Shown: positions 1 to 64,000 of the stretch, piece by piece
Layout of the letters: every line of letters starts with the position of its first letter
Numbering within the stretch: the stretch's first letter is position 1
Assembly: GCA_026708015.1 (NCBI GenBank)
Contig: JAPOVT010000043.1
Location: 8,429 to 72,428 of the forward strand
Reading direction: 5' to 3'
Source of the DNA: a bacterium
GTDB lineage: Bacteria > Actinomycetota > Acidimicrobiia > Acidimicrobiales > Bin134
DNA: 64,000 nt
Notes under the pieces: generated by a model
What the model was told of the DNA's origin: nothing
The model's input: the letters and a program-made list of their open reading frames with translations, nothing else
The model's database searches: none
Program-made: the position numbers and the translations under genes

Positions 1-2
1 TG

Positions 3-572
3 CGAATCATCGACTTGCCCACCGGGCGAGTGCTTCAGGAGACCGCGGCCGACCCCCAGCACTTCGGAGAGGGCCTCGCCCTGGTTGACGACCAACTCAT
101 CTGGCTCACCTGGCAAGCGGGCACCGCTGGGGTGTACCACCGGGACACGCTCGAGCCCACCGGCAGCTTCACTTACGCCGGCGAGGGCTGGGGGCTGTGC
201 CACGACGGCGCCCGCCTGGTGATGAGCGACGGGTCGAACACGCTCACCTTCCGACACCCCACCACCTTCGAGGCAATGGGCTCGGTTGCCGTCACCCGGG
301 CCGACGGCAGCCCGGTCAACCGGCTCAACGAACTGGAGTGCGTCGGCAATCAGGTGTGGGCCAACGTCTGGCTCACCGACCGCATCGTGGTCATCGACCC
401 CGACACCGGGTCGGTCGCCGCCGAAGCCGACATGGCCGGGATCATCAGCCCCCATCCAGAATTGACCGACAGCAACGACGTCCTCAACGGCATCGCCTAC
501 CGGCCCGACACTGGAACCTTCCTCATCACCGGCAAGCGCTGGCCCACCATCTTCGAGGTCCGTTTTGAGTGA
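3..572 (+). CDS. Glutamine cyclotransferase (glutaminyl-peptide cyclotransferase, beta-propeller type); 5' end cut by window edge
   Basis: Frame is open from the window start (track ORF 15..572). Motifs FGEGL, LTW, EGWGLCHDG, SDGS and NELE..ANVW are typical of this family. Confidence 0.8.
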   Translation, partial: RIIDLPTGRVLQETAADPQHFGEGLALVDDQLIWLTWQAGTAGVYHRDTLEPTGSFTYAGEGWGLCHDGARLVMSDGSNTLTFRHPTTFEAMGSVAVTRADGSPVNRLNELECVGNQVWANVWLTDRIVVIDPDTGSVAAEADMAGIISPHPELTDSNDVLNGIAYRPDTGTFLITGKRWPTIFEVRFE

Positions 573-1281
573 CGTAGCGCGGGTGGCGGGAGTGGACGGA
601 ACCAGAGGGGGCTGGGTGATGGCCACCACCAGCACAATTCCCGGCTCCCCCGTGGAGTTCTGGCTATCGACGTCCTTCGCCGAAATATGGGCAAGAGCTC
701 GGAAACGCCGGCTCTTGGCCGTTGCGATCGACATGCCCATCGGTCTGCCTGACAAGGTTCGGCGTCGTTCCGATCGCGAGGCCAAAGACCTGCTCGGCCC
801 TCGGCGCTCATCACTGTTCTGGACTCCTTCCCTCTATTTGCTGGAGTCAGCCGACCACACCAGGGCCAACAAGCTTTCCAAGCGCGTCACGGGACAAGGC
901 CTGTCGATCCAGGCGTTCAACCTGCTCCCCAAGGTGCGTGAGGTTCGGGGCGTGTTGTCTCCCGCTGACCTGGCCCCGCAGGCTCAGCCCCAGGCAGCCG
1001 AGGTCCACCCCGAGACCAGTCTTGCCGTGCTGGCTGGTAAGCCGATGTCGATCTCCAAACATCGAAGAGGAGGGATCGCCGAGCGCTTCGCCGCCCTCGA
1101 ACCTGAATTCGACAGGCTTCAATGGGAGCTAGTTCACAAGGAACGCCCCTGCGAATTGCACGACTTGATCGACGCCACAGCCGCGGCCTGGACTGCCCGG
1201 CGCATGGCCGCCGGCACGGCGATGATCTTGGGACACGGCGAAATCGACACCACCGGCTATCCGATGGCCATCTGGGCCTGA
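565..1281 (+). CDS. DUF429 domain protein (RNase H-like fold, function unknown)
   Basis: N-terminal GVDGTRGGWV motif and ~240 aa length are typical of DUF429. It overlaps the upstream stop by 8 nt. Confidence 0.7.
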   Translation: MSDVARVAGVDGTRGGWVMATTSTIPGSPVEFWLSTSFAEIWARARKRRLLAVAIDMPIGLPDKVRRRSDREAKDLLGPRRSSLFWTPSLYLLESADHTRANKLSKRVTGQGLSIQAFNLLPKVREVRGVLSPADLAPQAQPQAAEVHPETSLAVLAGKPMSISKHRRGGIAERFAALEPEFDRLQWELVHKERPCELHDLIDATAAAWTARRMAAGTAMILGHGEIDTTGYPMAIWA

Positions 1282-1298
1282 TCTCCGATCAAGGCCAG

Positions 1299-2321
1299 CT
1301 ACGACAGTTCCGTATAGCCGGGGGTCTCCAGGTGGGGGGTCTTGAGATATACCTTGGCCTCGGGCGACCCCTGGAAGCGGCCGTGGCTCCACCGCACCTC
1401 TACATGTCCGTCCACGTGCACGGGGGTGTCGGTGGCTTTGACAATCAGGTCGCCCCGCCAGCGCACCACCGGCTGCACCCGGGCCTCCGGCCAAACGTCG
1501 AACGACCTGAACGCGAACCGCTGGCGGAAATCCCAGGGGGTGTCCACCCGATAGCGCACCGGACGGCGGCGGTGGTCGGTGCCCAACACGAAATAGGGCG
1601 CGGGCTGAAGCCGCAGCAGGCGCCACAGCGCCTCTTCCCGACGGGTGGCCCGATGGCCCAGCGCCTTGAGCCACCGCTCGGCGGAAGCTTGCGACACCGC
1701 CACCGAGAACCAGTGGGCCGCCTCGGCCAGCGGCTCGGGCCAGCGGCGGGCAAAGGGCCGCTTCAGCCGCTTGTGCTGGTCGGCGCTCAGATCGGTGACC
1801 GACGGCGGCAGGTCGTCGAACCCCTCCTCGTGGCTGGCCAGATACTGGCGGGCGGCCTGGTAGAGGGCCTGGTACTCGGCCAGGGCCACTTCGGCGTACC
1901 AGTCCCCTGCCCCGGTTCGCCTCACCGCCAGCAGCCGCTCGAAGAGGTGCCCGGGAGCCACGTTGTGCAGCAGGCTCGACCCGTACTTGCAGCTCACCAG
2001 ATACACATGGTCGATCCGCAGATCAGCCGGCGTCTGCTCATAGGAGGGCGCCTGATGGGGGCCCTTCCACTCCACCCGCTTCGGCGCCCTCTCCCGCAAG
2101 CCGTCTTCGGCCACCGCGAAGGCCAGGCCGTTGGCCCAAGCCTCCTCGAACTGCACCCCGTGCTTACCGTCGGCCCGGGCGGCGATCAGCTTGTCGTAGT
2201 GGCGGTGCTCCACCCCCACCATCTTCGAGGGGCGGGCCGCCAGCGCCTCATCCAGCGAATCGAATTCAAGCATCCCCAGCCCGGTGACGATCTCGGTTAT
2301 CTCGGTTCGAAGCGAAGCCAT
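1299..2321 (-). CDS. Hypothetical protein (340 aa)
   Basis: Track ORF 1299..2477. Start moved to the ATG at 2321 (MASLRTEITE) to avoid overlapping the carD promoter and start. No family recognised; there is a possible D...SCK nuclease-like motif. Confidence 0.6.
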   Translation of the reverse strand: MASLRTEITEIVTGLGMLEFDSLDEALAARPSKMVGVEHRHYDKLIAARADGKHGVQFEEAWANGLAFAVAEDGLRERAPKRVEWKGPHQAPSYEQTPADLRIDHVYLVSCKYGSSLLHNVAPGHLFERLLAVRRTGAGDWYAEVALAEYQALYQAARQYLASHEEGFDDLPPSVTDLSADQHKRLKRPFARRWPEPLAEAAHWFSVAVSQASAERWLKALGHRATRREEALWRLLRLQPAPYFVLGTDHRRRPVRYRVDTPWDFRQRFAFRSFDVWPEARVQPVVRWRGDLIVKATDTPVHVDGHVEVRWSHGRFQGSPEAKVYLKTPHLETPGYTELS

Positions 2322-2454
2322 CTTCGCCCATCTTGGTCGCTGGGCTGTCGTTGTGCATGGAGCTTGGCGGGAAAGCAGGAGATTGCACCCAAGATGCGAA
2401 ACCGCTCCCGATGATGGCATCCTTAGGGGGTTCCCCTGAGCCCCTCGGAGCACA

Positions 2455-2934
2455 ATGACGTTCAAAAAAGGTGACAAGGTCGTCTACCCCCACCACGGAG
2501 CAGCCACCGTGGTCAAGCGGGAGATGAAAGAGGCATTCGGAGAAAAGACCGAGTACCTGGTGCTTCGCATGGCCCACGGCGAGATGGTGCTGTCGGTGCC
2601 CGTGTCCAAGGCCGAAGAGGTGGGCATGCGGTGGCCCATCTCCACCGAGGACGTGGAGGACCTGTTCGAGGTGCTCCGCAAGCGCGACGTGCGCGAGCCC
2701 GCCAACTGGAGCCGCCGGTTCAAGAACCACCAGGAGAAGCTCAAGTCGGGCGACGTCTACCAGGTGGCCGAGGTGGTGCGGAACCTGGCCCTGCGAGACC
2801 AGAACAAAGGACTCTCCGCCGGCGAGAAGAGCCTGTTCACCAAGGCCCGCAACGTGCTGGTGTCGGAGCTGAGCTTCTCGCTGAACGTGTCTGAGGACGA
2901 GGCCCTCGACCGGGTGGAGGAAGCCCTGTCCTGA
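2455..2934 (+). CDS. carD: CarD family transcriptional regulator (RNA polymerase-binding)
   Basis: 159 aa. N-terminal FKKGDKVVYPHHGAATV and C-terminal leucine-rich helical domain are characteristic of CarD. Confidence 0.95.
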   Translation: MTFKKGDKVVYPHHGAATVVKREMKEAFGEKTEYLVLRMAHGEMVLSVPVSKAEEVGMRWPISTEDVEDLFEVLRKRDVREPANWSRRFKNHQEKLKSGDVYQVAEVVRNLALRDQNKGLSAGEKSLFTKARNVLVSELSFSLNVSEDEALDRVEEALS

Positions 2935-2999
2935 TCCCGCCGGGCGGGAAAACCAGTTGCTCTCCGGCACTAGGGCGACGAGTACGCTTACCCCCAACA

Positions 3000-3074
3000 C
3001 GGGCTGTGGCGCAGCTTGGTCAGCGCACCTGCTTTGGGAGCAGGGGGTCGCCGGTTCAAATCCGGCCAGCCCGA
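3000..3074 (+). tRNA. tRNA-Pro (anticodon UGG)
   Basis: Hand-folded cloverleaf: acceptor CGGGCTG/CAGCCCG, anticodon stem CCTGC/GCAGG with loop TTTGGGA, T-arm GCCGG-TTCAAAT-CCGGC, discriminator A. No encoded CCA. Confidence 0.95.
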
Positions 3075-3114
3075 CCCCACCAACACGAAACCCGGAGAAA
3101 CCCGACCACTTAGA

Positions 3115-4578
3115 ATGGCGGCCATGTCCGGCGCTCCTGGGTTCTTCGACGAGGCTGTCGACGAGCAGGGGCGAATCCGTGATCACTACCGGCCGGTGCA
3201 GGAGTGGTTCGACCGGCTGACGCCGGAACAGGTGAAGGCCCTCGAAGAGCAGCGCAACGAATCCTTCCGCCGCCAGGGGATCACCTTCACGGTGTACGGC
3301 GGCGACGAGGGCACCGAGCGTACCTGGCCCATGGACCTGTTCCCTCGGGTGATCGCCGCCGAGGAGTGGTCCATGCTGGAGCGGGGCCTGATCCAGCGGG
3401 TCACCGCCCTCAACCGCTTCCTCGACGACATCTACGCCGGTGAGCAGGCCATCGTCAACGACGGAATCGTCCCCCGCCGGCTGATCACCTCATGCACCGG
3501 CTTTGAGCGGGAGGCCATGAACGTGTCGGTCCCGCTGGGGGCGCGCTGCCTGGTGGCCGGTATCGACTTGGTGCGCGACGCCGACGGCGCCTACCGGGTG
3601 CTGGAGGACAACCTGCGCAACCCCAGCGGCATCTCCTATGTGATCGAGAACCGGGCGGCCATGACCAAGCTGTTGCCCGCCGCCTTCTCCGATCTGGCGG
3701 TTCGCTCGGTTGACCACTACGGGCGGTCGCTGCTGCGGGCGTTGCGCTCTATCGCTCCACCCGCATGCGGCGACGACCCCACCGTGGTGGTGCTCACCCC
3801 GGGCATCTTCAACTCGGCCTACTTCGAGCACGCTTTTCTGGCCCGCAGCATGGGCGTGGAGCTGGTGGAGGGGCGCGACCTGGTGGTGGACGACCATGTG
3901 GTGGCTATGCGCACCACTCGGGGCCTGGAGCGGGTGGACGTGATCTACCGCCGCATCGACGATGATTTCTTGGATCCGGTGGTGTTCAACCCCAACTCCA
4001 CCCTGGGGGTGCCCGGCCTGATGGCCGCCGCTCGGGCCGGCACGGTGTCGGTGGCCAACTCGGTGGGCAACGGAGTGGGCGACGACAAGGCGGTCTATGC
4101 CTACGTGCCCGACATGATCCGCTACTACCTGGGCGAGGAGGCGATCATCCCCAACGCCGACACCTACCTGCTGTGGGAGGAGGACCAGCGGAACGAGGTG
4201 CTGAAGCGCCTCGACCAACTGGTGGTCAAGCCGGTGGCCGAATCCGGGGGCTACGGCATCGTGATCGGCCCCCGGGCCACCGATGCCGAGCTGGCCGAGG
4301 CCCGAGACAAGATCCTGGCCGACCCCCGCAACTGGATCGCCCAAGAGGTGGTGAACCTGTCCCGGCTGCCCGCGTGGAGCGGCGACGGATTCGCCCCCCG
4401 CCACATCGATCTGCGCCCGTTCGTATTGAGCGGCGAGCAGGTGGAGGTGATACCCGGCGGGCTCACTCGGGTGGCCCTGCGGGAAGGATCGCTCATCGTC
4501 AACAGCTCTCAGGGCGGAGGCTCCAAAGACACATGGGTGCTGGGCAGCCCCGAACCGACAACGGCAGCCCCGAGCTGA
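3115..4578 (+). CDS. Circularly permuted ATP-grasp type 2 protein (COG2308-like)
   Basis: Track ORF 3016..4578 trimmed to the ATG at 3115, because the upstream part overlaps tRNA-Pro. Length and sequence match the family found upstream of alpha-E and transglutaminase genes. Confidence 0.85.
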   Translation: MAAMSGAPGFFDEAVDEQGRIRDHYRPVQEWFDRLTPEQVKALEEQRNESFRRQGITFTVYGGDEGTERTWPMDLFPRVIAAEEWSMLERGLIQRVTALNRFLDDIYAGEQAIVNDGIVPRRLITSCTGFEREAMNVSVPLGARCLVAGIDLVRDADGAYRVLEDNLRNPSGISYVIENRAAMTKLLPAAFSDLAVRSVDHYGRSLLRALRSIAPPACGDDPTVVVLTPGIFNSAYFEHAFLARSMGVELVEGRDLVVDDHVVAMRTTRGLERVDVIYRRIDDDFLDPVVFNPNSTLGVPGLMAAARAGTVSVANSVGNGVGDDKAVYAYVPDMIRYYLGEEAIIPNADTYLLWEEDQRNEVLKRLDQLVVKPVAESGGYGIVIGPRATDAELAEARDKILADPRNWIAQEVVNLSRLPAWSGDGFAPRHIDLRPFVLSGEQVEVIPGGLTRVALREGSLIVNSSQGGGSKDTWVLGSPEPTTAAPS

Positions 4579-4635
4579 TGCTGGCCCGACACGCAAGCGA
4601 ACCAGGACTTCCGAGCTGATGCTGGCCCGACACGC
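4570..4635 (+). repeat. Exact 25-nt direct repeat (4570-4594 and 4611-4635, period 41 nt) duplicating the stop/start junction; creates a 13-aa mini-ORF at 4578..4619
   Basis: CCGAGCTGATGCTGGCCCGACACGC occurs twice. Each copy carries a TGATG stop/start overlap. The mini-ORF MLARHASEPGLPS shares its first 6 residues with the downstream gene. Confidence 0.9.
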
Positions 4636-5638
4636 CGAGGACATGTTCTGGGCCGGCCGCTACCTGGAGCGGGCCGAGGACACCGCCCGAATGGTGCGGG
4701 CCACCCTGCTCAGCACTGTGGCCGAGAGCCCAGCCCAGGCCATCGATCGAATGCAGAACTTGATCAGCACGCTGCGGCTGGAGGTGCCGACCCCCACCGA
4801 AGACGTGCAGACCATGGCCGAGAGCATGACGCCGTCCCCGCCCATGCTGCGGAGCGAGGCCGGGCTGGGCATCGACGTGCAGGCGGCGGCGACCCGCTTG
4901 GTGGCATCACCGGCCCTGGCCGGGTCGGTGGCGTTCTGCATCGGCCGCACCAGGGAGAACTTCCGATCCCTGCGAGACCAGATCCCCTCAGAGCTCTGGG
5001 AGCAGATCAACGAGTTTCACCTGCGGCTCCGCCAAGGCGACTTCCCGGCAACCATGGAGCAAGACCCGTTCCAAACCCTCGACTTCATCCGGGTGAGCTG
5101 CCAGTCGCTGACCGGTGTCATCAGCTCGTCGATGGCCCAGGGTGAGGGCTACCGGTTCTTGGTGCTGGGCCAGATGCTGGAACGGGCGCTGATGACCTGC
5201 CGCCTGGTCAGCGTCCGCTACCCGGAGCTCGACGGATCGTCCTACGACGAGATGGCCCTCACCCTCCGGTCGGTCTCGGCCCTGGAGGCCTACCAACGGG
5301 CCAGCCAATCATCTCCTGTGGGCTCTGACGTGGCCCGATTCCTCATGATCAACGACTCATTCCCCCGATCAGTGATCTATTGCCTGAGGGCCAGCGAGTC
5401 CCATGTGCAAGCGCTGGCCGCCAACGGCCGTCCCCCGCCTCTTCGGCGTTTGGCCCAGCTCCGCTCCGAGCTGGAGTATGCCGACTTTGATTCCATGGTG
5501 GGCGACCTGCCCCGTCATCTGTCCACGCTGGAAGACGGAGTGCGGGACGTGGCCAATCTGGTGGGCAACCACTTCTTCCGCAACGCCGAGTCGTTCGATC
5601 TGCACAGCCAGGCCATCATGCCGGGGGTGTCGTCGTGA
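4619..5638 (+). CDS. Alpha-E domain protein (COG2307-like)
   Basis: N-terminus MLARHAEDMFWAGRYLERAEDTAR is the hallmark alpha-E start. It sits between the ATP-grasp and transglutaminase genes. Confidence 0.85.
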   Translation: MLARHAEDMFWAGRYLERAEDTARMVRATLLSTVAESPAQAIDRMQNLISTLRLEVPTPTEDVQTMAESMTPSPPMLRSEAGLGIDVQAAATRLVASPALAGSVAFCIGRTRENFRSLRDQIPSELWEQINEFHLRLRQGDFPATMEQDPFQTLDFIRVSCQSLTGVISSSMAQGEGYRFLVLGQMLERALMTCRLVSVRYPELDGSSYDEMALTLRSVSALEAYQRASQSSPVGSDVARFLMINDSFPRSVIYCLRASESHVQALAANGRPPPLRRLAQLRSELEYADFDSMVGDLPRHLSTLEDGVRDVANLVGNHFFRNAESFDLHSQAIMPGVSS

Positions 5639-6582
5639 GGCTGGACATCTGCTATCGCACCACATTCGCGTTCGACGCTCCGGTTCGGGAGTCCCAAAAC
5701 GAGATGAGAGCCTGTCCGGTCTCCGATGAGCGCCAGCAGTTGCTGAACTATCGGGTGATCGTCGAGCCGTCGGCCAGGATGCTGTCGTTCACCGACTACT
5801 GGGGCACTCGGGTGGACCATTTCGGCGTCACTAACACCCACACCGTCCTCGAGGTCACGGCGGAGGCTTCGGTGGAGACCCAAGACCCGCCGCCAGTGGC
5901 CACCGACCCGCCGTTGGAGACGCTGAACGTGCCGGAATTCCGCGACCGACACGAGGAGTTCCTCAAGCGCAGCCACCACACAAACTGGAACGAGGACATG
6001 GCCCAAGCAGCCCGCAGTCTTGCCGATGCCAACGGGTCGAATGTGGCCAGCGCAGTGATGGAGGTCAGTCGGTACGTCGGCGACAAGCTCACCTATGAGC
6101 CTGGTGCCACCGATATCGGCGAGCCCATTGCCGACATCGCGGCCAAAGGAGTCGGCGTCTGCCAGGACTACGCCCACCTGGCGGTGGCCCTGTGCCGGAG
6201 CATCGGGATCCCGGCCCGCTATGTGTCGGGCTACCTGTTCTCCAGCGACGATCGCATCGGCAGTATCGACGGCGACTTGGTGAGGGTGCAGACCCATGCC
6301 TGGTTCGAGGCGGCCGTTCCCGGTCTGGGCTGGCTGCCGCTCGATCCCACCAACCAATTGGCGGTGGGCCGCCAGCACGTGAAGATCGGCCACGGCCGCG
6401 ACTACGATGACGTGCCCCCACTGCGGGGCGTCTACTCCGGTCCGGGCACTCCCACCGTGGAGGCGTCAGTGGAGATCCGCCGGATGGACCCGGCCCGCCC
6501 GCCGTCGGCGCCAACGCAGCCCTCGCTGTTGTCCGCAGTCAAGGCCCCTCGCGCCCGCCAGCAACAGCAGCAACAACAGTAG
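5635..6582 (+). CDS. Transglutaminase-like family protein (N-terminal bacterial TGase domain plus TGase core); poly-Q tail
   Basis: MRLDICYRTTFAFD N-terminus, GVCQDYAHL catalytic-Cys motif, then H and D downstream. 4-nt overlap with the alpha-E gene. Confidence 0.85.
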   Translation: MRLDICYRTTFAFDAPVRESQNEMRACPVSDERQQLLNYRVIVEPSARMLSFTDYWGTRVDHFGVTNTHTVLEVTAEASVETQDPPPVATDPPLETLNVPEFRDRHEEFLKRSHHTNWNEDMAQAARSLADANGSNVASAVMEVSRYVGDKLTYEPGATDIGEPIADIAAKGVGVCQDYAHLAVALCRSIGIPARYVSGYLFSSDDRIGSIDGDLVRVQTHAWFEAAVPGLGWLPLDPTNQLAVGRQHVKIGHGRDYDDVPPLRGVYSGPGTPTVEASVEIRRMDPARPPSAPTQPSLLSAVKAPRARQQQQQQQ

Positions 6583-6596
6583 GAACCGGGCCCGCG

Positions 6597-7466
6597 CTAA
6601 ATCCGGGCCTCGCGCACGTCGAGGCGCCGGAGCAGCTCATCGCCCACGAAGTTCAACGCCATCAGGGTGACGAACATCACCCCGCCGGTGGTCAAGGCGA
6701 TGTGGGGAGACTCCTCAAGCCTCCCCCGCCCTGCGGCCAAGATGTTGCCCCAGGTGATGCTGGGCGAGCCCACGCTCACCCCGATAAACGACAGGCTCCC
6801 CTCGGCGATGATCACGATCCCCATGGCCAAAAAGGCGATGGAGGCCAACGCCGGCACCACGTTGGGCAGCACTTCCCGGAACAGCAGCCGGGGCCATCGG
6901 GCCCCCATCATGTCGGCCACGGTCACGAACTCCCGGGCGGCAAACCGCAGCGCTTGGGCCCGGGCGATGCGGGCAATGGCCGGGATCGTCAATATGGTCA
7001 CCGCGATGGTGACGTTGGTGTAGCTCTGGCCCAGCATGGTCACGATGAACAGGGCGAACACCAGCGCGGGCAGGGCCAGTGCCACATTGACCACGCTGCT
7101 GACCGCGCCATCGATCCATTTCCCGAAATAGCCGGCCACCACCCCCAGAACGCCGCCCACCACGATCCCGATGCCCACCGCGGGACCGGCGATAGACAGC
7201 GACAGCCGACTGCCCCACACCGAGCGGGCGAACATGTCCCGTCCGAGCTGGTCGGTGCCGAACCAGTGCGACCACGACAGACCCTCCTCTGGCTGTCCGG
7301 CCAACGGCTTGTGGGGGTCGTCCAAGAACCCCAGCCAGGGTGCCAGCACCGCGGCTGCTATCACCAACACCAGCCACCCCACCGACAAACGAAGGGCGAG
7401 GTTGCGACCTTGCCGGTGAGGGCGGAGCCCGGATTGGACGCCCGTGACGACAGCGGTAGCGGTCAT
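6597..7466 (-). CDS. ABC transporter permease, peptide/nickel family (DppC/OppC-like)
   Basis: Multi-TM protein with a binding-protein-dependent transport signature. Overlaps the upstream permease by 4 nt. Confidence 0.9.
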   Translation of the reverse strand: MTATAVVTGVQSGLRPHRQGRNLALRLSVGWLVLVIAAAVLAPWLGFLDDPHKPLAGQPEEGLSWSHWFGTDQLGRDMFARSVWGSRLSLSIAGPAVGIGIVVGGVLGVVAGYFGKWIDGAVSSVVNVALALPALVFALFIVTMLGQSYTNVTIAVTILTIPAIARIARAQALRFAAREFVTVADMMGARWPRLLFREVLPNVVPALASIAFLAMGIVIIAEGSLSFIGVSVGSPSITWGNILAAGRGRLEESPHIALTTGGVMFVTLMALNFVGDELLRRLDVREARI

Positions 7467-8407
7467 CTCCGGCGCACCCGGGGGTCGAGCACGGAGTAGA
7501 GCAGGTCCACCAGCGTGGTCACGGTCACGAAGACCGCGGCGATCAGCGCCACCAGGGTCTGCACCAAGAGGAACTCGCGGGCGGCCACCCAGCTCACCAG
7601 CAGCGACCCCACCCCGTCGAGGTCGAACAGGAACTCCACCACGATGGCGCCGTTCACCGCCTGGGCCGCCTGGATGCCGAAGATGGTCAGCAGCGTGAAG
7701 CTCGACGGGCGCAGCACATGGCGCAGCAGTACGTGGCGCACCGGGAGTCCCTTGGCCCGGGCAGTGCCCACAAAGTCCTCCTGGAGTGTGCCGATCACAT
7801 CTGTGCGCAGCAGCCGCAGGTAAACGGGCAGCAGCCCGGCAGCCAGCGTGACCGCGGGCAGGAACATCACCTTGAAATGGGCCACCAACCCTTCGGAGAT
7901 CGGCTCATAGCCGCTCAAGTCGAACCAGTCCAGCTTCACTGCGAACAACAAGATCAGTACCAGCCCGAGCACGAAGACCGGCGTGGACAGCAGCGCGAAC
8001 GCCCCCCCACTGGTGATCTTGTCGCCCACGCTATTTTGCCGGTAGCCCGACCACAGCCCGAGGGGAATCGCCGCGCCCAGCGCCAATATCTGCGAATAGG
8101 CCAATAGCAACAGGGTGCGGGGCAACGCGGTGTTGAGGGCTTCGCCGAACGAGCGCCCGGTGAGATACGACTTGCCGAAATCCCCGGTGAGCACGTCTCC
8201 GCCCCACTTGGCCCACTGCACGATGACCGGGTCGTCGAGGTTGCGATCCCGCTCGCATTCGTCGATCTGCTCTTGAGTGGCTGCCCCGCCGAACGCGGCC
8301 ACACACGGGTTGCCGGGGAGCAGGTTGAGCATCCAGTAGAACAGCAGCGTTACTGCCAGCACCACCAGGGCAAGCTGGGCCAAGCGCGTTCCGAAGAACC
8401 GGAGCAC
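7463..8407 (-). CDS. ABC transporter permease, peptide/nickel family (DppB/OppB-like)
   Basis: 314 aa. N-terminus MLRFFGTRLAQL and the TARAKG motif are typical of DppB/OppB. Confidence 0.9.
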   Translation of the reverse strand: MLRFFGTRLAQLALVVLAVTLLFYWMLNLLPGNPCVAAFGGAATQEQIDECERDRNLDDPVIVQWAKWGGDVLTGDFGKSYLTGRSFGEALNTALPRTLLLLAYSQILALGAAIPLGLWSGYRQNSVGDKITSGGAFALLSTPVFVLGLVLILLFAVKLDWFDLSGYEPISEGLVAHFKVMFLPAVTLAAGLLPVYLRLLRTDVIGTLQEDFVGTARAKGLPVRHVLLRHVLRPSSFTLLTIFGIQAAQAVNGAIVVEFLFDLDGVGSLLVSWVAAREFLLVQTLVALIAAVFVTVTTLVDLLYSVLDPRVRRR

Positions 8408-8460
8408 CGATCCGCCTCGCCCCGTTGCCTGTAAGCGTCCCTCCTAGCCGGAACCAGCCG

Positions 8461-10266
8461 CTACTGCTCGATCCAGGCCTCGGTCAAGAAGACCCTCCCG
8501 CTGAACACCTTCTCGTGCTCCTGTCCGCCGCGGAGGGTGAGGTTGTCCACGCCATGCACATGGTCTTGGGTGGCGAATAGCCAGTTCGAGTGGTAGGCCC
8601 AGAGGTAGTGGACTTGATCGGCGAATGCCCGGTTGATGTCCTCGGCCAGCTCCCGCAAACGCTCGGGGTCGTCGGTGGTCAAGGCTTCATCAAGGGCGGC
8701 GTCTATAGCCGGATTGTTGATCCGGCCGAAGTTCAGGGCGATACCCTGGCCAAACTTGCTGTGCCACCAAACCCGCTCGACGCCCAAGTTGTAGCTCTCG
8801 TGCTGACGCCACAAGAAGGCAGTGAAGTTGCCGAACACCGCGTTGGTGATCAACTCGGCCTGGTCCACCTGGGTGATGGACACGTCGAGCCCGCAGTCGC
8901 TCCATAAGGCGGCGATCATCTCGGTGTTGAGCAGGTTGGCCGGGTCGATGGTGGTGCCGAGATCAAGTTCGGTAATGCCCAGCCGGGCAATGGTCGCGCT
9001 GCCCGCCGCGGGGTCGTAGGTGGGATAACCGGAGTCCGCCAGATAGCCGGGAGTGCCCGGGGAGAACGGTCCGGTCGCCGGTACCTGTCCGTCCCAGCGG
9101 ACGGTGTTGAAAGTCTGGACATCGAAGCACTGAGCCAGCGCCCGGCGGAACTCCACGTTGTCGAAAGGTGGTCGGGAGCTGTTGAGCAGAAGGTAGGTGG
9201 TCTCGTTGTAGTCCTCGTCCTGCCAGAACGTCTTGAACTGCTCGTTGTACTCGTCAACCCTGAGGCCGGTGTTCACACTGGTGGCATCGAGGTCGCCCGA
9301 CCTGAGGGCGTTGAACCGGCCGTCGGTGTCGGGGATGGGCCGGAACTCGATGGCGTCCAGATACGGGAGGCTGCGTCCCTCGGCATCGGTGCGCCAGTAG
9401 TTGGGGTTTCGCACCATGCGGGTGACCTCGTTGTCGATCCACTCATCCAGCATGAACGGCCCAGTGCCGATGGGATTGCGAGCCGCTCCCTCCTGGCCGA
9501 GATCGTGCATCGACGGTGCCCCGAAATAGCCGAGATGGCTGCTCAGGAAATACGGCAGCGGGGCAAACGGTCCTTCCAGCACCAGCTTCACCGTCAGGTC
9601 GTCCACGATCTGGATCTCTTGAATCCCCCAGTCGCCGATGACGATTCCGGTCAGCGTGCCCTTGGCGTTCTCCTCGAAGTGGCGCTTCAGTGCAGCCGCA
9701 TCAGCCGGCGTCCCGTCGTGGAAGCTGATCCCCGGCGGCAAAGTGAGCGTCCACTCGCTGAAGTCGTCGTTGGAGCTGAAGCTCTCCAGCAGGTTCGGCA
9801 CAATCTGGCCGTCGTCGCCCTCGATGGTCAAGGTGTCGTATAGGGCCCGGAACAAGATGTGGCCCGACACCGCAGCCTGGGCATTCACCGGGTTCAGGCC
9901 GTTGGTGGTCTCGGCTTCCAATCCCACCACCAGCGTGCCCCCGTACTGGGGCTCCGGTGCGGCGGGTGGAGCCTCAGTGGCCTCAGCCTCCGGGGCTGAC
10001 GTGTCTTCGGACGAACCTGCGTCTTCCCCCCCGTCATCGGTGCTGGACTGGTCCGCATCCTCGTCGCCTCCGCTGGGAGCGGGGGCTTCGTCGCCGTCAT
10101 CCCCTGAAGGCGCTTCGGGGGCGGCGGTGGCCTCAGCGGCCACACCGCTCCCGGCGTCATCGTCGTCGTTCCCGCCGCCACAGGCCCCGGCCACCAGTGC
10201 CACTGCGAAGAACAGGGCCAGCCACCGCCTGCTCGCCAACTTGGAAACCCGCCTGAGTCCGAACAC
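8461..10266 (-). CDS. ABC transporter substrate-binding lipoprotein, family 5 (peptide-binding)
   Basis: Signal peptide with lipobox LVAGAC, acidic low-complexity linker, family 5 SBP core. Paralogue of the next gene. Confidence 0.9.
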   Translation of the reverse strand: MFGLRRVSKLASRRWLALFFAVALVAGACGGGNDDDDAGSGVAAEATAAPEAPSGDDGDEAPAPSGGDEDADQSSTDDGGEDAGSSEDTSAPEAEATEAPPAAPEPQYGGTLVVGLEAETTNGLNPVNAQAAVSGHILFRALYDTLTIEGDDGQIVPNLLESFSSNDDFSEWTLTLPPGISFHDGTPADAAALKRHFEENAKGTLTGIVIGDWGIQEIQIVDDLTVKLVLEGPFAPLPYFLSSHLGYFGAPSMHDLGQEGAARNPIGTGPFMLDEWIDNEVTRMVRNPNYWRTDAEGRSLPYLDAIEFRPIPDTDGRFNALRSGDLDATSVNTGLRVDEYNEQFKTFWQDEDYNETTYLLLNSSRPPFDNVEFRRALAQCFDVQTFNTVRWDGQVPATGPFSPGTPGYLADSGYPTYDPAAGSATIARLGITELDLGTTIDPANLLNTEMIAALWSDCGLDVSITQVDQAELITNAVFGNFTAFLWRQHESYNLGVERVWWHSKFGQGIALNFGRINNPAIDAALDEALTTDDPERLRELAEDINRAFADQVHYLWAYHSNWLFATQDHVHGVDNLTLRGGQEHEKVFSGRVFLTEAWIEQ

Positions 10267-10328
10267 GTCACATACCCCCTATGTCGGTACCTACCACCAC
10301 GTTACTCCAGCAATTTGAACCCTGCTCC

Positions 10329-12104
10329 CTACCTCATGTCCAGCCAGGCCTCGGCCAAGAACACCCGGCCCAAGAATACTTTGGGGTGCTTCCCACCCTC
10401 GGGAAGCGTGAGGTCGTCAATGCCATTCACATGGTCTTGGGCGGCCACCAACCACCGCGAGTGGTAGAGCCAGATGTTGTAGACGCTCTCGGCAAACGCC
10501 CGGTTGACTTCCTCGGCAATTTCTCGCTGCCGCTCCTCGTCGTCGGTGGTGATGACCTCGTCTAGCGCGGCATCGATCCTGGGGTCGACGATGCGCCCGA
10601 AGTTGATGGCTGGCACGGGGGGTGGCGGGCTGTAGCCGCTGTGCCACCAGAACCGCTCCATAGCCAGGCTGTACCCGCTGTGGTTGACCGCTATGAACAC
10701 GGAGAAGTTCCCAAATACCGCCGTGGTCACCGCCTCGGTTTGGAGCATCTGGTTGATGCCCACATCCAGCCCACACTCACCCCACATCTGGACGAGCAAT
10801 TCGGCTTGCAGCAGGTCCAATGTGGTGACCGTGGTGATGATGTCAAAGCTGGGCGCGCCCAACCGCTGGATGACCGCCCGGCCGGCATCGGGGTCGTAGT
10901 CGGGAAACCCGGAGTCCTCCAGATAGCCGGGAGTTCCCGGGGAGAATGGGCCGGTGGCGGGAGGCTGCCCGTCCCAAAGAACGGAATTGAGAGTTTGCCG
11001 GTCGATGCACTGGGCCAGCGCCCGGCGAAACTCCACATTGTCAAACGGCGGCCTCGTGGTGTTCATCAACACCGAAGTGGTAGCCGAGTACTGCTCTCCC
11101 TGCCAGTACGCCTTGAAGTTCTCGTTGTACTCCTCAACCCTTCTTCCGCCGTTGTCGACGCTGGCATCCACATCGCCTGAACGCAGGGCGTTGAACCGGA
11201 TCTCATCGTCTTCAAAGGGGCGGAACTCGATGGCGTCGAGATAGGGGAGCTGCCGGCCCTCGGCGTCGGTGCGCCAGTAGTTCGGATTGCGCACCAGGCG
11301 GGTCACCTCGTGCTCTACCCACTCTTCCAGCATGAACGGGCCGGTGCCGATCGGGTTGCGGGCGCTGTCGGTGCCGAGGTCGTGCATGGCTGGCGACCCC
11401 AGAAAGCCGCCCGCGCTGGTGAAGCCGAGAGGGAAATCAACAAACGTCTTCCCCAGGGTGACCTTCACGCTCAAGTCGTCGATGGCCTCGAAGCTCTGGA
11501 TCTCGGCTTCTTCAATGGCCAGCCGTGACAAAGTGGCGTTGCCCAACTCCTCCAGATGGCGGACCAAGGCAGCCGAGTCCACCGGCAGGCCGTCATGGAA
11601 CGTGATCCCCGGGCGCAGCGTGAACGTCCACTCGGTGTAGTCGTCGTTGGGCGAGAAGCTCTCCAACAGGAACGGAATCGCCTCGCCATCGGCGCCCTCG
11701 ATGACCAGCGGATCGTACAGCTGCCGCAACACGATTTGTCCCGACGTGGCGGCGGATGTCGTGACTGGGTTCCATCCCCCCGTGGTCTCCGACTCCAGGG
11801 CGAACACCAGCGTGCCGCCGTAGATCTCATCGAGCTCTGATGGGGGTGGCTCCTCGTCCGGCAGCGTCGGGGCCGCTGTGGGCTCAGGAGACACCTCGTC
11901 GGCGTCGCGGTTCTCCTGATCTAGGGGCTGCTCGTCTTGGCTGTCGCTGCGCCCCTCGTCTCGAGCGTCTTCCCCGTCTTGGGACGGTGCCGATGTTGCG
12001 GGGGGCGAGACGCCGTCGCCGGTGTCGTCGTCACCACCGCAGGCCGATGCCAACAGTGCGACCACGAAAAGAGCGGCTAGCCACCGCCAAGCCGCGCTCC
12101 TCAT
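10329..12104 (-). CDS. ABC transporter substrate-binding lipoprotein, family 5 (second paralogue)
   Basis: Track ORF 10329..12143; start set at the ATG at 12104 (MRSAAWRWLAALF...LLASAC lipobox). Long blocks are identical to the 8461..10266 product. Confidence 0.9.
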   Translation of the reverse strand: MRSAAWRWLAALFVVALLASACGGDDDTGDGVSPPATSAPSQDGEDARDEGRSDSQDEQPLDQENRDADEVSPEPTAAPTLPDEEPPPSELDEIYGGTLVFALESETTGGWNPVTTSAATSGQIVLRQLYDPLVIEGADGEAIPFLLESFSPNDDYTEWTFTLRPGITFHDGLPVDSAALVRHLEELGNATLSRLAIEEAEIQSFEAIDDLSVKVTLGKTFVDFPLGFTSAGGFLGSPAMHDLGTDSARNPIGTGPFMLEEWVEHEVTRLVRNPNYWRTDAEGRQLPYLDAIEFRPFEDDEIRFNALRSGDVDASVDNGGRRVEEYNENFKAYWQGEQYSATTSVLMNTTRPPFDNVEFRRALAQCIDRQTLNSVLWDGQPPATGPFSPGTPGYLEDSGFPDYDPDAGRAVIQRLGAPSFDIITTVTTLDLLQAELLVQMWGECGLDVGINQMLQTEAVTTAVFGNFSVFIAVNHSGYSLAMERFWWHSGYSPPPPVPAINFGRIVDPRIDAALDEVITTDDEERQREIAEEVNRAFAESVYNIWLYHSRWLVAAQDHVNGIDDLTLPEGGKHPKVFLGRVFLAEAWLDMR

Positions 12105-12149
12105 GTCCCAATAACTTGCGAACACCAAGGAACCTGCCGCCACAAACGG

Positions 12150-13151
12150 TCAGAAGCGTAGTTCAGGTGACAAATAAGTGTCCCTGACCCGATCCCCAAA
12201 CTCGGGCCGAGTGAGTGCGTCGGGCCCGTCAGGCACCGCAACGCCCCGCTGAGCACAGTCCTCGGCCAGCGTGGCAATCAGGGTCGCCTCGTCGAGGTCG
12301 TCCAGGTGTTCGTCGTACACCTCGGCCTCGTGGGCGTCGTCAAACACGAAGGCCTTCCACGACAGCGACACCCGCACCTCGTCGAAGGCATGGACCACCG
12401 TCTCATGGCTGGGCTCTTCGATTAGCCACTGTCGATCGGGGGTGAGCGTGATGGTGGCATCGAATCCGTACTTGGCGTAGTCGGTCTCGGTGCCGATGGA
12501 CTCAACCCGATGGGGCATGTAGTCGTTGTCGCCCATTACGCCGTAGTTGTAGGGGGGATCCACCGTCACCAGATCACCGTCCCAACCTTCGGGCCAGTAG
12601 GTGAACTCCCCGCCGACGCCCTCGTAGTACCAGCACACCGCGGTGGCGATCCGCACCCGCCAGCGGTCGAAGCACCCCGAGTGCATCATGCAATTGAGCA
12701 GCCAGGTGGGGTAGTCGTCCCGGCCGACCCCCCGAAAGGAAGGGATATCGGTGTGGCGGGCGTACTGGCCGCTGGGGGCGTTGATATTCACATAGGTGAA
12801 ATAGGGGCGCACCACCTCGGCGCCATAGAGCCGGCGGGCGGCTTCGATGAACCGGGGGTTGTTAACGATGGTGTCGGCCCCCTCCACGGCCTGTTCCTCT
12901 GCTCCCCAGGTGGTGCGAAAAACCGGGGGAATGCGGGGCTCGCCGTCGACCACATCGACGAACGACGGGACGTCACCGGTGCGGGCGCCGGCCCGCAGGG
13001 CAGCCCGGCTCTCCACGAACTCAGCGCCGGCCAGCGTCAGCGGATGGGGCGACTGGCGCTGCAATATGCCGAGCAGCACTTCAGGGTCTTCCAAGGCCTG
13101 TTCCATGATGACCGGAGGCCGGGGCAGCGTCGTCGTGCGCATCCACGACAC
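12150..13151 (-). CDS. Hypothetical protein; possibly a cupin / Fe(II)-oxygenase-like enzyme (HTD ... H)
   Basis: 333-aa ORF heading the SBP/permease operon. Candidate facial triad RHTDIPSF ... MPHRVES. The function is inference only. Confidence 0.6.
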   Translation of the reverse strand: MSWMRTTTLPRPPVIMEQALEDPEVLLGILQRQSPHPLTLAGAEFVESRAALRAGARTGDVPSFVDVVDGEPRIPPVFRTTWGAEEQAVEGADTIVNNPRFIEAARRLYGAEVVRPYFTYVNINAPSGQYARHTDIPSFRGVGRDDYPTWLLNCMMHSGCFDRWRVRIATAVCWYYEGVGGEFTYWPEGWDGDLVTVDPPYNYGVMGDNDYMPHRVESIGTETDYAKYGFDATITLTPDRQWLIEEPSHETVVHAFDEVRVSLSWKAFVFDDAHEAEVYDEHLDDLDEATLIATLAEDCAQRGVAVPDGPDALTRPEFGDRVRDTYLSPELRF

Positions 13152-13222
13152 ATTACGACACGGGGTAGGGTGGACCAGAAGGGCTCGCCCGAGTCGTCTG
13201 GAGTTTTCCGCGAGGAGCTTCC

Positions 13223-13762
13223 ATGGAAACCACCACCATCTTGTTGCCCACCGGCGAGGTGAACGAGCCCGCCCAGCCGCTGGCCATCCGCAAGGACTCG
13301 CTGGCCGGCGCGACAGTGGGCATCATCGACAACGACATGTGGCGATCCATGGCCATCATGGCCGACGAGCTGTCTCGTCAGCTTGTGGACCGAGCAGGAG
13401 CGGCCGGAGTAGTGGTTCGAGCCAGCGGTCCCATGCACGGCGCCGATCCCGAGCAGTATCAGCAGGAGATGGAGGCCTTCCACGCCGAAGTCGACGCGGT
13501 GATCAGCGGTTTGGGCAATTGAGGCTCTTGCACGGCGTGGTGTATCCACGCCAGCAGCACGCTGGAAGCCATGGGAACACCGGCGGTGGGCCTGGTGACC
13601 GAGCAGTTCCGAGGCCTAGCCGAGGCCACCGCCCGGGGCCTGCGGGTGGACAGCCAGCCGTTGATCGTGTTGCCGTCGGGCTATGACGAGTGGTCTGAGG
13701 AAGACATCAGAGCTGACATCGCTTCCCGCCTCGACGACATCGTGGACGCTCTAGTGGCATGA
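13223..13762 (+). CDS. Candidate UGSC-motif selenoprotein (179 aa, Sec at codon 100 encoded by in-frame TGA 13520-13522)
   Basis: Track ORFs 13223..13522 and 13571..13762 share a frame and are separated by a single TGA. Readthrough gives ..VISGLGN-U-GSCTAWC... A GAGGAG Shine-Dalgarno precedes the ATG, and a hairpin lies 11 nt after the TGA. Confidence 0.7.
13534..13552 (+). promoter_or_regulatory. SECIS-like hairpin GGCGUGG-UGUAU-CCACGCC
   Basis: Perfect 7-bp stem with a 5-nt loop containing G/U. It starts 11 nt downstream of the in-frame UGA. Confidence 0.55.
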
Positions 13763-13802
13763 CCCATCGGGTCGCCACTGAGGACAGCCGGTCAATGATG
13801 AG

Positions 13803-14849
13803 ATGACTCAGCGGGTTGACGTCGACGGCGGCGGCGACGAGGTAGAGACCTATCTGCGAGAGCGGGGCATGACCGACGGTTTGCCGATCGTTCCCCCCAC
13901 CCCCGAGAGGGTTGCTGCTGCGGTCGCCGCCTCCGGGCTGGCGGCCGACCATGTGGTGAGCGACGTTCCCCCGCTGAATGCGCCGGCCACGGTGGAGAAG
14001 ATCGCGGTCAATGCGGTGATGGCCGGCTGCGCCCCTGAGGCGATGCCGGTGCTCATCGCCGCCATCGATGCCTTCTGCGACCCCCAGATGAACGCCCATG
14101 GGGTCCAGACCACCACCAATCCGGTAGGGCCGATGCTGGTGGTGAACGGCCCGATCCGCAACCGGCTGGGCTTCAACTATGGGGCCGGGTGCTTCGGGCC
14201 GGGATCGCACACCAACGCCACCGTGGGGAGGGCTCTTCGGCTGGCCTTGGTGAATATCGGCGGGGCCATCCCCGGTGATGTGGACAAGGCGCCGCTGGGT
14301 TGGCCGGGCAAGGCCACCTCCCTGTGCGTGGCCGAGAACGAGGAAGCCTCCCCCTACCCGCCCTACCACACCGAAGCTGGGTTTGATGCCGAAGACGACG
14401 TGGTGACGGTGCTGGCCGTGAACGGGATGTGGCCCATCACCGACATGCACCACGAGGCCGACCAAGTGCTGCACCATGTGACCAATGGCCTGGCCATAAG
14501 CGGACCGTGCGGCGGTCACGACGCCCCCAACCCCTTCCCGACTGTGCTGGTGATGAGCCCGGTAATCGCCGAGATGGTGGCCAGCCTCATGCCCACCAAA
14601 CAGGAACTGCGGGAGCATTTGTTCGCCGAAGCCCGGGTACCGCTGGACTTCTACCCCCCATATCGGCACCAGCCCACCCGAGACATGCTCGAAGGGTTGG
14701 GCGTGGCTATCGAGAACGACCGGGTGCCCATCGTGCTTGCCCCCGATCACTTCGTGATCCTGGTAGCCGGGGGCGCAGGCGGGCTTCAGTCGGCGGGGCT
14801 GTCGTGCATGCTGGGCATGCCCACCAGTCGGCTGATCGCTGCTGACTAG
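13803..14849 (+). CDS. Conserved hypothetical protein (348 aa, DGLPIVPPT motif); likely co-transcribed with the UGSC gene
   Basis: Long ORF with coding-like composition, 40 nt downstream of the UGSC gene on the same strand. No family name recalled. Confidence 0.75.
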   Translation: MTQRVDVDGGGDEVETYLRERGMTDGLPIVPPTPERVAAAVAASGLAADHVVSDVPPLNAPATVEKIAVNAVMAGCAPEAMPVLIAAIDAFCDPQMNAHGVQTTTNPVGPMLVVNGPIRNRLGFNYGAGCFGPGSHTNATVGRALRLALVNIGGAIPGDVDKAPLGWPGKATSLCVAENEEASPYPPYHTEAGFDAEDDVVTVLAVNGMWPITDMHHEADQVLHHVTNGLAISGPCGGHDAPNPFPTVLVMSPVIAEMVASLMPTKQELREHLFAEARVPLDFYPPYRHQPTRDMLEGLGVAIENDRVPIVLAPDHFVILVAGGAGGLQSAGLSCMLGMPTSRLIAAD

Positions 14850-14898
14850 ACCTCTGCCGGTTCAGCCTCTACTGGGTAGGCGAAGTGAACTAGTCGGC

Positions 14899-15171
14899 TC
14901 AGTGGACCTCAAGGCCGAGTTGCTCGAAGATCTCGGCCCGGCGCTGCTCGTAGGTCTCCTCGTCCATTCCCCCGGACTGGTACTTCTCGCTCAACAGGCG
15001 GAAGTCCTCATAGAGCTCGGCTTCTGACTTTCCGTTTGAGGAAGGAGCTTCTACCTCTTCCTCGAAGGGAACTTCAAGCTTGCCGTGACGGCGGGCCTGC
15101 TTGGCCGCAGCCCGCTCGCGCTTGTTCTTTTCCCGCTGTCGCTTCTGAAAGCTCTCTGATCCTCGACCCAT
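14899..15171 (-). CDS. Small basic/acidic hypothetical protein (90 aa)
   Basis: ORF with a Lys/Arg-rich N-terminus and acidic C-terminus. No family recognised. Confidence 0.55.
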   Translation of the reverse strand: MGRGSESFQKRQREKNKRERAAAKQARRHGKLEVPFEEEVEAPSSNGKSEAELYEDFRLLSEKYQSGGMDEETYEQRRAEIFEQLGLEVH

Positions 15172-15267
15172 GGCAATTCCTAGTCAAATGTTGTGTGCGC
15201 AGAAATGCCATTGTACGCCCTCCCCAGCGCTTTTTGGCACATTTCCAACCGGTTCCCGCTCGCCTTC

Positions 15268-16092
15268 TCAGGCGATGAACCGGTCCGCGAACCGCCGGAG
15301 CGAATCAACCGCTTTGCTGGTGCTCTCCCACGGCGTTACCACCAGTCGGTGGGCGCCGGCGTCCTCCCAACGGCGGAGGTCGTCGAGGGTCTCGCACCGC
15401 CCCTGGGCGGTGATCTCGATGTCGGGCGCACCCAGCTCGGCCAGGCGGTCGGCGGCGGCCCGGACCGATTCGAAGGAGTCGCCCATGCCCATCCATCCCT
15501 GGTAGCGGGCCGCCCGCCCTAGCGCGGCGTCCGACAGCCCGCCCACCAAGATCGGGGGATGGGGCTTCTGGACGGGCTTGGGCTCGAAGGCCACCGGCTC
15601 GAAGTCGTAGAACTCGCCGTGGTGCTCCACCTCGGGCTCGGTCCAAAGCCGCACGCACACGTCCAGGGCCTCGTCGAGGCGGCGCCCCCGGGTGCGGGGG
15701 TCTATCCCTGCAGCCGCCCATTCGTTGCGCAGCCACCCCGCCCCCACCCCCACCAGCGCCCGCCCGTTGCTGACGTGGTCCAGGGTGGCGAAGCCCCGGG
15801 CCGTGGTGAACGGGTGGCGCAGTCCAGCCAGGTACACGTACACCCCCAGGTTGATGCGGGTGGTTTGACCAGCCAGGTACGAGAGGTAGGCCGGGGCATC
15901 GTAGACCGGCACGGTGGCGGACACGTTGGGGTGGTCGACGTCGCCCAGCGAACCCTCCATCTCCACCGGGAACACCAGATGATCGGCGATCCAGCACGAC
16001 TCGAACCCAGCCTCATCGGCGGCCTGGGCCACCTCCACCCATGCTCCCGGGTGCAACGAGATGAAGGGGAACCCGAACTTCACCCTCAGCAA
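15268..16092 (-). CDS. LLM class (luciferase-like) F420/flavin-dependent oxidoreductase
   Basis: FESCWIADHLVFP, GVGAGWLRNEW and a ~275 aa TIM-barrel LLM pattern. Confidence 0.85.
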   Translation of the reverse strand: MLRVKFGFPFISLHPGAWVEVAQAADEAGFESCWIADHLVFPVEMEGSLGDVDHPNVSATVPVYDAPAYLSYLAGQTTRINLGVYVYLAGLRHPFTTARGFATLDHVSNGRALVGVGAGWLRNEWAAAGIDPRTRGRRLDEALDVCVRLWTEPEVEHHGEFYDFEPVAFEPKPVQKPHPPILVGGLSDAALGRAARYQGWMGMGDSFESVRAAADRLAELGAPDIEITAQGRCETLDDLRRWEDAGAHRLVVTPWESTSKAVDSLRRFADRFIA

Positions 16093-16121
16093 CCTAACGG
16101 ACCACCAGCGGTGGCCTTACG

Positions 16122-16898
16122 ATGGCCAACGGAGACCGAGACTGGAGAGGGATCCTGGACCGCAAGTTCGCCACTGCCACCCTGAACAGCCTGGGTCTTG
16201 ACGCCGACACCCGGCTGCTGGCAGTGTGCGCCGGAATCGAGGACTGGGAGCTGCTGTCTTCGCTGGGATTCACCGATATGGTGGTGTCCAACCTCGACGA
16301 GGCGTTCGCCCCGCTGGTGCCGGATGGGGCGTGGTCGTTCCAGGACGCCCAGTCGCTCTCCTTTGAAGACCGCTCCTTCGACTGGGTGTTCGTGTCCGAG
16401 GGGCTGCACCACTGCCGCTCCCCCCACCGGGCGCTGGGGGAGATGTACCGGGTGTGCCGGAAGGGGATCGTGGCCATCGAGGCCCGTGACAGCGCGCTGA
16501 TGCGGCTGGCCGTGCGGATGGGCATGGCCGACGACTACGAGCTGGCTGCGGTCACCGACCAGGGGTTTCACACCGGAGGGCTGGACAACACCAGCGTGCC
16601 CAACCACGTGTACCGCTGGACCGAGTCCGAGGTGGTGAAGACCCTGCGGTCCTACGACCCCACCGGTGAGCCTCGCGTCGAGTTCCGCTACGGCCTGCGC
16701 CTGCCGACAGCCGAGGCCACTGGCCGCCGTCGGCGCCTGGCCGGACAGCTGGCCAAACCTGCCCTGCGCCTGCTTTGCACCCTCTTCAAGCGCCAGTCCA
16801 ACCAGCTGGCCGTCATCGCCCGCCGCCCAACCGAGCTCTACCCCTGGCTCCACCGAGTAGAGGGCCAAATCCAGTTCAACCCCGACTATCGGCGATAG
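16122..16898 (+). CDS. Class I SAM-dependent methyltransferase
   Basis: LAVCAG..D, FDWVFVSEGLHHC and MYRVCRKGIVAIE motifs. Confidence 0.85.
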   Translation: MANGDRDWRGILDRKFATATLNSLGLDADTRLLAVCAGIEDWELLSSLGFTDMVVSNLDEAFAPLVPDGAWSFQDAQSLSFEDRSFDWVFVSEGLHHCRSPHRALGEMYRVCRKGIVAIEARDSALMRLAVRMGMADDYELAAVTDQGFHTGGLDNTSVPNHVYRWTESEVVKTLRSYDPTGEPRVEFRYGLRLPTAEATGRRRRLAGQLAKPALRLLCTLFKRQSNQLAVIARRPTELYPWLHRVEGQIQFNPDYRR

Positions 16899-16902
16899 CG
16901 GC

Positions 16903-17673
16903 TCAATCTGTAGGCGCAGGCGCGCCGGCGCCCAGGCCGCCGTCGGCGGCGTAGTCGCCGCCGGTGCAGTAGGAGGCTTGGTCGGAGGCCAACCAGACCA
17001 CCAGGTCGGCCACCTCTCCGAGGTCGGCCATGCGCCGCAGCGGCACGGTGGCCCCGTAGTGGCGCTCGTAGTCCTCGTCTTCCCACCCCGGTCGACGGGT
17101 CATCGCGGTCCGCAGGGGACCGGGCACCACCGCGTTGACTCGGATTCCGGAGTCAGCCAGCTCCAGCGCCGCCGTGCGGGTTAGCCCCCGGATGCCCCAC
17201 TTGGAGGTGGAGTAGGCCGGCATCCCCACCGTACCCTCGAATGCGCTGGGCGAACTCAAGTTCACGATGGACCCTCCCCCGCTCGACGCCATGGTCGGCG
17301 CGGCGGCCTGGATGCCCAGGAAGGTGCCCACCAAATTGGTATCGATCACCTTGCGGAACTCGGCAGGATCGCACTCCAAGATCGGGACCACCCTCGTGAT
17401 CGCCGCGTTGTTGATCAAGATGTCCAGGCCGCCGTCGGTGGTGGCGGCCGCATCCACCGCCGCGGCCCACTGCTCGGCGTCGGTCACGTCCAACTCGATG
17501 AACTCGGCCCCCGCCTCGGCAGCAGCCGCGGCCCCGTCGTCCGCTCGCTTGTCGGCTGCGGTCACCAAGGCACCGGCCGCCACCATGCGGCGCACAATCT
17601 CTGCGCCAAGACCCCGAGCCGCGCCGGTGACCAGCGCCACCTTGCCTTCCAACTCCTTTGACTTCATCTCCAT
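16903..17673 (-). CDS. SDR family oxidoreductase
   Basis: TGAARGLG cofactor motif, NNAA, and YSTSK catalytic motif. Confidence 0.9.
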   Translation of the reverse strand: MEMKSKELEGKVALVTGAARGLGAEIVRRMVAAGALVTAADKRADDGAAAAAEAGAEFIELDVTDAEQWAAAVDAAATTDGGLDILINNAAITRVVPILECDPAEFRKVIDTNLVGTFLGIQAAAPTMASSGGGSIVNLSSPSAFEGTVGMPAYSTSKWGIRGLTRTAALELADSGIRVNAVVPGPLRTAMTRRPGWEDEDYERHYGATVPLRRMADLGEVADLVVWLASDQASYCTGGDYAADGGLGAGAPAPTD

Positions 17674-18150
17674 ATGGCTGACAGGCTACGCCGTTATGAG
17701 AAGTTGGCCGGTGTGAGCACTCTCGCACCCGCTGCTACCGGCCGCCGATTGGGCGAACGGGAGTTCATCCTTTTCATCGCCATGATCAGCGCCGTGTCGG
17801 CGCTGGCCATCGACACCCTGCTCCCGGCGTTCTCGGAGATGCGGGATGCGTTCAACCTGCCGGAGGACTCAACCGGCCTGTCGCTCACCATCACGCTGTT
17901 CTTCGTGGGCTCGGGCATCGGCAACCTGGTCTACGGCCCGATGGCCGATGCACTCGGTCGAAAGCGCATCCTTGTCGGAAGCATGGTGCTGTACGGCCTG
18001 GCGTCGCTGATGGCCACCCTGTCTGTGACATTGGGCATGGGCATAGTGACGTTGCTCAACAACCGGGCGCTGCACCGATTCCGGAATATCCGGCTATTGC
18101 CGGTCGGCCCAGATGACCCCGACATCGTATTGATCGAACACCTGGTCTGA
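17674..18150 (+). pseudogene. N-terminal fragment (~115 aa) of an MFS (Bcr/CflA-like) transporter; 3' part missing
   Basis: REFILFIAMISAVSALAIDTLLPAF...GPMADALGRKR matches MFS TM1-TM4. Similarity is lost near 18030 and the frame runs into the convergent vapC. Confidence 0.65.
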
Positions 18151-18498
18151 GGTCATCACAGGTATCCCCAGTTCCCCTGCTTGACCGATCAACAATCGGT
18201 CGAAGGGATCGCGGTGGTGGAGGGGAAGCGCACCGGCGAACAGGGCATGGGAGTGCTCGATGGCTATTGCCGTAAGGCGGGAGCTGGCAATCCTGCTGAG
18301 AACATACTCCGCGGGCGGTTCGGGAAGATCAAGGCGTCCCAGTGCGTGTTTGATGGCAATCTCCCAAGACGATACGGCCGACAGCAGCACCCTTTGGCTT
18401 GAATCGGCCAGCATTGACTGGGCCGAGCTTGAAAGCCGGTCTGGTGCCGCGTGCATCCACAAGAAGACTTGGGTGTCCAAAAGGACGGTCGAGGTCAC
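18094..18498 (-). CDS. vapC: PIN-domain toxin VapC
   Basis: 134 aa. LLDTQVFLW N-terminus and HRDPFDRLLIGQA C-terminal PIN motifs. 4-nt overlap with the antitoxin gene. Confidence 0.9.
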   Translation of the reverse strand: MTSTVLLDTQVFLWMHAAPDRLSSSAQSMLADSSQRVLLSAVSSWEIAIKHALGRLDLPEPPAEYVLSRIASSRLTAIAIEHSHALFAGALPLHHRDPFDRLLIGQAGELGIPVMTSDQVFDQYDVGVIWADRQ

Positions 18499-18728
18499 CG
18501 GCCTTCAAATGCATCAAGCAGGTCGTCGGGAAGCGGGTCGTTGAAGTCGTCGGGCACCGAGAAGCGGCCCACGTCTCGGCCCAGCTCTCGTGGTCCCTCG
18601 GGGACCACGGCAACAAGTTTCGCAACCGGGGTGCCGGACTTGGTGATCAACACTTCTTCCCCCGCAATCGCTTTTCGGATCAGCTTTGACAGTGTTGTCT
18701 TCGCCTCGTGCATTCCCACCGTCAACAT
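18495..18728 (-). CDS. Phd/YefM family antitoxin
   Basis: MLTVGMHEAKTTLSKLI... is a typical Phd/YefM N-terminus. Start set at the ATG at 18728 within track ORF 18495..18755. Confidence 0.85.
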   Translation of the reverse strand: MLTVGMHEAKTTLSKLIRKAIAGEEVLITKSGTPVAKLVAVVPEGPRELGRDVGRFSVPDDFNDPLPDDLLDAFEGR

Positions 18729-18757
18729 GTCGTAAGCATAACCGCTCACAGGCATAC

Positions 18758-18777
18758 CTAGCTAATAACTTAGCTAG
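18758..18777. promoter_or_regulatory. Perfect palindrome CTAGCTAA-taac-TTAGCTAG upstream of the phd-vapC operon (candidate operator)
   Basis: 8-bp inverted repeat with a 4-nt spacer, 30 nt upstream of the antitoxin start. Confidence 0.4.
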
Positions 18778-18811
18778 AACCTCACTCACAAGATCACAGG
18801 CCCCTAGACCG

Positions 18812-19594
18812 TCAGGCAGGCGGCACTCCGGTCAAATTGCAGTCGGACAGCAGCCCACCGTCGATGACGATGGCCTGGCCAGTGATGGCCGAGGACTCAT
18901 CTGAGGCCAGAAACAGCACCAAGTTGGCGATCTCTTCTGGCTTGATGGTCCGGCCCAGTGCGTGCATAGCGGAGATCTCCTCATGGGTCTTCAGACCGAT
19001 ATCGAGCACCGCTCCGTACATGGGCGTCTCCACCACGCCGGGGCAGATGGCATTGACCCGGATGTTCTTGCGGCCCCATTCCACCGCCGCTGTGCGGGTC
19101 AGGTTGATGAGCCCGGCCTTGGCTGTGCAGTAGGGAGCGTTGCCCGGAGAGGCCACCACCCCATAGATCGAAGAGGTACTGATGATCGACCCTCCTCCTT
19201 GAGAGGCCATGTGGGGGATGGCCGCCTTCATGCCGTACATCGCCGCGGTGAGCATCACCCGCAGGCTGGAATCCCAACCCTCAGGGTCGAGTTCGGGAAT
19301 GTAGCCACCGCTGCTTGTAGCGGCGTTGTTGAACAGCACATCGATGCGGCCGAACTCCGAAACTGCCCGCTCAACCGCATTGGTGACATCTTCCAGTGAA
19401 CCCACGTCGCAGTGCTGGTACACCGCCCGGGCCCCGCCCTCAGTCAACTCGGCCACCAGCTTCTCGCCCGCCTCGTCCACCAGGTCGACCCCCAACACAG
19501 CGGCCCCCTCTCCCGCCAGCCGACGCATCGCGGCCATACCAATGCCCCCGCTAGCGCCAGTCACCAACGCAACCTTTTCATCCAACCGACTCAT
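18812..19594 (-). CDS. SDR family oxidoreductase
   Basis: TGASGGIG, NNAA and YCTAK motifs. Confidence 0.9.
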   Translation of the reverse strand: MSRLDEKVALVTGASGGIGMAAMRRLAGEGAAVLGVDLVDEAGEKLVAELTEGGARAVYQHCDVGSLEDVTNAVERAVSEFGRIDVLFNNAATSSGGYIPELDPEGWDSSLRVMLTAAMYGMKAAIPHMASQGGGSIISTSSIYGVVASPGNAPYCTAKAGLINLTRTAAVEWGRKNIRVNAICPGVVETPMYGAVLDIGLKTHEEISAMHALGRTIKPEEIANLVLFLASDESSAITGQAIVIDGGLLSDCNLTGVPPA

Positions 19595-19711
19595 TGCCAG
19601 CTCCCTTCCCCAAGAACTTCAGTTAGTGCGCCAGTCTCGCGCGCCAATTGTGCTCAGCTCGCCACAAAAGACCACAAGGTCCGGTCGGCTGGAAGGCTCG
19701 TCCGCAGTGGT

Positions 19712-19733
19712 AGCACCCCGTACAGGATTCGAA
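19712..19733. repeat. Distal att-like copy of the tRNA-Glu 3' end (AGCACCCCGTACAGGATTCGAA)
   Basis: 21/22 identical to 21098-21119. Confidence 0.7.
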
Positions 19734-19840
19734 GGCTCTGCAAAGTCCCAAGTAGATTCGCTATAGACGGCGGTCTTTCTGTTCTGTCCCCCAATCAGTC
19801 CCACACATAGCGAGTCGTATCGCAGGGTAAGGGCTTTGGC

Positions 19841-20470
19841 TCAGAATGGCGGTTTCAGGTAGTCAGTATCGTCTCGGACCATGTCGAAGTGGGCCCGATC
19901 AAGATAGTGGTTCCACAGGTTGTGATGTCTGATGCGCAGCGGCCCGCGGTTGTCGCCGGGGCCTAGCCAAGTGGCGGTCTCGATGCGCTTGCCGATCCTG
20001 ACCGCGGCCTCCAGAGCCGGCAGCAAGTCGGTGTCGGCAGAGAACACGACCGCGGCGTCGTAGGCACCTGTTCGGGCCATGTCCACCAGATCGACCGCCA
20101 ACATAACGTCGATGCCCTTCTCGCGGCCCACCCAATGTTCCTTCCCCCGTCTCATCGTCTCGATGTAGTCCATTGGCCGGGAGCACACCTTGACGCCCGC
20201 CGTGCTCACCCAGCGGGCCATCTGGATCTTGGTGGCCCGCTCCAAGTCGGCACCGCTGCGCGTGTCGGGAACAGCCCGGTAGATACGAAGGCCGGCCAGC
20301 ACCCTGCCGGGGTCTTTGCCTCGGCCCAGATCGCAGAGCAGCTCCCCGACTCTCAGCGGGTGGACATGGCCGACTTGCACTGGGGGATCGGCCCCCTCAA
20401 AGAACGAAGCGCGGGCGCGGTGATACACATTCTGGTAGTCGATGAACACAACAACGCGATCGTCAGGCAC
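19841..20470 (-). CDS. NYN domain (LabA-like) protein
   Basis: VVVFIDYQNVYH and GIDVMLAVD...VVFSADTDLLPAL motifs. Confidence 0.85.
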   Translation of the reverse strand: MPDDRVVVFIDYQNVYHRARASFFEGADPPVQVGHVHPLRVGELLCDLGRGKDPGRVLAGLRIYRAVPDTRSGADLERATKIQMARWVSTAGVKVCSRPMDYIETMRRGKEHWVGREKGIDVMLAVDLVDMARTGAYDAAVVFSADTDLLPALEAAVRIGKRIETATWLGPGDNRGPLRIRHHNLWNHYLDRAHFDMVRDDTDYLKPPF

Positions 20471-20682
20471 GAGACAAAAAGTAGCCCCGCCATGCCCTGG
20501 AGCCAGGGCAGGCGGGGAGGAATACGATTACTGTACCCGCGCGAACTGAACTCAACAACCCCATTTGTCAAGAAGGCGGATCACTCTGGCGTGACCCCCT
20601 GAGGTTGGTCCACCTGATGTGTCACCTGTTTGTTGGACTGGGTTTGCGGGAGTCAGGCGGCGTGTGGTTGTTGTCGGTGGCG

Positions 20683-21051
20683 TCACTCGAACTCGGCGGG
20701 TGAGATGTTGCCGAGCGATGAGTGGCGCCGGGTCCGATTGTAGAAGATCTCGATCCAGTCGAAGATCGAGGTTGCCCGTTCGGCGAGACCGACATCGCGC
20801 AGGACTTTCGTTAGCGTCATGTCACTAAGGGGCCTGCCGGCCCTGAGCGGCGACGGGAAGACTATACCGGAGCCGTCGTGAAGGCCTTTGGCCCCTTGCA
20901 GTACTTCGAGGGCGGCATCAGACATCGGCACACGGTGCTCGTTTGCGGTCTTCATTCGATTCGCTGGAATCCGCCATTCGCAGGCATCAAAGTCGATCTC
21001 CTCCCACACAGCGTTGCGGGCCTCGCCTGATCGGGCGGCGGTCGAGGGGAT
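20683..21051 (-). pseudogene. Tyrosine-integrase catalytic-domain fragment fused to an IS3-family transposase C-terminal fragment
   Basis: TAARSGEARNAVWEEIDF...HRVPMSDAALEVL...LSDMTLTKVLRD matches integrase box I onward. It then switches to IFDWIEIFYNRTRRHSSLGNISPAEFE, an IS3 OrfB terminus. The N-terminal ~200 aa of the integrase are absent. Confidence 0.8.
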
Positions 21052-21097
21052 TTAGGGCACAATTGGGTCCGTCTGTGAACAGCGACAAACTGTAAGA

Positions 21098-21119
21098 AGC
21101 ACCCCGTACGGGATTCGAA
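21098..21119. repeat. Proximal att-like repeat inside the tRNA-Glu 3' end
   Basis: AGCACCCCGTACGGGATTCGAA; pairs with 19712-19733. Confidence 0.7.
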
Positions 21120-21172
21120 CCCGTGTTACCAGATTGAGAATCTGGCGTCCTAGGCCTCTAGACGAACGGGGC
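21100..21172 (-). tRNA. tRNA-Glu (anticodon CUC)
   Basis: Hand-folded: acceptor GCCCCGT/ACGGGGT, anticodon stem CCAGA/TCTGG with loop TTCTCAA, T-arm ACGGG-TTCGAAT-CCCGT. Confidence 0.95.
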
Positions 21173-21222
21173 GGGAACGCTGAAGTGTACCGGCTGCTTT
21201 CGGGATCCGGCGACCCGAATAG

Positions 21223-22290
21223 TCACGGGCGGGCTTGGTAGATGATGTTGGCGTTGGTCTCGGTCACGCGCTCGAAGCTGGAGTAGCCAGCGGCGGTGAA
21301 CACTTCCCGCATGGCGGCTTCGCCGGCTTGAGCACCCATCCCCAACCCGACGGGTTGGGCCAGTGAGCATGGTATTCAAAACACCGCGGAGGCGCCGTAC
21401 GACGTGGCCGCCATCGGGTTCTCAGTCAGATTGCGGAGGTGGCCGTCTAAGGCGAACGGCTCCACCATGAGCACTGAACCGCCCTCGGCAAGCTGGCTGC
21501 GGGCGTGGGCGGCGATGCCCACCGGGTCGCCCATGTCGTGGAGGCAGTCCAAGAAGAAGATCACGTCGTAGGTGCCCTGGTAGCCCTGGGAGTCGGCCAC
21601 CTCGAAGGAGGCGTTGCCCACACCTGCCTCGGCGGCCACCTCCCTGGCCTGGTCGATGGACGGGCCGTGGAAGTCGAACCCCGTGAAGTGGGATTCGGGA
21701 TAGGCCGAGGCCAGGATCTGCACCGAATCTCCGCAGCCGCAGCCCACGTCGGCCGCGGTGGCCCCGGCCCGGAGCTTTTCGTCGATTCCATCGGCGGCCG
21801 GTATCCACTCGTTGGCCAGATACATCTCGTATTGGGGGCGGAAGAAGCGGGCGGTGGAGGTGAACAAAGAGGGATGGTGATCGCCCCACGCCAATCCGCC
21901 GTCGCCTCGGAAGGCGTCGAGGATGTCGTCCATATCGGCGAACATGGCCCGGAACATGCCGATGCCGCCGGCCAAGAACGCGGGGCTCACCTCCCAGGCC
22001 AGCACCGCGGCCGCCTCATCGGTCAACTGGTAGGTGACATCCTCGTCGCCCTGGCCGTCGATCTCCACCAGCTCGACGGCAGCCTGCTGGCGCAGCCACT
22101 CGGTGACCAGGCGGGGATGGCAACCAGTCGCTTCGGCCAAGGCATCGGCAGTCATCGGTCCCGCCCCGGCCATGGCCTGATACAGGCCCAGCTCGTCGCC
22201 GATGTAGACCATGGCCATGGTGGTGGCCCCGGCCATGTGGGTCGCCACCTCGCCGGCCAGCTCGGTTACCCGATCAACGTCGATGTCCAT
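21223..22290 (-). CDS. SAM-dependent methyltransferase (winged-helix plus class I MTase, Rv2258c-like length) with in-frame TGA at 21376-21378 (codon 305 of 355); selenoprotein candidate or pseudogene
   Basis: Track ORF 21376..22290 stops at TGA, but the same frame continues IPCSLAQPVGLGMGAQAGEAAMREVFTAAGYSSFERVTETNANIIYQARP to the stop at 21223. This restores a full-length family-typical C-terminus. Confidence 0.75.
21341..21359 (-). promoter_or_regulatory. SECIS-like hairpin CCCAACCC-GUC-GGGUUGGG
   Basis: 8-bp stem with G/U in the loop. It starts 16 nt downstream of the in-frame UGA on the coding strand. Confidence 0.45.
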
Positions 22291-22344
22291 GTCAGTTCCT
22301 TCTCGGTGATGTACCGGCTGGAACCCTAGTGGTGTCTACGTGGC

Positions 22345-23205
22345 CTAGCGGCGAGTGGTGCGGCGCTTCCACCCGGCGGCGGCCAGGTTGCCGCCGTCCA
22401 CATGGATGGTGGAGCCGGTCACGAACCGGGAAAGATCCCCGGCCAGATACACGATCGCCGCGGCGCAGTCGTGAACCGAGCCGCCCTCCAACCACGGTTG
22501 AGGGGCCAGCTGCGATCGCTCGTCCGTGCTCTCGTCGCCGAGCATCCTCTCGCCCTCGGTGGGGATCACGTCGGGGGCGATGCAGTTGACCCGGATGCCC
22601 GCCGGCGCCAGCTCCAGCGACAGGCTCATGGCCAAATTGGCCTGGGCCGCCTTCATCGCCGAATAGATGGAGAAGCCGGGACCGGCCCGATGGGCCTCGA
22701 TGGAGGTGACGTTGATGATCGACCCCCCTTCGCTCATCAGCGGAATGCATCCCCGGATGAAACCGGTGACCTGGGTGAAGTTCTCGGCAATGAGCGCGGC
22801 CTCACCCTTGAGGTTGATGTCGGCAAACGGGGAGCTGAATGTGCCGCCGGCGTTGTTCACCAGCACGTCCACCCGCCCACAGGCTTCTCCCACCTCGGCC
22901 AGCCAGGCGTCTCGGGGCTCGGGGTGACGCACGTCGAACAGCCCGGTCAGGCAGCGGCGGCCCAGTGCCTCTACCGCGGCGGCAGTGCGGGCCATATCGT
23001 CGGCCTCCCGGTCGCAGATGGCCAGATCGGCGCCGAACCGGGCCAGGGCCACTGCGGTGGCCGCGCCGATCCCCCGGGCACCGCCGGTGACGATGGCCAC
23101 TTTGTCGGTGAGCAGCACACTGGATGGGTCGAGGATGTTGTCTTCGCTCCAAATTGGGTCTTTGTCGCTCTTGAGACCGCCCAACGTCCACTCCCAATCA
23201 GTCAT
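22345..23205 (-). CDS. SDR family oxidoreductase
   Basis: Track ORF 22345..23400 trimmed to the ATG at 23205 (ATGA overlap with the upstream stop). TGGARGIG and YSAMK motifs. Confidence 0.85.
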   Translation of the reverse strand: MTDWEWTLGGLKSDKDPIWSEDNILDPSSVLLTDKVAIVTGGARGIGAATAVALARFGADLAICDREADDMARTAAAVEALGRRCLTGLFDVRHPEPRDAWLAEVGEACGRVDVLVNNAGGTFSSPFADINLKGEAALIAENFTQVTGFIRGCIPLMSEGGSIINVTSIEAHRAGPGFSIYSAMKAAQANLAMSLSLELAPAGIRVNCIAPDVIPTEGERMLGDESTDERSQLAPQPWLEGGSVHDCAAAIVYLAGDLSRFVTGSTIHVDGGNLAAAGWKRRTTRR

Positions 23206-23927
23206 ACGCCTACTCCCACAGCAGAGCCGATCCCGAAAGTGATGGCCGCTGCGGCGGCAACAAAGGCAAGCTGACGAAGCGAGCCCCGCACAATCGAGCG
23301 GCCGGTGGCCAGCGCCAACGCACCGCCAATCATTACGGCGCCCACCCCTCCGAGGATGATCGATGCCACGATGGCCCCATTGCCACCACCGAAGAACCAC
23401 GGCAACAACGGCAACATTGCACCCAAGGCGAAGGAAATGAACGAAGACATGGCGGCAAACACCGGATTGCCCAGCTCGTTGGGATCAATTCCCATCTCCT
23501 CTCGGGCGTGGACCTCCAAGGCCTTCTCAGGGTCGTCCATGATGTTGGCGGCCATCTCCCGAGCTATGTCCTGGTCTATTCCCCGCGACTCGTAGATCTC
23601 GGCCAGCTCCTCCACCTCGTGCTCCGGATTGCGGGCGTGCTCTCGCCGCTCCATGTCCAACTCGCGCTCCAACAGCTCTCGCTGAGCCTGCATCGACAAG
23701 TATTCGCCCGCAGCCATAGAAACCGCACCGGCGATGAGCCCGGCGATCCCCACCAGCCTCACCAGTCCCTGCCCCGAAGTGCCTCCGGCCACACCCAAGA
23801 TGATCGCCATATTGGACACCAGGCCGTCGCTCGCCCCGAACACCGCCGCCCGGTACCCGCCCCGGGCCACATTGCGGTGATGGCCCTCACCGAGATGCCC
23901 CGAGCCGCTCCTCTTCCTTGCGAACAC
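23202..23927 (-). CDS. VIT1/CCC1 family (vacuolar iron transporter-like) membrane protein
   Basis: VFGASDGLVSNMAIILGVAGG motif, central ferritin-like helical segment and C-terminal TM helices. Confidence 0.85.
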   Translation of the reverse strand: MFARKRSGSGHLGEGHHRNVARGGYRAAVFGASDGLVSNMAIILGVAGGTSGQGLVRLVGIAGLIAGAVSMAAGEYLSMQAQRELLERELDMERREHARNPEHEVEELAEIYESRGIDQDIAREMAANIMDDPEKALEVHAREEMGIDPNELGNPVFAAMSSFISFALGAMLPLLPWFFGGGNGAIVASIILGGVGAVMIGGALALATGRSIVRGSLRQLAFVAAAAAITFGIGSAVGVGV

Positions 23928-23966
23928 CGTCTCAACCTACCGTTTGAATGGGTGCATTGGCGGTGT

Positions 23967-23996
23967 ATGGTAGAAAAATAATATCGGTTCTACCAT
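23967..23996. promoter_or_regulatory. Inverted repeat ATGGTAGAA-N12-TTCTACCAT upstream of vapB (candidate operator/promoter)
   Basis: Perfect 9-bp arms in an AT-rich stretch, 13 nt upstream of the vapB start. Confidence 0.4.
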
Positions 23997-24008
23997 GAGA
24001 GAATTTCA

Positions 24009-24269
24009 ATGAGTCTCAATATCAAGAATGACGAGACCTGCCGACTGGCCAGTGAGTTGGCCAATCTCACCGGCGAGACGATGACCGGGGCAATCACCGT
24101 GGCCCTGCAAGAGCGCCTCGAACGCGAACAGCGCAGCCGTAGTGTTGAAGCCCGCATGGAAGCGATTGAGGCCATTGCCCAACGCTGCTCCAAACTTCTT
24201 CGTGATGGCGGCCCATCAGCGGTGGACCACGGCGACTTCTTGTACGACGAGCACGGGGCTCCGAAGTGA
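24009..24269 (+). CDS. vapB: VapB-type antitoxin
   Basis: 86 aa. MSLNIKNDETCRLASELANLTGET N-terminus typical of this VapB class. 4-nt overlap with vapC. Confidence 0.85.
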   Translation: MSLNIKNDETCRLASELANLTGETMTGAITVALQERLEREQRSRSVEARMEAIEAIAQRCSKLLRDGGPSAVDHGDFLYDEHGAPK

Positions 24270-24652
24270 TCGTGGACACCTCGGCCGTGCTGGCCATCCT
24301 CCTCAAAGAGTCCGATTACGAGCACTACAAGAGAGCGATTGCGGAAGCCGAGCGCTGCCTCATGTCTGTCGCCAACTTTGTCGAGTCCACCATTGTTCTT
24401 GAAGGCCGTGTCGGTTCTGGTGGGGGCCATGAACTCGACCTCCTCATCGAAGAATCTCCCATCCAGCTCGTTGCGGTCACCGCCGAGCATGCCCAAGCCG
24501 CTCGCCGGGCCTGGCGGCAGTTCGGCAAGGGCAACCATCCCGCGGCGCTGAACTTTGGGGACTGCTTCGCCTACGCCTTGGCCAAGGAGACTGGGGAACC
24601 TCTCTTGTTCAAGGGCAACGACTTCGCACTCACCGACATCGAAGCTGCGTAG
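24266..24652 (+). CDS. vapC: PIN-domain toxin VapC
   Basis: MIVDTSAVLAIL and NFGDCFAYALA PIN acidic-residue motifs. Confidence 0.9.
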   Translation: MIVDTSAVLAILLKESDYEHYKRAIAEAERCLMSVANFVESTIVLEGRVGSGGGHELDLLIEESPIQLVAVTAEHAQAARRAWRQFGKGNHPAALNFGDCFAYALAKETGEPLLFKGNDFALTDIEAA

Positions 24653-24670
24653 ATCCGCTAGTCATCACGA

Positions 24671-25858
24671 TCAGACCCCATCGCGTGGCGCCAGCACGAT
24701 CTGCTCCTCATCATCGGCTCTCACCACCCAATTGTCGCCCCGGCGGAAGACTTCGGCGCCGGGTGCGCTCAGGTCGTCACCATCTCGAACCCAGCTCACC
24801 GCCTGGCTCATGGCCACTTCAACCAGCCCGGCACGACCGGCGGCTGTGGCCTCCGCCGCAGCACGACAGGCCGCCAACCCAGCCACCGGATCGGCGGCCG
24901 CGTCGCCAACGAACCACGGCAGTCCGCCGTCCGGGTCTGACAGCCACAGGCCCCCGCTCACTGCGGCGTCGTCACCAAATCCGGCCCGCCCGTCGCCGTG
25001 CCCGGAGATCGAAACCCAAACCAGCCCACAACTCTGGGCCACCTCCAATCGGTCGATACCCCAATTGACCCACACCCGGGGCCGCAGGCCGTCCACGACG
25101 ACTGCCGATTCCCGGCACAGATCCAGAAATTGGCGGTGACCGTCCTCGGATCCCAGGTCGATAACCGTGTCCTGCTTGCCCCGGTTCAATCGCTCATAGA
25201 ACGCGGGAGAGCCGTACCGCGCCCCGTCGGGACGGTTTGGCGCCTCTATCTTCAGCACCTTGAATCCGATGCCGCCCAGCAGCGACGCGCACAGCGGGCC
25301 AGCCCACAGCGAGCTCACGTCCAGCACCAGATTGCGGCCTGATCCCGCCGGTCCGGCGTCGGTGAGCGAACAGGGCTCGGCAGGCGGCAAGGGACGGACT
25401 GCTTCCCCCACCGCCAAGCCCAGCCATTCGGCCCGCTCGATCAGCTCAACCACCGGCTTGTCCCGCACCCCTGCGGCCACTTCGGCCCACACGTCGTCCC
25501 CGGCCAGATCACCGATCTCCAGCCAAGCGGGAACCGCTTCGGTGTCGGTGCTGCGGGCCAGCGACACCGCCAACACGCCGTCGGCCGCCGCCACCATGCG
25601 GCACGCTCCTCCCACCGACACGGCGCCTCTTCGACTACGGCCCACAAGTGCCGCCCGCTCCCCAAGAAAGCCGGCGGCATTGGTCCTCAGTGCCTGTCCG
25701 CACAGCTTGGAGATGTCGCTCACCACATTGTCGAGCCGCTCCAGCCAGCGTCCGGATGCCAGCGCCGGAGGCCCGTGCTCCGGGCCGCTCAGCCCCATGA
25801 GCCCGGACTCGGCCCAAACCAAAGCCGGATGGCGCCCGGTCGAGGGTGACGACTCCAT
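24671..25858 (-). CDS. Family III CoA-transferase (CaiB/BaiF-like) with unusual domain order
   Basis: The canonical N-terminal motif VLDVSSLWAGPLC...KVLKIEAPNRPDGAR lies at ~aa 178-215. The normally C-terminal segment GGACRMVAAADGVLAVSL lies at ~aa 90-110. Confidence 0.8.
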   Translation of the reverse strand: MESSPSTGRHPALVWAESGLMGLSGPEHGPPALASGRWLERLDNVVSDISKLCGQALRTNAAGFLGERAALVGRSRRGAVSVGGACRMVAAADGVLAVSLARSTDTEAVPAWLEIGDLAGDDVWAEVAAGVRDKPVVELIERAEWLGLAVGEAVRPLPPAEPCSLTDAGPAGSGRNLVLDVSSLWAGPLCASLLGGIGFKVLKIEAPNRPDGARYGSPAFYERLNRGKQDTVIDLGSEDGHRQFLDLCRESAVVVDGLRPRVWVNWGIDRLEVAQSCGLVWVSISGHGDGRAGFGDDAAVSGGLWLSDPDGGLPWFVGDAAADPVAGLAACRAAAEATAAGRAGLVEVAMSQAVSWVRDGDDLSAPGAEVFRRGDNWVVRADDEEQIVLAPRDGV

Positions 25859-25896
25859 AACCGCAGTTTGTACCTGTTGAGGCTGAAGGGAAAAGA

Positions 25897-26229
25897 TTGG
25901 GAGATATCTCCCAGGAGGTAGGAATGGACTTGAAACCGGGTAGCCGCCTCAAGAGCTCGGTGTGCGACACCGAGCTGATCGTGGTGAAAGCACCAAGCGG
26001 CGATGTGGACATCACCTGCGGCGGTTCGCCGATGGCCGATCCGGCCGATGCCGAGCGCAACGGCGAGGTTGCCGCCGGTGCTGCCGATGGCACCGCCCTG
26101 GGCAAGCGCTATGTGAACGAGGACGAATCTCTCGAGGTTCTGTGTACCAAGCCCGGCGACGGCTCGCTGGCACTGGGGGACACGCCACTGAGCCTGAAAG
26201 AGGCAAAACCCCTCCCGGCCTCTGACTAG
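25897..26229 (+). CDS. Small hypothetical protein (start may be the ATG at 25924)
   Basis: ORF directly upstream of the acyl-CoA synthetase. Function unknown. Confidence 0.6.
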   Translation: MGDISQEVGMDLKPGSRLKSSVCDTELIVVKAPSGDVDITCGGSPMADPADAERNGEVAAGAADGTALGKRYVNEDESLEVLCTKPGDGSLALGDTPLSLKEAKPLPASD

Positions 26230-26274
26230 CCAGGGCAAACGCCCGCCGGGAGACGCACCGCAGAGAATGAGCCC

Positions 26275-27786
26275 ATGAACCTGATGATGCTGCTGGAGAT
26301 GGCCTCCAGCGGTTTCGGCGACCGCACCGCGGTTGGATCCCAGGGGCAGGGGCTTACCTACGAGCAGCTGTTCCAGCGGTCCGGCGCCGCCGCAACCCAC
26401 TTCAGGGAGGCGGGCATCGACCGGGTCAGCCTGGTGGATGTCAGCAGCGAGGCTCTGCCCATAGCGCTCTTCGGCTCGGCTTGGGCCGGAGTGCCGTTCG
26501 TTCCCCTCAACTACCGGCTGACGGTGCCCGAGCTGCGCCATTTGGCCGCCGAAGTAGCTCCCTCGGTCACGGTGTGCAATGACGACGCCCTGTTGGCCAT
26601 CGGCGACCTTGACGGCGTGCGAGCGGTTGTGCGGCCCGATTTCCTGTCCCAATGGGCCGAAGGCAGCGCCCCTGACAGCGACTGGAACGTCGATCCGGAC
26701 GAAATCGCCATCCTCCTCTACACCAGCGGCACCACCGGAGCGCCCAAGGCCGCGGTACTGCGTCACAAGCACTTGGTGTCGTACATCATCGGCTCGGTGG
26801 AGTTCATGGGGGCGTCCGAAGACGAGGCCACCCTGGTGTCGGTACCCCCCTATCACGTGGCCGGCATGGCCGCGATCTTGAGCTCGGTGTACGCCGGGCG
26901 CCGCATCGTGCAACTTCCCAACTTCGACGCCGCCGACTGGGTGAACCTGGTCCGTGCCGAGGGTGTCACCCATGCCATGGTGGTGCCCACCATGCTGGCC
27001 CGCATCGTGGACCACTTGGAGGACGTCGGAGGCGGGCTCCCCTCGCTGCGGGCCTTGTCGTATGGCGGCGGCAAGATGCCCGCTCCGGTCATCGCCCGAG
27101 CACTGGAGTTGCTGCCCGAGACCAACTTCGTGAACGCCTACGGCCTCACCGAGACCAGCTCCACGGTGGCCGTGCTCGGCCCCGATGAGCACCGCGAAGC
27201 CCACCGCTCCGACGATCCCGCCGTGCGGGCCAGGCTGGGCTCGGCGGGCCGACCGCTGCCCGCCATCGAGGTGGACATCCGCGACGACGAGGGCGAACCG
27301 GTTCCCACCGGCACCTCCGGCGAGATCTGGGTACGAGGCGAGCAGGTTTCAGGCGAATACCTGGGGCGGAACACCCGGGTCACCCCCGACGGCTGGTTCC
27401 CCACCAACGACGGCGGCTCGCTCGATGACGACGGCTACCTGTTCGTGGAAGGCCGCATCGACGACATCATCGTGAGGGGCGGGGAGAACATCTCCCCCGG
27501 CGAGATCGAAGACGTGCTGTTGAGCCACCACTCGGTGGCCGACGCCGCCGCGGTCGGCGTGCCCGACGAGCAGTGGGGCGAGGCGGTGGCCGCGGTGGTG
27601 GTGCCCGCCAAAGGGCAAACGGTGGACATCGCCGAACTCCAGGAGTTCGTGAAGACTCAGATGAGGTCGTCACGCACCCCGGACCGCATCGAGGTGCGCG
27701 ACGAGCTGCCCTACAACGAGACCGGCAAGCTCTTGCGCCGGATCCTAAGAGATGAGCTCGCCAGTTCAAACGACAGGTCTGGCTGA
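26275..27786 (+). CDS. AMP-dependent acyl-CoA synthetase/ligase
   Basis: LLYTSGTTGAPKAAVL AMP-binding motif, YGLTET and GWFPTNDGG motifs. Confidence 0.9.
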   Translation: MNLMMLLEMASSGFGDRTAVGSQGQGLTYEQLFQRSGAAATHFREAGIDRVSLVDVSSEALPIALFGSAWAGVPFVPLNYRLTVPELRHLAAEVAPSVTVCNDDALLAIGDLDGVRAVVRPDFLSQWAEGSAPDSDWNVDPDEIAILLYTSGTTGAPKAAVLRHKHLVSYIIGSVEFMGASEDEATLVSVPPYHVAGMAAILSSVYAGRRIVQLPNFDAADWVNLVRAEGVTHAMVVPTMLARIVDHLEDVGGGLPSLRALSYGGGKMPAPVIARALELLPETNFVNAYGLTETSSTVAVLGPDEHREAHRSDDPAVRARLGSAGRPLPAIEVDIRDDEGEPVPTGTSGEIWVRGEQVSGEYLGRNTRVTPDGWFPTNDGGSLDDDGYLFVEGRIDDIIVRGGENISPGEIEDVLLSHHSVADAAAVGVPDEQWGEAVAAVVVPAKGQTVDIAELQEFVKTQMRSSRTPDRIEVRDELPYNETGKLLRRILRDELASSNDRSG

Positions 27787-28807
27787 GGCCAGGTCGCTGC
27801 TGTCGCTCCCCTACGCCGGGGAGGACTATGGACTGGCCGACTGCCCGGTGATTCTCGTCGAGCTGACCGCGGCCGACCTGTCGCAATGGCCGTCGCCCGA
27901 AACAGCCGATCTGGTGAAGAGCACCCCCGCTGTGATCGTGGCCTCCGTGCCCGACGACCGGGACCCCGCCGATGCCCCAAAGCTGGCCGAGATCTGCGAC
28001 CCCTTCGACATCGTGCTCGCCTCTGGCGACCTCGAAGTACCGCTGGCCGTGGCCGCCGACGAGGTCGACCAGATCGCGGCCGCGGCAGCAGCATCGCCCG
28101 CCGCGGCAGTGGCCCTGGTCCAGCTCCTGCGCCTGAGCCGAGACCGCTCCACCGCCGACGGGCTGGTGGCCGAGTCACTGGCCTACTCCACCCTTCAGTC
28201 CGGCCCCCAGTTCCAAGGTTGGCTGGCCTCCCAGCCCAGCCGTCTGGTTCCCGACAACCCCGAGCCCGCCGTGCTGGCCGAGCGCGCCGGATCAACCCTG
28301 CGGCTCACCCTCAACCGGCCCGAGCGCCACAACGCCTTCAGCGCCGAAATGCGCGACGGGCTGGTGGAACAGCTTCGGGCCGCATGGGCCGACCCCACCC
28401 TCGACGGCATCGTGCTCGAGGGTGCCGGGCCCACGTTCTGCTCCGGCGGCGATCTGGCCGAGTTCGGCACCACTCCCGACCCCGGCACCGCCCATCGGGT
28501 CCGCTCGGTGCGCAGCGCCGCCTTCTGGATCGACCGGCTGGCCGCCAAGACCCGGGCCATGGTCCACGGCACCTGTGTCGGCGCCGGCGTGGAGCTGCCT
28601 GCCTACGCCCACGACGTGGCCGCCCACCCCGACACCACCTTCCGCTTGCCCGAGGTGGCCATGGGCTTGGTTCCCGGTGCGGGCGGCACCGTCAGCATCG
28701 CCCGCCGCATCGGCCGCCAGCGCCTGTGCTACTTCGCCCTCACCAACACCGAGATCGACGCCACCGCCGCCCTGAGCTGGGGCCTCATCGACCGCATCGA
28801 GGGCTGA
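27752..28807 (+). CDS. Enoyl-CoA hydratase/isomerase family protein with ~180-aa N-terminal extension
   Basis: The C-terminal half has LTLNRPERHNAF...GAGPTFCSGGDL and a crotonase core. The start is uncertain (35-nt overlap with the upstream gene). Confidence 0.8.
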   Translation: MSSPVQTTGLAEARSLLSLPYAGEDYGLADCPVILVELTAADLSQWPSPETADLVKSTPAVIVASVPDDRDPADAPKLAEICDPFDIVLASGDLEVPLAVAADEVDQIAAAAAASPAAAVALVQLLRLSRDRSTADGLVAESLAYSTLQSGPQFQGWLASQPSRLVPDNPEPAVLAERAGSTLRLTLNRPERHNAFSAEMRDGLVEQLRAAWADPTLDGIVLEGAGPTFCSGGDLAEFGTTPDPGTAHRVRSVRSAAFWIDRLAAKTRAMVHGTCVGAGVELPAYAHDVAAHPDTTFRLPEVAMGLVPGAGGTVSIARRIGRQRLCYFALTNTEIDATAALSWGLIDRIEG

Positions 28808-28849
28808 GACGGAGTCATCCGCCAGTCGATGTCAGAGTTATGGCAGCAA

Positions 28850-29140
28850 CTAGGCCGACTCTGGAACGTCGAGAAATTGTCGCAAGGCTTCCCGGTGGAC
28901 ACTGCTGACCGTCATGCCATCCTTCTCCGCTCTTGCAGAAATGGCAGCCCGGAGCTCAGCTTCGATCCGTACCGTCACAACCTCCAAAGGCTCAGAACCC
29001 ATGGGTGGGCGCCCCCGCCGGCGAGCACGAAGCGCCTCAACGTCGTAGTCGGTTGTCTCTACCTCGACAGCAATGCTCTCTACGTCATCGTCAGTGAGCG
29101 CCCGTCCGGTTTGTGTTTGGTATGTCTTCTCGTTGGTCAT
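28850..29140 (-). CDS. Ribbon-helix-helix (CopG-like) antitoxin candidate
   Basis: C-terminal VTVRIEAELRAAISARAEKDGMTVSSVHREALRQFL RHH pattern. 4-nt overlap with the upstream small gene. Confidence 0.75.
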   Translation of the reverse strand: MTNEKTYQTQTGRALTDDDVESIAVEVETTDYDVEALRARRRGRPPMGSEPLEVVTVRIEAELRAAISARAEKDGMTVSSVHREALRQFLDVPESA

Positions 29141-29403
29141 TCCTGTTCTTCCCGCTTTGCAAGCTCCAAGAGTGTGAAATACGCAGGCCTGAGGGCCATG
29201 GCGTGGATTACAAGCCGCTCCCCGTCGCTCAACTCAAGCCAAATCATCTCCAGCATGTTGCCGGAGGGGTCCGGTCCGATTGCCAGGACCCTGGGAGGGT
29301 CTCCCTCAGAGTCCAAGTCAAAGACGGCCATGGCATGGTCAAGAGCATGAAGTATTTCTTGATCGCCGAATCCATGCTTTTTCGCCGAGCTGTGGATCTC
29401 CAC
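29137..29403 (-). CDS. Putative toxin partner (88 aa, uncharacterised family)
   Basis: Small ORF translationally coupled to the RHH gene. MEIHSSAKKHGFGDQEILHAL...IHAMALRPAYF recalls actinobacterial two-gene TA-like pairs. Family not named. Confidence 0.65.
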   Translation of the reverse strand: MEIHSSAKKHGFGDQEILHALDHAMAVFDLDSEGDPPRVLAIGPDPSGNMLEMIWLELSDGERLVIHAMALRPAYFTLLELAKREEQE

Positions 29404-29446
29404 ACTCGATTATTGTATTACGAAATTGGAGGATTTCAACCGAAGG

Positions 29447-30184
29447 CTAGAAGAGGCTGGGGACGCCCAACTCGGTTCCGCCGGTGACGGGGAGGGTGGC
29501 GCCGGTGATGTAGGCGGCTTTGGGGGAGGCCAGAAAGACGATGGCGTGGGCCACGTCTTCGGGTTCGCCCATGCGGCCCAGCGGGTAGCGGCGGCCGAAG
29601 TCGGCCTTCTCCTCGGGCGTCATCGAAGCGGTGAGGTGCATAGTGTCGATGGGGCCGGGGGCCACCGCGTTGACCCTCACATCGGGGCCATACTCGGCGG
29701 CCAAGTCCCTGGTCATGGCGACCACCCCGGCTTTGGCAGATGCGTAGGCCACATGCGGGGTGGTGAATCGCATCGCGGCGATGGAGGCCACGTTCACCAC
29801 GTTGCCCCTGGCCTCGGCCAGCGCGGGATAAGCCCGGCGGATGAGCAGGAAGAACGAGCGCAGGTTGGTGGAGAGCTGGTCGTCCCACTCCTCGGGGGTG
29901 ATCTCGGCGGTGGGCTTGAGCACCCATACCCCGGCGTTGTTCACCAGCACGTCGAGGCGCCCGAAGGCAGCCAGAGTGTCGTCGATGATGGCGTGGGCAT
30001 CGCCGGTGTCGCCCACATCTCCGCCCAGTCGCAGCGACAGTTCTTCCACATCGTTGAGGGCCTCGGCATTTAGGTCAGCCCCTACGACCGTCGCCCCGGC
30101 TTCGGCGAACTCAACCGCCGTGGTCCGCCCTATGCCCCGGGCTGCGCCGGTGACGATCACCACCTTGTCGGCGAATTCGGCCAC
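29447..30184 (-). CDS. SDR family oxidoreductase
   Basis: Start set at the GTG at 30184 (track ATG at 30265 would overlap the thiolase). TGAARGIG and YASAK motifs. Confidence 0.85.
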   Translation of the reverse strand: MAEFADKVVIVTGAARGIGRTTAVEFAEAGATVVGADLNAEALNDVEELSLRLGGDVGDTGDAHAIIDDTLAAFGRLDVLVNNAGVWVLKPTAEITPEEWDDQLSTNLRSFFLLIRRAYPALAEARGNVVNVASIAAMRFTTPHVAYASAKAGVVAMTRDLAAEYGPDVRVNAVAPGPIDTMHLTASMTPEEKADFGRRYPLGRMGEPEDVAHAIVFLASPKAAYITGATLPVTGGTELGVPSLF

Positions 30185-30191
30185 GCCCCGA

Positions 30192-31349
30192 CTACAAGCG
30201 CTCGATGATGGTGACGTTGGCCTGGCCGCCGCCTTCGCACATGGTCTGCAAGCCGTAGCGGCCACCGGTGCGCTCCAGCTCGTTCAACAGGGTGGTCATC
30301 AGCCGGGCCCCGGTGGCCCCCAGGGGGTGGCCCAGAGCGATGGCCCCGCCGTTCACGTTGACCTTCTCGTGGGGCACGTCGTGCTCGCCCATCCAGGCCA
30401 GCACCACCGGGGCGAAAGCCTCGTTGCACTCGAACAGGTCGATGTCGTCGATGGTCATGCCGGTTCGGGCCAGTGCATATTCGGTGGCCGGGATGGGGCC
30501 GGTAAGCATGAAGATGGGATCGGCGCCCCGCACCGACATGTGGTGGAAGCGGGCCCGGGGCTTCAACCCGTGGTCGGAAACCGCCTGCTCTCCGGCGATC
30601 AGCATGGCACAGCCCGCATCGGAGATCTGGCTGGACACCGCGGCGGTCAGCCGCCCGCCCTCGGCCAACGGCGACAGGCTGGCCATCTTCTCCAAGGTGG
30701 TGCCCCGCCGTATGCCCTCGTCGAACTCCAGGTCAGCCAGGGGCAGTATCTCGTTGGCAAACCGGCCCTCGTCGGTGGCGGTGGCCGCCCGCTCGTGGCT
30801 GGCCAGCGCGAACTCCTCCATCTGCTCACGGCTGATGTCCCAGTGCTCGGCGATCAGCTCAGCGCCCCGGAACTGCGACACCTCCTGGGTGCCGTAGCGA
30901 TCAACCCAGCCGTCGGAACCGGTGAAGGGGTCGGGGTCTTCCACCCCCACATGCTGGGCCACCTCCATGGCCGAGCCGATGGGAATCATGCTCATGTTCT
31001 GCACGCCGCCGGCCACTACCATGTCGTTCACCCCGGCCATCACCGCCTGAGCGGCGAAGTGGACGGCCTGCTGGGCCGATCCGCACTGGCGGTCGATGGT
31101 GGTTCCGGGAACGTGTTCGGGCAGTCCGGCGGCCAGCCAGGCGGTGCGGGCGATGTCGCCGGCCTGGGGGCCGAGGGCGTCCACACAGCCGTACATCACG
31201 TCGTCCACCGCAGCCGGGTCGACACCGGTGCGATCGAGAAGCCCGAGGATGGGATGGGCCCCCAAGTCCGCGGGGTGGATCTCCGAGAGGCTGCCGCCCC
31301 GTCGTCCCACCGGGGTGCGGACCGCGTCGATGATGTATGCCTCAGCCAT
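30192..31349 (-). CDS. Acetyl-CoA C-acyltransferase (thiolase)
   Basis: IDRQCGSAQQA active-site Cys region, NVNGGAIALGHPLGATG and CEGGGQA C-terminal motifs. Confidence 0.95.
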   Translation of the reverse strand: MAEAYIIDAVRTPVGRRGGSLSEIHPADLGAHPILGLLDRTGVDPAAVDDVMYGCVDALGPQAGDIARTAWLAAGLPEHVPGTTIDRQCGSAQQAVHFAAQAVMAGVNDMVVAGGVQNMSMIPIGSAMEVAQHVGVEDPDPFTGSDGWVDRYGTQEVSQFRGAELIAEHWDISREQMEEFALASHERAATATDEGRFANEILPLADLEFDEGIRRGTTLEKMASLSPLAEGGRLTAAVSSQISDAGCAMLIAGEQAVSDHGLKPRARFHHMSVRGADPIFMLTGPIPATEYALARTGMTIDDIDLFECNEAFAPVVLAWMGEHDVPHEKVNVNGGAIALGHPLGATGARLMTTLLNELERTGGRYGLQTMCEGGGQANVTIIERL

Positions 31350-31376
31350 GGCTGCTCCTCTTTCCGATACTTGAAA

Positions 31377-31512
31377 TCATCGCGGTTCTCGGGGAAGGCC
31401 CAACAATTTGGCTTGCCAATTACCGCGGTTCTCTCGGCAGCCCGAACAAGTTGGTTCGCTCTGGCCTCATCCAATTACCTCGGTTCGCGAGGAAGCCCCA
31501 AGACTCGCTCAC
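31377..31512 (-). repeat. Three tandem degenerate copies of the ACAD 3' terminus, each encoding (L/F)GLPREPR-stop (stops at 31475, 31420, 31377)
   Basis: Translations are ERVLGLPREPR*, TNLFGLPREPR* and AKLLGLPREPR*. The copies differ mostly at synonymous codon positions. Confidence 0.7.
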
Positions 31513-32665
31513 CGATGATGTTCCGCTGAATCTCATTCGATCCGGCATAGATGGTGTGGGCTCGGCTGTACAGGAACGTGCGCTGCCATGGGTCCAGCGA
31601 GTAGTCCTCACCGTCGTCAACCGCAACCGCCATGGCGTCCGCCCCCCGCACCCCCACCATCAACTCGCCCAGCGAGCGGTGCCAGTTGGACCACAACAGC
31701 TTGCCGATGGACATTTCCGGCCCCGGCACCCCACCGGCGTCCACCACGGTGAGCATCCGCAGGTTGTTGTACCGCATGATCTCCAATGTGGCGTAGGCCT
31801 GGGACAGCTCCTGACGGATCACCAAATCATCAGCGGTGCCGTTGGCCCGGGCCTCGGCCAGCAGCGCGTCTAGTTCCTGGCGGAAGTAGGTCTGCTGGCC
31901 CAGCGTTGAGGCCCCCCGCTCGAAGGCCAGCGTGCCCATGGCCACCTCCCAGCCCCGGCCCACTTGCCCCACCACCAGATCGGCATTGGTCACCGCATCG
32001 TCGAAGAACACCTCGTTGAACTCGGTACCGCCGGTGATCTGCACGATGGGGCGAATCTCGATCCCCGGCTGGTCCATGGGCACCAACAGGTAGGAGAGCC
32101 CGGCGTGGCGGGCCGAGTCGGGATCAGTGCGGCACACCACGAAGCACCAGTCGGAGTATTGGGCCAGCGAGGTCCAGATCTTCTGGCCGTTGACCACCCA
32201 CCGATCACCGTCGAGCACCGCTTTGGTGCCCACGTTGGCCAAATCCGACCCGGCATTGGGCTCGGAATAGCCCTGGCACCAGAACTCCTCGCCCGACAGG
32301 ATCGGCGGCACGAACCGCTCCTGCTGCTCAGGGGTGCCGTAGGCCACCAGAGTCGGTCCCAGCAGCGTGACCCCCATGTTGGGCAGCCGCCCTGGTGCCC
32401 GGGCCTCCACGTAGGTCTGGTGGAACAGCACCTGCTCCGACAGGCTGCACTCCCGGCCCCCCAAGTGGGCGGGAAAGTCGATGCCCAGCCAGCCGCCGCC
32501 GGCCAGCTCGCGTTCCCAGGCAATCTGCTGTTCGGCGGGAATGTCCTCTTGACCCATCCCGCCCCGGCCCCGCAGCCCGGCGAACTCCCCCACCAAGTGC
32601 TCCTCCAGCCACGTCCGCACCTCGTCGCGGAAGTCCCGCTCCGCGGGAGTCAGGTCGAAATCCAT
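31475..32665 (-). CDS. Acyl-CoA dehydrogenase
   Basis: Track ORF 31475..32692; start at the ATG at 32665 (MDFDLTPAERDFRDEV). Typical ACAD layout with GGTEFNE and IYAGSNEIQRNIIG motifs. Confidence 0.9.
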   Translation of the reverse strand: MDFDLTPAERDFRDEVRTWLEEHLVGEFAGLRGRGGMGQEDIPAEQQIAWERELAGGGWLGIDFPAHLGGRECSLSEQVLFHQTYVEARAPGRLPNMGVTLLGPTLVAYGTPEQQERFVPPILSGEEFWCQGYSEPNAGSDLANVGTKAVLDGDRWVVNGQKIWTSLAQYSDWCFVVCRTDPDSARHAGLSYLLVPMDQPGIEIRPIVQITGGTEFNEVFFDDAVTNADLVVGQVGRGWEVAMGTLAFERGASTLGQQTYFRQELDALLAEARANGTADDLVIRQELSQAYATLEIMRYNNLRMLTVVDAGGVPGPEMSIGKLLWSNWHRSLGELMVGVRGADAMAVAVDDGEDYSLDPWQRTFLYSRAHTIYAGSNEIQRNIIGERVLGLPREPR

Positions 32666-32772
32666 CTGCCGGAAATCTACTGGCGGCCACACCGGGTAGA
32701 CGACCCGCCTCTCAGATCAGACAGCACCTGACCGACGCAGGGATGACATACGGGATTTGCCAAAATGTCGCG

Positions 32773-33669
32773 ATGATCGTCAAGAAATTCAAAGAGGCTG
32801 CCCACAACCAAGACCCACGTATACAGGCCGGAATCGCCGCCGAGAAACAAATGGCCCACTATCTGCACCGATTTTTCTCTGATGATCCGAACATCTTCGT
32901 TCTGCACGGCTTGCGGCTCGAGGACCCCGCCCAACCAGAGCACGATGACTCCACCGGAGTGTGCCAGATCGATCACCTGCTCGTACACCGCTTTGGGTTC
33001 TTCATCATCGAGTGCAAATCCGTGACAGGAGAGGTACAAGTGCGGTCTGATGGCTCGGGAGGAGATGAGTGGACCCGTGTCAACGACCACTGCGAGACGG
33101 GAATGCCCTCGCCAATTCAGCAAGCGCGGAGGCAGTCGGAGTTCCTTAGAAAGTTCCTGTACCAGCATGCGGAAGAACTTGTTGGGAGACTTCCATTCGG
33201 GATTCGCACTGTCGCCAGGCTCATTTACGGAACGGATCAGCGCGGCTTCGCAAGAGCCCCAATCCAAACCATTGTTGCTGTGTCCGACAAGGGAACGATA
33301 AAGAGGATTGATGGATGGAAGGAGCCCCAAGAGCCATTTCGAGTGTTCGTGGCCAAAGCTGATCAAGTGCCTGACAAGATCAACCAGGAACTCAAGCTGC
33401 ACAGTCGCAACGCGAAGCTGACCAAGATAAGGGGTCAGGGGGATTACGGGATTTGGAACATGAAGAAGCCAGAGGCCCGGACTGTGGCTAGATTTCTTGC
33501 CGAGCGGCATGTTGGTCGCATCGGTGTTGCGGATGCACGGCCTGCACTTGCGCAATGCATGCATTGCGGTTCAGAGAAATTAGAAGCGCGAAGGCGGACG
33601 CGGCCCTACTACAACGATTACTGGCAGTGCAGTGTGTGCCACGAGAACACGCCGATGCCTGCGGAGTGA
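32773..33669 (+). CDS. NERD (nuclease-related domain) protein with C-terminal CxxC...CxxC zinc ribbon
   Basis: AAEKQMAHYL...CQIDHLLVHRFGFFIIECKSVTGEV NERD core; CMHCGS...CSVCHE. The start could be 32743. Lower-GC segment. Confidence 0.8.
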   Translation: MIVKKFKEAAHNQDPRIQAGIAAEKQMAHYLHRFFSDDPNIFVLHGLRLEDPAQPEHDDSTGVCQIDHLLVHRFGFFIIECKSVTGEVQVRSDGSGGDEWTRVNDHCETGMPSPIQQARRQSEFLRKFLYQHAEELVGRLPFGIRTVARLIYGTDQRGFARAPIQTIVAVSDKGTIKRIDGWKEPQEPFRVFVAKADQVPDKINQELKLHSRNAKLTKIRGQGDYGIWNMKKPEARTVARFLAERHVGRIGVADARPALAQCMHCGSEKLEARRRTRPYYNDYWQCSVCHENTPMPAE

Positions 33670-33929
33670 CCCTGCCTGTGGGTCAACGCAAAAGGGTTAC
33701 AAGAAGGCACAAATTGGCAGGGAGATGGGGCAGTACTTCCTGGATTGCGAAGCCTGTGGGACTTCCGAACCAATTTGGGCTGAAAGCTGAATGGGAGGGT
33801 GCTCTCCGGGCTGTGAACAACCTCTTGGGTGGTGAGGGCAGCGTTCGCTACGGTGCATGAGCAAGGGAAAGCGAACGGCTTGACCCCCGTCGGGGAGTTC
33901 GAGCCAACGGATAGCAGGGAGACGCAGAC

Positions 33930-34121
33930 GTGGCGACGACGAAGATGGTCTACTGGCAAGAAGACGAATGGTGGCTCGGGTATCTGGAGGAATTCCCCGA
34001 CTATTGGACGCAGGGTGAGACGTTGGACGAACTCAAGCAGCATCTGCGCGACCTCTACGCCGACCTGACTAGCGGCGAGCTTCCCGGGGTACGCCGAGTC
34101 GCCGACCTCACGCTGGCATGA
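33930..34121 (+). CDS. hicB: HicB family antitoxin (short form)
   Basis: WWLGYLEEFPDYWTQGETLDELKQHLRDLY matches the HicB N-domain pattern. It lies directly upstream of hicA. Confidence 0.75.
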   Translation: MATTKMVYWQEDEWWLGYLEEFPDYWTQGETLDELKQHLRDLYADLTSGELPGVRRVADLTLA

Positions 34122-34136
34122 TCACCCCGCCCAGGC

Positions 34137-34322
34137 ATGAAGCGGGTTGACCTGATCAAGCAGATTCAAGCGTCCGGCGCCGTCCTGGTTCGGCATGGCT
34201 CCAAGCACGACTGGTACCGCAATCCCGTAACTGGTGCCTATCAGCCCGTGCCCCGCCACCGAGAAATCAACGAAAGGCTGGCTAGGCACATCATCAAACA
34301 ACTCAGCACGTCTGAGGACTGA
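34137..34322 (+). CDS. hicA: HicA family mRNA interferase toxin
   Basis: MKRVDLIKQIQASGAVLVRHGSKHDWYRNP...VPRHREI matches the HicA/YcfA pattern. Confidence 0.85.
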   Translation: MKRVDLIKQIQASGAVLVRHGSKHDWYRNPVTGAYQPVPRHREINERLARHIIKQLSTSED

Positions 34323-34351
34323 CGGGCCAGTACTGCTGGGGGATCTGGGAA

Positions 34352-36124
34352 TCAGGCCTCGTCGGCTCTCACCTGGATGGTGTGCCAGCCGGTGGCCCCG
34401 TCGGGCGCTGGATTGCTGATCTCCGAGGTCTGCGTGGTCCCGGTACCGTCGGTGGCCCGCACCCTTACTTGGTGTTCACCGAGGGTGGCGTTCCAGGTCA
34501 CCATCCACTGTCGCCAGGAGTTGATGGTGGTCTCTCGGCTGAGCTCGGCCTCCACCCAATCCTCGTTGTTCACCTGTACCTCAACCTTTTCGATGGCCCG
34601 GGTGGGGGCCCAGGCCACCCCGGCAATCGCGGTGGGACCGGGGTCGATGGTGGAGTCCCGGCGGGGCACGTCGATGCGGGACTGGGTCTTGATCGGCCCC
34701 TCCTTGGACCAGCCGCGGGGGATCCAGTAGCCGTCGAATGCCTCCCAGGTGGTGAGCTCGATGTCCGACAGCCACTTGGTGGCCGACACATAGCCGTACA
34801 AGCCGGCCACTACCAGCCGGGCGGGGAAGCCGTGGGAGATGGGCAGCGGCTCGCCATTCATCTGCACCGCCACCATGGCGATCCTTCCGTCGAGCGCCAC
34901 CGCGGTGGGAAAACCGGCGGTCCACCGGTCCACCGAGCGCCCCACAATCTGAGTGGCCTGGGGCTGCACTCCCGCCTGGTCCAACACGGTGGCCAGCGGG
35001 ACTCCCACCCACTCGGCGTTGCCCACCAAGCGGCCGCCCACCCGATTGGATACGCATGACAAGGTCACTTGCTCTCGAACCAGGCCCAGATCCAGCAGCT
35101 CATCGAAGCTGATCTCCACCTCCTGATCCACCATGCCGTGGATCCGCAGCGACCAGTCGGCCGGGTCGATCTGGGGATACGAGAGGGCGGTGTCGATCAG
35201 GTAGAAGTCCTCGTTGGGCGTGATGAGGGGAGCGATCCCGGCGATGTAGTCGAAGTTGGGCTCTCGCAACGGCTCAGCGGTGACCGAGGGTGTGGGCTCG
35301 GCGGTGGCCTCGGGCGTTGCTTCTGCTGTGGGTTCGGCACCGGCGGATTCGGGGGTCGCCGTCGCGGTGGGGGTAGCCGGTTCCGAGGCCGACTCGGTGG
35401 GCCTTGGTGTGGCCCGGGCGGTGGGGGTGGCGATTGTGCGGCCTTGGAGGGCTTCGGCAACACCCTCCCTAGCCCCTTCAACGGTGTCGCGCCGCCGCAG
35501 CCATCGTCCGAGCAGGCCACCGGCTAGCGAGGCCCCGGCCATGATGCCCACTGCGCCCACAAAGCGACGCCGGTCGTTGAACCGGCCCCTCCCGACCATT
35601 GGCACCGGTCGGGCTTCGTCCTCCGAAGGCTCTTCTTCCCTGGACAGCCGGGAAAAGAGGGCCAGCGCGTACAGGCTCATGAACACCGCAATGCCGAAAG
35701 CCCCCGACAAGAGGCCCGACATCCATCCCAAGCCGTCGCTGGACAGGGGATTGCGGGCCGCGGCCCACCCGCCGACCACGGCAAACACCACCAGCCCGGC
35801 AGGCATCACCCACCAGCGCTTGCGGGACGGCCAGCCCAACACTGCGCCGAGCAGAATCGACACGATGACGATGCCCCACACCAGCGCGGGCTTCTGCGCG
35901 GTCCCCAGGGTGTCGATGGACCAGCGCGCGATGAAGCCGGGGGTGATGTCCACAATCTCCTCGGCCACCGAGACCACCAGCGACGGAATCTTGCGGCTCA
36001 ACCCCGACAAGATCTCGCTCAAACCGAGCGCACCGCCGGCGGCCACAATGCCGGCGGAGATCGCTTGGAACGGGGAGATGGCCGCCCGGCGCTCGCCTGA
36101 AACGGCTGTTTCGGATTCGCTCAT
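34352..36124 (-). CDS. Molybdopterin-dependent oxidoreductase (sulfite-oxidase family) with N-terminal multi-TM region
   Basis: TLSCVSNRVGG Mo-binding Cys motif, an Ig-like C-terminal domain, N-terminal TM helices and a Pro/Thr/Ala-rich linker. Confidence 0.85.
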   Translation of the reverse strand: MSESETAVSGERRAAISPFQAISAGIVAAGGALGLSEILSGLSRKIPSLVVSVAEEIVDITPGFIARWSIDTLGTAQKPALVWGIVIVSILLGAVLGWPSRKRWWVMPAGLVVFAVVGGWAAARNPLSSDGLGWMSGLLSGAFGIAVFMSLYALALFSRLSREEEPSEDEARPVPMVGRGRFNDRRRFVGAVGIMAGASLAGGLLGRWLRRRDTVEGAREGVAEALQGRTIATPTARATPRPTESASEPATPTATATPESAGAEPTAEATPEATAEPTPSVTAEPLREPNFDYIAGIAPLITPNEDFYLIDTALSYPQIDPADWSLRIHGMVDQEVEISFDELLDLGLVREQVTLSCVSNRVGGRLVGNAEWVGVPLATVLDQAGVQPQATQIVGRSVDRWTAGFPTAVALDGRIAMVAVQMNGEPLPISHGFPARLVVAGLYGYVSATKWLSDIELTTWEAFDGYWIPRGWSKEGPIKTQSRIDVPRRDSTIDPGPTAIAGVAWAPTRAIEKVEVQVNNEDWVEAELSRETTINSWRQWMVTWNATLGEHQVRVRATDGTGTTQTSEISNPAPDGATGWHTIQVRADEA

Positions 36125-36264
36125 TTCTGACTCCCGAAGAGTGAGTGGCCCGGGTGTTCTTCATCCGGTCGTGTGGGACTAAGGCTATTGTGATTTTCCA
36201 CTGTTTGGGCCAATAGACCCGCTACTTGGAGCCGGAATATGGAAATCGTGCCAATCGCTAGCCG

Positions 36265-37233
36265 ATGACACCGCTGGAGGCTTTGGGCGCTGACCAACAG
36301 TGGCGGGAGTTGGCCCAGAGCCAGGGAGGACGACTGGGCCGGGTGGTGCAGGTGGACCGGGGCGAGTGCGAGGTGATGACCGACGAGGGCCAGATCCGGG
36401 TCTCGTCCGACTCCCAGCGAGCCCAAGGCGATGTGGCTCCGGTAACCGGCGACTGGGTCACCGTAGTTCCCGACCTTGACGACATCCCCACAGTGGAACA
36501 GGTGCTGGAGCGGCGCACCCTGGTGGTGCGGCGAGATCCGGCCGAGCACGCCCGAGCCCAAACACTGGTAGCCAACGTCGATGTGGTGGGGGTGGTACAC
36601 GGCCTCGACCGGCGCATCAATCCGGCCCAGCTCGAGCGCTTCTGCGTGGTGGCCTGGCAGTCGGGCGCGTCGGTGGCGATCATCCTGGCCAAGGCCGATC
36701 TTCGCCGCCGCCCCGAGCGGGACGCCGAGAAGGCGGCCGCCCTGGCGCCAGGGGCGTCGGTGGTGGTCACCGCCGCGTTGCGGGGCGAGGGCCTCGATCA
36801 AATGACCGCCCTGCTGGAGGGCAACCGCACGCTGGCGCTGCTGGGACCGTCAGGAGTGGGCAAATCCACGCTCATCAACGCTCTGGTGGGGACCGAGGTC
36901 CAGAACACCCAAGAAGTGCGGGCGGGCGACGCCCGGGGCCGCCACACCACCATCGCCCGGCGGCTCATCGCGCTCCCCAACGGGGGATCGATCGTGGATA
37001 CGCCCGGCATCCGAGCCGTGGGGCCGTGGGATGCGTGGGAGGGGCTGGCCGCGGCCTACGCCGAGATCGACGCCCTCGACCAAGACTGCCGTTTCGCCGA
37101 AGACTGCTGGCACCAGGGCCAGCCCGGGTGTGCAGTGGCCGGCAACGTGGATTCGGGCCGGCTGCGGCGCTACTTGGAGCTGGCCGACGAGCTGGCCGAC
37201 CAAGACCTGGACCTCGCCCGCCGACGGCGTTAG
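36265..37233 (+). CDS. rsgA: Ribosome small subunit-dependent GTPase A
   Basis: Circularly permuted GTPase: AKADL, GPSGVGKSTLINAL and the C-terminal Cys cluster CRFAEDCWHQGQPGC. Confidence 0.9.
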   Translation: MTPLEALGADQQWRELAQSQGGRLGRVVQVDRGECEVMTDEGQIRVSSDSQRAQGDVAPVTGDWVTVVPDLDDIPTVEQVLERRTLVVRRDPAEHARAQTLVANVDVVGVVHGLDRRINPAQLERFCVVAWQSGASVAIILAKADLRRRPERDAEKAAALAPGASVVVTAALRGEGLDQMTALLEGNRTLALLGPSGVGKSTLINALVGTEVQNTQEVRAGDARGRHTTIARRLIALPNGGSIVDTPGIRAVGPWDAWEGLAAAYAEIDALDQDCRFAEDCWHQGQPGCAVAGNVDSGRLRRYLELADELADQDLDLARRRR

Positions 37234-37268
37234 CCGCGAGTAGGCCCGACCGCCTGACCGGGCCGCAC

Positions 37269-37299
37269 CGGTCGGCCTGACCAATTCACAGGCCGACCG
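37269..37299 (+). terminator. Strong hairpin CGGTCGGCCTG-N9-CAGGCCGACCG after rsgA (no U-tract)
   Basis: Perfect 11-bp stem. It is preceded by a second 6-bp hairpin at 37243-37264. Confidence 0.4.
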
Positions 37300-37321
37300 C
37301 TGCATGCGCTAGAAAGCCCGG

Positions 37322-38152
37322 ATGCCGAGCGCAACGCCATTAGCCAACACGATCGCAGCCGTCACCGGTGGAGGCGGGGGTATCGGGGGCGGCATATCCC
37401 GGTTGTTCGCCGAGGCGGGGGCCGCAGTGGTGGTCAACGACATCGACGCCGACTTGGCCAACACCGCAGTGGGCGACATCACCGAGGCCGGAGGGCGGGC
37501 CATCTCGGTGGTGGGCGACATTACCAACGCCGCGGTAGTGGCCGAGTTCCACCGGGCGTCGGTGGAGTTCGGCGAGGGCCGAGTGGACGTGCTGGTGAAC
37601 AACGTGGGCGACTACCGGCCGGGTGCGGGCAAGTTCATCAGGACCACCGAGGCCGACTGGGATGCCCAGATCGACATCACCTTCCGCCACGTATTGCGCT
37701 GCACCCATGCATTCCTGCCCACCATGGTGGAAGGGGGCGGCGGCACCATCGTGAACGTGTCCACGGTGGAGGCCTTGCGGGCCATGCCCCGGATCGCGGT
37801 GTATTCGGCGTCCAACGCCGCCATCATCGCGTTCACCCGATCAATCGCCTTGGAAATGGCCGACCAGAATATCCGGGTCAACTGCATCGCTCCCGACATG
37901 GCCGTCACACTGCAAACCCCCCTCGACCAGATGCTGCGGGGCCGACCCCTCGAGCAGGTAACCCGGAATATCCCCTTGTGCCGCTTCGGAAACCCCGACG
38001 ACTTCGCCGAGGTGGCCCTGTTCTTGGCCTCCGATCAGTCCCGTTTCATGACCGGCCAGACCATCCCCGTCGATGGCGGCACGATGACCGCCCAGGGCTG
38101 GTACCGCCGCGCCGACGGCCGAGGCTTCACCAACCTCCCTGACGTGCCTTGA
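37322..38152 (+). CDS. SDR family oxidoreductase
   Basis: TGGGGGIG, NNVG and YSASN motifs. Confidence 0.9.
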   Translation: MPSATPLANTIAAVTGGGGGIGGGISRLFAEAGAAVVVNDIDADLANTAVGDITEAGGRAISVVGDITNAAVVAEFHRASVEFGEGRVDVLVNNVGDYRPGAGKFIRTTEADWDAQIDITFRHVLRCTHAFLPTMVEGGGGTIVNVSTVEALRAMPRIAVYSASNAAIIAFTRSIALEMADQNIRVNCIAPDMAVTLQTPLDQMLRGRPLEQVTRNIPLCRFGNPDDFAEVALFLASDQSRFMTGQTIPVDGGTMTAQGWYRRADGRGFTNLPDVP

Positions 38153-38164
38153 TCTGGGGGGAGC

Positions 38165-39274
38165 TCAGTCCAAGCCGTACTGAGGAAGTCGGCCGTTGGC
38201 GATCATCGTGAGGCTGCCGGTGCCGGACTCTTCGGGGTCGTTGGTGGTGACCGTGACCGGGGCGATGCGGTGCATCGGCGTGAACACCTCACCGGAGGTC
38301 GCTACAACATCGGCGGGGTGGCTCACGTCCCAGATCTCGTGCTCGACGTAGGACTCGCCCCGATAGACGCCGAGGCCGAGCTCGTCGTCCCAACCGCCGC
38401 TGTACCCCAGCCCGGCCATGGCCACCGCCGAACCCAGCGGTGCCGAGCCGAGCCGCAGCGACCGCCCGTCGTCCAGTTGCACTGCCATTTCGGCCGACGA
38501 GAACCGACGGGTGTCGGCGAAGAAGTCCAGTGAAAGATCGGCCTGGGTGACGTGGCCGTCGGTGTCGGGAGCGTCCCGATCCCGGATCAGCCCGGTGAGG
38601 TAGACCCGCTCCGCTCCCCGCTCCATGATCTGCACGTGCCCGGCCCGATGGTTGGTGGAGAAGAACAGGAAGTAGAACAAGGTGCCCACCTCGCTGTGGC
38701 GGCGGGGCGGCCCGGTCACCGGCTCGGGGATGCCCATGGAGGGGCGCACTCCCCAGGAGTGGTCCCGGCCGCCCCACCAGCCATCCACCTCCAAGCCCTC
38801 GTCGCCGATTGTGATCCAGCCGTCCACCACCCCCACCTGGTTGAACCGCTGGTAGTTTTGGGCCACCCGGCCCCGCTCCCGCTCTACGTGGGGCTTCTCG
38901 ATCTCCGGGGCCAGCTCGGCCCGCCACACCAGATCGCAGGCGATGGAGTGATCGCCGGGGGCCAGGATCACCCTCAGCTCTTCCAGCGGGACCGTCGGCT
39001 CCACCCGCATCGGCCCCACCTCGGGCTCGAAGCGGGGGCGCAGCGCCCGCGACGCCCGCAGATTGTGCTGGGTGCCGCCCCGCACCATCACCACCCCGCC
39101 GTCGATCACGTTCATGTTGTTGTAGGAGCCCATGGTGAACTGCACCGCGGCCTGTCCGGCCGGGTCGTAGATGGCGAACCAGTAGCGGTCGAAGAACCGG
39201 GGATCAGACGTGCCAACGTGCTCGAACGGCTCGGCAATCTGGTGCCACAGGGTGTCGTCAAGGGGTCCGAGCAT
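38165..39274 (-). CDS. Conserved hypothetical protein (369 aa)
   Basis: Long ORF with N-terminus LDDTLWHQIAEPF...DPRFFDRYWF. Same strand and tightly spaced with the next two genes. Confidence 0.75.
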   Translation of the reverse strand: MLGPLDDTLWHQIAEPFEHVGTSDPRFFDRYWFAIYDPAGQAAVQFTMGSYNNMNVIDGGVVMVRGGTQHNLRASRALRPRFEPEVGPMRVEPTVPLEELRVILAPGDHSIACDLVWRAELAPEIEKPHVERERGRVAQNYQRFNQVGVVDGWITIGDEGLEVDGWWGGRDHSWGVRPSMGIPEPVTGPPRRHSEVGTLFYFLFFSTNHRAGHVQIMERGAERVYLTGLIRDRDAPDTDGHVTQADLSLDFFADTRRFSSAEMAVQLDDGRSLRLGSAPLGSAVAMAGLGYSGGWDDELGLGVYRGESYVEHEIWDVSHPADVVATSGEVFTPMHRIAPVTVTTNDPEESGTGSLTMIANGRLPQYGLD

Positions 39275-39276
39275 GG

Positions 39277-39645
39277 CTACTTCAGCCTTTCTGTGGAATC
39301 GGCCAAGTAGGCCCGCACCGCGGGGGACTGCTCAGACCCGCTCATGATCTCATCGGTGAGCTGGGCCCGCAGGCTCCGGTGGTATACGTCGGCTGCCTCG
39401 TAGTCGACAACGCCGGGCACGGCTTCCTCTAGCGCCGCGGGTTCGATGCCCAAGACCTCTTCCAGAGCCCGAATGTCGATCACCAGATCGGGCAGCACCT
39501 CAGACCATCGCGCCGCGGCGTGCTCCAGAGCCGCGGCCGCAAAGGCGATCTGCTCCTGCGTATAGGAGTCAGACACTTCGGGGGAGGCCAACTCCACCAG
39601 CACTCGGCGGGCCCCGATGATCTGCTCGCTCAATGTCGGTCTCAT
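39277..39645 (-). CDS. Hypothetical protein (122 aa)
   Basis: ORF sitting 2 nt from the downstream gene. Its start is duplicated (see the repeat at 39620-39690). Confidence 0.65.
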   Translation of the reverse strand: MRPTLSEQIIGARRVLVELASPEVSDSYTQEQIAFAAAALEHAAARWSEVLPDLVIDIRALEEVLGIEPAALEEAVPGVVDYEAADVYHRSLRAQLTDEIMSGSEQSPAVRAYLADSTERLK

Positions 39646-39690
39646 CCCAGATGCTCCTCAATCTGCTCGCTCAATGTCGGTCTCATCCCA
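39620..39690 (-). repeat. Exact 30-nt direct repeat (39620-39649 and 39661-39690, period 41 nt) duplicating the stop/start junction; creates a 14-aa mini-ORF at 39642..39686
   Basis: ATCTGCTCGCTCAATGTCGGTCTCATCCCA occurs twice. Each copy carries an ATGA overlap on the minus strand. The mini-ORF MRPTLSEQIEEHLG shares 8 residues with the downstream gene. Confidence 0.9.
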
Positions 39691-40687
39691 ACTCCTCCGC
39701 GGTCTGGGCCAAAAGCAATTTGGCTAGTTGTCCAGCTCCTAACCACACCCGAAGGGTGCGGTCGTCACAGAAGCTGCGCACCCCGGTGATGACGATGGCC
39801 GCCAGCTTGTAGTTGGCCAGCACCTGCCAGAATCGCAGCGCATCCCGGTCGACGGTCCGGCCGGTGCGAGCCTCATAGGCCGACACCAGATCTGCCGCCT
39901 CCCACCGTCCGGGAATCTGGTGCTCGACCCGGCGGAGCGGGTTGGTCACCCATCCCACATCCTCGGCGAGATCGCCCAAGTGCACGGTCTCCCAGTCCAG
40001 CAGCACCTGCACCAAGTTGCCGTCGAACAGTACATTGCCCGGCTTTATGTCACCGTGGACCACGGTGATCTCGCCGGGCTCGGGCCGGTTGCGGCGCATC
40101 CACTGCTCGATATAGGCCAGCACCGGCTGGGGCTCCAATGACTGGCGCTCGATCACCGCGGCCCACTCGTCGATGGCCGCCTCCGCCGGATCAGCGGGCA
40201 CAGCCAGAACCTCGTTTAGTCCGGCGCCTTTCCAGTCCAGAGCGTGAATCTCGATCATCAGATCCACCATCTGCGAGGCGATCCCCACTCGGGAGTCTTC
40301 GTCGGGCCGACCGTCGCCTCCTTGCAGAATGAAGTGGTCGTTGTGGCCGTCATAGCGGGTCATCACCATCGCCGGGCGGCCCAGTTCCGACCCGTCGGCG
40401 TCCAGCCACACCACCTCGGGAGATCGCACCGGCTGGTCGTGCAACCGCCGCAGCACCTCAAACTCCACCCTGCGGTCGGTTTCGAGCACGCTGCCCACCG
40501 GATCACGCCGCAAGAACAGCTGTCGATGGTGCGACTGCCCGCCATCTTGCCAATGCAGATCGAACGGCCAATTCTCCCGTGACTGCCCTCCGATGGCCCG
40601 AGCCTCGCCTTCCACCCGAAGCCCGTAAACCTCGCCCAAGCGCGCTCGGATGAATCCTTCTAGGGCGGCGTCAAAGTCCCCGGTCAT
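39683..40687 (-). CDS. Phosphotransferase family protein (APH/choline-kinase fold)
   Basis: VVHGDIKPGNVLFD catalytic loop and DWE motif. Confidence 0.85.
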   Translation of the reverse strand: MTGDFDAALEGFIRARLGEVYGLRVEGEARAIGGQSRENWPFDLHWQDGGQSHHRQLFLRRDPVGSVLETDRRVEFEVLRRLHDQPVRSPEVVWLDADGSELGRPAMVMTRYDGHNDHFILQGGDGRPDEDSRVGIASQMVDLMIEIHALDWKGAGLNEVLAVPADPAEAAIDEWAAVIERQSLEPQPVLAYIEQWMRRNRPEPGEITVVHGDIKPGNVLFDGNLVQVLLDWETVHLGDLAEDVGWVTNPLRRVEHQIPGRWEAADLVSAYEARTGRTVDRDALRFWQVLANYKLAAIVITGVRSFCDDRTLRVWLGAGQLAKLLLAQTAEELG

Positions 40688-40718
40688 CGAAAGAACACGC
40701 TACCGACTCGGCGCGGAG

Positions 40719-40792
40719 TGGAGCTGAGCGGACTCGAACCGCCGGCCTCCTCGTTGCGAACGAGGCGCTCTAGCCAACTGAGCTACAGCCCC
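40719..40792 (-). tRNA. tRNA-Ala (anticodon CGC)
   Basis: Hand-folded: acceptor GGGGCTG/CAGCTCC with the G3:U70 identity pair; anticodon stem CCTCG/CGAGG with loop TTCGCAA. Confidence 0.95.
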
Positions 40793-40869
40793 AAATGCCG
40801 AATCAAGCCTAATGGGGGAGACGCGCCGAACCGCGATTGGAATGAGCGGGTGTCAGCGGGAAGAAGAGA

Positions 40870-41397
40870 TCAGCGCTGGCCGCCGGAGGCCACGTCCCAG
40901 GAGCGGGGCTGTGAGTCGTCGGCACCGACCGGATTGAGCCGATCCTCGCGGGTTCTTTGGTGCTGGACCAGCAGCATGGCGTAGCCCAACAGCAAGGCGT
41001 CAATCAGCAGGTGTACCACTAAGGCGAATCCGCCCAGATAGACGGCGAAGACGAAGGAGGCCAGCGCACCCACGATAAGCGTCACCAGGATGCGGCGCCG
41101 ACGGCGGCGGGCGTCGATCGAAGTCCGGGGTATCCCTCGATTCGAATTCGAAGCCATCTGATTAGCGTACACCCGAGGCGGCAGGGTGATATTGGGCCGA
41201 AGGGCCACCACTGGAGCGGCCATGGCACCCCGCTCAGCCAGACGGGGATTCACAGAGCGAAGCGGAGCGCGGAAACCCAACTGCGGCGTGCGCCGCCTAA
41301 ACCCGAATTGCCCGTTACGCGCCCGGCGAATCAGGGGCGGTAGCAAAAAGGCAGCCCATGCAGCTGCCAAGATCATGAGCAACACTGATGTCACCAA
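40870..41397 (-). CDS. Hypothetical membrane protein
   Basis: Two predicted TM helices (N-terminal and C-terminal third). Non-ATG start in the track, so the start is uncertain. Confidence 0.6.
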   Translation of the reverse strand: MVTSVLLMILAAAWAAFLLPPLIRRARNGQFGFRRRTPQLGFRAPLRSVNPRLAERGAMAAPVVALRPNITLPPRVYANQMASNSNRGIPRTSIDARRRRRRILVTLIVGALASFVFAVYLGGFALVVHLLIDALLLGYAMLLVQHQRTREDRLNPVGADDSQPRSWDVASGGQR

Positions 41398-41605
41398 TCT
41401 CGGGGGTCCCTTGCACGATTAATCGTAAGCCCTATTAGTGGGCTCACTGGTGGATGGTCGTGCCTGCACCCTTCGCGAAGGCTGTCTGAACGCGCTACGG
41501 CAATAGGCAGATGGACATTACAGGGACTTAACACTTGTTACGGTTCTACTACAGAAAGTCCACCCGCGCCACCCCGTCTTCAGCAGGCATTTCAGGGGGA
41601 TACGG

Positions 41606-42109
41606 TCAGTCGTTGTAGGTCGAGTCGGCATCCTCCAAACGCCGATAAGAACCAGAGCGCCCACCTGTCTTTTCCCACAGGGCGATTTCTCCGATCACCA
41701 TCTCCTTGTCCCGCGATTTGCACATGTCATAAACCGTCAGAGCGGCCACCGAACAGGCCGTGAGGGCTTCCATTTCCACCCCGGTCCGGTCGATCGTTTC
41801 CACCTCGGCCTCGATCTCGATGTAGGTGTCCTCGATCCTGAAGTTGACCAACACCGCCCCCACCAGCAACGGGTGGCACAGCGGGATGAGCTCGGGAGTG
41901 CGCTTAGCCGCCTGGATCCCCGCTACCCGGGCCACCGCCAGCACATCCCCCTTCCCGATGGCACCCCGGGCCACCGCTGAGGCGGTGTCGGCACTCATGA
42001 ACACCTTGGCCCGAGCAATGGCCCGGCGGTGCGAGGGATCTTTGGGAGTTACGTCCACCATGCGGGCCCGGCCGAGAGGATCGAGGTGGGTGAATCCGAC
42101 GTCGGTCAC
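41606..42109 (-). CDS. moaC: Cyclic pyranopterin monophosphate synthase
   Basis: Typical MoaC sequence (LTHLD..G.ARMVDV..K, KGDVLAVARVAGI, IPLCHPL). Confidence 0.95.
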   Translation of the reverse strand: MTDVGFTHLDPLGRARMVDVTPKDPSHRRAIARAKVFMSADTASAVARGAIGKGDVLAVARVAGIQAAKRTPELIPLCHPLLVGAVLVNFRIEDTYIEIEAEVETIDRTGVEMEALTACSVAALTVYDMCKSRDKEMVIGEIALWEKTGGRSGSYRRLEDADSTYND

Positions 42110-42144
42110 ATCAGCCCCCTAGTCACGCAAGACCCCATGTCACA

Positions 42145-43137
42145 TCAGCCCCCGATCTGTGACATCGATCGGCCGGGGCGGATGAAGTGCACCTGGTTGA
42201 TGGCGTGCCCGGCCCACTTGTCCTTGACCACATCGGAGATGACGGCAGCGATCTCATCGTCGCTGACCTCCGAGCGCACCAGCTCCCGAAGGTCGTGCTC
42301 ATCTACTGCGAACAGGCAGTTGCGGAACATGCCCTCGGCGGTGAGCCGTACCCGGTCACAATTTCCACAGAAGGCGTCGGTCACGCTGGCGATCACCCCG
42401 AACGAACCCTGGCCGTCGGCGTAGTGCCATACCGCGGCCGGTGAATGGGATCGCTCAACGGGGGCCAGGGGAAACGCCTCGCCCACCGTGGTCACGATCT
42501 CGTCGAGGGTGACAACTTTGTCGTTGCTCCACGAGAGGTCGGCGTCCAGCGGCATGAATTCGATGAACCGGACCTCCACGCCCTTGTCTCGGCCGAACCG
42601 GGCGAAGTCCACGATCTCGTCGTCGTTGATGCCCCGCATCATCACCGCATTGACCTTCACCGGGTTGAGTCCGGCGGCCAGGGCGGCGTCGATTCCGTCG
42701 AGCACCCGGTCCAATTCGTCCCGGCGAGTGAACTCCTCGAACCGCTCGGGTCGAAGGGAGTCGAGAGAGATGTTGATCCGCCGCAACCCGGCGGCGGCCA
42801 GCTTCTCGGCCAGAAGACCCAGGGTAGCCCCGTTGGTGGTCAGGGCCAGATCGACGCCCAAGGCCGCGAGCTTCTCCACCAGCACCGGCAAGTTGGCCCG
42901 CACAGTGGGCTCCCCGCCGGTGAGGCGGATGCTGTCTATGCCGAAGCGGTCGACCATCAATTTGGCGATGCGCTCGATTTCCTCGAAGGTGAGCAGGTCT
43001 TCGCGGGGCAGCCAGTCGAGCCCGTCGGCGGGCATGCAATACGTGCAGCGGAAATTGCATCGGTCGGTTATCGAGATACGGAGATCCCGGTGTACCCGTC
43101 CAAAGGTGTCGATCAGCGGCACGCTCACTCCCCCCAT
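42145..43137 (-). CDS. moaA: GTP 3',8-cyclase (radical SAM)
   Basis: Track ORF trimmed to the ATG at 43137. CNFRCTYCMP radical-SAM cluster, C-terminal CGNCDRVRLTAEG, ends in GG. Confidence 0.95.
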   Translation of the reverse strand: MGGVSVPLIDTFGRVHRDLRISITDRCNFRCTYCMPADGLDWLPREDLLTFEEIERIAKLMVDRFGIDSIRLTGGEPTVRANLPVLVEKLAALGVDLALTTNGATLGLLAEKLAAAGLRRINISLDSLRPERFEEFTRRDELDRVLDGIDAALAAGLNPVKVNAVMMRGINDDEIVDFARFGRDKGVEVRFIEFMPLDADLSWSNDKVVTLDEIVTTVGEAFPLAPVERSHSPAAVWHYADGQGSFGVIASVTDAFCGNCDRVRLTAEGMFRNCLFAVDEHDLRELVRSEVSDDEIAAVISDVVKDKWAGHAINQVHFIRPGRSMSQIGG

Positions 43138-43199
43138 TCTGGCCGAATAAGGCGCCGAACACACTGTGGAAAGCCAATCCGGGGCCGGTTGGCTCGCGG

Positions 43200-44405
43200 T
43201 CAGCGCAGGATGAGCAGCGACACCGCCTCGCCGACGTCGAGGCCGTCGCCGTCGGGCAGCACGGCTAGGGCGTCGGCTGCGGCCATGGCCGACAGCTGGT
43301 GCGATCCCTGGCCTCCGGCCGATCGGGCCAGGAACTCGCCGTCGGCGTACTCGACTCGAACTCGGGCGAAGTGGGTCTTTCCGTCGGGTCGGCGGCGTAA
43401 CCCCTCGGCCACGCGGCCCATCACCGGCTGGCGATGCCAGGTATCGGGAGGATGGCCCATCATCTTGCGCAGGCCGGGCCGGGCGAACAGTTCGAACGAC
43501 ACCATGGACGACACCGGATTGCCCGGCAGCCCGAACACCGGGATGCCCTGCACCAGACCGAACGCCAGCGGCTTGGCCGGCTTTATGGCCACCTGCATCC
43601 AAGACATGTCGCCGATCTCGTCGAGCACCTTCTTCACGTAGTCGTAGTCGCCCATGCTCACCCCACCCGAGGTCAAAAGGGCGTCGCACTTCTCCACTCC
43701 CGCCCGGATGCCGGCGGCAATCTCATCCTCGTCATCGGCCATGCTGCCCAAATCCACCGGTTCGCACCCGGCCTCAGCCAGCAAAGACAACAGCGTGTGC
43801 CGGTTGGAATCGCGGATTTGGCCCATCTCCAGCGGCTGCGGCCCCTCGACCAGCTCGTCGCCGGTGGACATGACCCCCACTCGAGCCCTCGGCCGCACCC
43901 TCACCTGGTACATGCCCAGGCTGGTGAGCACTCCCAAGTGCCCGGGAGTCAGAACCTCTCCCGGCCCGAACACCGTCTGGCCCACCGTCAGGTCCTCGCC
44001 GGCCCGGCGAATGTGGTTGCCCGCGGGCACCGACTGGGCCACGGTCACCCCGGTGCCGTCGGGACTGGTCTCGGTGAGTTCCACCATGACCACTGCGTCG
44101 GCACCGGGGGGTATGACTGCCCCGGTCATGATGCGCACAGCCTGTCCGGCGCCCACAGTGATATCGGGCGGCACGCCCGCGGCCACCGTGCCCGCAACGG
44201 CCAGAGTCACCGGCGCATCGGCCACGTCGGACGATCGCACCGCAAAACCGTCCATCGCCGTGTTGTCGAATGGGGGAACCAGCTCAGGCGCCACCACGGT
44301 CTCAGTGGTGACCAGCCCTCGGGCGTGGTCTACCCCAACGACCACTTCGTCCAGCAGGTTGCACCCCGCCAGCACCCGCTCCTGGGCTTCAGCCAGCGGA
44401 ATCAT
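43200..44405 (-). CDS. moeA: Molybdopterin molybdenumtransferase
   Basis: MoeA domains (PFDNTAMDGFAV, TSGGVSMGDYD). Start chosen at the ATG at 44405 (MIPLAEAQ), sharing TGATG with the plsY stop. The track start is 44435. Confidence 0.9.
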   Translation of the reverse strand: MIPLAEAQERVLAGCNLLDEVVVGVDHARGLVTTETVVAPELVPPFDNTAMDGFAVRSSDVADAPVTLAVAGTVAAGVPPDITVGAGQAVRIMTGAVIPPGADAVVMVELTETSPDGTGVTVAQSVPAGNHIRRAGEDLTVGQTVFGPGEVLTPGHLGVLTSLGMYQVRVRPRARVGVMSTGDELVEGPQPLEMGQIRDSNRHTLLSLLAEAGCEPVDLGSMADDEDEIAAGIRAGVEKCDALLTSGGVSMGDYDYVKKVLDEIGDMSWMQVAIKPAKPLAFGLVQGIPVFGLPGNPVSSMVSFELFARPGLRKMMGHPPDTWHRQPVMGRVAEGLRRRPDGKTHFARVRVEYADGEFLARSAGGQGSHQLSAMAAADALAVLPDGDGLDVGEAVSLLILR

Positions 44406-44998
44406 CACCAGAGAGCCGGTTCTTGTCGTCGCCACATGCGGCGAATGTTCTCATGGTGGCGGGCGACAACCACCACCGTCACCCCAATCGCCACGCCGAC
44501 GTCGGGCGCCGGCCACCCCTGGATGGCCACCGCCGCCGGCGCAGCCGCCGTCGCCACCAGCGAGGCCGCGCCAGCCCGCTTGGTGCCGGCCAAAGCCACC
44601 GCCCACACGCCGATGAGAATTACCCCTACCACCGGGGTGAGGGCCAACAGCATTCCCTCGAAGGTGGCCACCCCCTTGCCCCCTTCGCGGTAGCGTCCCA
44701 GCGGCACGATATGGCCCACCACCGCGGCCGCACCACACGCTGCCCCAATCAACTGGTCGCCGAAGATCAGGCCCAGCCCGGCAGCGATGAATCCCTTTCC
44801 CACATCACTGAGCAGAACCCAAGCAGCCGGCCACCGCCCCGCCACCCGGTACACATTGCTGGCCCCCGGGTTCTTCGACCCCTCCCGCGTCGGATCGTGC
44901 CCCGTATACCTCCCCACCAAAAGCGCGCCGGGAAACGTCCCCCACGCATAGCCGGCCAGCACGAGCCACCATGCCCAGTCCACGCGCCAACAATACAA
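44405..44998 (-). CDS. plsY: Glycerol-3-phosphate acyltransferase PlsY
   Basis: GSKNPGASNVYRVAG motif and multi-TM ~197 aa. Confidence 0.9.
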   Translation of the reverse strand: MYCWRVDWAWWLVLAGYAWGTFPGALLVGRYTGHDPTREGSKNPGASNVYRVAGRWPAAWVLLSDVGKGFIAAGLGLIFGDQLIGAACGAAAVVGHIVPLGRYREGGKGVATFEGMLLALTPVVGVILIGVWAVALAGTKRAGAASLVATAAAPAAVAIQGWPAPDVGVAIGVTVVVVARHHENIRRMWRRQEPALW

Positions 44999-45080
44999 AA
45001 GTGGGACCCGCCAGCCTGCCGGAGGCTGGTACCACCCTCAGATAGCCAACAAACACAACCCACCCCTATCCTTTAACTCC

Positions 45081-45464
45081 GTGCCCGCCTACGACTACAA
45101 CTGCCAAACCTGCGGCACCCTCTTCGAAGTCATCCAGTCGTTCTCCGAAGATTCCCTGACGCTCTGCCCCAAAGCCGATTCGATCGCCAGCCCCGCCGCC
45201 TGCACCCAGCCCGGCAAGGGCCAGGTTTCCAAGGTCTTCAGCGTCCCCAGCATCACCTTCAAGGGCGACGGCTTCTACCGCAACGACAGCCGCTCAGGGG
45301 CCAAGTCATCCACCGTGGCCGGCTCTTCAACCAACGGCGACAGCTCCAACGGCTCAGAGAAGTCCGACGCCGCGAAGCCTGACGCTGGCAAGTCCGACAG
45401 CAGCTCATCGGAGTCCTCCAGCCGCGAACCGGCCAAAGCCGCCTCCAGTTCCTCCGACGACTAA
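45081..45464 (+). CDS. FmdB-family zinc-ribbon protein with Ser-rich tail
   Basis: MPAYDYNCQTCGTLFE...LCP CxxC...C zinc-ribbon N-terminus. GTG start. Confidence 0.8.
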   Translation: MPAYDYNCQTCGTLFEVIQSFSEDSLTLCPKADSIASPAACTQPGKGQVSKVFSVPSITFKGDGFYRNDSRSGAKSSTVAGSSTNGDSSNGSEKSDAAKPDAGKSDSSSSESSSREPAKAASSSSDD

Positions 45465-45627
45465 GTGGTGTGTCGCAGGAATAATCGCTCGTGTCCTGCT
45501 AGGCATCGACGCCCCTCGCGGCGTTGCTCCTCCTTGCCGTACGCTCCGGGTATGGCTGCGTCGGTGCGCCTTGCGAGGAACGCCGCTGCCGTCGCGATCC
45601 ACGGCGCTATTCCTGCGACACACCACT
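45464..45627. repeat. 164-nt imperfect inverted repeat / long hairpin with a perfect 20-bp closing stem
   Basis: 45464-45483 (AGTGGTGTGTCGCAGGAATA) pairs base-for-base with 45608-45627. Further imperfect pairing continues inward around a centre near 45545. Confidence 0.85.
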
Positions 45628-45631
45628 AGCC

Positions 45632-46432
45632 ATGCCTGAGATCGGCGTCATCGGCGGCTCCGGTCTCTACTCCCTGCTGGACGATGCCGTAGAAGTTCCC
45701 GGCGACGATGCCTTCGGTCCACCGTCGGGGCCACTCACTATCGGCTTGGTAGACGATATCGAGGTGGTATTTCTGGCTCGCCACGGCCCCGGCCACCGAT
45801 ATCCGGCCCACAAGGTCAACTACCGGGCCAACCTGTGGGCCCTGCGACAAGCCGGGGTTCGGGCCATATTCGGACCAAGCGCCTGCGGCTCGCTGCGTCG
45901 TGAGCTCGCTCCTGGCCACATAGTGGTGTGCGACCAACTGGTCGACCGCACTTCGGGCCGGGCCGACACCTACTTCGACACCGTCACCAACCACGTCTCG
46001 CTGGCCGACCCCTACTGCGACGAGCTCCGCCAGGCGCTGCTTGGCGCCGCCCGCTCCGAGGGCATGACCGCCCACGATGGGGGCACCATGACGGTGATCT
46101 CGGGCCCCCGCTTCTCCACTCGGGCCGAGTCCCGCTGGTTCCGCGACAACGGCTGGGACGTGGTGGGGATGACCCAGTACCCCGAGGCCGCCCTGGCCGC
46201 CGAGCTGGGTATCTGCTATGCCACCGCTGCGCTGGTCACCGACTACGACGTGGGCCTGGACGACGATCCCGACATCGAGCCGGTCACCCAAGACGAGGTG
46301 TTCGCCTTCTTCGCCCAGAACGTCGACAAAATGCGAGCAGTGCTGTTCGGCGCCATTCGGGCCATTGCCCGCAATCTCCCCGACTGCTCCAACCGCACCA
46401 ACGGCATCGACCCGCCCCTGCCGGAATCCTGA
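45632..46432 (+). CDS. mtnP: S-methyl-5'-thioadenosine phosphorylase
   Basis: Track ORF trimmed to MPEIGVIGGSGLY. FLARHG..H, MTQYPE and purine-nucleoside-phosphorylase fold motifs. Confidence 0.9.
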   Translation: MPEIGVIGGSGLYSLLDDAVEVPGDDAFGPPSGPLTIGLVDDIEVVFLARHGPGHRYPAHKVNYRANLWALRQAGVRAIFGPSACGSLRRELAPGHIVVCDQLVDRTSGRADTYFDTVTNHVSLADPYCDELRQALLGAARSEGMTAHDGGTMTVISGPRFSTRAESRWFRDNGWDVVGMTQYPEAALAAELGICYATAALVTDYDVGLDDDPDIEPVTQDEVFAFFAQNVDKMRAVLFGAIRAIARNLPDCSNRTNGIDPPLPES

Positions 46433-46508
46433 CCCTTCCCAACGACCCAAACCGCAGCTAACCTGAGCGACGCTTCCCCCGCATCATGCATCGCGAAGGC
46501 GCGCGCTG

Positions 46509-47150
46509 GTGGCCGCATCTCCCGAATCCGACGACCAAGCCCTCACCTGGCGGGGCTCGCTTCTAGCCCGACTGCCGGGCGGGCGGCGCAGCTACTGGAT
46601 AGTGGTGGCGATGGCCGCAGCGATCACCGGACTGGTGGTAGCCGCCATCGCCGCCATGGCCGGAGGCGGCCCGTCACTGGGCGAACTCACCCCGGTAATC
46701 GTGGCCACCCAACCCATCGAAGCCGGAGAGCAGTTGAGTGAGCAAAATGCCGAAGCCCGACGGCACCCGGCTCTCACCCTGCCTGCCGGAGCGGTGGCCG
46801 CCCTCCGCGGCGACGAAGTGGCGTCATCCGCCATCCACACCGGTGAGGTGGTGACCGCGGCTCGATTGGGCGGGTTGCCCATAGGGGATCGAACCGAGGT
46901 GGCCATACCCGCCCACACCGCTCTGCCCCCGCTGGCCCCCGGCGACCTCGTGGATGTGCTGGTGACACTGCCCCTGCCTGGCGACGGCGGCACCCAGACC
47001 CAAGCCACGCTCACCGTGGCCACTGCCGCGATGGTCACCGACAGGGCCGAGCACGCCGTCACCATCGCCGTCACCGGCCAAGAGCTGCTTCCGGTGGCCT
47101 CCGCGGTAGTCCAGGGATCGGTGACCCTGGCTTTGGTCCAGGCCGGTTGA
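46509..47150 (+). CDS. SAF-domain / CpaB-like membrane-anchored protein
   Basis: N-terminal TM helix followed by VIVATQPIEAGEQL, a SAF-like segment. Function uncertain. Confidence 0.6.
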   Translation: MAASPESDDQALTWRGSLLARLPGGRRSYWIVVAMAAAITGLVVAAIAAMAGGGPSLGELTPVIVATQPIEAGEQLSEQNAEARRHPALTLPAGAVAALRGDEVASSAIHTGEVVTAARLGGLPIGDRTEVAIPAHTALPPLAPGDLVDVLVTLPLPGDGGTQTQATLTVATAAMVTDRAEHAVTIAVTGQELLPVASAVVQGSVTLALVQAG

Positions 47151-47162
47151 GAGGTGTCGCCT

Positions 47163-47999
47163 TTAGCGAACCGAGGCTGCTATGAGGCTAAGCACCAGAA
47201 GGGCCACCAGCACCCGGTACACCGCGAACGGGCCGAAGCTGCGAGTGCGCACTAGGGCCAGCAGTCCCTTGACCGCGGCGAAACCGGTGACTGCCGATAC
47301 CACCGTGCCCCACGCGAAAGCGGCCCGGGCATCGGCGGGGATGCCTCCCCACCCGCCGATGTCGATGAACTGATAGACGCCGGCCCCCGCGATCACCGGC
47401 ACGCTCATCAGCATGGCCAGGCGGGCGGCGGTCTCGCGATCGAAGCAGAGCAGCCGCCCGGCGGTGATGATCACTCCCGAGCGTGAGACGCCCGGCTGGA
47501 GAGAGCAGGCCTGGGCCAAACCCAGCAGCACGGCGTCGCGCACCCCGACGTCCTCGGTGTGCCGCTGGCCATGACGTCGATCGGACCACCACAGCAGAAC
47601 GCCGAACACTGCCAACATCACCGCGGTGAGCCACACCTCGTCGTCGGCCTCGTCGATCACCGACCGCAGCCCCACCCCCACCGCCGCGGCGGGCACGGTG
47701 GCCAAAACCAACAGCCAGCCCAGCCGGCCCTCGGCAGTCATCGCTGCTTGTCGCCGGGACACAGCGGCAACCCCATCTCGCACCAATGCCCACACCTCGC
47801 GACGCAAACAGGCCACCAACCCCACCAATGTGCCCAGGTGGAGGGCCACGTCGAAGGCCTTCTTGAGGTCGTCGTTGCCCTCGAAGTCGTTCCAATCGGC
47901 CAGCCAGGGGATGATCTGGAGGTGTCCGCTGGACGACACCGGCAGGAATTCGGTCAGCCCCTGGGCGATGCCCAGCAGAATGGCGTGCAGAACCGACAT
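47163..47999 (-). CDS. uppP: Undecaprenyl-diphosphate phosphatase
   Basis: GIAQGLTEFLPVSSSGHL hallmark motif and multi-TM. Confidence 0.95.
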   Translation of the reverse strand: MSVLHAILLGIAQGLTEFLPVSSSGHLQIIPWLADWNDFEGNDDLKKAFDVALHLGTLVGLVACLRREVWALVRDGVAAVSRRQAAMTAEGRLGWLLVLATVPAAAVGVGLRSVIDEADDEVWLTAVMLAVFGVLLWWSDRRHGQRHTEDVGVRDAVLLGLAQACSLQPGVSRSGVIITAGRLLCFDRETAARLAMLMSVPVIAGAGVYQFIDIGGWGGIPADARAAFAWGTVVSAVTGFAAVKGLLALVRTRSFGPFAVYRVLVALLVLSLIAASVR

Positions 48000-48023
48000 G
48001 GCCTCGTGGCCTGGGGCTAGCCC

Positions 48024-49370
48024 TTAGGCGCCGGACATGGTGACTTCGGCCACCACCAACGACACTCCCGCCGAGCTCATTGGCAACCAGGTGAGGTCGG
48101 AGCCCACCGCGGCCACGTCCAACAGCATCCGCTGGAGGGTGGAGGCGATGGTGATCTCCCTCACCGGCTCGGCCAACTCGCCGTTGCGGATGCGCAGCCC
48201 TTCAGCGCCGGTGGAGAAGTCGCCGCTTACCGGGTTCACCCCTGAGTGCAGCCCCGACACCCCCTGCACTAAAACCCCGTTGTCTATGCCGGCAATGAGC
48301 TCGCTTGGCGGCCGGTCGCCGGGCACCAGTGACAGCGCCTGGCAGCCCACTCCGGGGGTGCTGGCGTATCCCCGAACGGCTGAGCCGGTGGAGGCCGACC
48401 CTGAGCGCCGCCCGGTGTAGCTGTTGTGAAGGAACTGCTCGAGCTGGCCACCGCCGATGAGCAGGTTGCGCCGGGTGGCCAGGCCCTCGCCGTCGGTGTC
48501 AGAGGCGGTGAACGCCTCCGGGTTGGTGGGGTCGTCCACCAGGGTGACGGTGGCCGCGGCCACTTGGTCGCCCAGTCGATCGGCGAACAGCGACCGGCCC
48601 TTGAGCACCGCCTCGCCCGACAGGGTGCTGCCGATGATGCCCAGGAACTGGGCGGTCACGAAGGGGTCGAGCACCACGGTGACCCGCTCGGTGGGGGGCT
48701 GGGTGGCCCCCAGCATCCGAGTGGCCCGCTCCACCGCGTCGCTCGCCGCGACCACCACGTCGAGGGTGCCGGGCTCTCGGCCCACCGAGAACCCGAAGCC
48801 GGTCTGGGTCTCCTCGCCTTCGGAGGCCAGCGAGTAGGCGGTGAGGTAGCACGAGGTGTCCCTTCCCGTGCTGCGGATGCCGGTGGTGGTGGCAATGGCG
48901 TCGGCGCTCAAGGCGTCGCCGTAGTCGGCCGACTCCACTCCCACGATGCGGGGATCGCCGGCCAGTACCGCCCGTTCCAATTCCAGCGCCATATCGATCT
49001 TGGCCTCGGTGCTCACCTCCAGCAGGGCCTCGTTGTAGAGGTCGAGCTCCGGAGGGTCCACCCCGTCGGGCTCGGCTAGGCCGAAGAACTCGTCGGGGGA
49101 GCCGAACACGGCGTTGTCGCGGGCCTCGGCCAGGGTTTCCTCCAGCACCGCCGGATCGAGGGTTCCAGCGTGGGCGAACCCCTGGCGGTTGTCGGCAATG
49201 ACCCGGATGCCCACGCCTTGCGACTCGGCCACCGACAGCGACTCGATCTCGCCTTCGTAGACCCGAACATCGGTCTCCTGGCTGTGGCCGACCACTGCCT
49301 CGATCTGTTCGCCGTCACGGCCCCAGCCCACGATGCGCTCGGCGATCTCCAACAGCTCCTCAGGGTTCAT
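48024..49370 (-). CDS. pmbA: TldD/PmbA family metalloprotease (PmbA-like)
   Basis: Family-typical length and C-terminal GDFS.GA.G..I.NGE motif. Paired with tldD. Confidence 0.9.
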   Translation of the reverse strand: MNPEELLEIAERIVGWGRDGEQIEAVVGHSQETDVRVYEGEIESLSVAESQGVGIRVIADNRQGFAHAGTLDPAVLEETLAEARDNAVFGSPDEFFGLAEPDGVDPPELDLYNEALLEVSTEAKIDMALELERAVLAGDPRIVGVESADYGDALSADAIATTTGIRSTGRDTSCYLTAYSLASEGEETQTGFGFSVGREPGTLDVVVAASDAVERATRMLGATQPPTERVTVVLDPFVTAQFLGIIGSTLSGEAVLKGRSLFADRLGDQVAAATVTLVDDPTNPEAFTASDTDGEGLATRRNLLIGGGQLEQFLHNSYTGRRSGSASTGSAVRGYASTPGVGCQALSLVPGDRPPSELIAGIDNGVLVQGVSGLHSGVNPVSGDFSTGAEGLRIRNGELAEPVREITIASTLQRMLLDVAAVGSDLTWLPMSSAGVSLVVAEVTMSGA

Positions 49371-49410
49371 GCCGTAGTCCTTTTGATGCTGAACCCCGCG
49401 TGGCGAGCCG

Positions 49411-50802
49411 TCACGCCGCGGTTCCGCCGATGGTCATCGACGCCACTCGCAGTGTGGGAGTGCCGTCGCCCACCGGAACACCTTGGCCGTCCTTTCCGCA
49501 GGTGCCGGGCGACCCCATGACGAAGTCGTTGCCCAGCGCCTCGATACCGGCCAGCACTTCAGGGCCGTTCCCGATGAGGTTGCCCTCCCGGATCGGGGAG
49601 CCGATCTTGCCGTTCTCGATCAGATAGGCCTCGCTCATTCCGAACACGAAATCGCCGGTGGCGGTGTTCACCTGGCCGCCACCCAGGTGGGCCACATACA
49701 CCCCACGGTCGGTGGCGGCGATGATGTCGGCAGGATCTTCGGACCCGTTGGCCAGATAGGTGTTGGTCATCCTCACCATGGGCAGGTGCTGGTAGCTCTG
49801 GCGGCGGCCGTTACCCGAGCTCTCCCGGCCTTCCTTGCGGGCCCGCAGCAGATCCCACATGTAGTCGGTGAGCACGCCGTTCTCGATGAGCACGTTGCGC
49901 TGGGCCGGTCGGCCCTCGTCGTCGATGGCGTAGGCCCCCCACTCCCGGGCCATGGTCCCGTCGTCGATGAGGGTGACCTCGGGGTGGGCCACCTGCTCAC
50001 CCACCCGGTTGCGGAACACCGAGGCCTGCTTGGCCACCAAGTCGGCTTCTAGGCCGTGTCCGCAGGCCTCGTGGAACAGCACCCCGCCGCCGCCGGGTCC
50101 GATAACCACCGGCATCGAGCCGCTGGGAGCGGGCTGGGCGGCCAGCTTGGTGAGCGCCCGATTGGCCGCGGTGCGGGCCAGGGCGTCCACCTCGTACTCG
50201 TCGAACAGCTCGAATCCGATGGGACGCCCCACGCTCTCGAACCCGGTCTGCATGCCGGTGTCGCCCACCGCCACGCACGACACCGCGAAGCGGGTGCGCA
50301 CCTGGTCGTCTCCGGCCAGCAGCCCGTCGCTGTTGGCCACCAGAATGCGGCGGCGCCCATCGGCGTAACGGGCCGACACCTGGGTTATGGCCGAGCCGGA
50401 CGCACGGGCGGCCTCGTCAGCCCGGCCCAGCAACTCCACCTTGGTGGCCTTGGCCACCGTCTCGGGCAGCACTTGCACCTCTTGGGGGGCAGGCGCATCC
50501 ACCCGATCAAGAGCCACAACCTGGTGGCCCCCGCCTCCACCCCGGGCCGCGGAAGCCGCGGCCCGAGCCGCCTTGGCCAAACCGGCCTCAGTCAAGTCGG
50601 AGGTGTGGGCGAAGCCGGTGGTATCGCCCACCACTACGCGGATTCCCGCTCCCCGGGTTCGCCCCGAGCTCAGCTCCTCCACTTTGCCGTCGTCGAGCAG
50701 CGCCGACGACGAGCGCCGGTCCTCCACGAAGACCTCGGCGAACTCGCCCCCGGTTTTCAACGCCTCCGACAGCGTGCCGGCAACAACAGACTCGTCGATC
50801 AC
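49411..50802 (-). CDS. tldD: TldD/PmbA family metalloprotease (TldD-like)
   Basis: HEACGHGLE metal site. Start set at the GTG at 50802, preceded by GGAGAGG. The track ORF extends to 51048 as an Arg/Pro-rich artefact. Confidence 0.9.
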   Translation of the reverse strand: MIDESVVAGTLSEALKTGGEFAEVFVEDRRSSSALLDDGKVEELSSGRTRGAGIRVVVGDTTGFAHTSDLTEAGLAKAARAAASAARGGGGGHQVVALDRVDAPAPQEVQVLPETVAKATKVELLGRADEAARASGSAITQVSARYADGRRRILVANSDGLLAGDDQVRTRFAVSCVAVGDTGMQTGFESVGRPIGFELFDEYEVDALARTAANRALTKLAAQPAPSGSMPVVIGPGGGGVLFHEACGHGLEADLVAKQASVFRNRVGEQVAHPEVTLIDDGTMAREWGAYAIDDEGRPAQRNVLIENGVLTDYMWDLLRARKEGRESSGNGRRQSYQHLPMVRMTNTYLANGSEDPADIIAATDRGVYVAHLGGGQVNTATGDFVFGMSEAYLIENGKIGSPIREGNLIGNGPEVLAGIEALGNDFVMGSPGTCGKDGQGVPVGDGTPTLRVASMTIGGTAA

Positions 50803-50876
50803 AGCCTCTCCCTTTGTCTTGCCGCAGTAGCCTACCCACCCCCTTCCCAAACTGAGAACAGGGCTTCGCCAAGATC

Positions 50877-52511
50877 TCAGCCCAAGTTGGAGCGGCGGGG
50901 GTAGGCGTGCTCGGGGTCGCAGATCACGTTGACCACATAGGGCACGCCAGCGCCGAGGGCTCGCTTGAGGGCGGGGGCGATTTCGTCGGGGCGATCCACC
51001 GTCTCTCCGGCACCGCCCAGAGCGGCCACCACCTGGTCGTAGCGGCACCCCTCTTGGAGATCGGCGGCCACGTCGTAGCCGTACATCTGGCGCATGGGGT
51101 GCTTCTCCAGGCCCCAGCAGCCGTTGTTGCCCACCACGATGGCCACCGGCAGGTTGTGGCGCACAAGCGAGTCGGCGTCCATCAGCGAGAACCCGGCCGC
51201 TCCATCGCCCAGCATCAGCACCACCTGGCGGTCGGGGTGGGCCACCCGGGCGGCCATGGCATAGCCCAGACCGGTGCCCAAACAGCCGTAGGGGCCAGGG
51301 TCCAGCCAGTGGCCCGGCAGGTAGGAGTCGACAAACCGACCGGCGTAGGACACGAAGTCGCCGCCGTCGCCGATCACCACCGCATCCCGGTCGAGCACCT
51401 GGCGCAGCTCCCCGTACACCCGGGTGGGCAGGATCGGATCGGCGGCGGTGGCCAGCAGGTCTTCCTCACTGGCTCGGGCCGCATCCTCTGCGTCGCGCAA
51501 TTTGGCCACCCACTGGTCGCGCTCAGAAGGGTGGGCCGGGGCGGGGCCGTCGGCCAGCGCGGCCATCATCTGGACCAAGTCTCCCGACACCGTTACCGCA
51601 GTCGGCGCATGGGCCGACACCGACTCGGCGCTATCAGTCAGGTGTACCACCTGGGCATCGCCGAATCGCCCAAACGAGAGGCGAAAATCGAGCGGGGTGC
51701 CGGCCACGATCACCAGGTCGGCATCGGAGCGCAGCATTCGCCGAGTGCGGCTGAAGAACAGCTCATGGTCGGCCGGCAGGCATCCCCGGCCCAGGCCGTT
51801 GGCGAAGGCCGGCAGCCGCTGGGCCTCCACCCAAGCCCGCAGCGAGTTCCATGCGCCGTCCCAATACACGTCGGTGCCCACCAGCAAGGCCGGGCAGCGG
51901 GCGGCGGCCACCATGGCGGCCACCTTGGCCACCCCATCGGGATCAGGGGCCTCGCCTGCGGGCATGGGATCGTCGGGAACGGTGCCCGACCCTTCGGAGA
52001 ACAGCACGTCCATGGGATAGTCCACGAACACCGGGCCCCGGTGGGGGGTCATAGCGGCCTGCACAGCCCGGTAGGTGGCGGCAGCCAGATCGTCGCCGCC
52101 CCCCGCGGTGAGCGAGCGCTTGGTGACCGGAGCCAAGATGGGAACGTGGTCGAGTTCCTGGAGCGAGCCCGAACCCCAGCGGGCCTCCGGGGCCCGACCG
52201 CCCAGCACCACCAACGGCGCGCCATTGAGCCATGCGGTGGTCACCGCGCTCACTGAGTTGGTCACCCCGGGACCAGCGGTGACCGCGGCCACCCCCGGTC
52301 GGCGGGTCAGCTTGGCCAGCGCCTCGGCCGCGAACACCGCGGTTTGCTCATGGCGCACGTCGTAGAGCACCACATCGCCCTGCTTCACCGCCGCGTCATA
52401 CAGCGGGAAGATGTGGCCTCCCGACAGGGTGAACAGCTCCTTCACCCCAAAGGGAGCCAGCGCGGCCAGCACCTGATCGCCCCCATGACCGGTAACCTGA
52501 TTCGCCGACAT
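50877..52511 (-). CDS. Thiamine diphosphate-dependent enzyme (acetolactate synthase / oxalyl-CoA decarboxylase-like)
   Basis: GDGAAGFSLMDADSLVRHNLP...VGNNGCWG ThDP-binding motif and N-terminal Pyr domain. Start at the ATG at 52511. Confidence 0.85.
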   Translation of the reverse strand: MSANQVTGHGGDQVLAALAPFGVKELFTLSGGHIFPLYDAAVKQGDVVLYDVRHEQTAVFAAEALAKLTRRPGVAAVTAGPGVTNSVSAVTTAWLNGAPLVVLGGRAPEARWGSGSLQELDHVPILAPVTKRSLTAGGGDDLAAATYRAVQAAMTPHRGPVFVDYPMDVLFSEGSGTVPDDPMPAGEAPDPDGVAKVAAMVAAARCPALLVGTDVYWDGAWNSLRAWVEAQRLPAFANGLGRGCLPADHELFFSRTRRMLRSDADLVIVAGTPLDFRLSFGRFGDAQVVHLTDSAESVSAHAPTAVTVSGDLVQMMAALADGPAPAHPSERDQWVAKLRDAEDAARASEEDLLATAADPILPTRVYGELRQVLDRDAVVIGDGGDFVSYAGRFVDSYLPGHWLDPGPYGCLGTGLGYAMAARVAHPDRQVVLMLGDGAAGFSLMDADSLVRHNLPVAIVVGNNGCWGLEKHPMRQMYGYDVAADLQEGCRYDQVVAALGGAGETVDRPDEIAPALKRALGAGVPYVVNVICDPEHAYPRRSNLG

Positions 52512-52621
52512 TCGCCTCACCGTAATATCCACAGGGAGAGGTTGGGGCAATAGCCTTGACTGAATGACCCCGATGGCCGCTTCAATCGGTTGCGCGTGCC
52601 CGGAGTCACACCTACACGTCA

Positions 52622-53629
52622 GTGAGTCCGGGCTTGACTGAGAAGCACACCATCCGCCGGGTGCTCAGCATCGTGCTCAGGGTGGGCGTCAGTGTGGCCC
52701 TGTTCTTCTTGTTGATCCGGTTGCTGCCGTCGTTCGACGCCGACGAGCTGTGGCCCGGCTTCAATTCGGCCACCCCGTTCTGGCTGGCCGGCGCGCTCGG
52801 ACTCACTGTGGTCGGCAACATGGTGGCCACCGCCCGGTGGTATGAGGTGGCCGTTGCGCTTGGGCTCAAGGTAAAACCACGACGGATGTTCTCCCACTAC
52901 ATGGCGGGCATGTTCATCTCCAACTTCGTGCCCACCACCGTGGGCGGCGACGTGCTCAGGATGTCTCGTCTCTCCAACGACACCGGAGACGGGCCTCACA
53001 GCTTCGCCTCGGTGCTGTTGGAGCGGCTCAGCGGCTGGATCGTGCTGCCTGTAATCACCCTCCTGGGCTTAGCACTGGATGAAGAGCTGCGGGGACTGGG
53101 CGCCCCCACCCGGGTAGCGGCCAGCACCGCCGGTCTCACCCTGCTGGCTCTGGGTCTGATCCTGATGCTGGTGGGCAATCAGCGGTTCGGCCGCCTGGTC
53201 AGCCGACGCAACGGCTGGGTCCGATTTGTCAACGGACTGCACATGGGCATCGACGAGCTGCGGGCCAAGCCCCGCGACACCGGCCGAGTGCTGATAACCG
53301 CCTTCGCCTACCAGGCGGTGATGCTGGCTGCCGCGGGGTGCGCAGCCAAGGCAGTGGGGATCGACGTCCTGGGACCCACTGAGCTGATGACGTTCATCCC
53401 CGCAGTGCTTATCATCCAGGTGCTGCCCATCGGGCTGGGAGGGCTCGGCTTGCGAGAGGGTGCGTTGGTTCTCTTCCTCCACGACTTGGGCGTGATCGAC
53501 GAGCGGGCCATCGCCATGGGACTGCTGCTGTATTTCCTCACCGTGGCCGGCAGCCTGGTCGGGCTGCCGGCGCTGGTGTTCGGCGGCCAATACTGGCAAC
53601 GGGCCTCGCGCTCCCGCCATGAGCACTGA
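52622..53629 (+). CDS. Flippase-like / lysylphosphatidylglycerol-synthase TM-region family membrane protein
   Basis: Multi-TM protein with FISNFVPTTVGGDVLR motif. Confidence 0.8.
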   Translation: MSPGLTEKHTIRRVLSIVLRVGVSVALFFLLIRLLPSFDADELWPGFNSATPFWLAGALGLTVVGNMVATARWYEVAVALGLKVKPRRMFSHYMAGMFISNFVPTTVGGDVLRMSRLSNDTGDGPHSFASVLLERLSGWIVLPVITLLGLALDEELRGLGAPTRVAASTAGLTLLALGLILMLVGNQRFGRLVSRRNGWVRFVNGLHMGIDELRAKPRDTGRVLITAFAYQAVMLAAAGCAAKAVGIDVLGPTELMTFIPAVLIIQVLPIGLGGLGLREGALVLFLHDLGVIDERAIAMGLLLYFLTVAGSLVGLPALVFGGQYWQRASRSRHEH

Positions 53630-53650
53630 CCGCAGGCGGCTCTTGTAACG

Positions 53651-54433
53651 ATGGCGCTGTCCGCCCTCAAACCGGGCACCGCATCCAAGAGCCGCACCCG
53701 GCCCCGCTGGTATCTGGAGCTGGCCGTCATCGGCGCCTTCTACGGCATCTACTCCTGGGTTCGCAACCAATTCGGCTCCGCGGCGGTGGGGCCGGCCGAG
53801 GCGCAGGCCAACGCTGAGCTGGTGATCGACTGGGAGCGCAGCATCGGGCTGTACTTCGAGCGCGACCTCCAAGACCTGTTCATCGGGTGGGTATCGTTTA
53901 TCCAGTTCTGGAACCTGTTCTACGGGCTCTTCCATTTCGCGGTGACCGCCTTCACCCTCATCTGGCTCTACTGGCGCTTCCCCCGGCACTACCGGCTCTG
54001 GCGTACCACCGGGCTGTTGACCACCGGGTCGGCTCTGGTGGGATTCGCGCTGTTCCCGCTGATGCCCCCTCGCTTGCTTTCGGTGGGCGAACGCTATGGC
54101 GGCGACCTCCCCGAAACCGGCTATGTCGACACCGTTCACGAGATGGGCGGGCTGTGGTCGTTCACCGAAGGGGCAGCCGAAACACTCTCCAACCAGTACG
54201 CCGCCATGCCCAGCCTGCATTTCGCCTGGGCCATGTGGTGTTTTCTGGCCCTGCGCAAGCACTTGGTACACCCGGTGGCCAAATGGGCCATCACTGCCTA
54301 TCCCTGGCTCACGCTGTTCGCCATTGTGGTAACCGCCAACCACTATTGGATCGACGCGGTGGGCGGGCTGGGCGCGCTGGGTGTGGGCTGGGCGGCGGCA
54401 CGGGGCTACCACGCGTGGCGGGAACGCGAGTAA
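53651..54433 (+). CDS. PAP2-superfamily membrane protein (inositolphosphoceramide/sphingomyelin-synthase-like)
   Basis: MPSLHFAWA and ANHYWIDAVGG motifs. Confidence 0.8.
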   Translation: MALSALKPGTASKSRTRPRWYLELAVIGAFYGIYSWVRNQFGSAAVGPAEAQANAELVIDWERSIGLYFERDLQDLFIGWVSFIQFWNLFYGLFHFAVTAFTLIWLYWRFPRHYRLWRTTGLLTTGSALVGFALFPLMPPRLLSVGERYGGDLPETGYVDTVHEMGGLWSFTEGAAETLSNQYAAMPSLHFAWAMWCFLALRKHLVHPVAKWAITAYPWLTLFAIVVTANHYWIDAVGGLGALGVGWAAARGYHAWRERE

Positions 54434-54462
54434 CCTGAAACTCCCAATCCGATGGGAGGGAC

Positions 54463-56316
54463 GTGGACACCAACCATCTTCAGAAAATCACCTGTCCGGC
54501 TGATCTGCGCCGCCTGGGTGATGAGGAACTGACCGAGCTGGCCGAGGAGATCCGCGAATTGATCGTCGAGACGGTCAACACCAATGGAGGCCACCTGGGC
54601 TCCAACCTGGGTGTGGTGGAGCTGACACTGGCCCTTCACCTTGTGTTCGACTCGCCCCGCGACATCATCCTGTGGGACACCGGTCACCAGGCCTACGTAC
54701 ACAAGATGCTGACCGGGCGGACCGACCAGTTCGAGACACTGCGCAAGCCCGGTGGCCTGTCGGGATATCCGAGCCGGGAGGAGTCCCCCCACGACTGGAT
54801 CGAGAACAGCCACGCCTCCACCGTGCTGAGCTATGCCCACGGCCTGGCCACGGCCCAAGAAACCGCCGGCGGCGAGCAGCGCCGAGTCATCGCGGTGGTA
54901 GGAGACGGCTCGCTCACCGGGGGCGTCGCCTTCGAGGGGCTCAACAACATCGGACACTCCGGCTGCAACGTGACCATCGTGCTCAACGACAACGGCCGCT
55001 CCTACGCCCCCACCATCTCCCGGCTGTCGGAGAGCCTGCTTCGGGTGCGGATGGACCCCCGCTATGTTCGCACCGACAACCAGGTTCGCAAGGTTCTTCA
55101 GAACATCCCTTGGGTGGGCGATTTGGCCGGCCGGACCGTGGGGGCCGCCAAGGCGGCGGTGCGGGAGATGGTGGAGCCCCGCACGTTCTTCGATGAGCTG
55201 GGCATCAACTACTTCGGCCCATTCGACGGCCACGACCTGGGCAAGCTCGAGCGGGTGTTCAGCCGAGTCTCCCATTTGGAGGGCCCCTGCATTGTTCATG
55301 TGCTCACCCAGAAGGGCCGGGGGTACGCGCCGGCCGAGAACGACCCGATCAAGAACATGCACGACATGTCGAAGGCCAAGCCGGGGAGCTACACCGAGGC
55401 CTTCACCGAGGCGATGATCAAAGAGGCCGAGGCTCGACCCGAGATGGTGGCCATCACCGCAGCCATGCCGGATTCCACCGGGCTGTTGCCGTTCGCCGAG
55501 CGGTTCCCCGAACGGTGCTTCGATGTCGGCATCGCCGAGCAGCACGCGGTGACCGCGGCGGCAGGCATGGCCATGGGCGGGCTGCGCCCAGTGGTGGCCA
55601 TCTACTCCACGTTCTTGACCCGGGCCATAGACCAGGTGAACCTCGATGTGGGATTGCACGGCCAGCCGGTCGTGTTCTGCCTCGACCGGGCGGGCATCAC
55701 CGGCGACGATGGGCCGTCGCACCACGGCGTGCTCGACATGGTGCTGCTCACCAAGATTCCCGGCATGACCGTGCTGGCGCCGTCGTCATATCAGGAGATC
55801 CAGCAGATGCTGCACGACGCCTTGGAGATCACTACCGGCCCGGTGGCCCTGCGGTGGTCCAAGACGGCTGCTCCTTCAGTACCTGAGGACGAGGTGGGCC
55901 ACGGACTCAAGGGCCGCAAGGTGAAGGAAGGCTCCGACGTTTGCCTGCTGGCAGTGGGCAAGATGCTGGCCAACGCGCAAGAAGCCGCCGAACTCTTGGA
56001 AGCCGATGGCATTTCGACCTCCGTATGGGACGTCCGCTGTGTCAAGCCCCTGGATGAGGACATGCTGGCCCACGCGGCCGGACATCGAGTGGTGGTGACC
56101 ATGGAGGACGGCTGGCGGGAGGGCGGCGCCGGCAGCTGCGTGGCCGAGCGCCTGCTCCTTGCCGAGCGCGGCGGCCCGGTGCCGACCATCCGGGTGCTGG
56201 GTGTGCCCAACGAGTACATCCCCCAGGGCGTGCCCGACCAGATACTCGCCGACTGCGGCCTCGACCCCGCCGGCATCGCCAGCACCGCCCGAGAAGCGCT
56301 CGCGGTCAAGGTCTAG
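54463..56316 (+). CDS. dxs: 1-deoxy-D-xylulose-5-phosphate synthase
   Basis: GGHLGSNLGVVELT, GDGSLTGG and GIAEQHAVT motifs. GTG start. Confidence 0.95.
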   Translation: MDTNHLQKITCPADLRRLGDEELTELAEEIRELIVETVNTNGGHLGSNLGVVELTLALHLVFDSPRDIILWDTGHQAYVHKMLTGRTDQFETLRKPGGLSGYPSREESPHDWIENSHASTVLSYAHGLATAQETAGGEQRRVIAVVGDGSLTGGVAFEGLNNIGHSGCNVTIVLNDNGRSYAPTISRLSESLLRVRMDPRYVRTDNQVRKVLQNIPWVGDLAGRTVGAAKAAVREMVEPRTFFDELGINYFGPFDGHDLGKLERVFSRVSHLEGPCIVHVLTQKGRGYAPAENDPIKNMHDMSKAKPGSYTEAFTEAMIKEAEARPEMVAITAAMPDSTGLLPFAERFPERCFDVGIAEQHAVTAAAGMAMGGLRPVVAIYSTFLTRAIDQVNLDVGLHGQPVVFCLDRAGITGDDGPSHHGVLDMVLLTKIPGMTVLAPSSYQEIQQMLHDALEITTGPVALRWSKTAAPSVPEDEVGHGLKGRKVKEGSDVCLLAVGKMLANAQEAAELLEADGISTSVWDVRCVKPLDEDMLAHAAGHRVVVTMEDGWREGGAGSCVAERLLLAERGGPVPTIRVLGVPNEYIPQGVPDQILADCGLDPAGIASTAREALAVKV

Positions 56317-59044
56317 TGAACCGTCCGAGAACTTCTTTGACCCCCTCGCCGTAGGCGGCCAGCTTGGCCGGGCCGACGCCGGGGATGGCCAGGAGTTCCT
56401 GATCAGTGGTGGGGCGGTGGGTGGCCAGCTCGACGAGGGTGGCGTCGGAGAACACGATGTAGGCAGGCACGTTGTCGGCCCGGCTGCGCTCCAAGCGCCA
56501 GGCCTTCAGGGCCTCGAACGCGGCTGCGCCCAAGGGATCGGTTGGCGGCTGGGGCTTGGGGCGTTTCGCCGGCTTGGCTGCGGTGGTTGCCCTCTGCGAT
56601 GACATTGGGGCGACCACGACCGGGGGTGTCAGCAGGCCTTCAGTGGTCGGGGAGTCGGATTCGGGTGGGGGCTGGTAGCGGGTTGTCAGCTCGCTTCGAA
56701 AGTCGGTGGGCGGGTTGCCGCAGATGAGGGTCACCGACTGCGAACACCGGGTGATGGCCACATGGAACACCCGTCGCTCCTCTTCGAGGTCGCCGGCCAG
56801 ACGGTGGGGCATCAGCCCTTTCGACGCCTCGTAGACGATCACATGGGGCCATTCCCGACCCTTCACCCGGTGGACGGTGGCCAACTGGACACCGGAGGCG
56901 CTGCCTTCGCCCTCGAATCCGTCCGACAGGCGGTTGGCCAGCCACTGCCGGAAATCGGCCGGATCGGGATGCAGATGGGCCACCGAGATGAGAGCCCGAA
57001 GGTCGTCCCCGTGGGCCGACCGATCTACCGAGCGACGGGACGCGTCCAGTCGTGAATCCAGGCTGCCGCCCAAGCCCATCTCGTCGCGCACCGTCTCCAA
57101 CAGCGACCGGGTGGTGATGCCGCCATCGGCCTGCTTGGCCTTGGTCCGCAGCATCTCCACGTCGTCGGCAAACTCACCCACTTTCTTGGATGATCGCTCG
57201 TCTTTGATCCGGCCGGCCAGGGCCTTGATCTGCGAGGTGCTCTGCTGCTCGGCGATCCACTCGATCACCCGGGGTGAGATGCCCCGGGGCGGGCGACGAG
57301 CTGCATCCGACAGTGCTCGAGACGGCAGGCCGCGCTCGGGGGCGGTGGCGATGTCGAGCCAGGCCAGTGCCGCGGCCACCCCGGTGCGTTCCAAGAACCC
57401 GCGGCCCACCGGCTGATTGGAAGGCACCCCCATGTCGCCCAGAACGATCTGGGGTACCAGCAAAGTGCTGTTCACCCTGGTCAGTACCGCGATCTCAGAG
57501 GGCTGGGCACCGTGGTCGAGCAGCGACTCCATGATCCGGCGCAGCTCCGGCGCACCGTCGGAGGCCGACTTGACGTTGACCGTCGCACCCATGCCGTCAT
57601 CGTCAGAACGAAGCCGCGTGGGAGCGGCGGTGATCTGCTTGTCGATGCGACGGCGGTTGTGGCTGAGAAGGTTCGAGGCGGCGTCCACCACCTCGGGAGG
57701 GCAGCGGTAGTTGACGTGCAGTTCGTGGCGCTGCGCTCCGGGGAAGTGCTTGTGGTAATCGATGAGCCACTCCGGGGAGGCACCGGAATAGCCGTAGATG
57801 GTCTGGTCGTCGTCGCCCACGCCGAACACATCGGCCCGCGGTCCGGCCAGCAGCCGCACCAGCAACAGATGGGCCGGAGTGAGGTCTTGGAACTCGTCCA
57901 CCAGCAAGATGCCGCAAGTGCGGCGAGCGGCGGCTCGGGCCGCAGGGTCGCACAGCAAGATGTCGATGGATCGAATGATCTGCTGGTCGAAGTCCACCAG
58001 GCCGCGATCGTCGAGCAGATCGACGTACTGGGGGGCGATCACCGAGAAGTCGGGCACGTCGGGATGGAAGTCGCGCTCCACTTCGGCGGGGTCCCGCAAG
58101 CCCAGCCGTGACGCACCCAGCGCCTCGATCCAGGGGGCAAGTTGGTCGGTCATGGCTCGACGCTTGCGGGGCACCATGCCCTCGAGCAGGTCCCGCACCT
58201 CCCGTTCGTCCACCACCTCCACCCGACCGCGATCCCGGGGGCGGGCAAATGGCCCGGTGCCATTGCAGATGGCCAGCGCCAGACTATTCAGGGTTCGTAC
58301 TTCCAGGCCCGGCAAATCAGCGGTGCGCTCCTGCATCTCGGCTCGGGCCCGCACATTGAACGCCACCAGACACACCGCCCGAGGATCGACACCCAGGTCG
58401 CGCACCAGGTAACGAGCTCGCTCGGTGAGCACTCGGGTTTTGCCCGACCCGGCCGGGGCCACGATGCTGGCCGCCCCGCCCAGATGGCCGACCGCGGTGC
58501 GCTGATCGTCGGCTAGATCGGCCTGGGGAGAGGCGGCATTCAGCGCGACCAGACTGCCAACCGACAGATTCGCAGCCGGAACCACCCCGGCACCGAGCGC
58601 CTCAGAAACGAACACATTGAACGGGCCGCCGTCGCACCACGCCGGTCCGGCATCGGTCACCACATCTCCGAACTCGTGGGGCTCCACCCGTCTGGCCCCC
58701 AAGACCAATGCCCGCTCGCTTGGCTCGAACCGGGGCCTCTCAAGGTCGCGGCAATCCACGGTGTTGGAGAGCAGCAGGTGACGGAGCACCTCATCGGGCA
58801 TGGTCAAACCCGGCTTGAGCTCCCACCACGGGGCATGCATCACCGGCTCGGCCGGGGGCAGCTCCCCGTCCAGTTCGATCACCAGCGGGGTGCGTTCCAC
58901 CCAAGCCCGCCTGAGCTCCCGGCCTACCTCGGGATCGAATCCGTCGGTCCGCACCGAAAGCCGCCGGCAATCCCCCCACTCCCGAGGTACTGCCTGCCCC
59001 ACCCCAATCAGCACACTCCTGCCGAATGCTGCTGGCCCCCTCAT
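56306..59044 (-). CDS. UvrD/Rep-family DNA helicase with C-terminal HRDC domain and ~200-aa N-terminal extension
   Basis: APAGSGKTRVLTER Walker A, VDEFQD and VHRVKGREW motifs. HRDC: LKAWRLERSRADNVPAYIVFSDATL...IPGVGPAKL. Start provisionally at the ATG at 59044 (ATGA overlap with the tacT stop). Confidence 0.85.
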   Translation of the reverse strand: MRGPAAFGRSVLIGVGQAVPREWGDCRRLSVRTDGFDPEVGRELRRAWVERTPLVIELDGELPPAEPVMHAPWWELKPGLTMPDEVLRHLLLSNTVDCRDLERPRFEPSERALVLGARRVEPHEFGDVVTDAGPAWCDGGPFNVFVSEALGAGVVPAANLSVGSLVALNAASPQADLADDQRTAVGHLGGAASIVAPAGSGKTRVLTERARYLVRDLGVDPRAVCLVAFNVRARAEMQERTADLPGLEVRTLNSLALAICNGTGPFARPRDRGRVEVVDEREVRDLLEGMVPRKRRAMTDQLAPWIEALGASRLGLRDPAEVERDFHPDVPDFSVIAPQYVDLLDDRGLVDFDQQIIRSIDILLCDPAARAAARRTCGILLVDEFQDLTPAHLLLVRLLAGPRADVFGVGDDDQTIYGYSGASPEWLIDYHKHFPGAQRHELHVNYRCPPEVVDAASNLLSHNRRRIDKQITAAPTRLRSDDDGMGATVNVKSASDGAPELRRIMESLLDHGAQPSEIAVLTRVNSTLLVPQIVLGDMGVPSNQPVGRGFLERTGVAAALAWLDIATAPERGLPSRALSDAARRPPRGISPRVIEWIAEQQSTSQIKALAGRIKDERSSKKVGEFADDVEMLRTKAKQADGGITTRSLLETVRDEMGLGGSLDSRLDASRRSVDRSAHGDDLRALISVAHLHPDPADFRQWLANRLSDGFEGEGSASGVQLATVHRVKGREWPHVIVYEASKGLMPHRLAGDLEEERRVFHVAITRCSQSVTLICGNPPTDFRSELTTRYQPPPESDSPTTEGLLTPPVVVAPMSSQRATTAAKPAKRPKPQPPTDPLGAAAFEALKAWRLERSRADNVPAYIVFSDATLVELATHRPTTDQELLAIPGVGPAKLAAYGEGVKEVLGRFTRP

Positions 59045-59571
59045 TCCAACCCGACCAGGGTTTTCCGGATTGACTTCATCAGCAAGAGGAGATGCAAATC
59101 GTCGGTGGGTGAGGATTCGAACTCGGGGATCAAGTGGTAGTAGAAGTCCCGTGCTTCCGAGCTCTCGGCATGAACCAACAGGACCCGGCACCCGATCTCG
59201 TCCCCCAATGCCAGGGTGCGGGCGAGTACGTCCTGGAGTAAGCCATCTCCGATTCCTCGGCCTTCGTGGGCGGTGCTAACACCAAGACGGGCCAACAACG
59301 CGACTGGTTGTGGGTAGCGGCCAGCACCCTTTCGCAACCGAACAGGCGCATCCTCAAAATTGATCTGGGCCATGCACCAGCCGTAGTACGCAACCACTTC
59401 AGCCTGTCCCGGCTGGGTGACTACAAGCACCTTGGTGGTGCCCATCGACATCGACTGGCGGGCATGACGCCGCAGCCATTCGGTTTGCTCATCCGAGCGG
59501 CACTCGAAACTCTCAAGCTGATGCTCAGCCTTGAGGGGCGCCGGCAGTAGGTAGGGCGGACTATTCGGCAA
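59041..59571 (-). CDS. tacT: GNAT-family acetyltransferase toxin (TacT-like)
   Basis: FECRSDEQTEWL, LLARLGVSTAHEGRGIG and FY motifs. It overlaps the upstream DUF1778 gene. Confidence 0.85.
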   Translation of the reverse strand: MPNSPPYLLPAPLKAEHQLESFECRSDEQTEWLRRHARQSMSMGTTKVLVVTQPGQAEVVAYYGWCMAQINFEDAPVRLRKGAGRYPQPVALLARLGVSTAHEGRGIGDGLLQDVLARTLALGDEIGCRVLLVHAESSEARDFYYHLIPEFESSPTDDLHLLLLMKSIRKTLVGLE

Positions 59572-59848
59572 TGAAAGGCGACGGCCGGGCCATCAGCGCT
59601 CGCAGTCCGGGGAGATCTTGAGCAGGGCGATCATTGATCTTCTCCCACTCCTCCGCTGCTTCTGCACTGAGCGTGAACTCGTTGCGATCGGCTAGCACTC
59701 GGCGGGCGGCAATCTTCAAATGGGTTACGACAAACTCTGTGAGATGGCTGCCATTCGCTCTCACTGCCCGATCGATCAGCGCCCGGTCGGCTGGCGTCAT
59801 TCGAACCTCAATCCGCACACTGCGCCGAGGACGTACGTCAGCTACCAC
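59561..59848 (-). CDS. tacA: DUF1778 (RHH) antitoxin (TacA-like)
   Basis: IEVRMTPADRALIDRAV...TEFVV and the C-terminal toxin-binding tail are typical of DUF1778. Confidence 0.85.
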   Translation of the reverse strand: MVADVRPRRSVRIEVRMTPADRALIDRAVRANGSHLTEFVVTHLKIAARRVLADRNEFTLSAEAAEEWEKINDRPAQDLPGLRALMARPSPFIAE

Positions 59849-59876
59849 TGTCAGCTCCTAACCATCGAATAAAAAC

Positions 59877-59906
59877 TGTACGGCTAATGTACGGCAAGAA
59901 TACGGC
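59877..59906. promoter_or_regulatory. Three direct repeats (TGTACGGC, TGTACGGC, ATACGGC) at ~11-12 nt spacing upstream of tacA (candidate operator)
   Basis: Repeats start at 59877, 59888 and 59900, roughly one helical turn apart. They begin 29 nt upstream of the tacA start. Confidence 0.4.
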
Positions 59907-59939
59907 AATTGCAATAGTCAATATCCCACCGTCAGCCAG

Positions 59940-60065
59940 TTATTCAGCGGCGGAGGAGGGTACCGGGGCGGCCACTCGTCCGTCCGACACCGCCACATCG
60001 GCCACCGTGGGCGCGGCCCCGGTCCCGTCGACAACCGTGCCCTGGCGAATCAACAGATCAAACAT
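59940..60065 (-). pseudogene. 41-aa N-terminal relic of an amidohydrolase (D-aminoacylase-like)
   Basis: Own translation: MFDLLIRQGTVVDGTGAAPTVADVAVSDGRVAAP... then a stop. This is the classic amidohydrolase N-terminus, and the rest of the gene is absent next to tacA. Confidence 0.6.
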
Positions 60066-60130
60066 GGGGCCATTCTGCCAGCCCGCGCTGACAGTACCTA
60101 GCGGTCAGAATCTTCAAATGAGAAAAGAAC

Positions 60131-60754
60131 TCAGGTCCGGGCGAAATAGGGGTTGTCGCCCGCTTCGTGATCGGTGGCGTCCACCACGTCGGTGATCTCG
60201 GGGATGGCCTCGGTGATCATCACGGTGATGCCCTCCCGGAGGGTGGCCGCGCTCATGGCGCATCCCTGGCAGCCGCCGCCCATGGTGATGTAGGCGGTGT
60301 GCCCCTCCACGCCCAACAAGTTGGCGAACCCGCCATGGGAGGCCAGCGAGGGATTGATGTGCTGGTCGAGCAGCTGCTGAAGCTGCTCAGGGATGGTTCC
60401 GGAGAGTTCTAGATCAGCCCCGGCCAGAAGATCGGGCTTGTTGGGGTTGCGGATGACCAGCCCGCCCTGCATGGGATTGTTGGGCAGGTCCAGGGTGGCG
60501 CCGGTCAGATTCTCCACCGACTCATCGGGGATCATCACCGTGAGGCCCCCGGTGATGATGTGGCGGTGGCCCTCGGCGCAATTGGCCACCTCCTCAAACG
60601 CCAGGTCGTAGGTGTAATCGGCACCGCTGACCCCGGTGATCTCGATTCGCAGGCCGAGGGCTTCGGGATCATCCTCGTTGGACCGGATGTCGAGCACCTT
60701 GTCAATGGCTGCTTCGGTGACTTCGAACAGTTGGGCTTCCATGGTTTCGCTCAC
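60131..60754 (-). CDS. Fe-S cluster biogenesis protein, HesB/IscA-like N-domain plus Nfu C-domain (NfuA-like)
   Basis: C-terminal GGGCQGCAMS Nfu motif; N-terminal A-type-carrier-like fold lacking Cys. Confidence 0.85.
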   Translation of the reverse strand: MSETMEAQLFEVTEAAIDKVLDIRSNEDDPEALGLRIEITGVSGADYTYDLAFEEVANCAEGHRHIITGGLTVMIPDESVENLTGATLDLPNNPMQGGLVIRNPNKPDLLAGADLELSGTIPEQLQQLLDQHINPSLASHGGFANLLGVEGHTAYITMGGGCQGCAMSAATLREGITVMITEAIPEITDVVDATDHEAGDNPYFART

Positions 60755-60878
60755 AAAGAAAATGCTATCCGAGCCAGCCCCTCGACACCACGGCCCGCAG
60801 GCCGGTTTCCTCTCTCAAGTCGAGCACCAGCAGCCCAAACTCACACCGCTGCTCGATAGATGGGGGTTTCCTCTCGTA

Positions 60879-61697
60879 TCAGCCGCGGCGGATGCGGCCT
60901 CGCAGCGACCGGAAGGCCAGCGACTGGGCCAAAAGCCCTACCACGCCAATGGACAGAAGTGCCCGCCCGAGCGCCCAGCCGTCCCAGCCGGAGAACAACG
61001 AGCGCATCCCCTCCAGGGCATAGGTCATGGGATTGAACCAGGTGATGGCGGCCAGCCAGTCGGTCATCACCTCCCGGCTCACCCAGGCGGTGGTCAGGAA
61101 CATGAACGGGAAGAACAGCAGAAAGCTGGAGTTGACCGCGCCCGGGTTCCCAGTGCGCAGCGCGATGGCGTAGGGGAAGCCGGTGAAGGCCAGCCCCCAC
61201 AGCGCCCCGAACAGCACGAACACAATCAGGCCCAACACCCCGGTGGCACCGAAACTCACCCCTATGGCGAAGCCCAAGGCGATCACCGGCACCGCCATCA
61301 CCACAAACAGGGTGAAATCGGCCACCATCAGCCCCAACAGCAGGGCATAGCGGTTAACCGGGGTCATCAGCAGCCGGTCGAAATAGCCCTCGGAGATGTC
61401 AATCACCAGGGCATTGGCCCGAGACATGCCGGTCACCGCGGTCATGATGGCCACCGGCAGCTGGAAGGCCTTGTAATCGATGTTTGAGACCACGTCGCCG
61501 GCCAGGTTCTGAATGGCCCCGATGGTGACCATCAGAAAGAACAAAGGGATCAACATGGCGGGGATGATCGCCTCCAGGTCACGGGGCAAGAGCCGCAGCG
61601 CCCGGCTGGCCACCGAGGTCACGTCGCCAAAGAACCCCGACGGTCGGGCTCGCACCACTTCGACGGTGGGCGGGGCGGTGTGGACAGCCCCGCTCAT
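60879..61697 (-). CDS. ABC-2 type transporter permease
   Basis: Six predicted TM helices. 4-nt overlap with the upstream ATPase gene. Confidence 0.85.
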   Translation of the reverse strand: MSGAVHTAPPTVEVVRARPSGFFGDVTSVASRALRLLPRDLEAIIPAMLIPLFFLMVTIGAIQNLAGDVVSNIDYKAFQLPVAIMTAVTGMSRANALVIDISEGYFDRLLMTPVNRYALLLGLMVADFTLFVVMAVPVIALGFAIGVSFGATGVLGLIVFVLFGALWGLAFTGFPYAIALRTGNPGAVNSSFLLFFPFMFLTTAWVSREVMTDWLAAITWFNPMTYALEGMRSLFSGWDGWALGRALLSIGVVGLLAQSLAFRSLRGRIRRG

Positions 61698-62674
61698 TCC
61701 TCCACCTCGATTCGGGCCCCAGTGAGCTCCAGAAACACATCGTCGAGGGTGGTGGGGTGAATCGACAGATCGCTCACCTCCACCCCGGCAGCCGACAAAG
61801 CAACTGCCACCGGACTGACCACCGATGCCCCGTCGCCGGTGGCCGCGCTCACCTCGTTGGCGTACACCTCGATATGGCTGATCCCCGGCACTTGGGCGAT
61901 GGCCGCAGCGGCTGCCTCGGGGTCGCCGGCCACCCGGGCCACCACCACGTCGGAGCCCACCGTGCGCTTGAGCCCATCAGGCGTCCCCTCGGCCACGAGA
62001 AGGCCCTCGTTCAAGATGCCCACTCGGTGGGTGAGCGCATCGGCCTCCTCTAGGTATTGAGTGGTTAGGAAGATGGTCATGCCCAGATCGCGGTTCAAGC
62101 GCCGAATCTGCTCCCACACCACCGCCCGGCTGATGGGGTCGAGGCCGGTGGTGGGCTCATCCAAGAACAGCACCTCGGGGTTGTGCATCAGCGCCGCGGC
62201 CAGGTCCAAGCGGCGCTTCATGCCCCCCGAATAGGTGGACACCCGCCGGTCGATGGCGTCCATCTCCAACAGGGGGGCCAGTTCCTCGATGCGAGTGGCG
62301 ATGGCGCCCCGCTCCAGCCCGTAGTAGCGGCCTTGCAGGGACAGCGTCTCCCGGCCGGTGAGCTTGCCATCGAGGGCGGCATCCTGGAGGGCCACCCCGA
62401 TGCTCAGGCGCACCTGGTCGCCCTGGGTGGCCACGTCGTGGCCGGCCACTGAGGCCGACCCCGCGGTCATCGACGCCAGCGTACACAGCATCCGGACCAC
62501 GGTAGATTTGCCCGCGCCGTTGGGCCCCAGAAACCCGTAGATCTCCCCCGCAGCCACCTCGAGGTCGAGCGAGTCCACCGCTACCACCTCGCCGTAGGTC
62601 CGGCGTAGTTCCCGGGCAGAAATGGCCGCTGGCACAGTTGATGATGCTACCGACCACCTTCGCGATATTCTCAT
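61694..62674 (-). CDS. ABC transporter ATP-binding protein (DrrA-like)
   Basis: GPNGAGKST Walker A, YSGGMKRRL signature and LFLDEPT Walker B. Start uncertain (track 62692). Confidence 0.9.
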   Translation of the reverse strand: MRISRRWSVASSTVPAAISARELRRTYGEVVAVDSLDLEVAAGEIYGFLGPNGAGKSTVVRMLCTLASMTAGSASVAGHDVATQGDQVRLSIGVALQDAALDGKLTGRETLSLQGRYYGLERGAIATRIEELAPLLEMDAIDRRVSTYSGGMKRRLDLAAALMHNPEVLFLDEPTTGLDPISRAVVWEQIRRLNRDLGMTIFLTTQYLEEADALTHRVGILNEGLLVAEGTPDGLKRTVGSDVVVARVAGDPEAAAAAIAQVPGISHIEVYANEVSAATGDGASVVSPVAVALSAAGVEVSDLSIHPTTLDDVFLELTGARIEVEE

Positions 62675-62679
62675 CGCCC

Positions 62680-63396
62680 ATGTCCGATTCAACCTGTGCT
62701 TCGGTCAGCTACGAGCTGAACGGCGACGTGGCCGTGGTCGGTTTAGACGACGGCAAAGTGAACGTTTTGACCCACGAGGTGATCGCCGCCCTCCACGAAT
62801 CGCTGGACCGGGCAGAGAGCGAGGCCAAGGCAGTGGTGATGGCGGGCCGGCCCGGCAAGTTCACCGCCGGCTTCGACCTGAAGGTGATGCAGTCGGGCCC
62901 CGAGGCGGCCAGAGACCTGTTCCGAGCCGGCATGGACCTGTTCGTGCGGCTCTACGAGTTCCCCCTCCCCGTGGTGGCGGCCTGCACCGGGCACGCCTTC
63001 GCCGCGGGGGCCATCTGGCTGATGTGCTGCGACGTGCGCATCGGCGCCGACCTGAATACCAAGATCGGGCTCAACGAAACCGCCATCGGGATGGTGCTGC
63101 CCAACTCAGTGGTCGCGCTGGCCCGCGACCGACTGTCGCCTCGCCACGTCCATTCCTCGGTTTTGCTGGCCCGGCTCTACTCTCCCCAAGATGCCACCGA
63201 CGTGGGCTTTCTGGACTGGGTGGTTGCCGAAGATGACCTGGAGGAGGCTGCGGTGGCCGAGGCCGCCGGCCTGGCCGAGGGACTCTCTCTCAAAGCCTTC
63301 GCCGGCACCCGGCGCGTGATCCGGGGGCCGGTGGTCCAATCGATTCGGGAGATGCTCGACCACGACACCCGGTCGTTCACCGTCGGGTTGACTTGA
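62680..63396 (+). CDS. Enoyl-CoA hydratase/crotonase family protein
   Basis: Start at the ATG at 62680 (MSDSTCASVSYELNGDVAVVGLDDGKVN). GRPGKFTAGFDL oxyanion-hole region. Confidence 0.85.
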   Translation: MSDSTCASVSYELNGDVAVVGLDDGKVNVLTHEVIAALHESLDRAESEAKAVVMAGRPGKFTAGFDLKVMQSGPEAARDLFRAGMDLFVRLYEFPLPVVAACTGHAFAAGAIWLMCCDVRIGADLNTKIGLNETAIGMVLPNSVVALARDRLSPRHVHSSVLLARLYSPQDATDVGFLDWVVAEDDLEEAAVAEAAGLAEGLSLKAFAGTRRVIRGPVVQSIREMLDHDTRSFTVGLT

Positions 63397-63422
63397 CGAA
63401 CGACAACAGGAGGACAGCAAGC

Positions 63423-64000
63423 ATGAACGATCCAATAGTCGAATTGCTCGAGGCGGTCTGGGACTCCATCGCCCACCTCGGTTCCGATTTGAGCGATGAG
63501 CAGTGGGACACGCCCACCGAGTGCCCCGGCTGGTCGGTGCGCGATCAGGTGAGCCACATCGTCGGCCTAGAGCGGATGCTGGCCGGAGAGAGCCCCGAGC
63601 CCCCCGCCACCGACGGCGGGCTCGAGGGCATCGCCGCCTTCAACGAGGGCCAAATCGCCCCTCGCCGGTCCCGGCCCGGCGCCGAGGTGCTGGCCGAGAT
63701 GAACGACATCTGCACCCGTCGCCTGGAGATGCTGCGCACCATGCCCGCAGAGAAGTGGGACGAGGTGGGCTTCACCCCCATCGGCGACGCCCCCTACCGC
63801 ACGTTCATGCACATCCGGGTGTTCGACTGCTGGGCCCACGAGCAGGACATGCGCCGGGCGCTGGGCATCCCCGGCCACCTGAGCGGCCCGGTGGTCCAGC
63901 ACTGCTTGGACTGGCACGCCCGCAACATGGGCTATGTGGTGGGCAAGAAGGCCGGCGCGCCCGACGACAGCACGGTGGTGTTCGCCATCGACGGCGACGC
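63423..64000 (+). CDS. DinB-like, mycothiol-dependent maleylpyruvate-isomerase-family protein; 3' end beyond the window
   Basis: Own translation: MNDPIVELLEAVWDSIAHLGSDLSDEQWDTPTECPGWSVRDQVSHIVG... An AGGAGGA Shine-Dalgarno lies 8 nt upstream. Not in the ORF track because no stop occurs in the window. Confidence 0.75.
   Translation, partial: MNDPIVELLEAVWDSIAHLGSDLSDEQWDTPTECPGWSVRDQVSHIVGLERMLAGESPEPPATDGGLEGIAAFNEGQIAPRRSRPGAEVLAEMNDICTRRLEMLRTMPAEKWDEVGFTPIGDAPYRTFMHIRVFDCWAHEQDMRRALGIPGHLSGPVVQHCLDWHARNMGYVVGKKAGAPDDSTVVFAIDGD

Follow-up and report, generated by a model that had tools for sequence, protein, structure and literature searches.

The methyltransferase gene and its in-frame UGA

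The 64-kb stretch of DNA analyzed here (the window) carries on its minus strand an ORF of 304 aa, 22290..21376, that ends ...NPMAATSYGASAVF and then meets a TGA at 21378-21376. Past this codon the 0 frame reads IPCSLAQPVGLGMGAQAGEAAMREVFTAAGYSSFERVTETNANIIYQARP over 50 codons and closes at TGA 21225-21223, so that the full reading comes to 304+1+50 = 355 codons. An earlier, sequence-only reading of the locus had described this ORF end and the unshifted extension to 21223, and had regarded the 73-aa ORF at 21158..21379 as an out-of-frame shadow of the same tail; both descriptions agree with the sequence and its translation, the 73-aa ORF lying in a different frame. Gene callers and RefSeq treat the UGA as a stop and annotate products of 304-311 aa. 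We note that an open frame of 50 codons and a G+C-rich hairpin are unremarkable in DNA of 66% G+C; what stands above chance is homology, as the tail can be aligned from end to end with the C-terminal part of full-length homologues and an invariant Cys occupies the column of the UGA. The features of the locus are:

22297..22304, minus strand: Shine-Dalgarno-like GAGAAGGA, 6 nt 5' of the ATG at 22290 (read from the sequence)
21223..22290, minus strand: probable selenoprotein gene, 355 codons plus stop (translation, Pfam, alignment to Cys homologues, fold)
21379..21381, minus strand: UUU (Phe) codon directly 5' of the UGA, a rare codon that follows the Sec state and whose functional meaning is presumed
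21376..21378, minus strand: in-frame UGA, putative Sec codon, residue 305 (Cys in 162/162 distinct Cys-form loci; TGA in 11 distinct orthologues)
21223..21375, minus strand: post-UGA tail, 50 codons plus the true stop (dN/dS, Fisher tests, AF2 secondary structure)
21341..21359, minus strand: SECIS-like upper hairpin CCCAACCC-GUC-GGGUUGGG (fold, pair conservation, bSECIS constraints)
21335..21373, minus strand: possible extended SECIS, with a lower 5-bp helix around the upper hairpin (alignment columns 6-10 with 40-44; RNAalifold consensus)
13223..13762, plus strand: UGSC-family selenoprotein gene with UGA at 13520-13522 in the motif GLGN-U-GSC (translation, NCBIfam)

The encoded protein matches Pfam HTH_65 (38.3 bits, cut-off 24.1), Methyltransf_31 (57.6 bits), Methyltransf_25 (45.1 bits) and Methyltransf_12 (45.3 bits), and the SAM loop (GxGxG) is present as DVGCGCGD. 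Its architecture, which holds at the Pfam thresholds, is that of the Rv2258c-like proteins, a winged-HTH domain joined to a class I SAM methyltransferase fold (PF21320). An AF2 model (pLDDT 91.6) was made on P0001, a natural Cys form 91% identical to the window protein, and matches 8G5S and 5F8C/E/F with Foldseek TM scores of 0.86-0.89. Rv2258c of Mycobacterium tuberculosis (PDB 5F8C/5F8E/5F8F) shares the two-domain architecture and the fold (phmmer E 2e-39), although it is only about 29% identical to the window protein and has Cys in place of Sec.

The sequence-only reading had proposed that the UGA lies opposite a conserved Cys of homologues, and this was confirmed: the column holds Cys in every one of 162 distinct Cys-form loci (6 close and 156 distant, encoded by TGC or TGT), the motif given for homologues was approximately right, and Rv2258c likewise has its Cys at this position. 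Other TGA-containing orthologues, which the same reading had asked about, also exist. TGA at codon 305 is kept in 11 distinct orthologues (10 related loci and the window itself) at 80-92% nucleotide identity, drawn from independent ENA, JGI, Logan and GenBank assemblies that include complete MAG chromosomes; complete genomes with the TGA form include OZ242355.1, NZ_OZ244793.1 and ERZ25068043 ctg12670, and the Cys form occurs in OZ246892.1, MPNQ01 bin134 and JAJEIJ01. A scan of JGI metagenomes returned distant Cys forms only (<=55% identity) and no additional Sec forms. In the gene tree the Sec and Cys forms are interleaved, which is the usual pattern of Sec/Cys exchange, and the deepest branches of the clade are among the Sec forms.

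Codon context and the hairpin downstream of the UGA

Directly before codon 305, each of the 11 distinct Sec forms has UUU and each of the six close Cys forms has UUC; UUC accounts for 91% of the other Phe codons in the Sec- and Cys-form genes. TGA is also the main ordinary stop in the window (66% of 56 predicted genes), so the UGA codon has not been reassigned.

A hairpin 16 nt downstream of the UGA, at 21359-21341, had been pointed out in the sequence-only reading, and both sequence and folding bear this out: CCCAACCC-GUC-GGGUUGGG begins 16 nt past the UGA and forms a perfect 8-bp hairpin of -13.0 kcal/mol. The distance from UGA to apical loop is 23-24 nt in the Sec forms (24 here), and G-U opens the loop in the window gene. 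Published bSECIS constraints call for a loop of 3-9 nt with G in its first two positions, a stem of 4-16 bp, a UGA-loop distance of 16-37 nt and an MFE <= -7.5 kcal/mol (PMC13188914); the bSECIS check that the earlier reading had suggested gave a fit to all four in 11 of 11 Sec forms. Like the consensus bacterial SECIS (the bSECISearch model, with E. coli fdhF as its prototype), the element is an intra-coding stem-loop just 3' of the UGA, and its loop of 3-4 nt starting G-U or G-G-U, its stem of 7-8 bp and its MFE <= -9.6 kcal/mol all agree with that model; here, however, two stem variants occur, the perfect 8-bp form and a 5+2 bp form with a one-nt bulge.

Hairpin stability ranges from -9.6 to -15.4 kcal/mol in the Sec forms as compared to -6.8 to -8.1 kcal/mol in the six close Cys forms, with no overlap. 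The 11 Sec forms all preserve the seven consensus pairs; these are also present in the Cys forms, and covariation is essentially limited to one upper-stem pair (GC 6, AU 4, GU 1) among related sequences. The bSECIS constraints are of low specificity, being passed also by 21% of distant Cys homologues and by most synonymous recodings. Compared with shuffled sequences, the hairpin reaches a z-score of -1.2 over 45 nt and of -2.3 over its 19-nt core, and 58% of synonymous versions of the peptide yield a bSECIS-like hairpin <= -10.9 kcal/mol. The hairpin is thus largely dictated by the conserved peptide AQPVGLG and is weak evidence on its own, and its energy was dropped as a stand-alone argument after the shuffle and synonymous-recoding controls. 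An extended SECIS is weakly suggested as a possibility by the RNAalifold consensus, in which 91% of cells of the lower 5-bp helix are paired with one compensatory change. Searched with Rfam at gathering thresholds, the window gave three tRNAs only and no match over the hairpin.

Selenocysteine and the rival readings of the UGA

Taken together, the invariant Cys column, the TGA orthologues, the bSECIS fit and a UGSC gene in the same window favor the Sec-containing methyltransferase that the sequence-only reading had offered as one of two alternatives. We consider it likely (probability about 0.87), judging from sequence comparison, that this is one intact 355-residue selenoprotein gene whose UGA codon 305 is decoded as Sec via the SECIS-like hairpin. 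In the mRNA the UGA at codon 305 would be followed by a 16-nt spacer and a G+C-rich stem of 7-8 bp with a loop starting G-U or G-G-U; this stem-loop, acting as a bacterial SECIS, would recruit SelB-GTP-Sec-tRNA(Sec), SelB binding being presumed, and the UGA would be decoded as selenocysteine before a further 50 codons are translated.

The UGSC gene lies 7.7 kb from the methyltransferase gene and is matched by NCBIfam NF041046 (UGSC_fam) over the full model length with E 1e-23, although its 83.9 bits fall below the 125-bit cut-off. Four related loci retain its TGA (L066, L012, L004 and L015, of which L004 and L015 belong to the same genome), and the codon is followed in the window by the hairpin GGCGUGG-UGUAU-CCACGCC at 13534-13552 (-18.6 kcal/mol). 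The UGSC gene of the window (family NF041046, PF24696) shows the same syntax as the methyltransferase gene, namely a rare U-ending codon, then the UGA and a purine, and some 11-16 nt further on a hairpin. The UGSC protein itself, for which a thioredoxin-like fold has been suggested (PMC2398784), is small and unrelated to the methyltransferase and serves here only as evidence for Sec use: that the same window carries a gene of this known selenoprotein family, its UGA conserved, suggests that the organism decodes Sec. Searches by tblastn with E. coli SelA, SelB and SelD gave no match to selA, selB or selD in the 64-kb window or in 176 related loci, and neither the window nor the clade loci gave a tRNA-Sec with ARAGORN. 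In the COG tables of sponge-symbiont MAGs, SelA and SelB are enriched among the symbionts, and bin134 (= L016), the sole clade member in that table, is listed with SelA 0 and SelB 0 (PMC5649159); bin134 carries the Cys (TGC) form of the methyltransferase.

The second alternative of the sequence-only reading was a recent nonsense pseudogene. On this view a TGC-to-TGA change would have truncated the protein at residue 304 and left the tail as decaying non-coding DNA. Close relatives have TGC, one base away from TGA, and the short products of gene callers and RefSeq fit this view. Yet the TGA is shared by 11 distinct orthologues in which about 45% of synonymous sites differ, they are too varied (80-92% nucleotide identity) to be one recent clone, and Sec forms sit at the deepest branches of the clade. 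Among the Sec forms the tail has a dN/dS of 0.098, as compared to 0.177 upstream of the UGA, at a pS of 0.446; the tail has many more synonymous than nonsynonymous changes (Fisher p 1e-6 to 1e-12 in the five pairs tested), and the tails are without frameshifts, indels or extra stops. A shared TGA in so diverged a set, combined with strong purifying selection on the tail, excludes the pseudogene, to which we leave next to no probability. In the AF2 model the tail forms the end of the active-site helix, a helix at 323-333 and strands at 338-344 and 348-354, the last two of the Rossmann-type fold; as it provides one helix and the last two beta-strands, the UGA-truncated product probably would not fold. 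In a split gene, the 304-aa product would assemble non-covalently with a C-terminal peptide of some 40 aa whose translation starts on its own at TTG 21345. An in-frame 40-aa ORF from this TTG does exist, and an ORF of 38 aa is among the gene calls in relatives, but the TTG is without a Shine-Dalgarno sequence, all other family members are single-chain with Cys exactly at the junction, and the 10-11 codons from UGA to TTG are conserved as protein (xPCSLAQPVG) through many synonymous changes, which is not expected of an untranslated spacer. We regard this arrangement as very improbable.

Alternatively, the full-length protein might be made without selenium, if a near-cognate tRNA (Trp, Cys or Arg) suppressed the UGA or if RF2 terminated weakly at UUU-UGA-R. 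The UUU in front of the UGA, being conserved and unusual, points to selection on context and lends this explanation some appeal; nevertheless we judge it unlikely, since an invariant Cys column is the signature of Sec/Cys exchange rather than of leaky termination, the UGSC gene in the same window has its UGA at the defining Sec position of its family, every UGA form has a stronger hairpin than the Cys forms, and readthrough of low efficiency would hardly sustain a conserved enzyme over this divergence. The run GUG-UUU-UGA, with four U in a row before a stop and the U at -1 strictly kept in the UGA forms, also brings to mind a prfB-like programmed +1 frameshift at U-UUU-GA, where tRNA-Phe would slip on the four U with the stop in the A site. 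Here, however, the family-homologous C-terminus lies in the 0 frame and is under 0-frame purifying selection, and the prfB-type test was negative; a frameshift is scarcely credible. Apart from the two genes discussed, other in-frame TGA candidates in the window, for instance at 12150 and 53627, proved to be simply adjoining genes that share a frame.

Possible role of residue 305 and relation to known selenoproteins

Sec nearly always substitutes a catalytic, redox-active or metal-binding Cys, and this habit of substitution would mark Cys305 (the numbering in Rv2258c differs) as a key residue of the Rv2258c family. In the AF2 model of P0001, residue 305 lies within helix 294-310, the helix that follows strand 5; its counterpart in related small-molecule methyltransferases forms part of the wall of the substrate and metal site. 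Given this placement and the invariance of the Cys it replaces, Sec305 most likely acts as a nucleophile in the active site, as a redox centre or as a metal ligand, its catalytic role being presumed. In SgvM (8RPR, with zinc and ketoleucine), H244 and H296, 52 residues apart, ligate zinc; H251 of the LHD motif and U305 are separated by 54 residues here. The closest solved homologue is TnmJ of tiancimycin biosynthesis (PDB 8G5S; E 4e-41, TM 0.87), which has Ser at the Sec/Cys column, so a role for Cys or Sec is not transferable from it. TnmJ has a methyltransferase fold and needs SAM, and is reported to carry out non-methylating, oxygenase-type chemistry (bioRxiv 10.1101/2024.05.03.592356), which makes redox chemistry plausible for this fold. 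Clustering of neighbors over 102 distant loci gave no family-wide partner and only a Pseudomonas-specific context, and the gene neighborhood thus gives no functional clue.

These analogies lead us to speculate, with considerable doubt, that Sec occupies an active-site or metal position and that the Rv2258c family comprises Cys/Sec-dependent metallo- or redox enzymes built on a methyltransferase scaffold rather than ordinary methyltransferases. As part of the same speculation, Sec decoding in these bacteria seems to need a U directly 5' of the UGA, the SECIS appears to have been built from an already palindromic coding segment (Gln CAR ... Leu YUG-Gly GG), and clade-specific Ser-to-Ala and Glu-to-Pro replacements appear to lengthen its stem.

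Selenoproteins with a SAM-methyltransferase fold or name that are decoded via a bacterial SECIS are already known (PMC13188914), so Sec in a methyltransferase is not unprecedented. The window protein gave no match to ArsM NF008823 at E <= 0.01 in NCBIfam, its match to MTase/UXPK-star NF047649 (17.4 bits against a 460-bit cut-off) is limited to the SAM-binding loop, and it matched no NCBIfam selenoprotein model above cut-off; nor does it have the UxxG signature used for the known Sec-methyltransferase families. Another such protein, MduS, was reportedly described by Haft and Tolstoy in 2025. For MduS, two Sec residues and a CxxU motif are listed (PMC13188914), whereas the window protein contains one Sec, which belongs to a U-x-P-C/S motif, and it is by this listed motif and Sec count alone that the two are set apart. 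We also count the N-terminal winged-HTH domain as a difference from the known Sec-methyltransferases. The methyltransferase is thus apparently a selenoprotein family unlisted so far and confined to sponge-associated Acidimicrobiia; it would add to the prokaryotic selenoproteins a family absent from the table of a 2026 review, and one that current pipelines, RefSeq included, cut at residue 304-311.

The Rv2258c family is widespread and uncharacterized and includes the M. tuberculosis protein, and Cys305 offers a direct target for mutagenesis. The clade in addition supplies natural Sec/Cys pairs of 90-94% identity with matching changes in UGA context and hairpin stability, which represent a compact system for studying the gain and loss of bacterial Sec sites. 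For the window protein, the predicted tryptic peptide across residue 305 is NLTENPMAATSYGASAVF-U-IPCSLAQPVGLGMGAQAGEAAMR.

An in-frame UGA and its cysteine counterparts

We consider it very probable (about 0.87) that the methyltransferase gene at 21223..22290 on the minus strand is a real selenoprotein gene. Its parts are as follows.

22290..21376, minus strand: ORF of 304 residues, ending ...SYGASAVF
21378-21376, minus strand: in-frame TGA after ...SAVF, read from the sequence
Up to TGA 21225-21223, minus strand: 50-codon continuation in the same frame (IPCSLAQPVGLGMGAQ...NANIIYQARP), giving 355 codons in total
21359-21341, minus strand: hairpin CCCAACCC-GUC-GGGUUGGG, 16 nt 3' of the UGA, a perfect 8 bp stem, -13.0 kcal/mol
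5' of the ATG at 22290, minus strand: Shine-Dalgarno-like GAGAAGGA, read from the sequence

The sequence-only reading had described a stop at this TGA, an unshifted frame onward to 21223, a product of normal family size and a hairpin beyond the UGA, and all of its statements on the observation proved correct; full-length homologues measure 351-356 aa. Among 5.8 billion protein clusters searched, every one of these full-length homologues carries Cys at the UGA column, within the motif F/I/V-C-T-P-x-S-L-x-Q, and eight distinct clusters formed at 90% identity, which share 81-95% identity with the window protein, stop exactly at ...SAVF. In DNA from 176 related loci (genomes, metagenomes and assemblies), the suggestion that the UGA lies opposite a conserved Cys was likewise borne out: TGC or TGT stands there in 162 distinct loci, 6 close and 156 distant, from many phyla, and Rv2258c also has Cys. 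TGA occurs in ten distinct loci besides the window, all within one Acidimicrobiia clade, making 11 distinct forms (the window, L002, L004/L015, L005-8, L009/10, L011, L012, L013, L174, L175 and L176) with 80-92% pairwise nucleotide identity among the eight that were codon-aligned. These come from separate ENA, JGI, Logan and GenBank assemblies, closed MAG chromosomes among them, and sequencing error is excluded. Named relatives include Candidatus Poriferisocius (Acidimicrobiales), whose RefSeq orthologue is a 311-aa "methyltransferase domain-containing protein" truncated at the UGA, as well as members of the Sva0996 marine group that live in the sponge Aplysina aerophoba.

The alternative to a Sec-containing methyltransferase that was also raised from the sequence was a recent nonsense pseudogene. 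The 50 codons after the UGA are under purifying selection (pS 0.446, pN 0.044, ratio 0.098 over the eight codon-aligned Sec forms), more tightly constrained than the 304 codons before it (ratio 0.177), and synonymous changes exceed nonsynonymous ones in each of five pairs tested (Fisher p 1e-6 to 1e-12). The frame is kept and further stops are absent in 11 of 11 Sec-form genes, and the pseudogene reading is refuted by this constraint together with the intact frame. The codons right after the UGA (x-P-C/S-S-L/M-A-Q-P-V-G) also change mostly synonymously, which argues against a separately started C-terminal peptide, and the split-gene reading is refuted by the constrained tail and these conserved adjoining codons. 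With the conserved tail in the 0 frame, a prfB-like +1 shift at U-UUU-GA is excluded, and as TGA is the ordinary stop in 66% of the predicted window genes, the codon has not been reassigned. The Sec/Cys pair, the kept UGA and the selection on the tail all speak for selenocysteine insertion.

In a neighbour-joining tree of the methyltransferase clade, the two deepest branches (L002 and L004) are Sec forms, and Cys forms arise in at least three places: L172, the group of L173, L014, L016 and L171, and L066, whose branch falls inside a set of Sec forms. Mixing of this kind is what Sec/Cys exchange usually produces, and it suggests that the clade ancestor had Sec, with several later reversions to Cys.

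The hairpin and codon context of the UGA

The bacterial SECIS model given in a 2026 review requires an apical loop of 3-9 nt with G at position 1 or 2, then usually G or U, an upper stem of 4-16 bp, a UGA-to-loop distance of 16-37 nt and an MFE of -7.5 kcal/mol or better (PMC13188914), and all 11 Sec forms conform to it. Six have a perfect stem, CCCARCCC-GUS-GGGYUGGG (-13.0 to -15.4 kcal/mol), and five have CCCAGCC-GGUC-GG-N-CUGGG or its UUGGG variant, with 5+2 bp and a one-nt bulge (-9.6 kcal/mol). We note that these variants, 8 bp with a GUS triloop and bulged 5+2 bp with a GGUC loop, coexist among orthologues in columns 20-38 of the alignment of the clade loci, and that the switch between them takes nothing but synonymous substitutions, in codons for Pro, Gly, Gln and Leu. 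One seven-pair consensus structure is intact in 77 of 77 cells across the Sec forms, with a single covarying pair (G-C in 6, A-U in 4, G-U in 1) and one more compensatory change in a possible 5-bp lower helix.

For the most part the hairpin is nonetheless a consequence of the conserved AQPVGLG peptide, as three controls indicate: relative to dinucleotide-shuffled sequences its z-score reaches only -1.2 to -2.3, 58% of versions of IPCSLAQPVGLGMGAQAGE recoded with window codon usage fold into a bSECIS-like hairpin at least as stable as -10.9 kcal/mol, and the same seven pairs are kept in six of six close Cys forms. Stability separates the groups, at -9.6 kcal/mol or better in Sec forms versus -6.8 to -8.1 in close Cys forms, and only about 3% of the distant Cys homologues form, in the same region, a perfect hairpin at least as stable as -10.9 kcal/mol. 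Taken jointly, the exact codon combinations behind the two stems of Sec type have a prior of about 12%, and they are seen in 11/11 Sec and 1/6 Cys forms. Where the clade has AQPVGLG, distant homologues have S-Q-E-V-G-L-G, and the Ser-to-Ala and Glu-to-Pro replacements are what lengthens the stem, which fits a putative SECIS built on an already palindromic segment.

The codon 5' of the UGA (21379-21381, minus strand) is UUU in 11/11 Sec forms and UUC in 6/6 close Cys forms; Phe elsewhere in these methyltransferase genes is UUC in 91% of cases (232 vs 23), and UUU makes up 13% of Phe codons genome-wide. On the 3' side Sec forms have AUA, AUU, GUN or ACU (Ile, Val or Thr) and Cys forms always ACC, for a Thr nearly invariant across the family.

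Probable selenocysteine use by the organism

There is good indirect evidence that the source organism uses Sec. The window also holds a gene of the UGSC selenoprotein family, which ranks among the commonest such families in metagenomes from the sea (PMC2398784).

13223-13762, plus strand: UGSC-family selenoprotein gene, 179 residues, with the defining motif GLGN-U-GSC and UGA at 13520-13522
13534-13552, plus strand: hairpin GGCGUGG-UGUAU-CCACGCC, 7 bp, loop UGUAU, 11 nt after the UGA

This UGA is probably the "first" that the sequence-only reading implied. NCBIfam NF041046 matches the protein over the full model length (E 1e-23) with 83.9 bits, below the 125-bit cut-off, and Pfam UGSC matches both halves of the protein in a relative. 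The UGA is kept in four related loci (L066, L012, L004 and L015, the last two from one genome). A 348-aa gene (13803-14849) adjoins the UGSC gene, a neighbour relation conserved in relatives; for its L004 orthologue no Pfam match was recorded.

The UGSC gene reads AAU-UGA-GGC in 5/5 loci (AAU at 13517-13519, plus strand), AAU being 17% of Asn codons, and both Sec-UGA codons thus come after a rare U-ending codon. Given this syntax shared with UUU-UGA, Sec decoding may be subject to a lineage-specific context requirement, with U at -1 and a purine at +1, a rule of which we found no mention in the accessible literature.

No tRNA-Sec was found in the window, and tBLASTn with E. coli SelA, SelB and SelD found no match there or in any of the fetched loci. 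According to Slaby et al. 2017 (PMC5649159), most bins of sponge symbionts have SelA and SelB together, and their Table S4 lists SelA, SelB and SelD for Acidimicrobiia bin76; selA, selB, selC and selD are reported to be universal in Actinomarina, another marine Acidimicrobiia lineage (bioRxiv 10.64898/2026.04.03.716425). Bin134 (Sva0996), the source of L016 (MPNQ01000017.1), scores SelD 1, SelA 0 and SelB 0 (Table S4, PMC5649159), consistent, given the caveat that this MAG is 90% complete, with the Cys (TGC) methyltransferase form in L016, where Sec-to-Cys conversion may have accompanied loss of the machinery. L066, in contrast, has a Cys methyltransferase yet retains the UGA-containing UGSC gene.

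Protein family, residue 305 and gene neighbourhood

With Cys placed at the stop, the protein matches Pfam HTH_65, the Rv2258c-like winged HTH, at 38.3 bits, along with several Pfam models of class I methyltransferases; among homologues with solved structures, TnmJ (8G5S, E 4e-41) and Rv2258c (5F8C, E 2e-39) come closest. An AlphaFold2 model of P0001, a natural Cys form 91% identical (mean pLDDT 91.6), resembles both structures (TM 0.86-0.89), followed by COMT-type small-molecule methyltransferases. In this model residue 305 lies in helix 294-310, directly after strand 5, and the residues encoded after the UGA make up helix 323-333 and the final two strands (338-344, 348-354), so that a product ending at 304 would be predicted to be without core fold elements.

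Invariant family residues include H138-H139, D248-C249-L250-H251-D252, E277 and C305. In COMT-type methyltransferases the catalytic His belongs to the L-H-D motif that follows strand 4. SgvM, an alpha-keto-acid C-methyltransferase of related structure, has zinc ligands H244 and H296 (PMC10502145), 52 positions apart as compared to 54 for H251 and U305. TnmJ, which has Ser at the Sec/Cys column where Rv2258c has Cys, is cited in bioRxiv 10.1101/2024.05.03.592356 as performing SAM-requiring, non-methylating oxygenase-type chemistry. On the basis of the motif, the ligand spacing and this chemistry we propose, as a lead, that Sec305 might be an active-site residue, either a metal ligand or a nucleophilic or redox centre.

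Among known Sec-methyltransferase families, NF047649 gives the window protein 17.4 bits against a cut-off of 460, only over the SAM-binding loop, and the ArsM models do not match it. It has a single Sec, within a U-x-P-C/S motif, and a winged HTH at the N-terminus, and it represents, as far as checked, an unlisted selenoprotein family using the standard mechanism, set apart from MduS by the listed motif.

The order SDR - methyltransferase - tRNA-Glu is kept in the clade; no partner gene conserved across the wider family was found. The neighbours are listed below, those upstream named from Pfam marks on syntenic loci.

19841-20470, minus strand: unannotated 209-aa ORF, next after the 108-aa ORF
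20683-21009, minus strand: 108-aa ORF after tRNA-Glu, seemingly made of fused remnants of an integrase and a transposase
21099-21172, minus strand: tRNA-Glu(CUC), which in almost every clade locus lies some 50 nt downstream of the methyltransferase
22345-23205, minus strand: short-chain dehydrogenase, about 50 nt upstream of the methyltransferase
About 23202-23927, minus strand: VIT1-family iron transporter
24671-25858, minus strand: family III CoA-transferase
26275-27786, plus strand: AMP-dependent ligase

Gene content downstream of tRNA-Glu differs between genomes, and intact phage-type integrases occupy the same place in two relatives (L172 4427-5527, L173 4412-5506); the tRNA gene appears to be an integration hotspot. 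The dehydrogenase is possibly co-transcribed with the methyltransferase, and in every clade locus the dehydrogenase, VIT1, CoA-transferase and ligase form a conserved syntenic block upstream of the methyltransferase.
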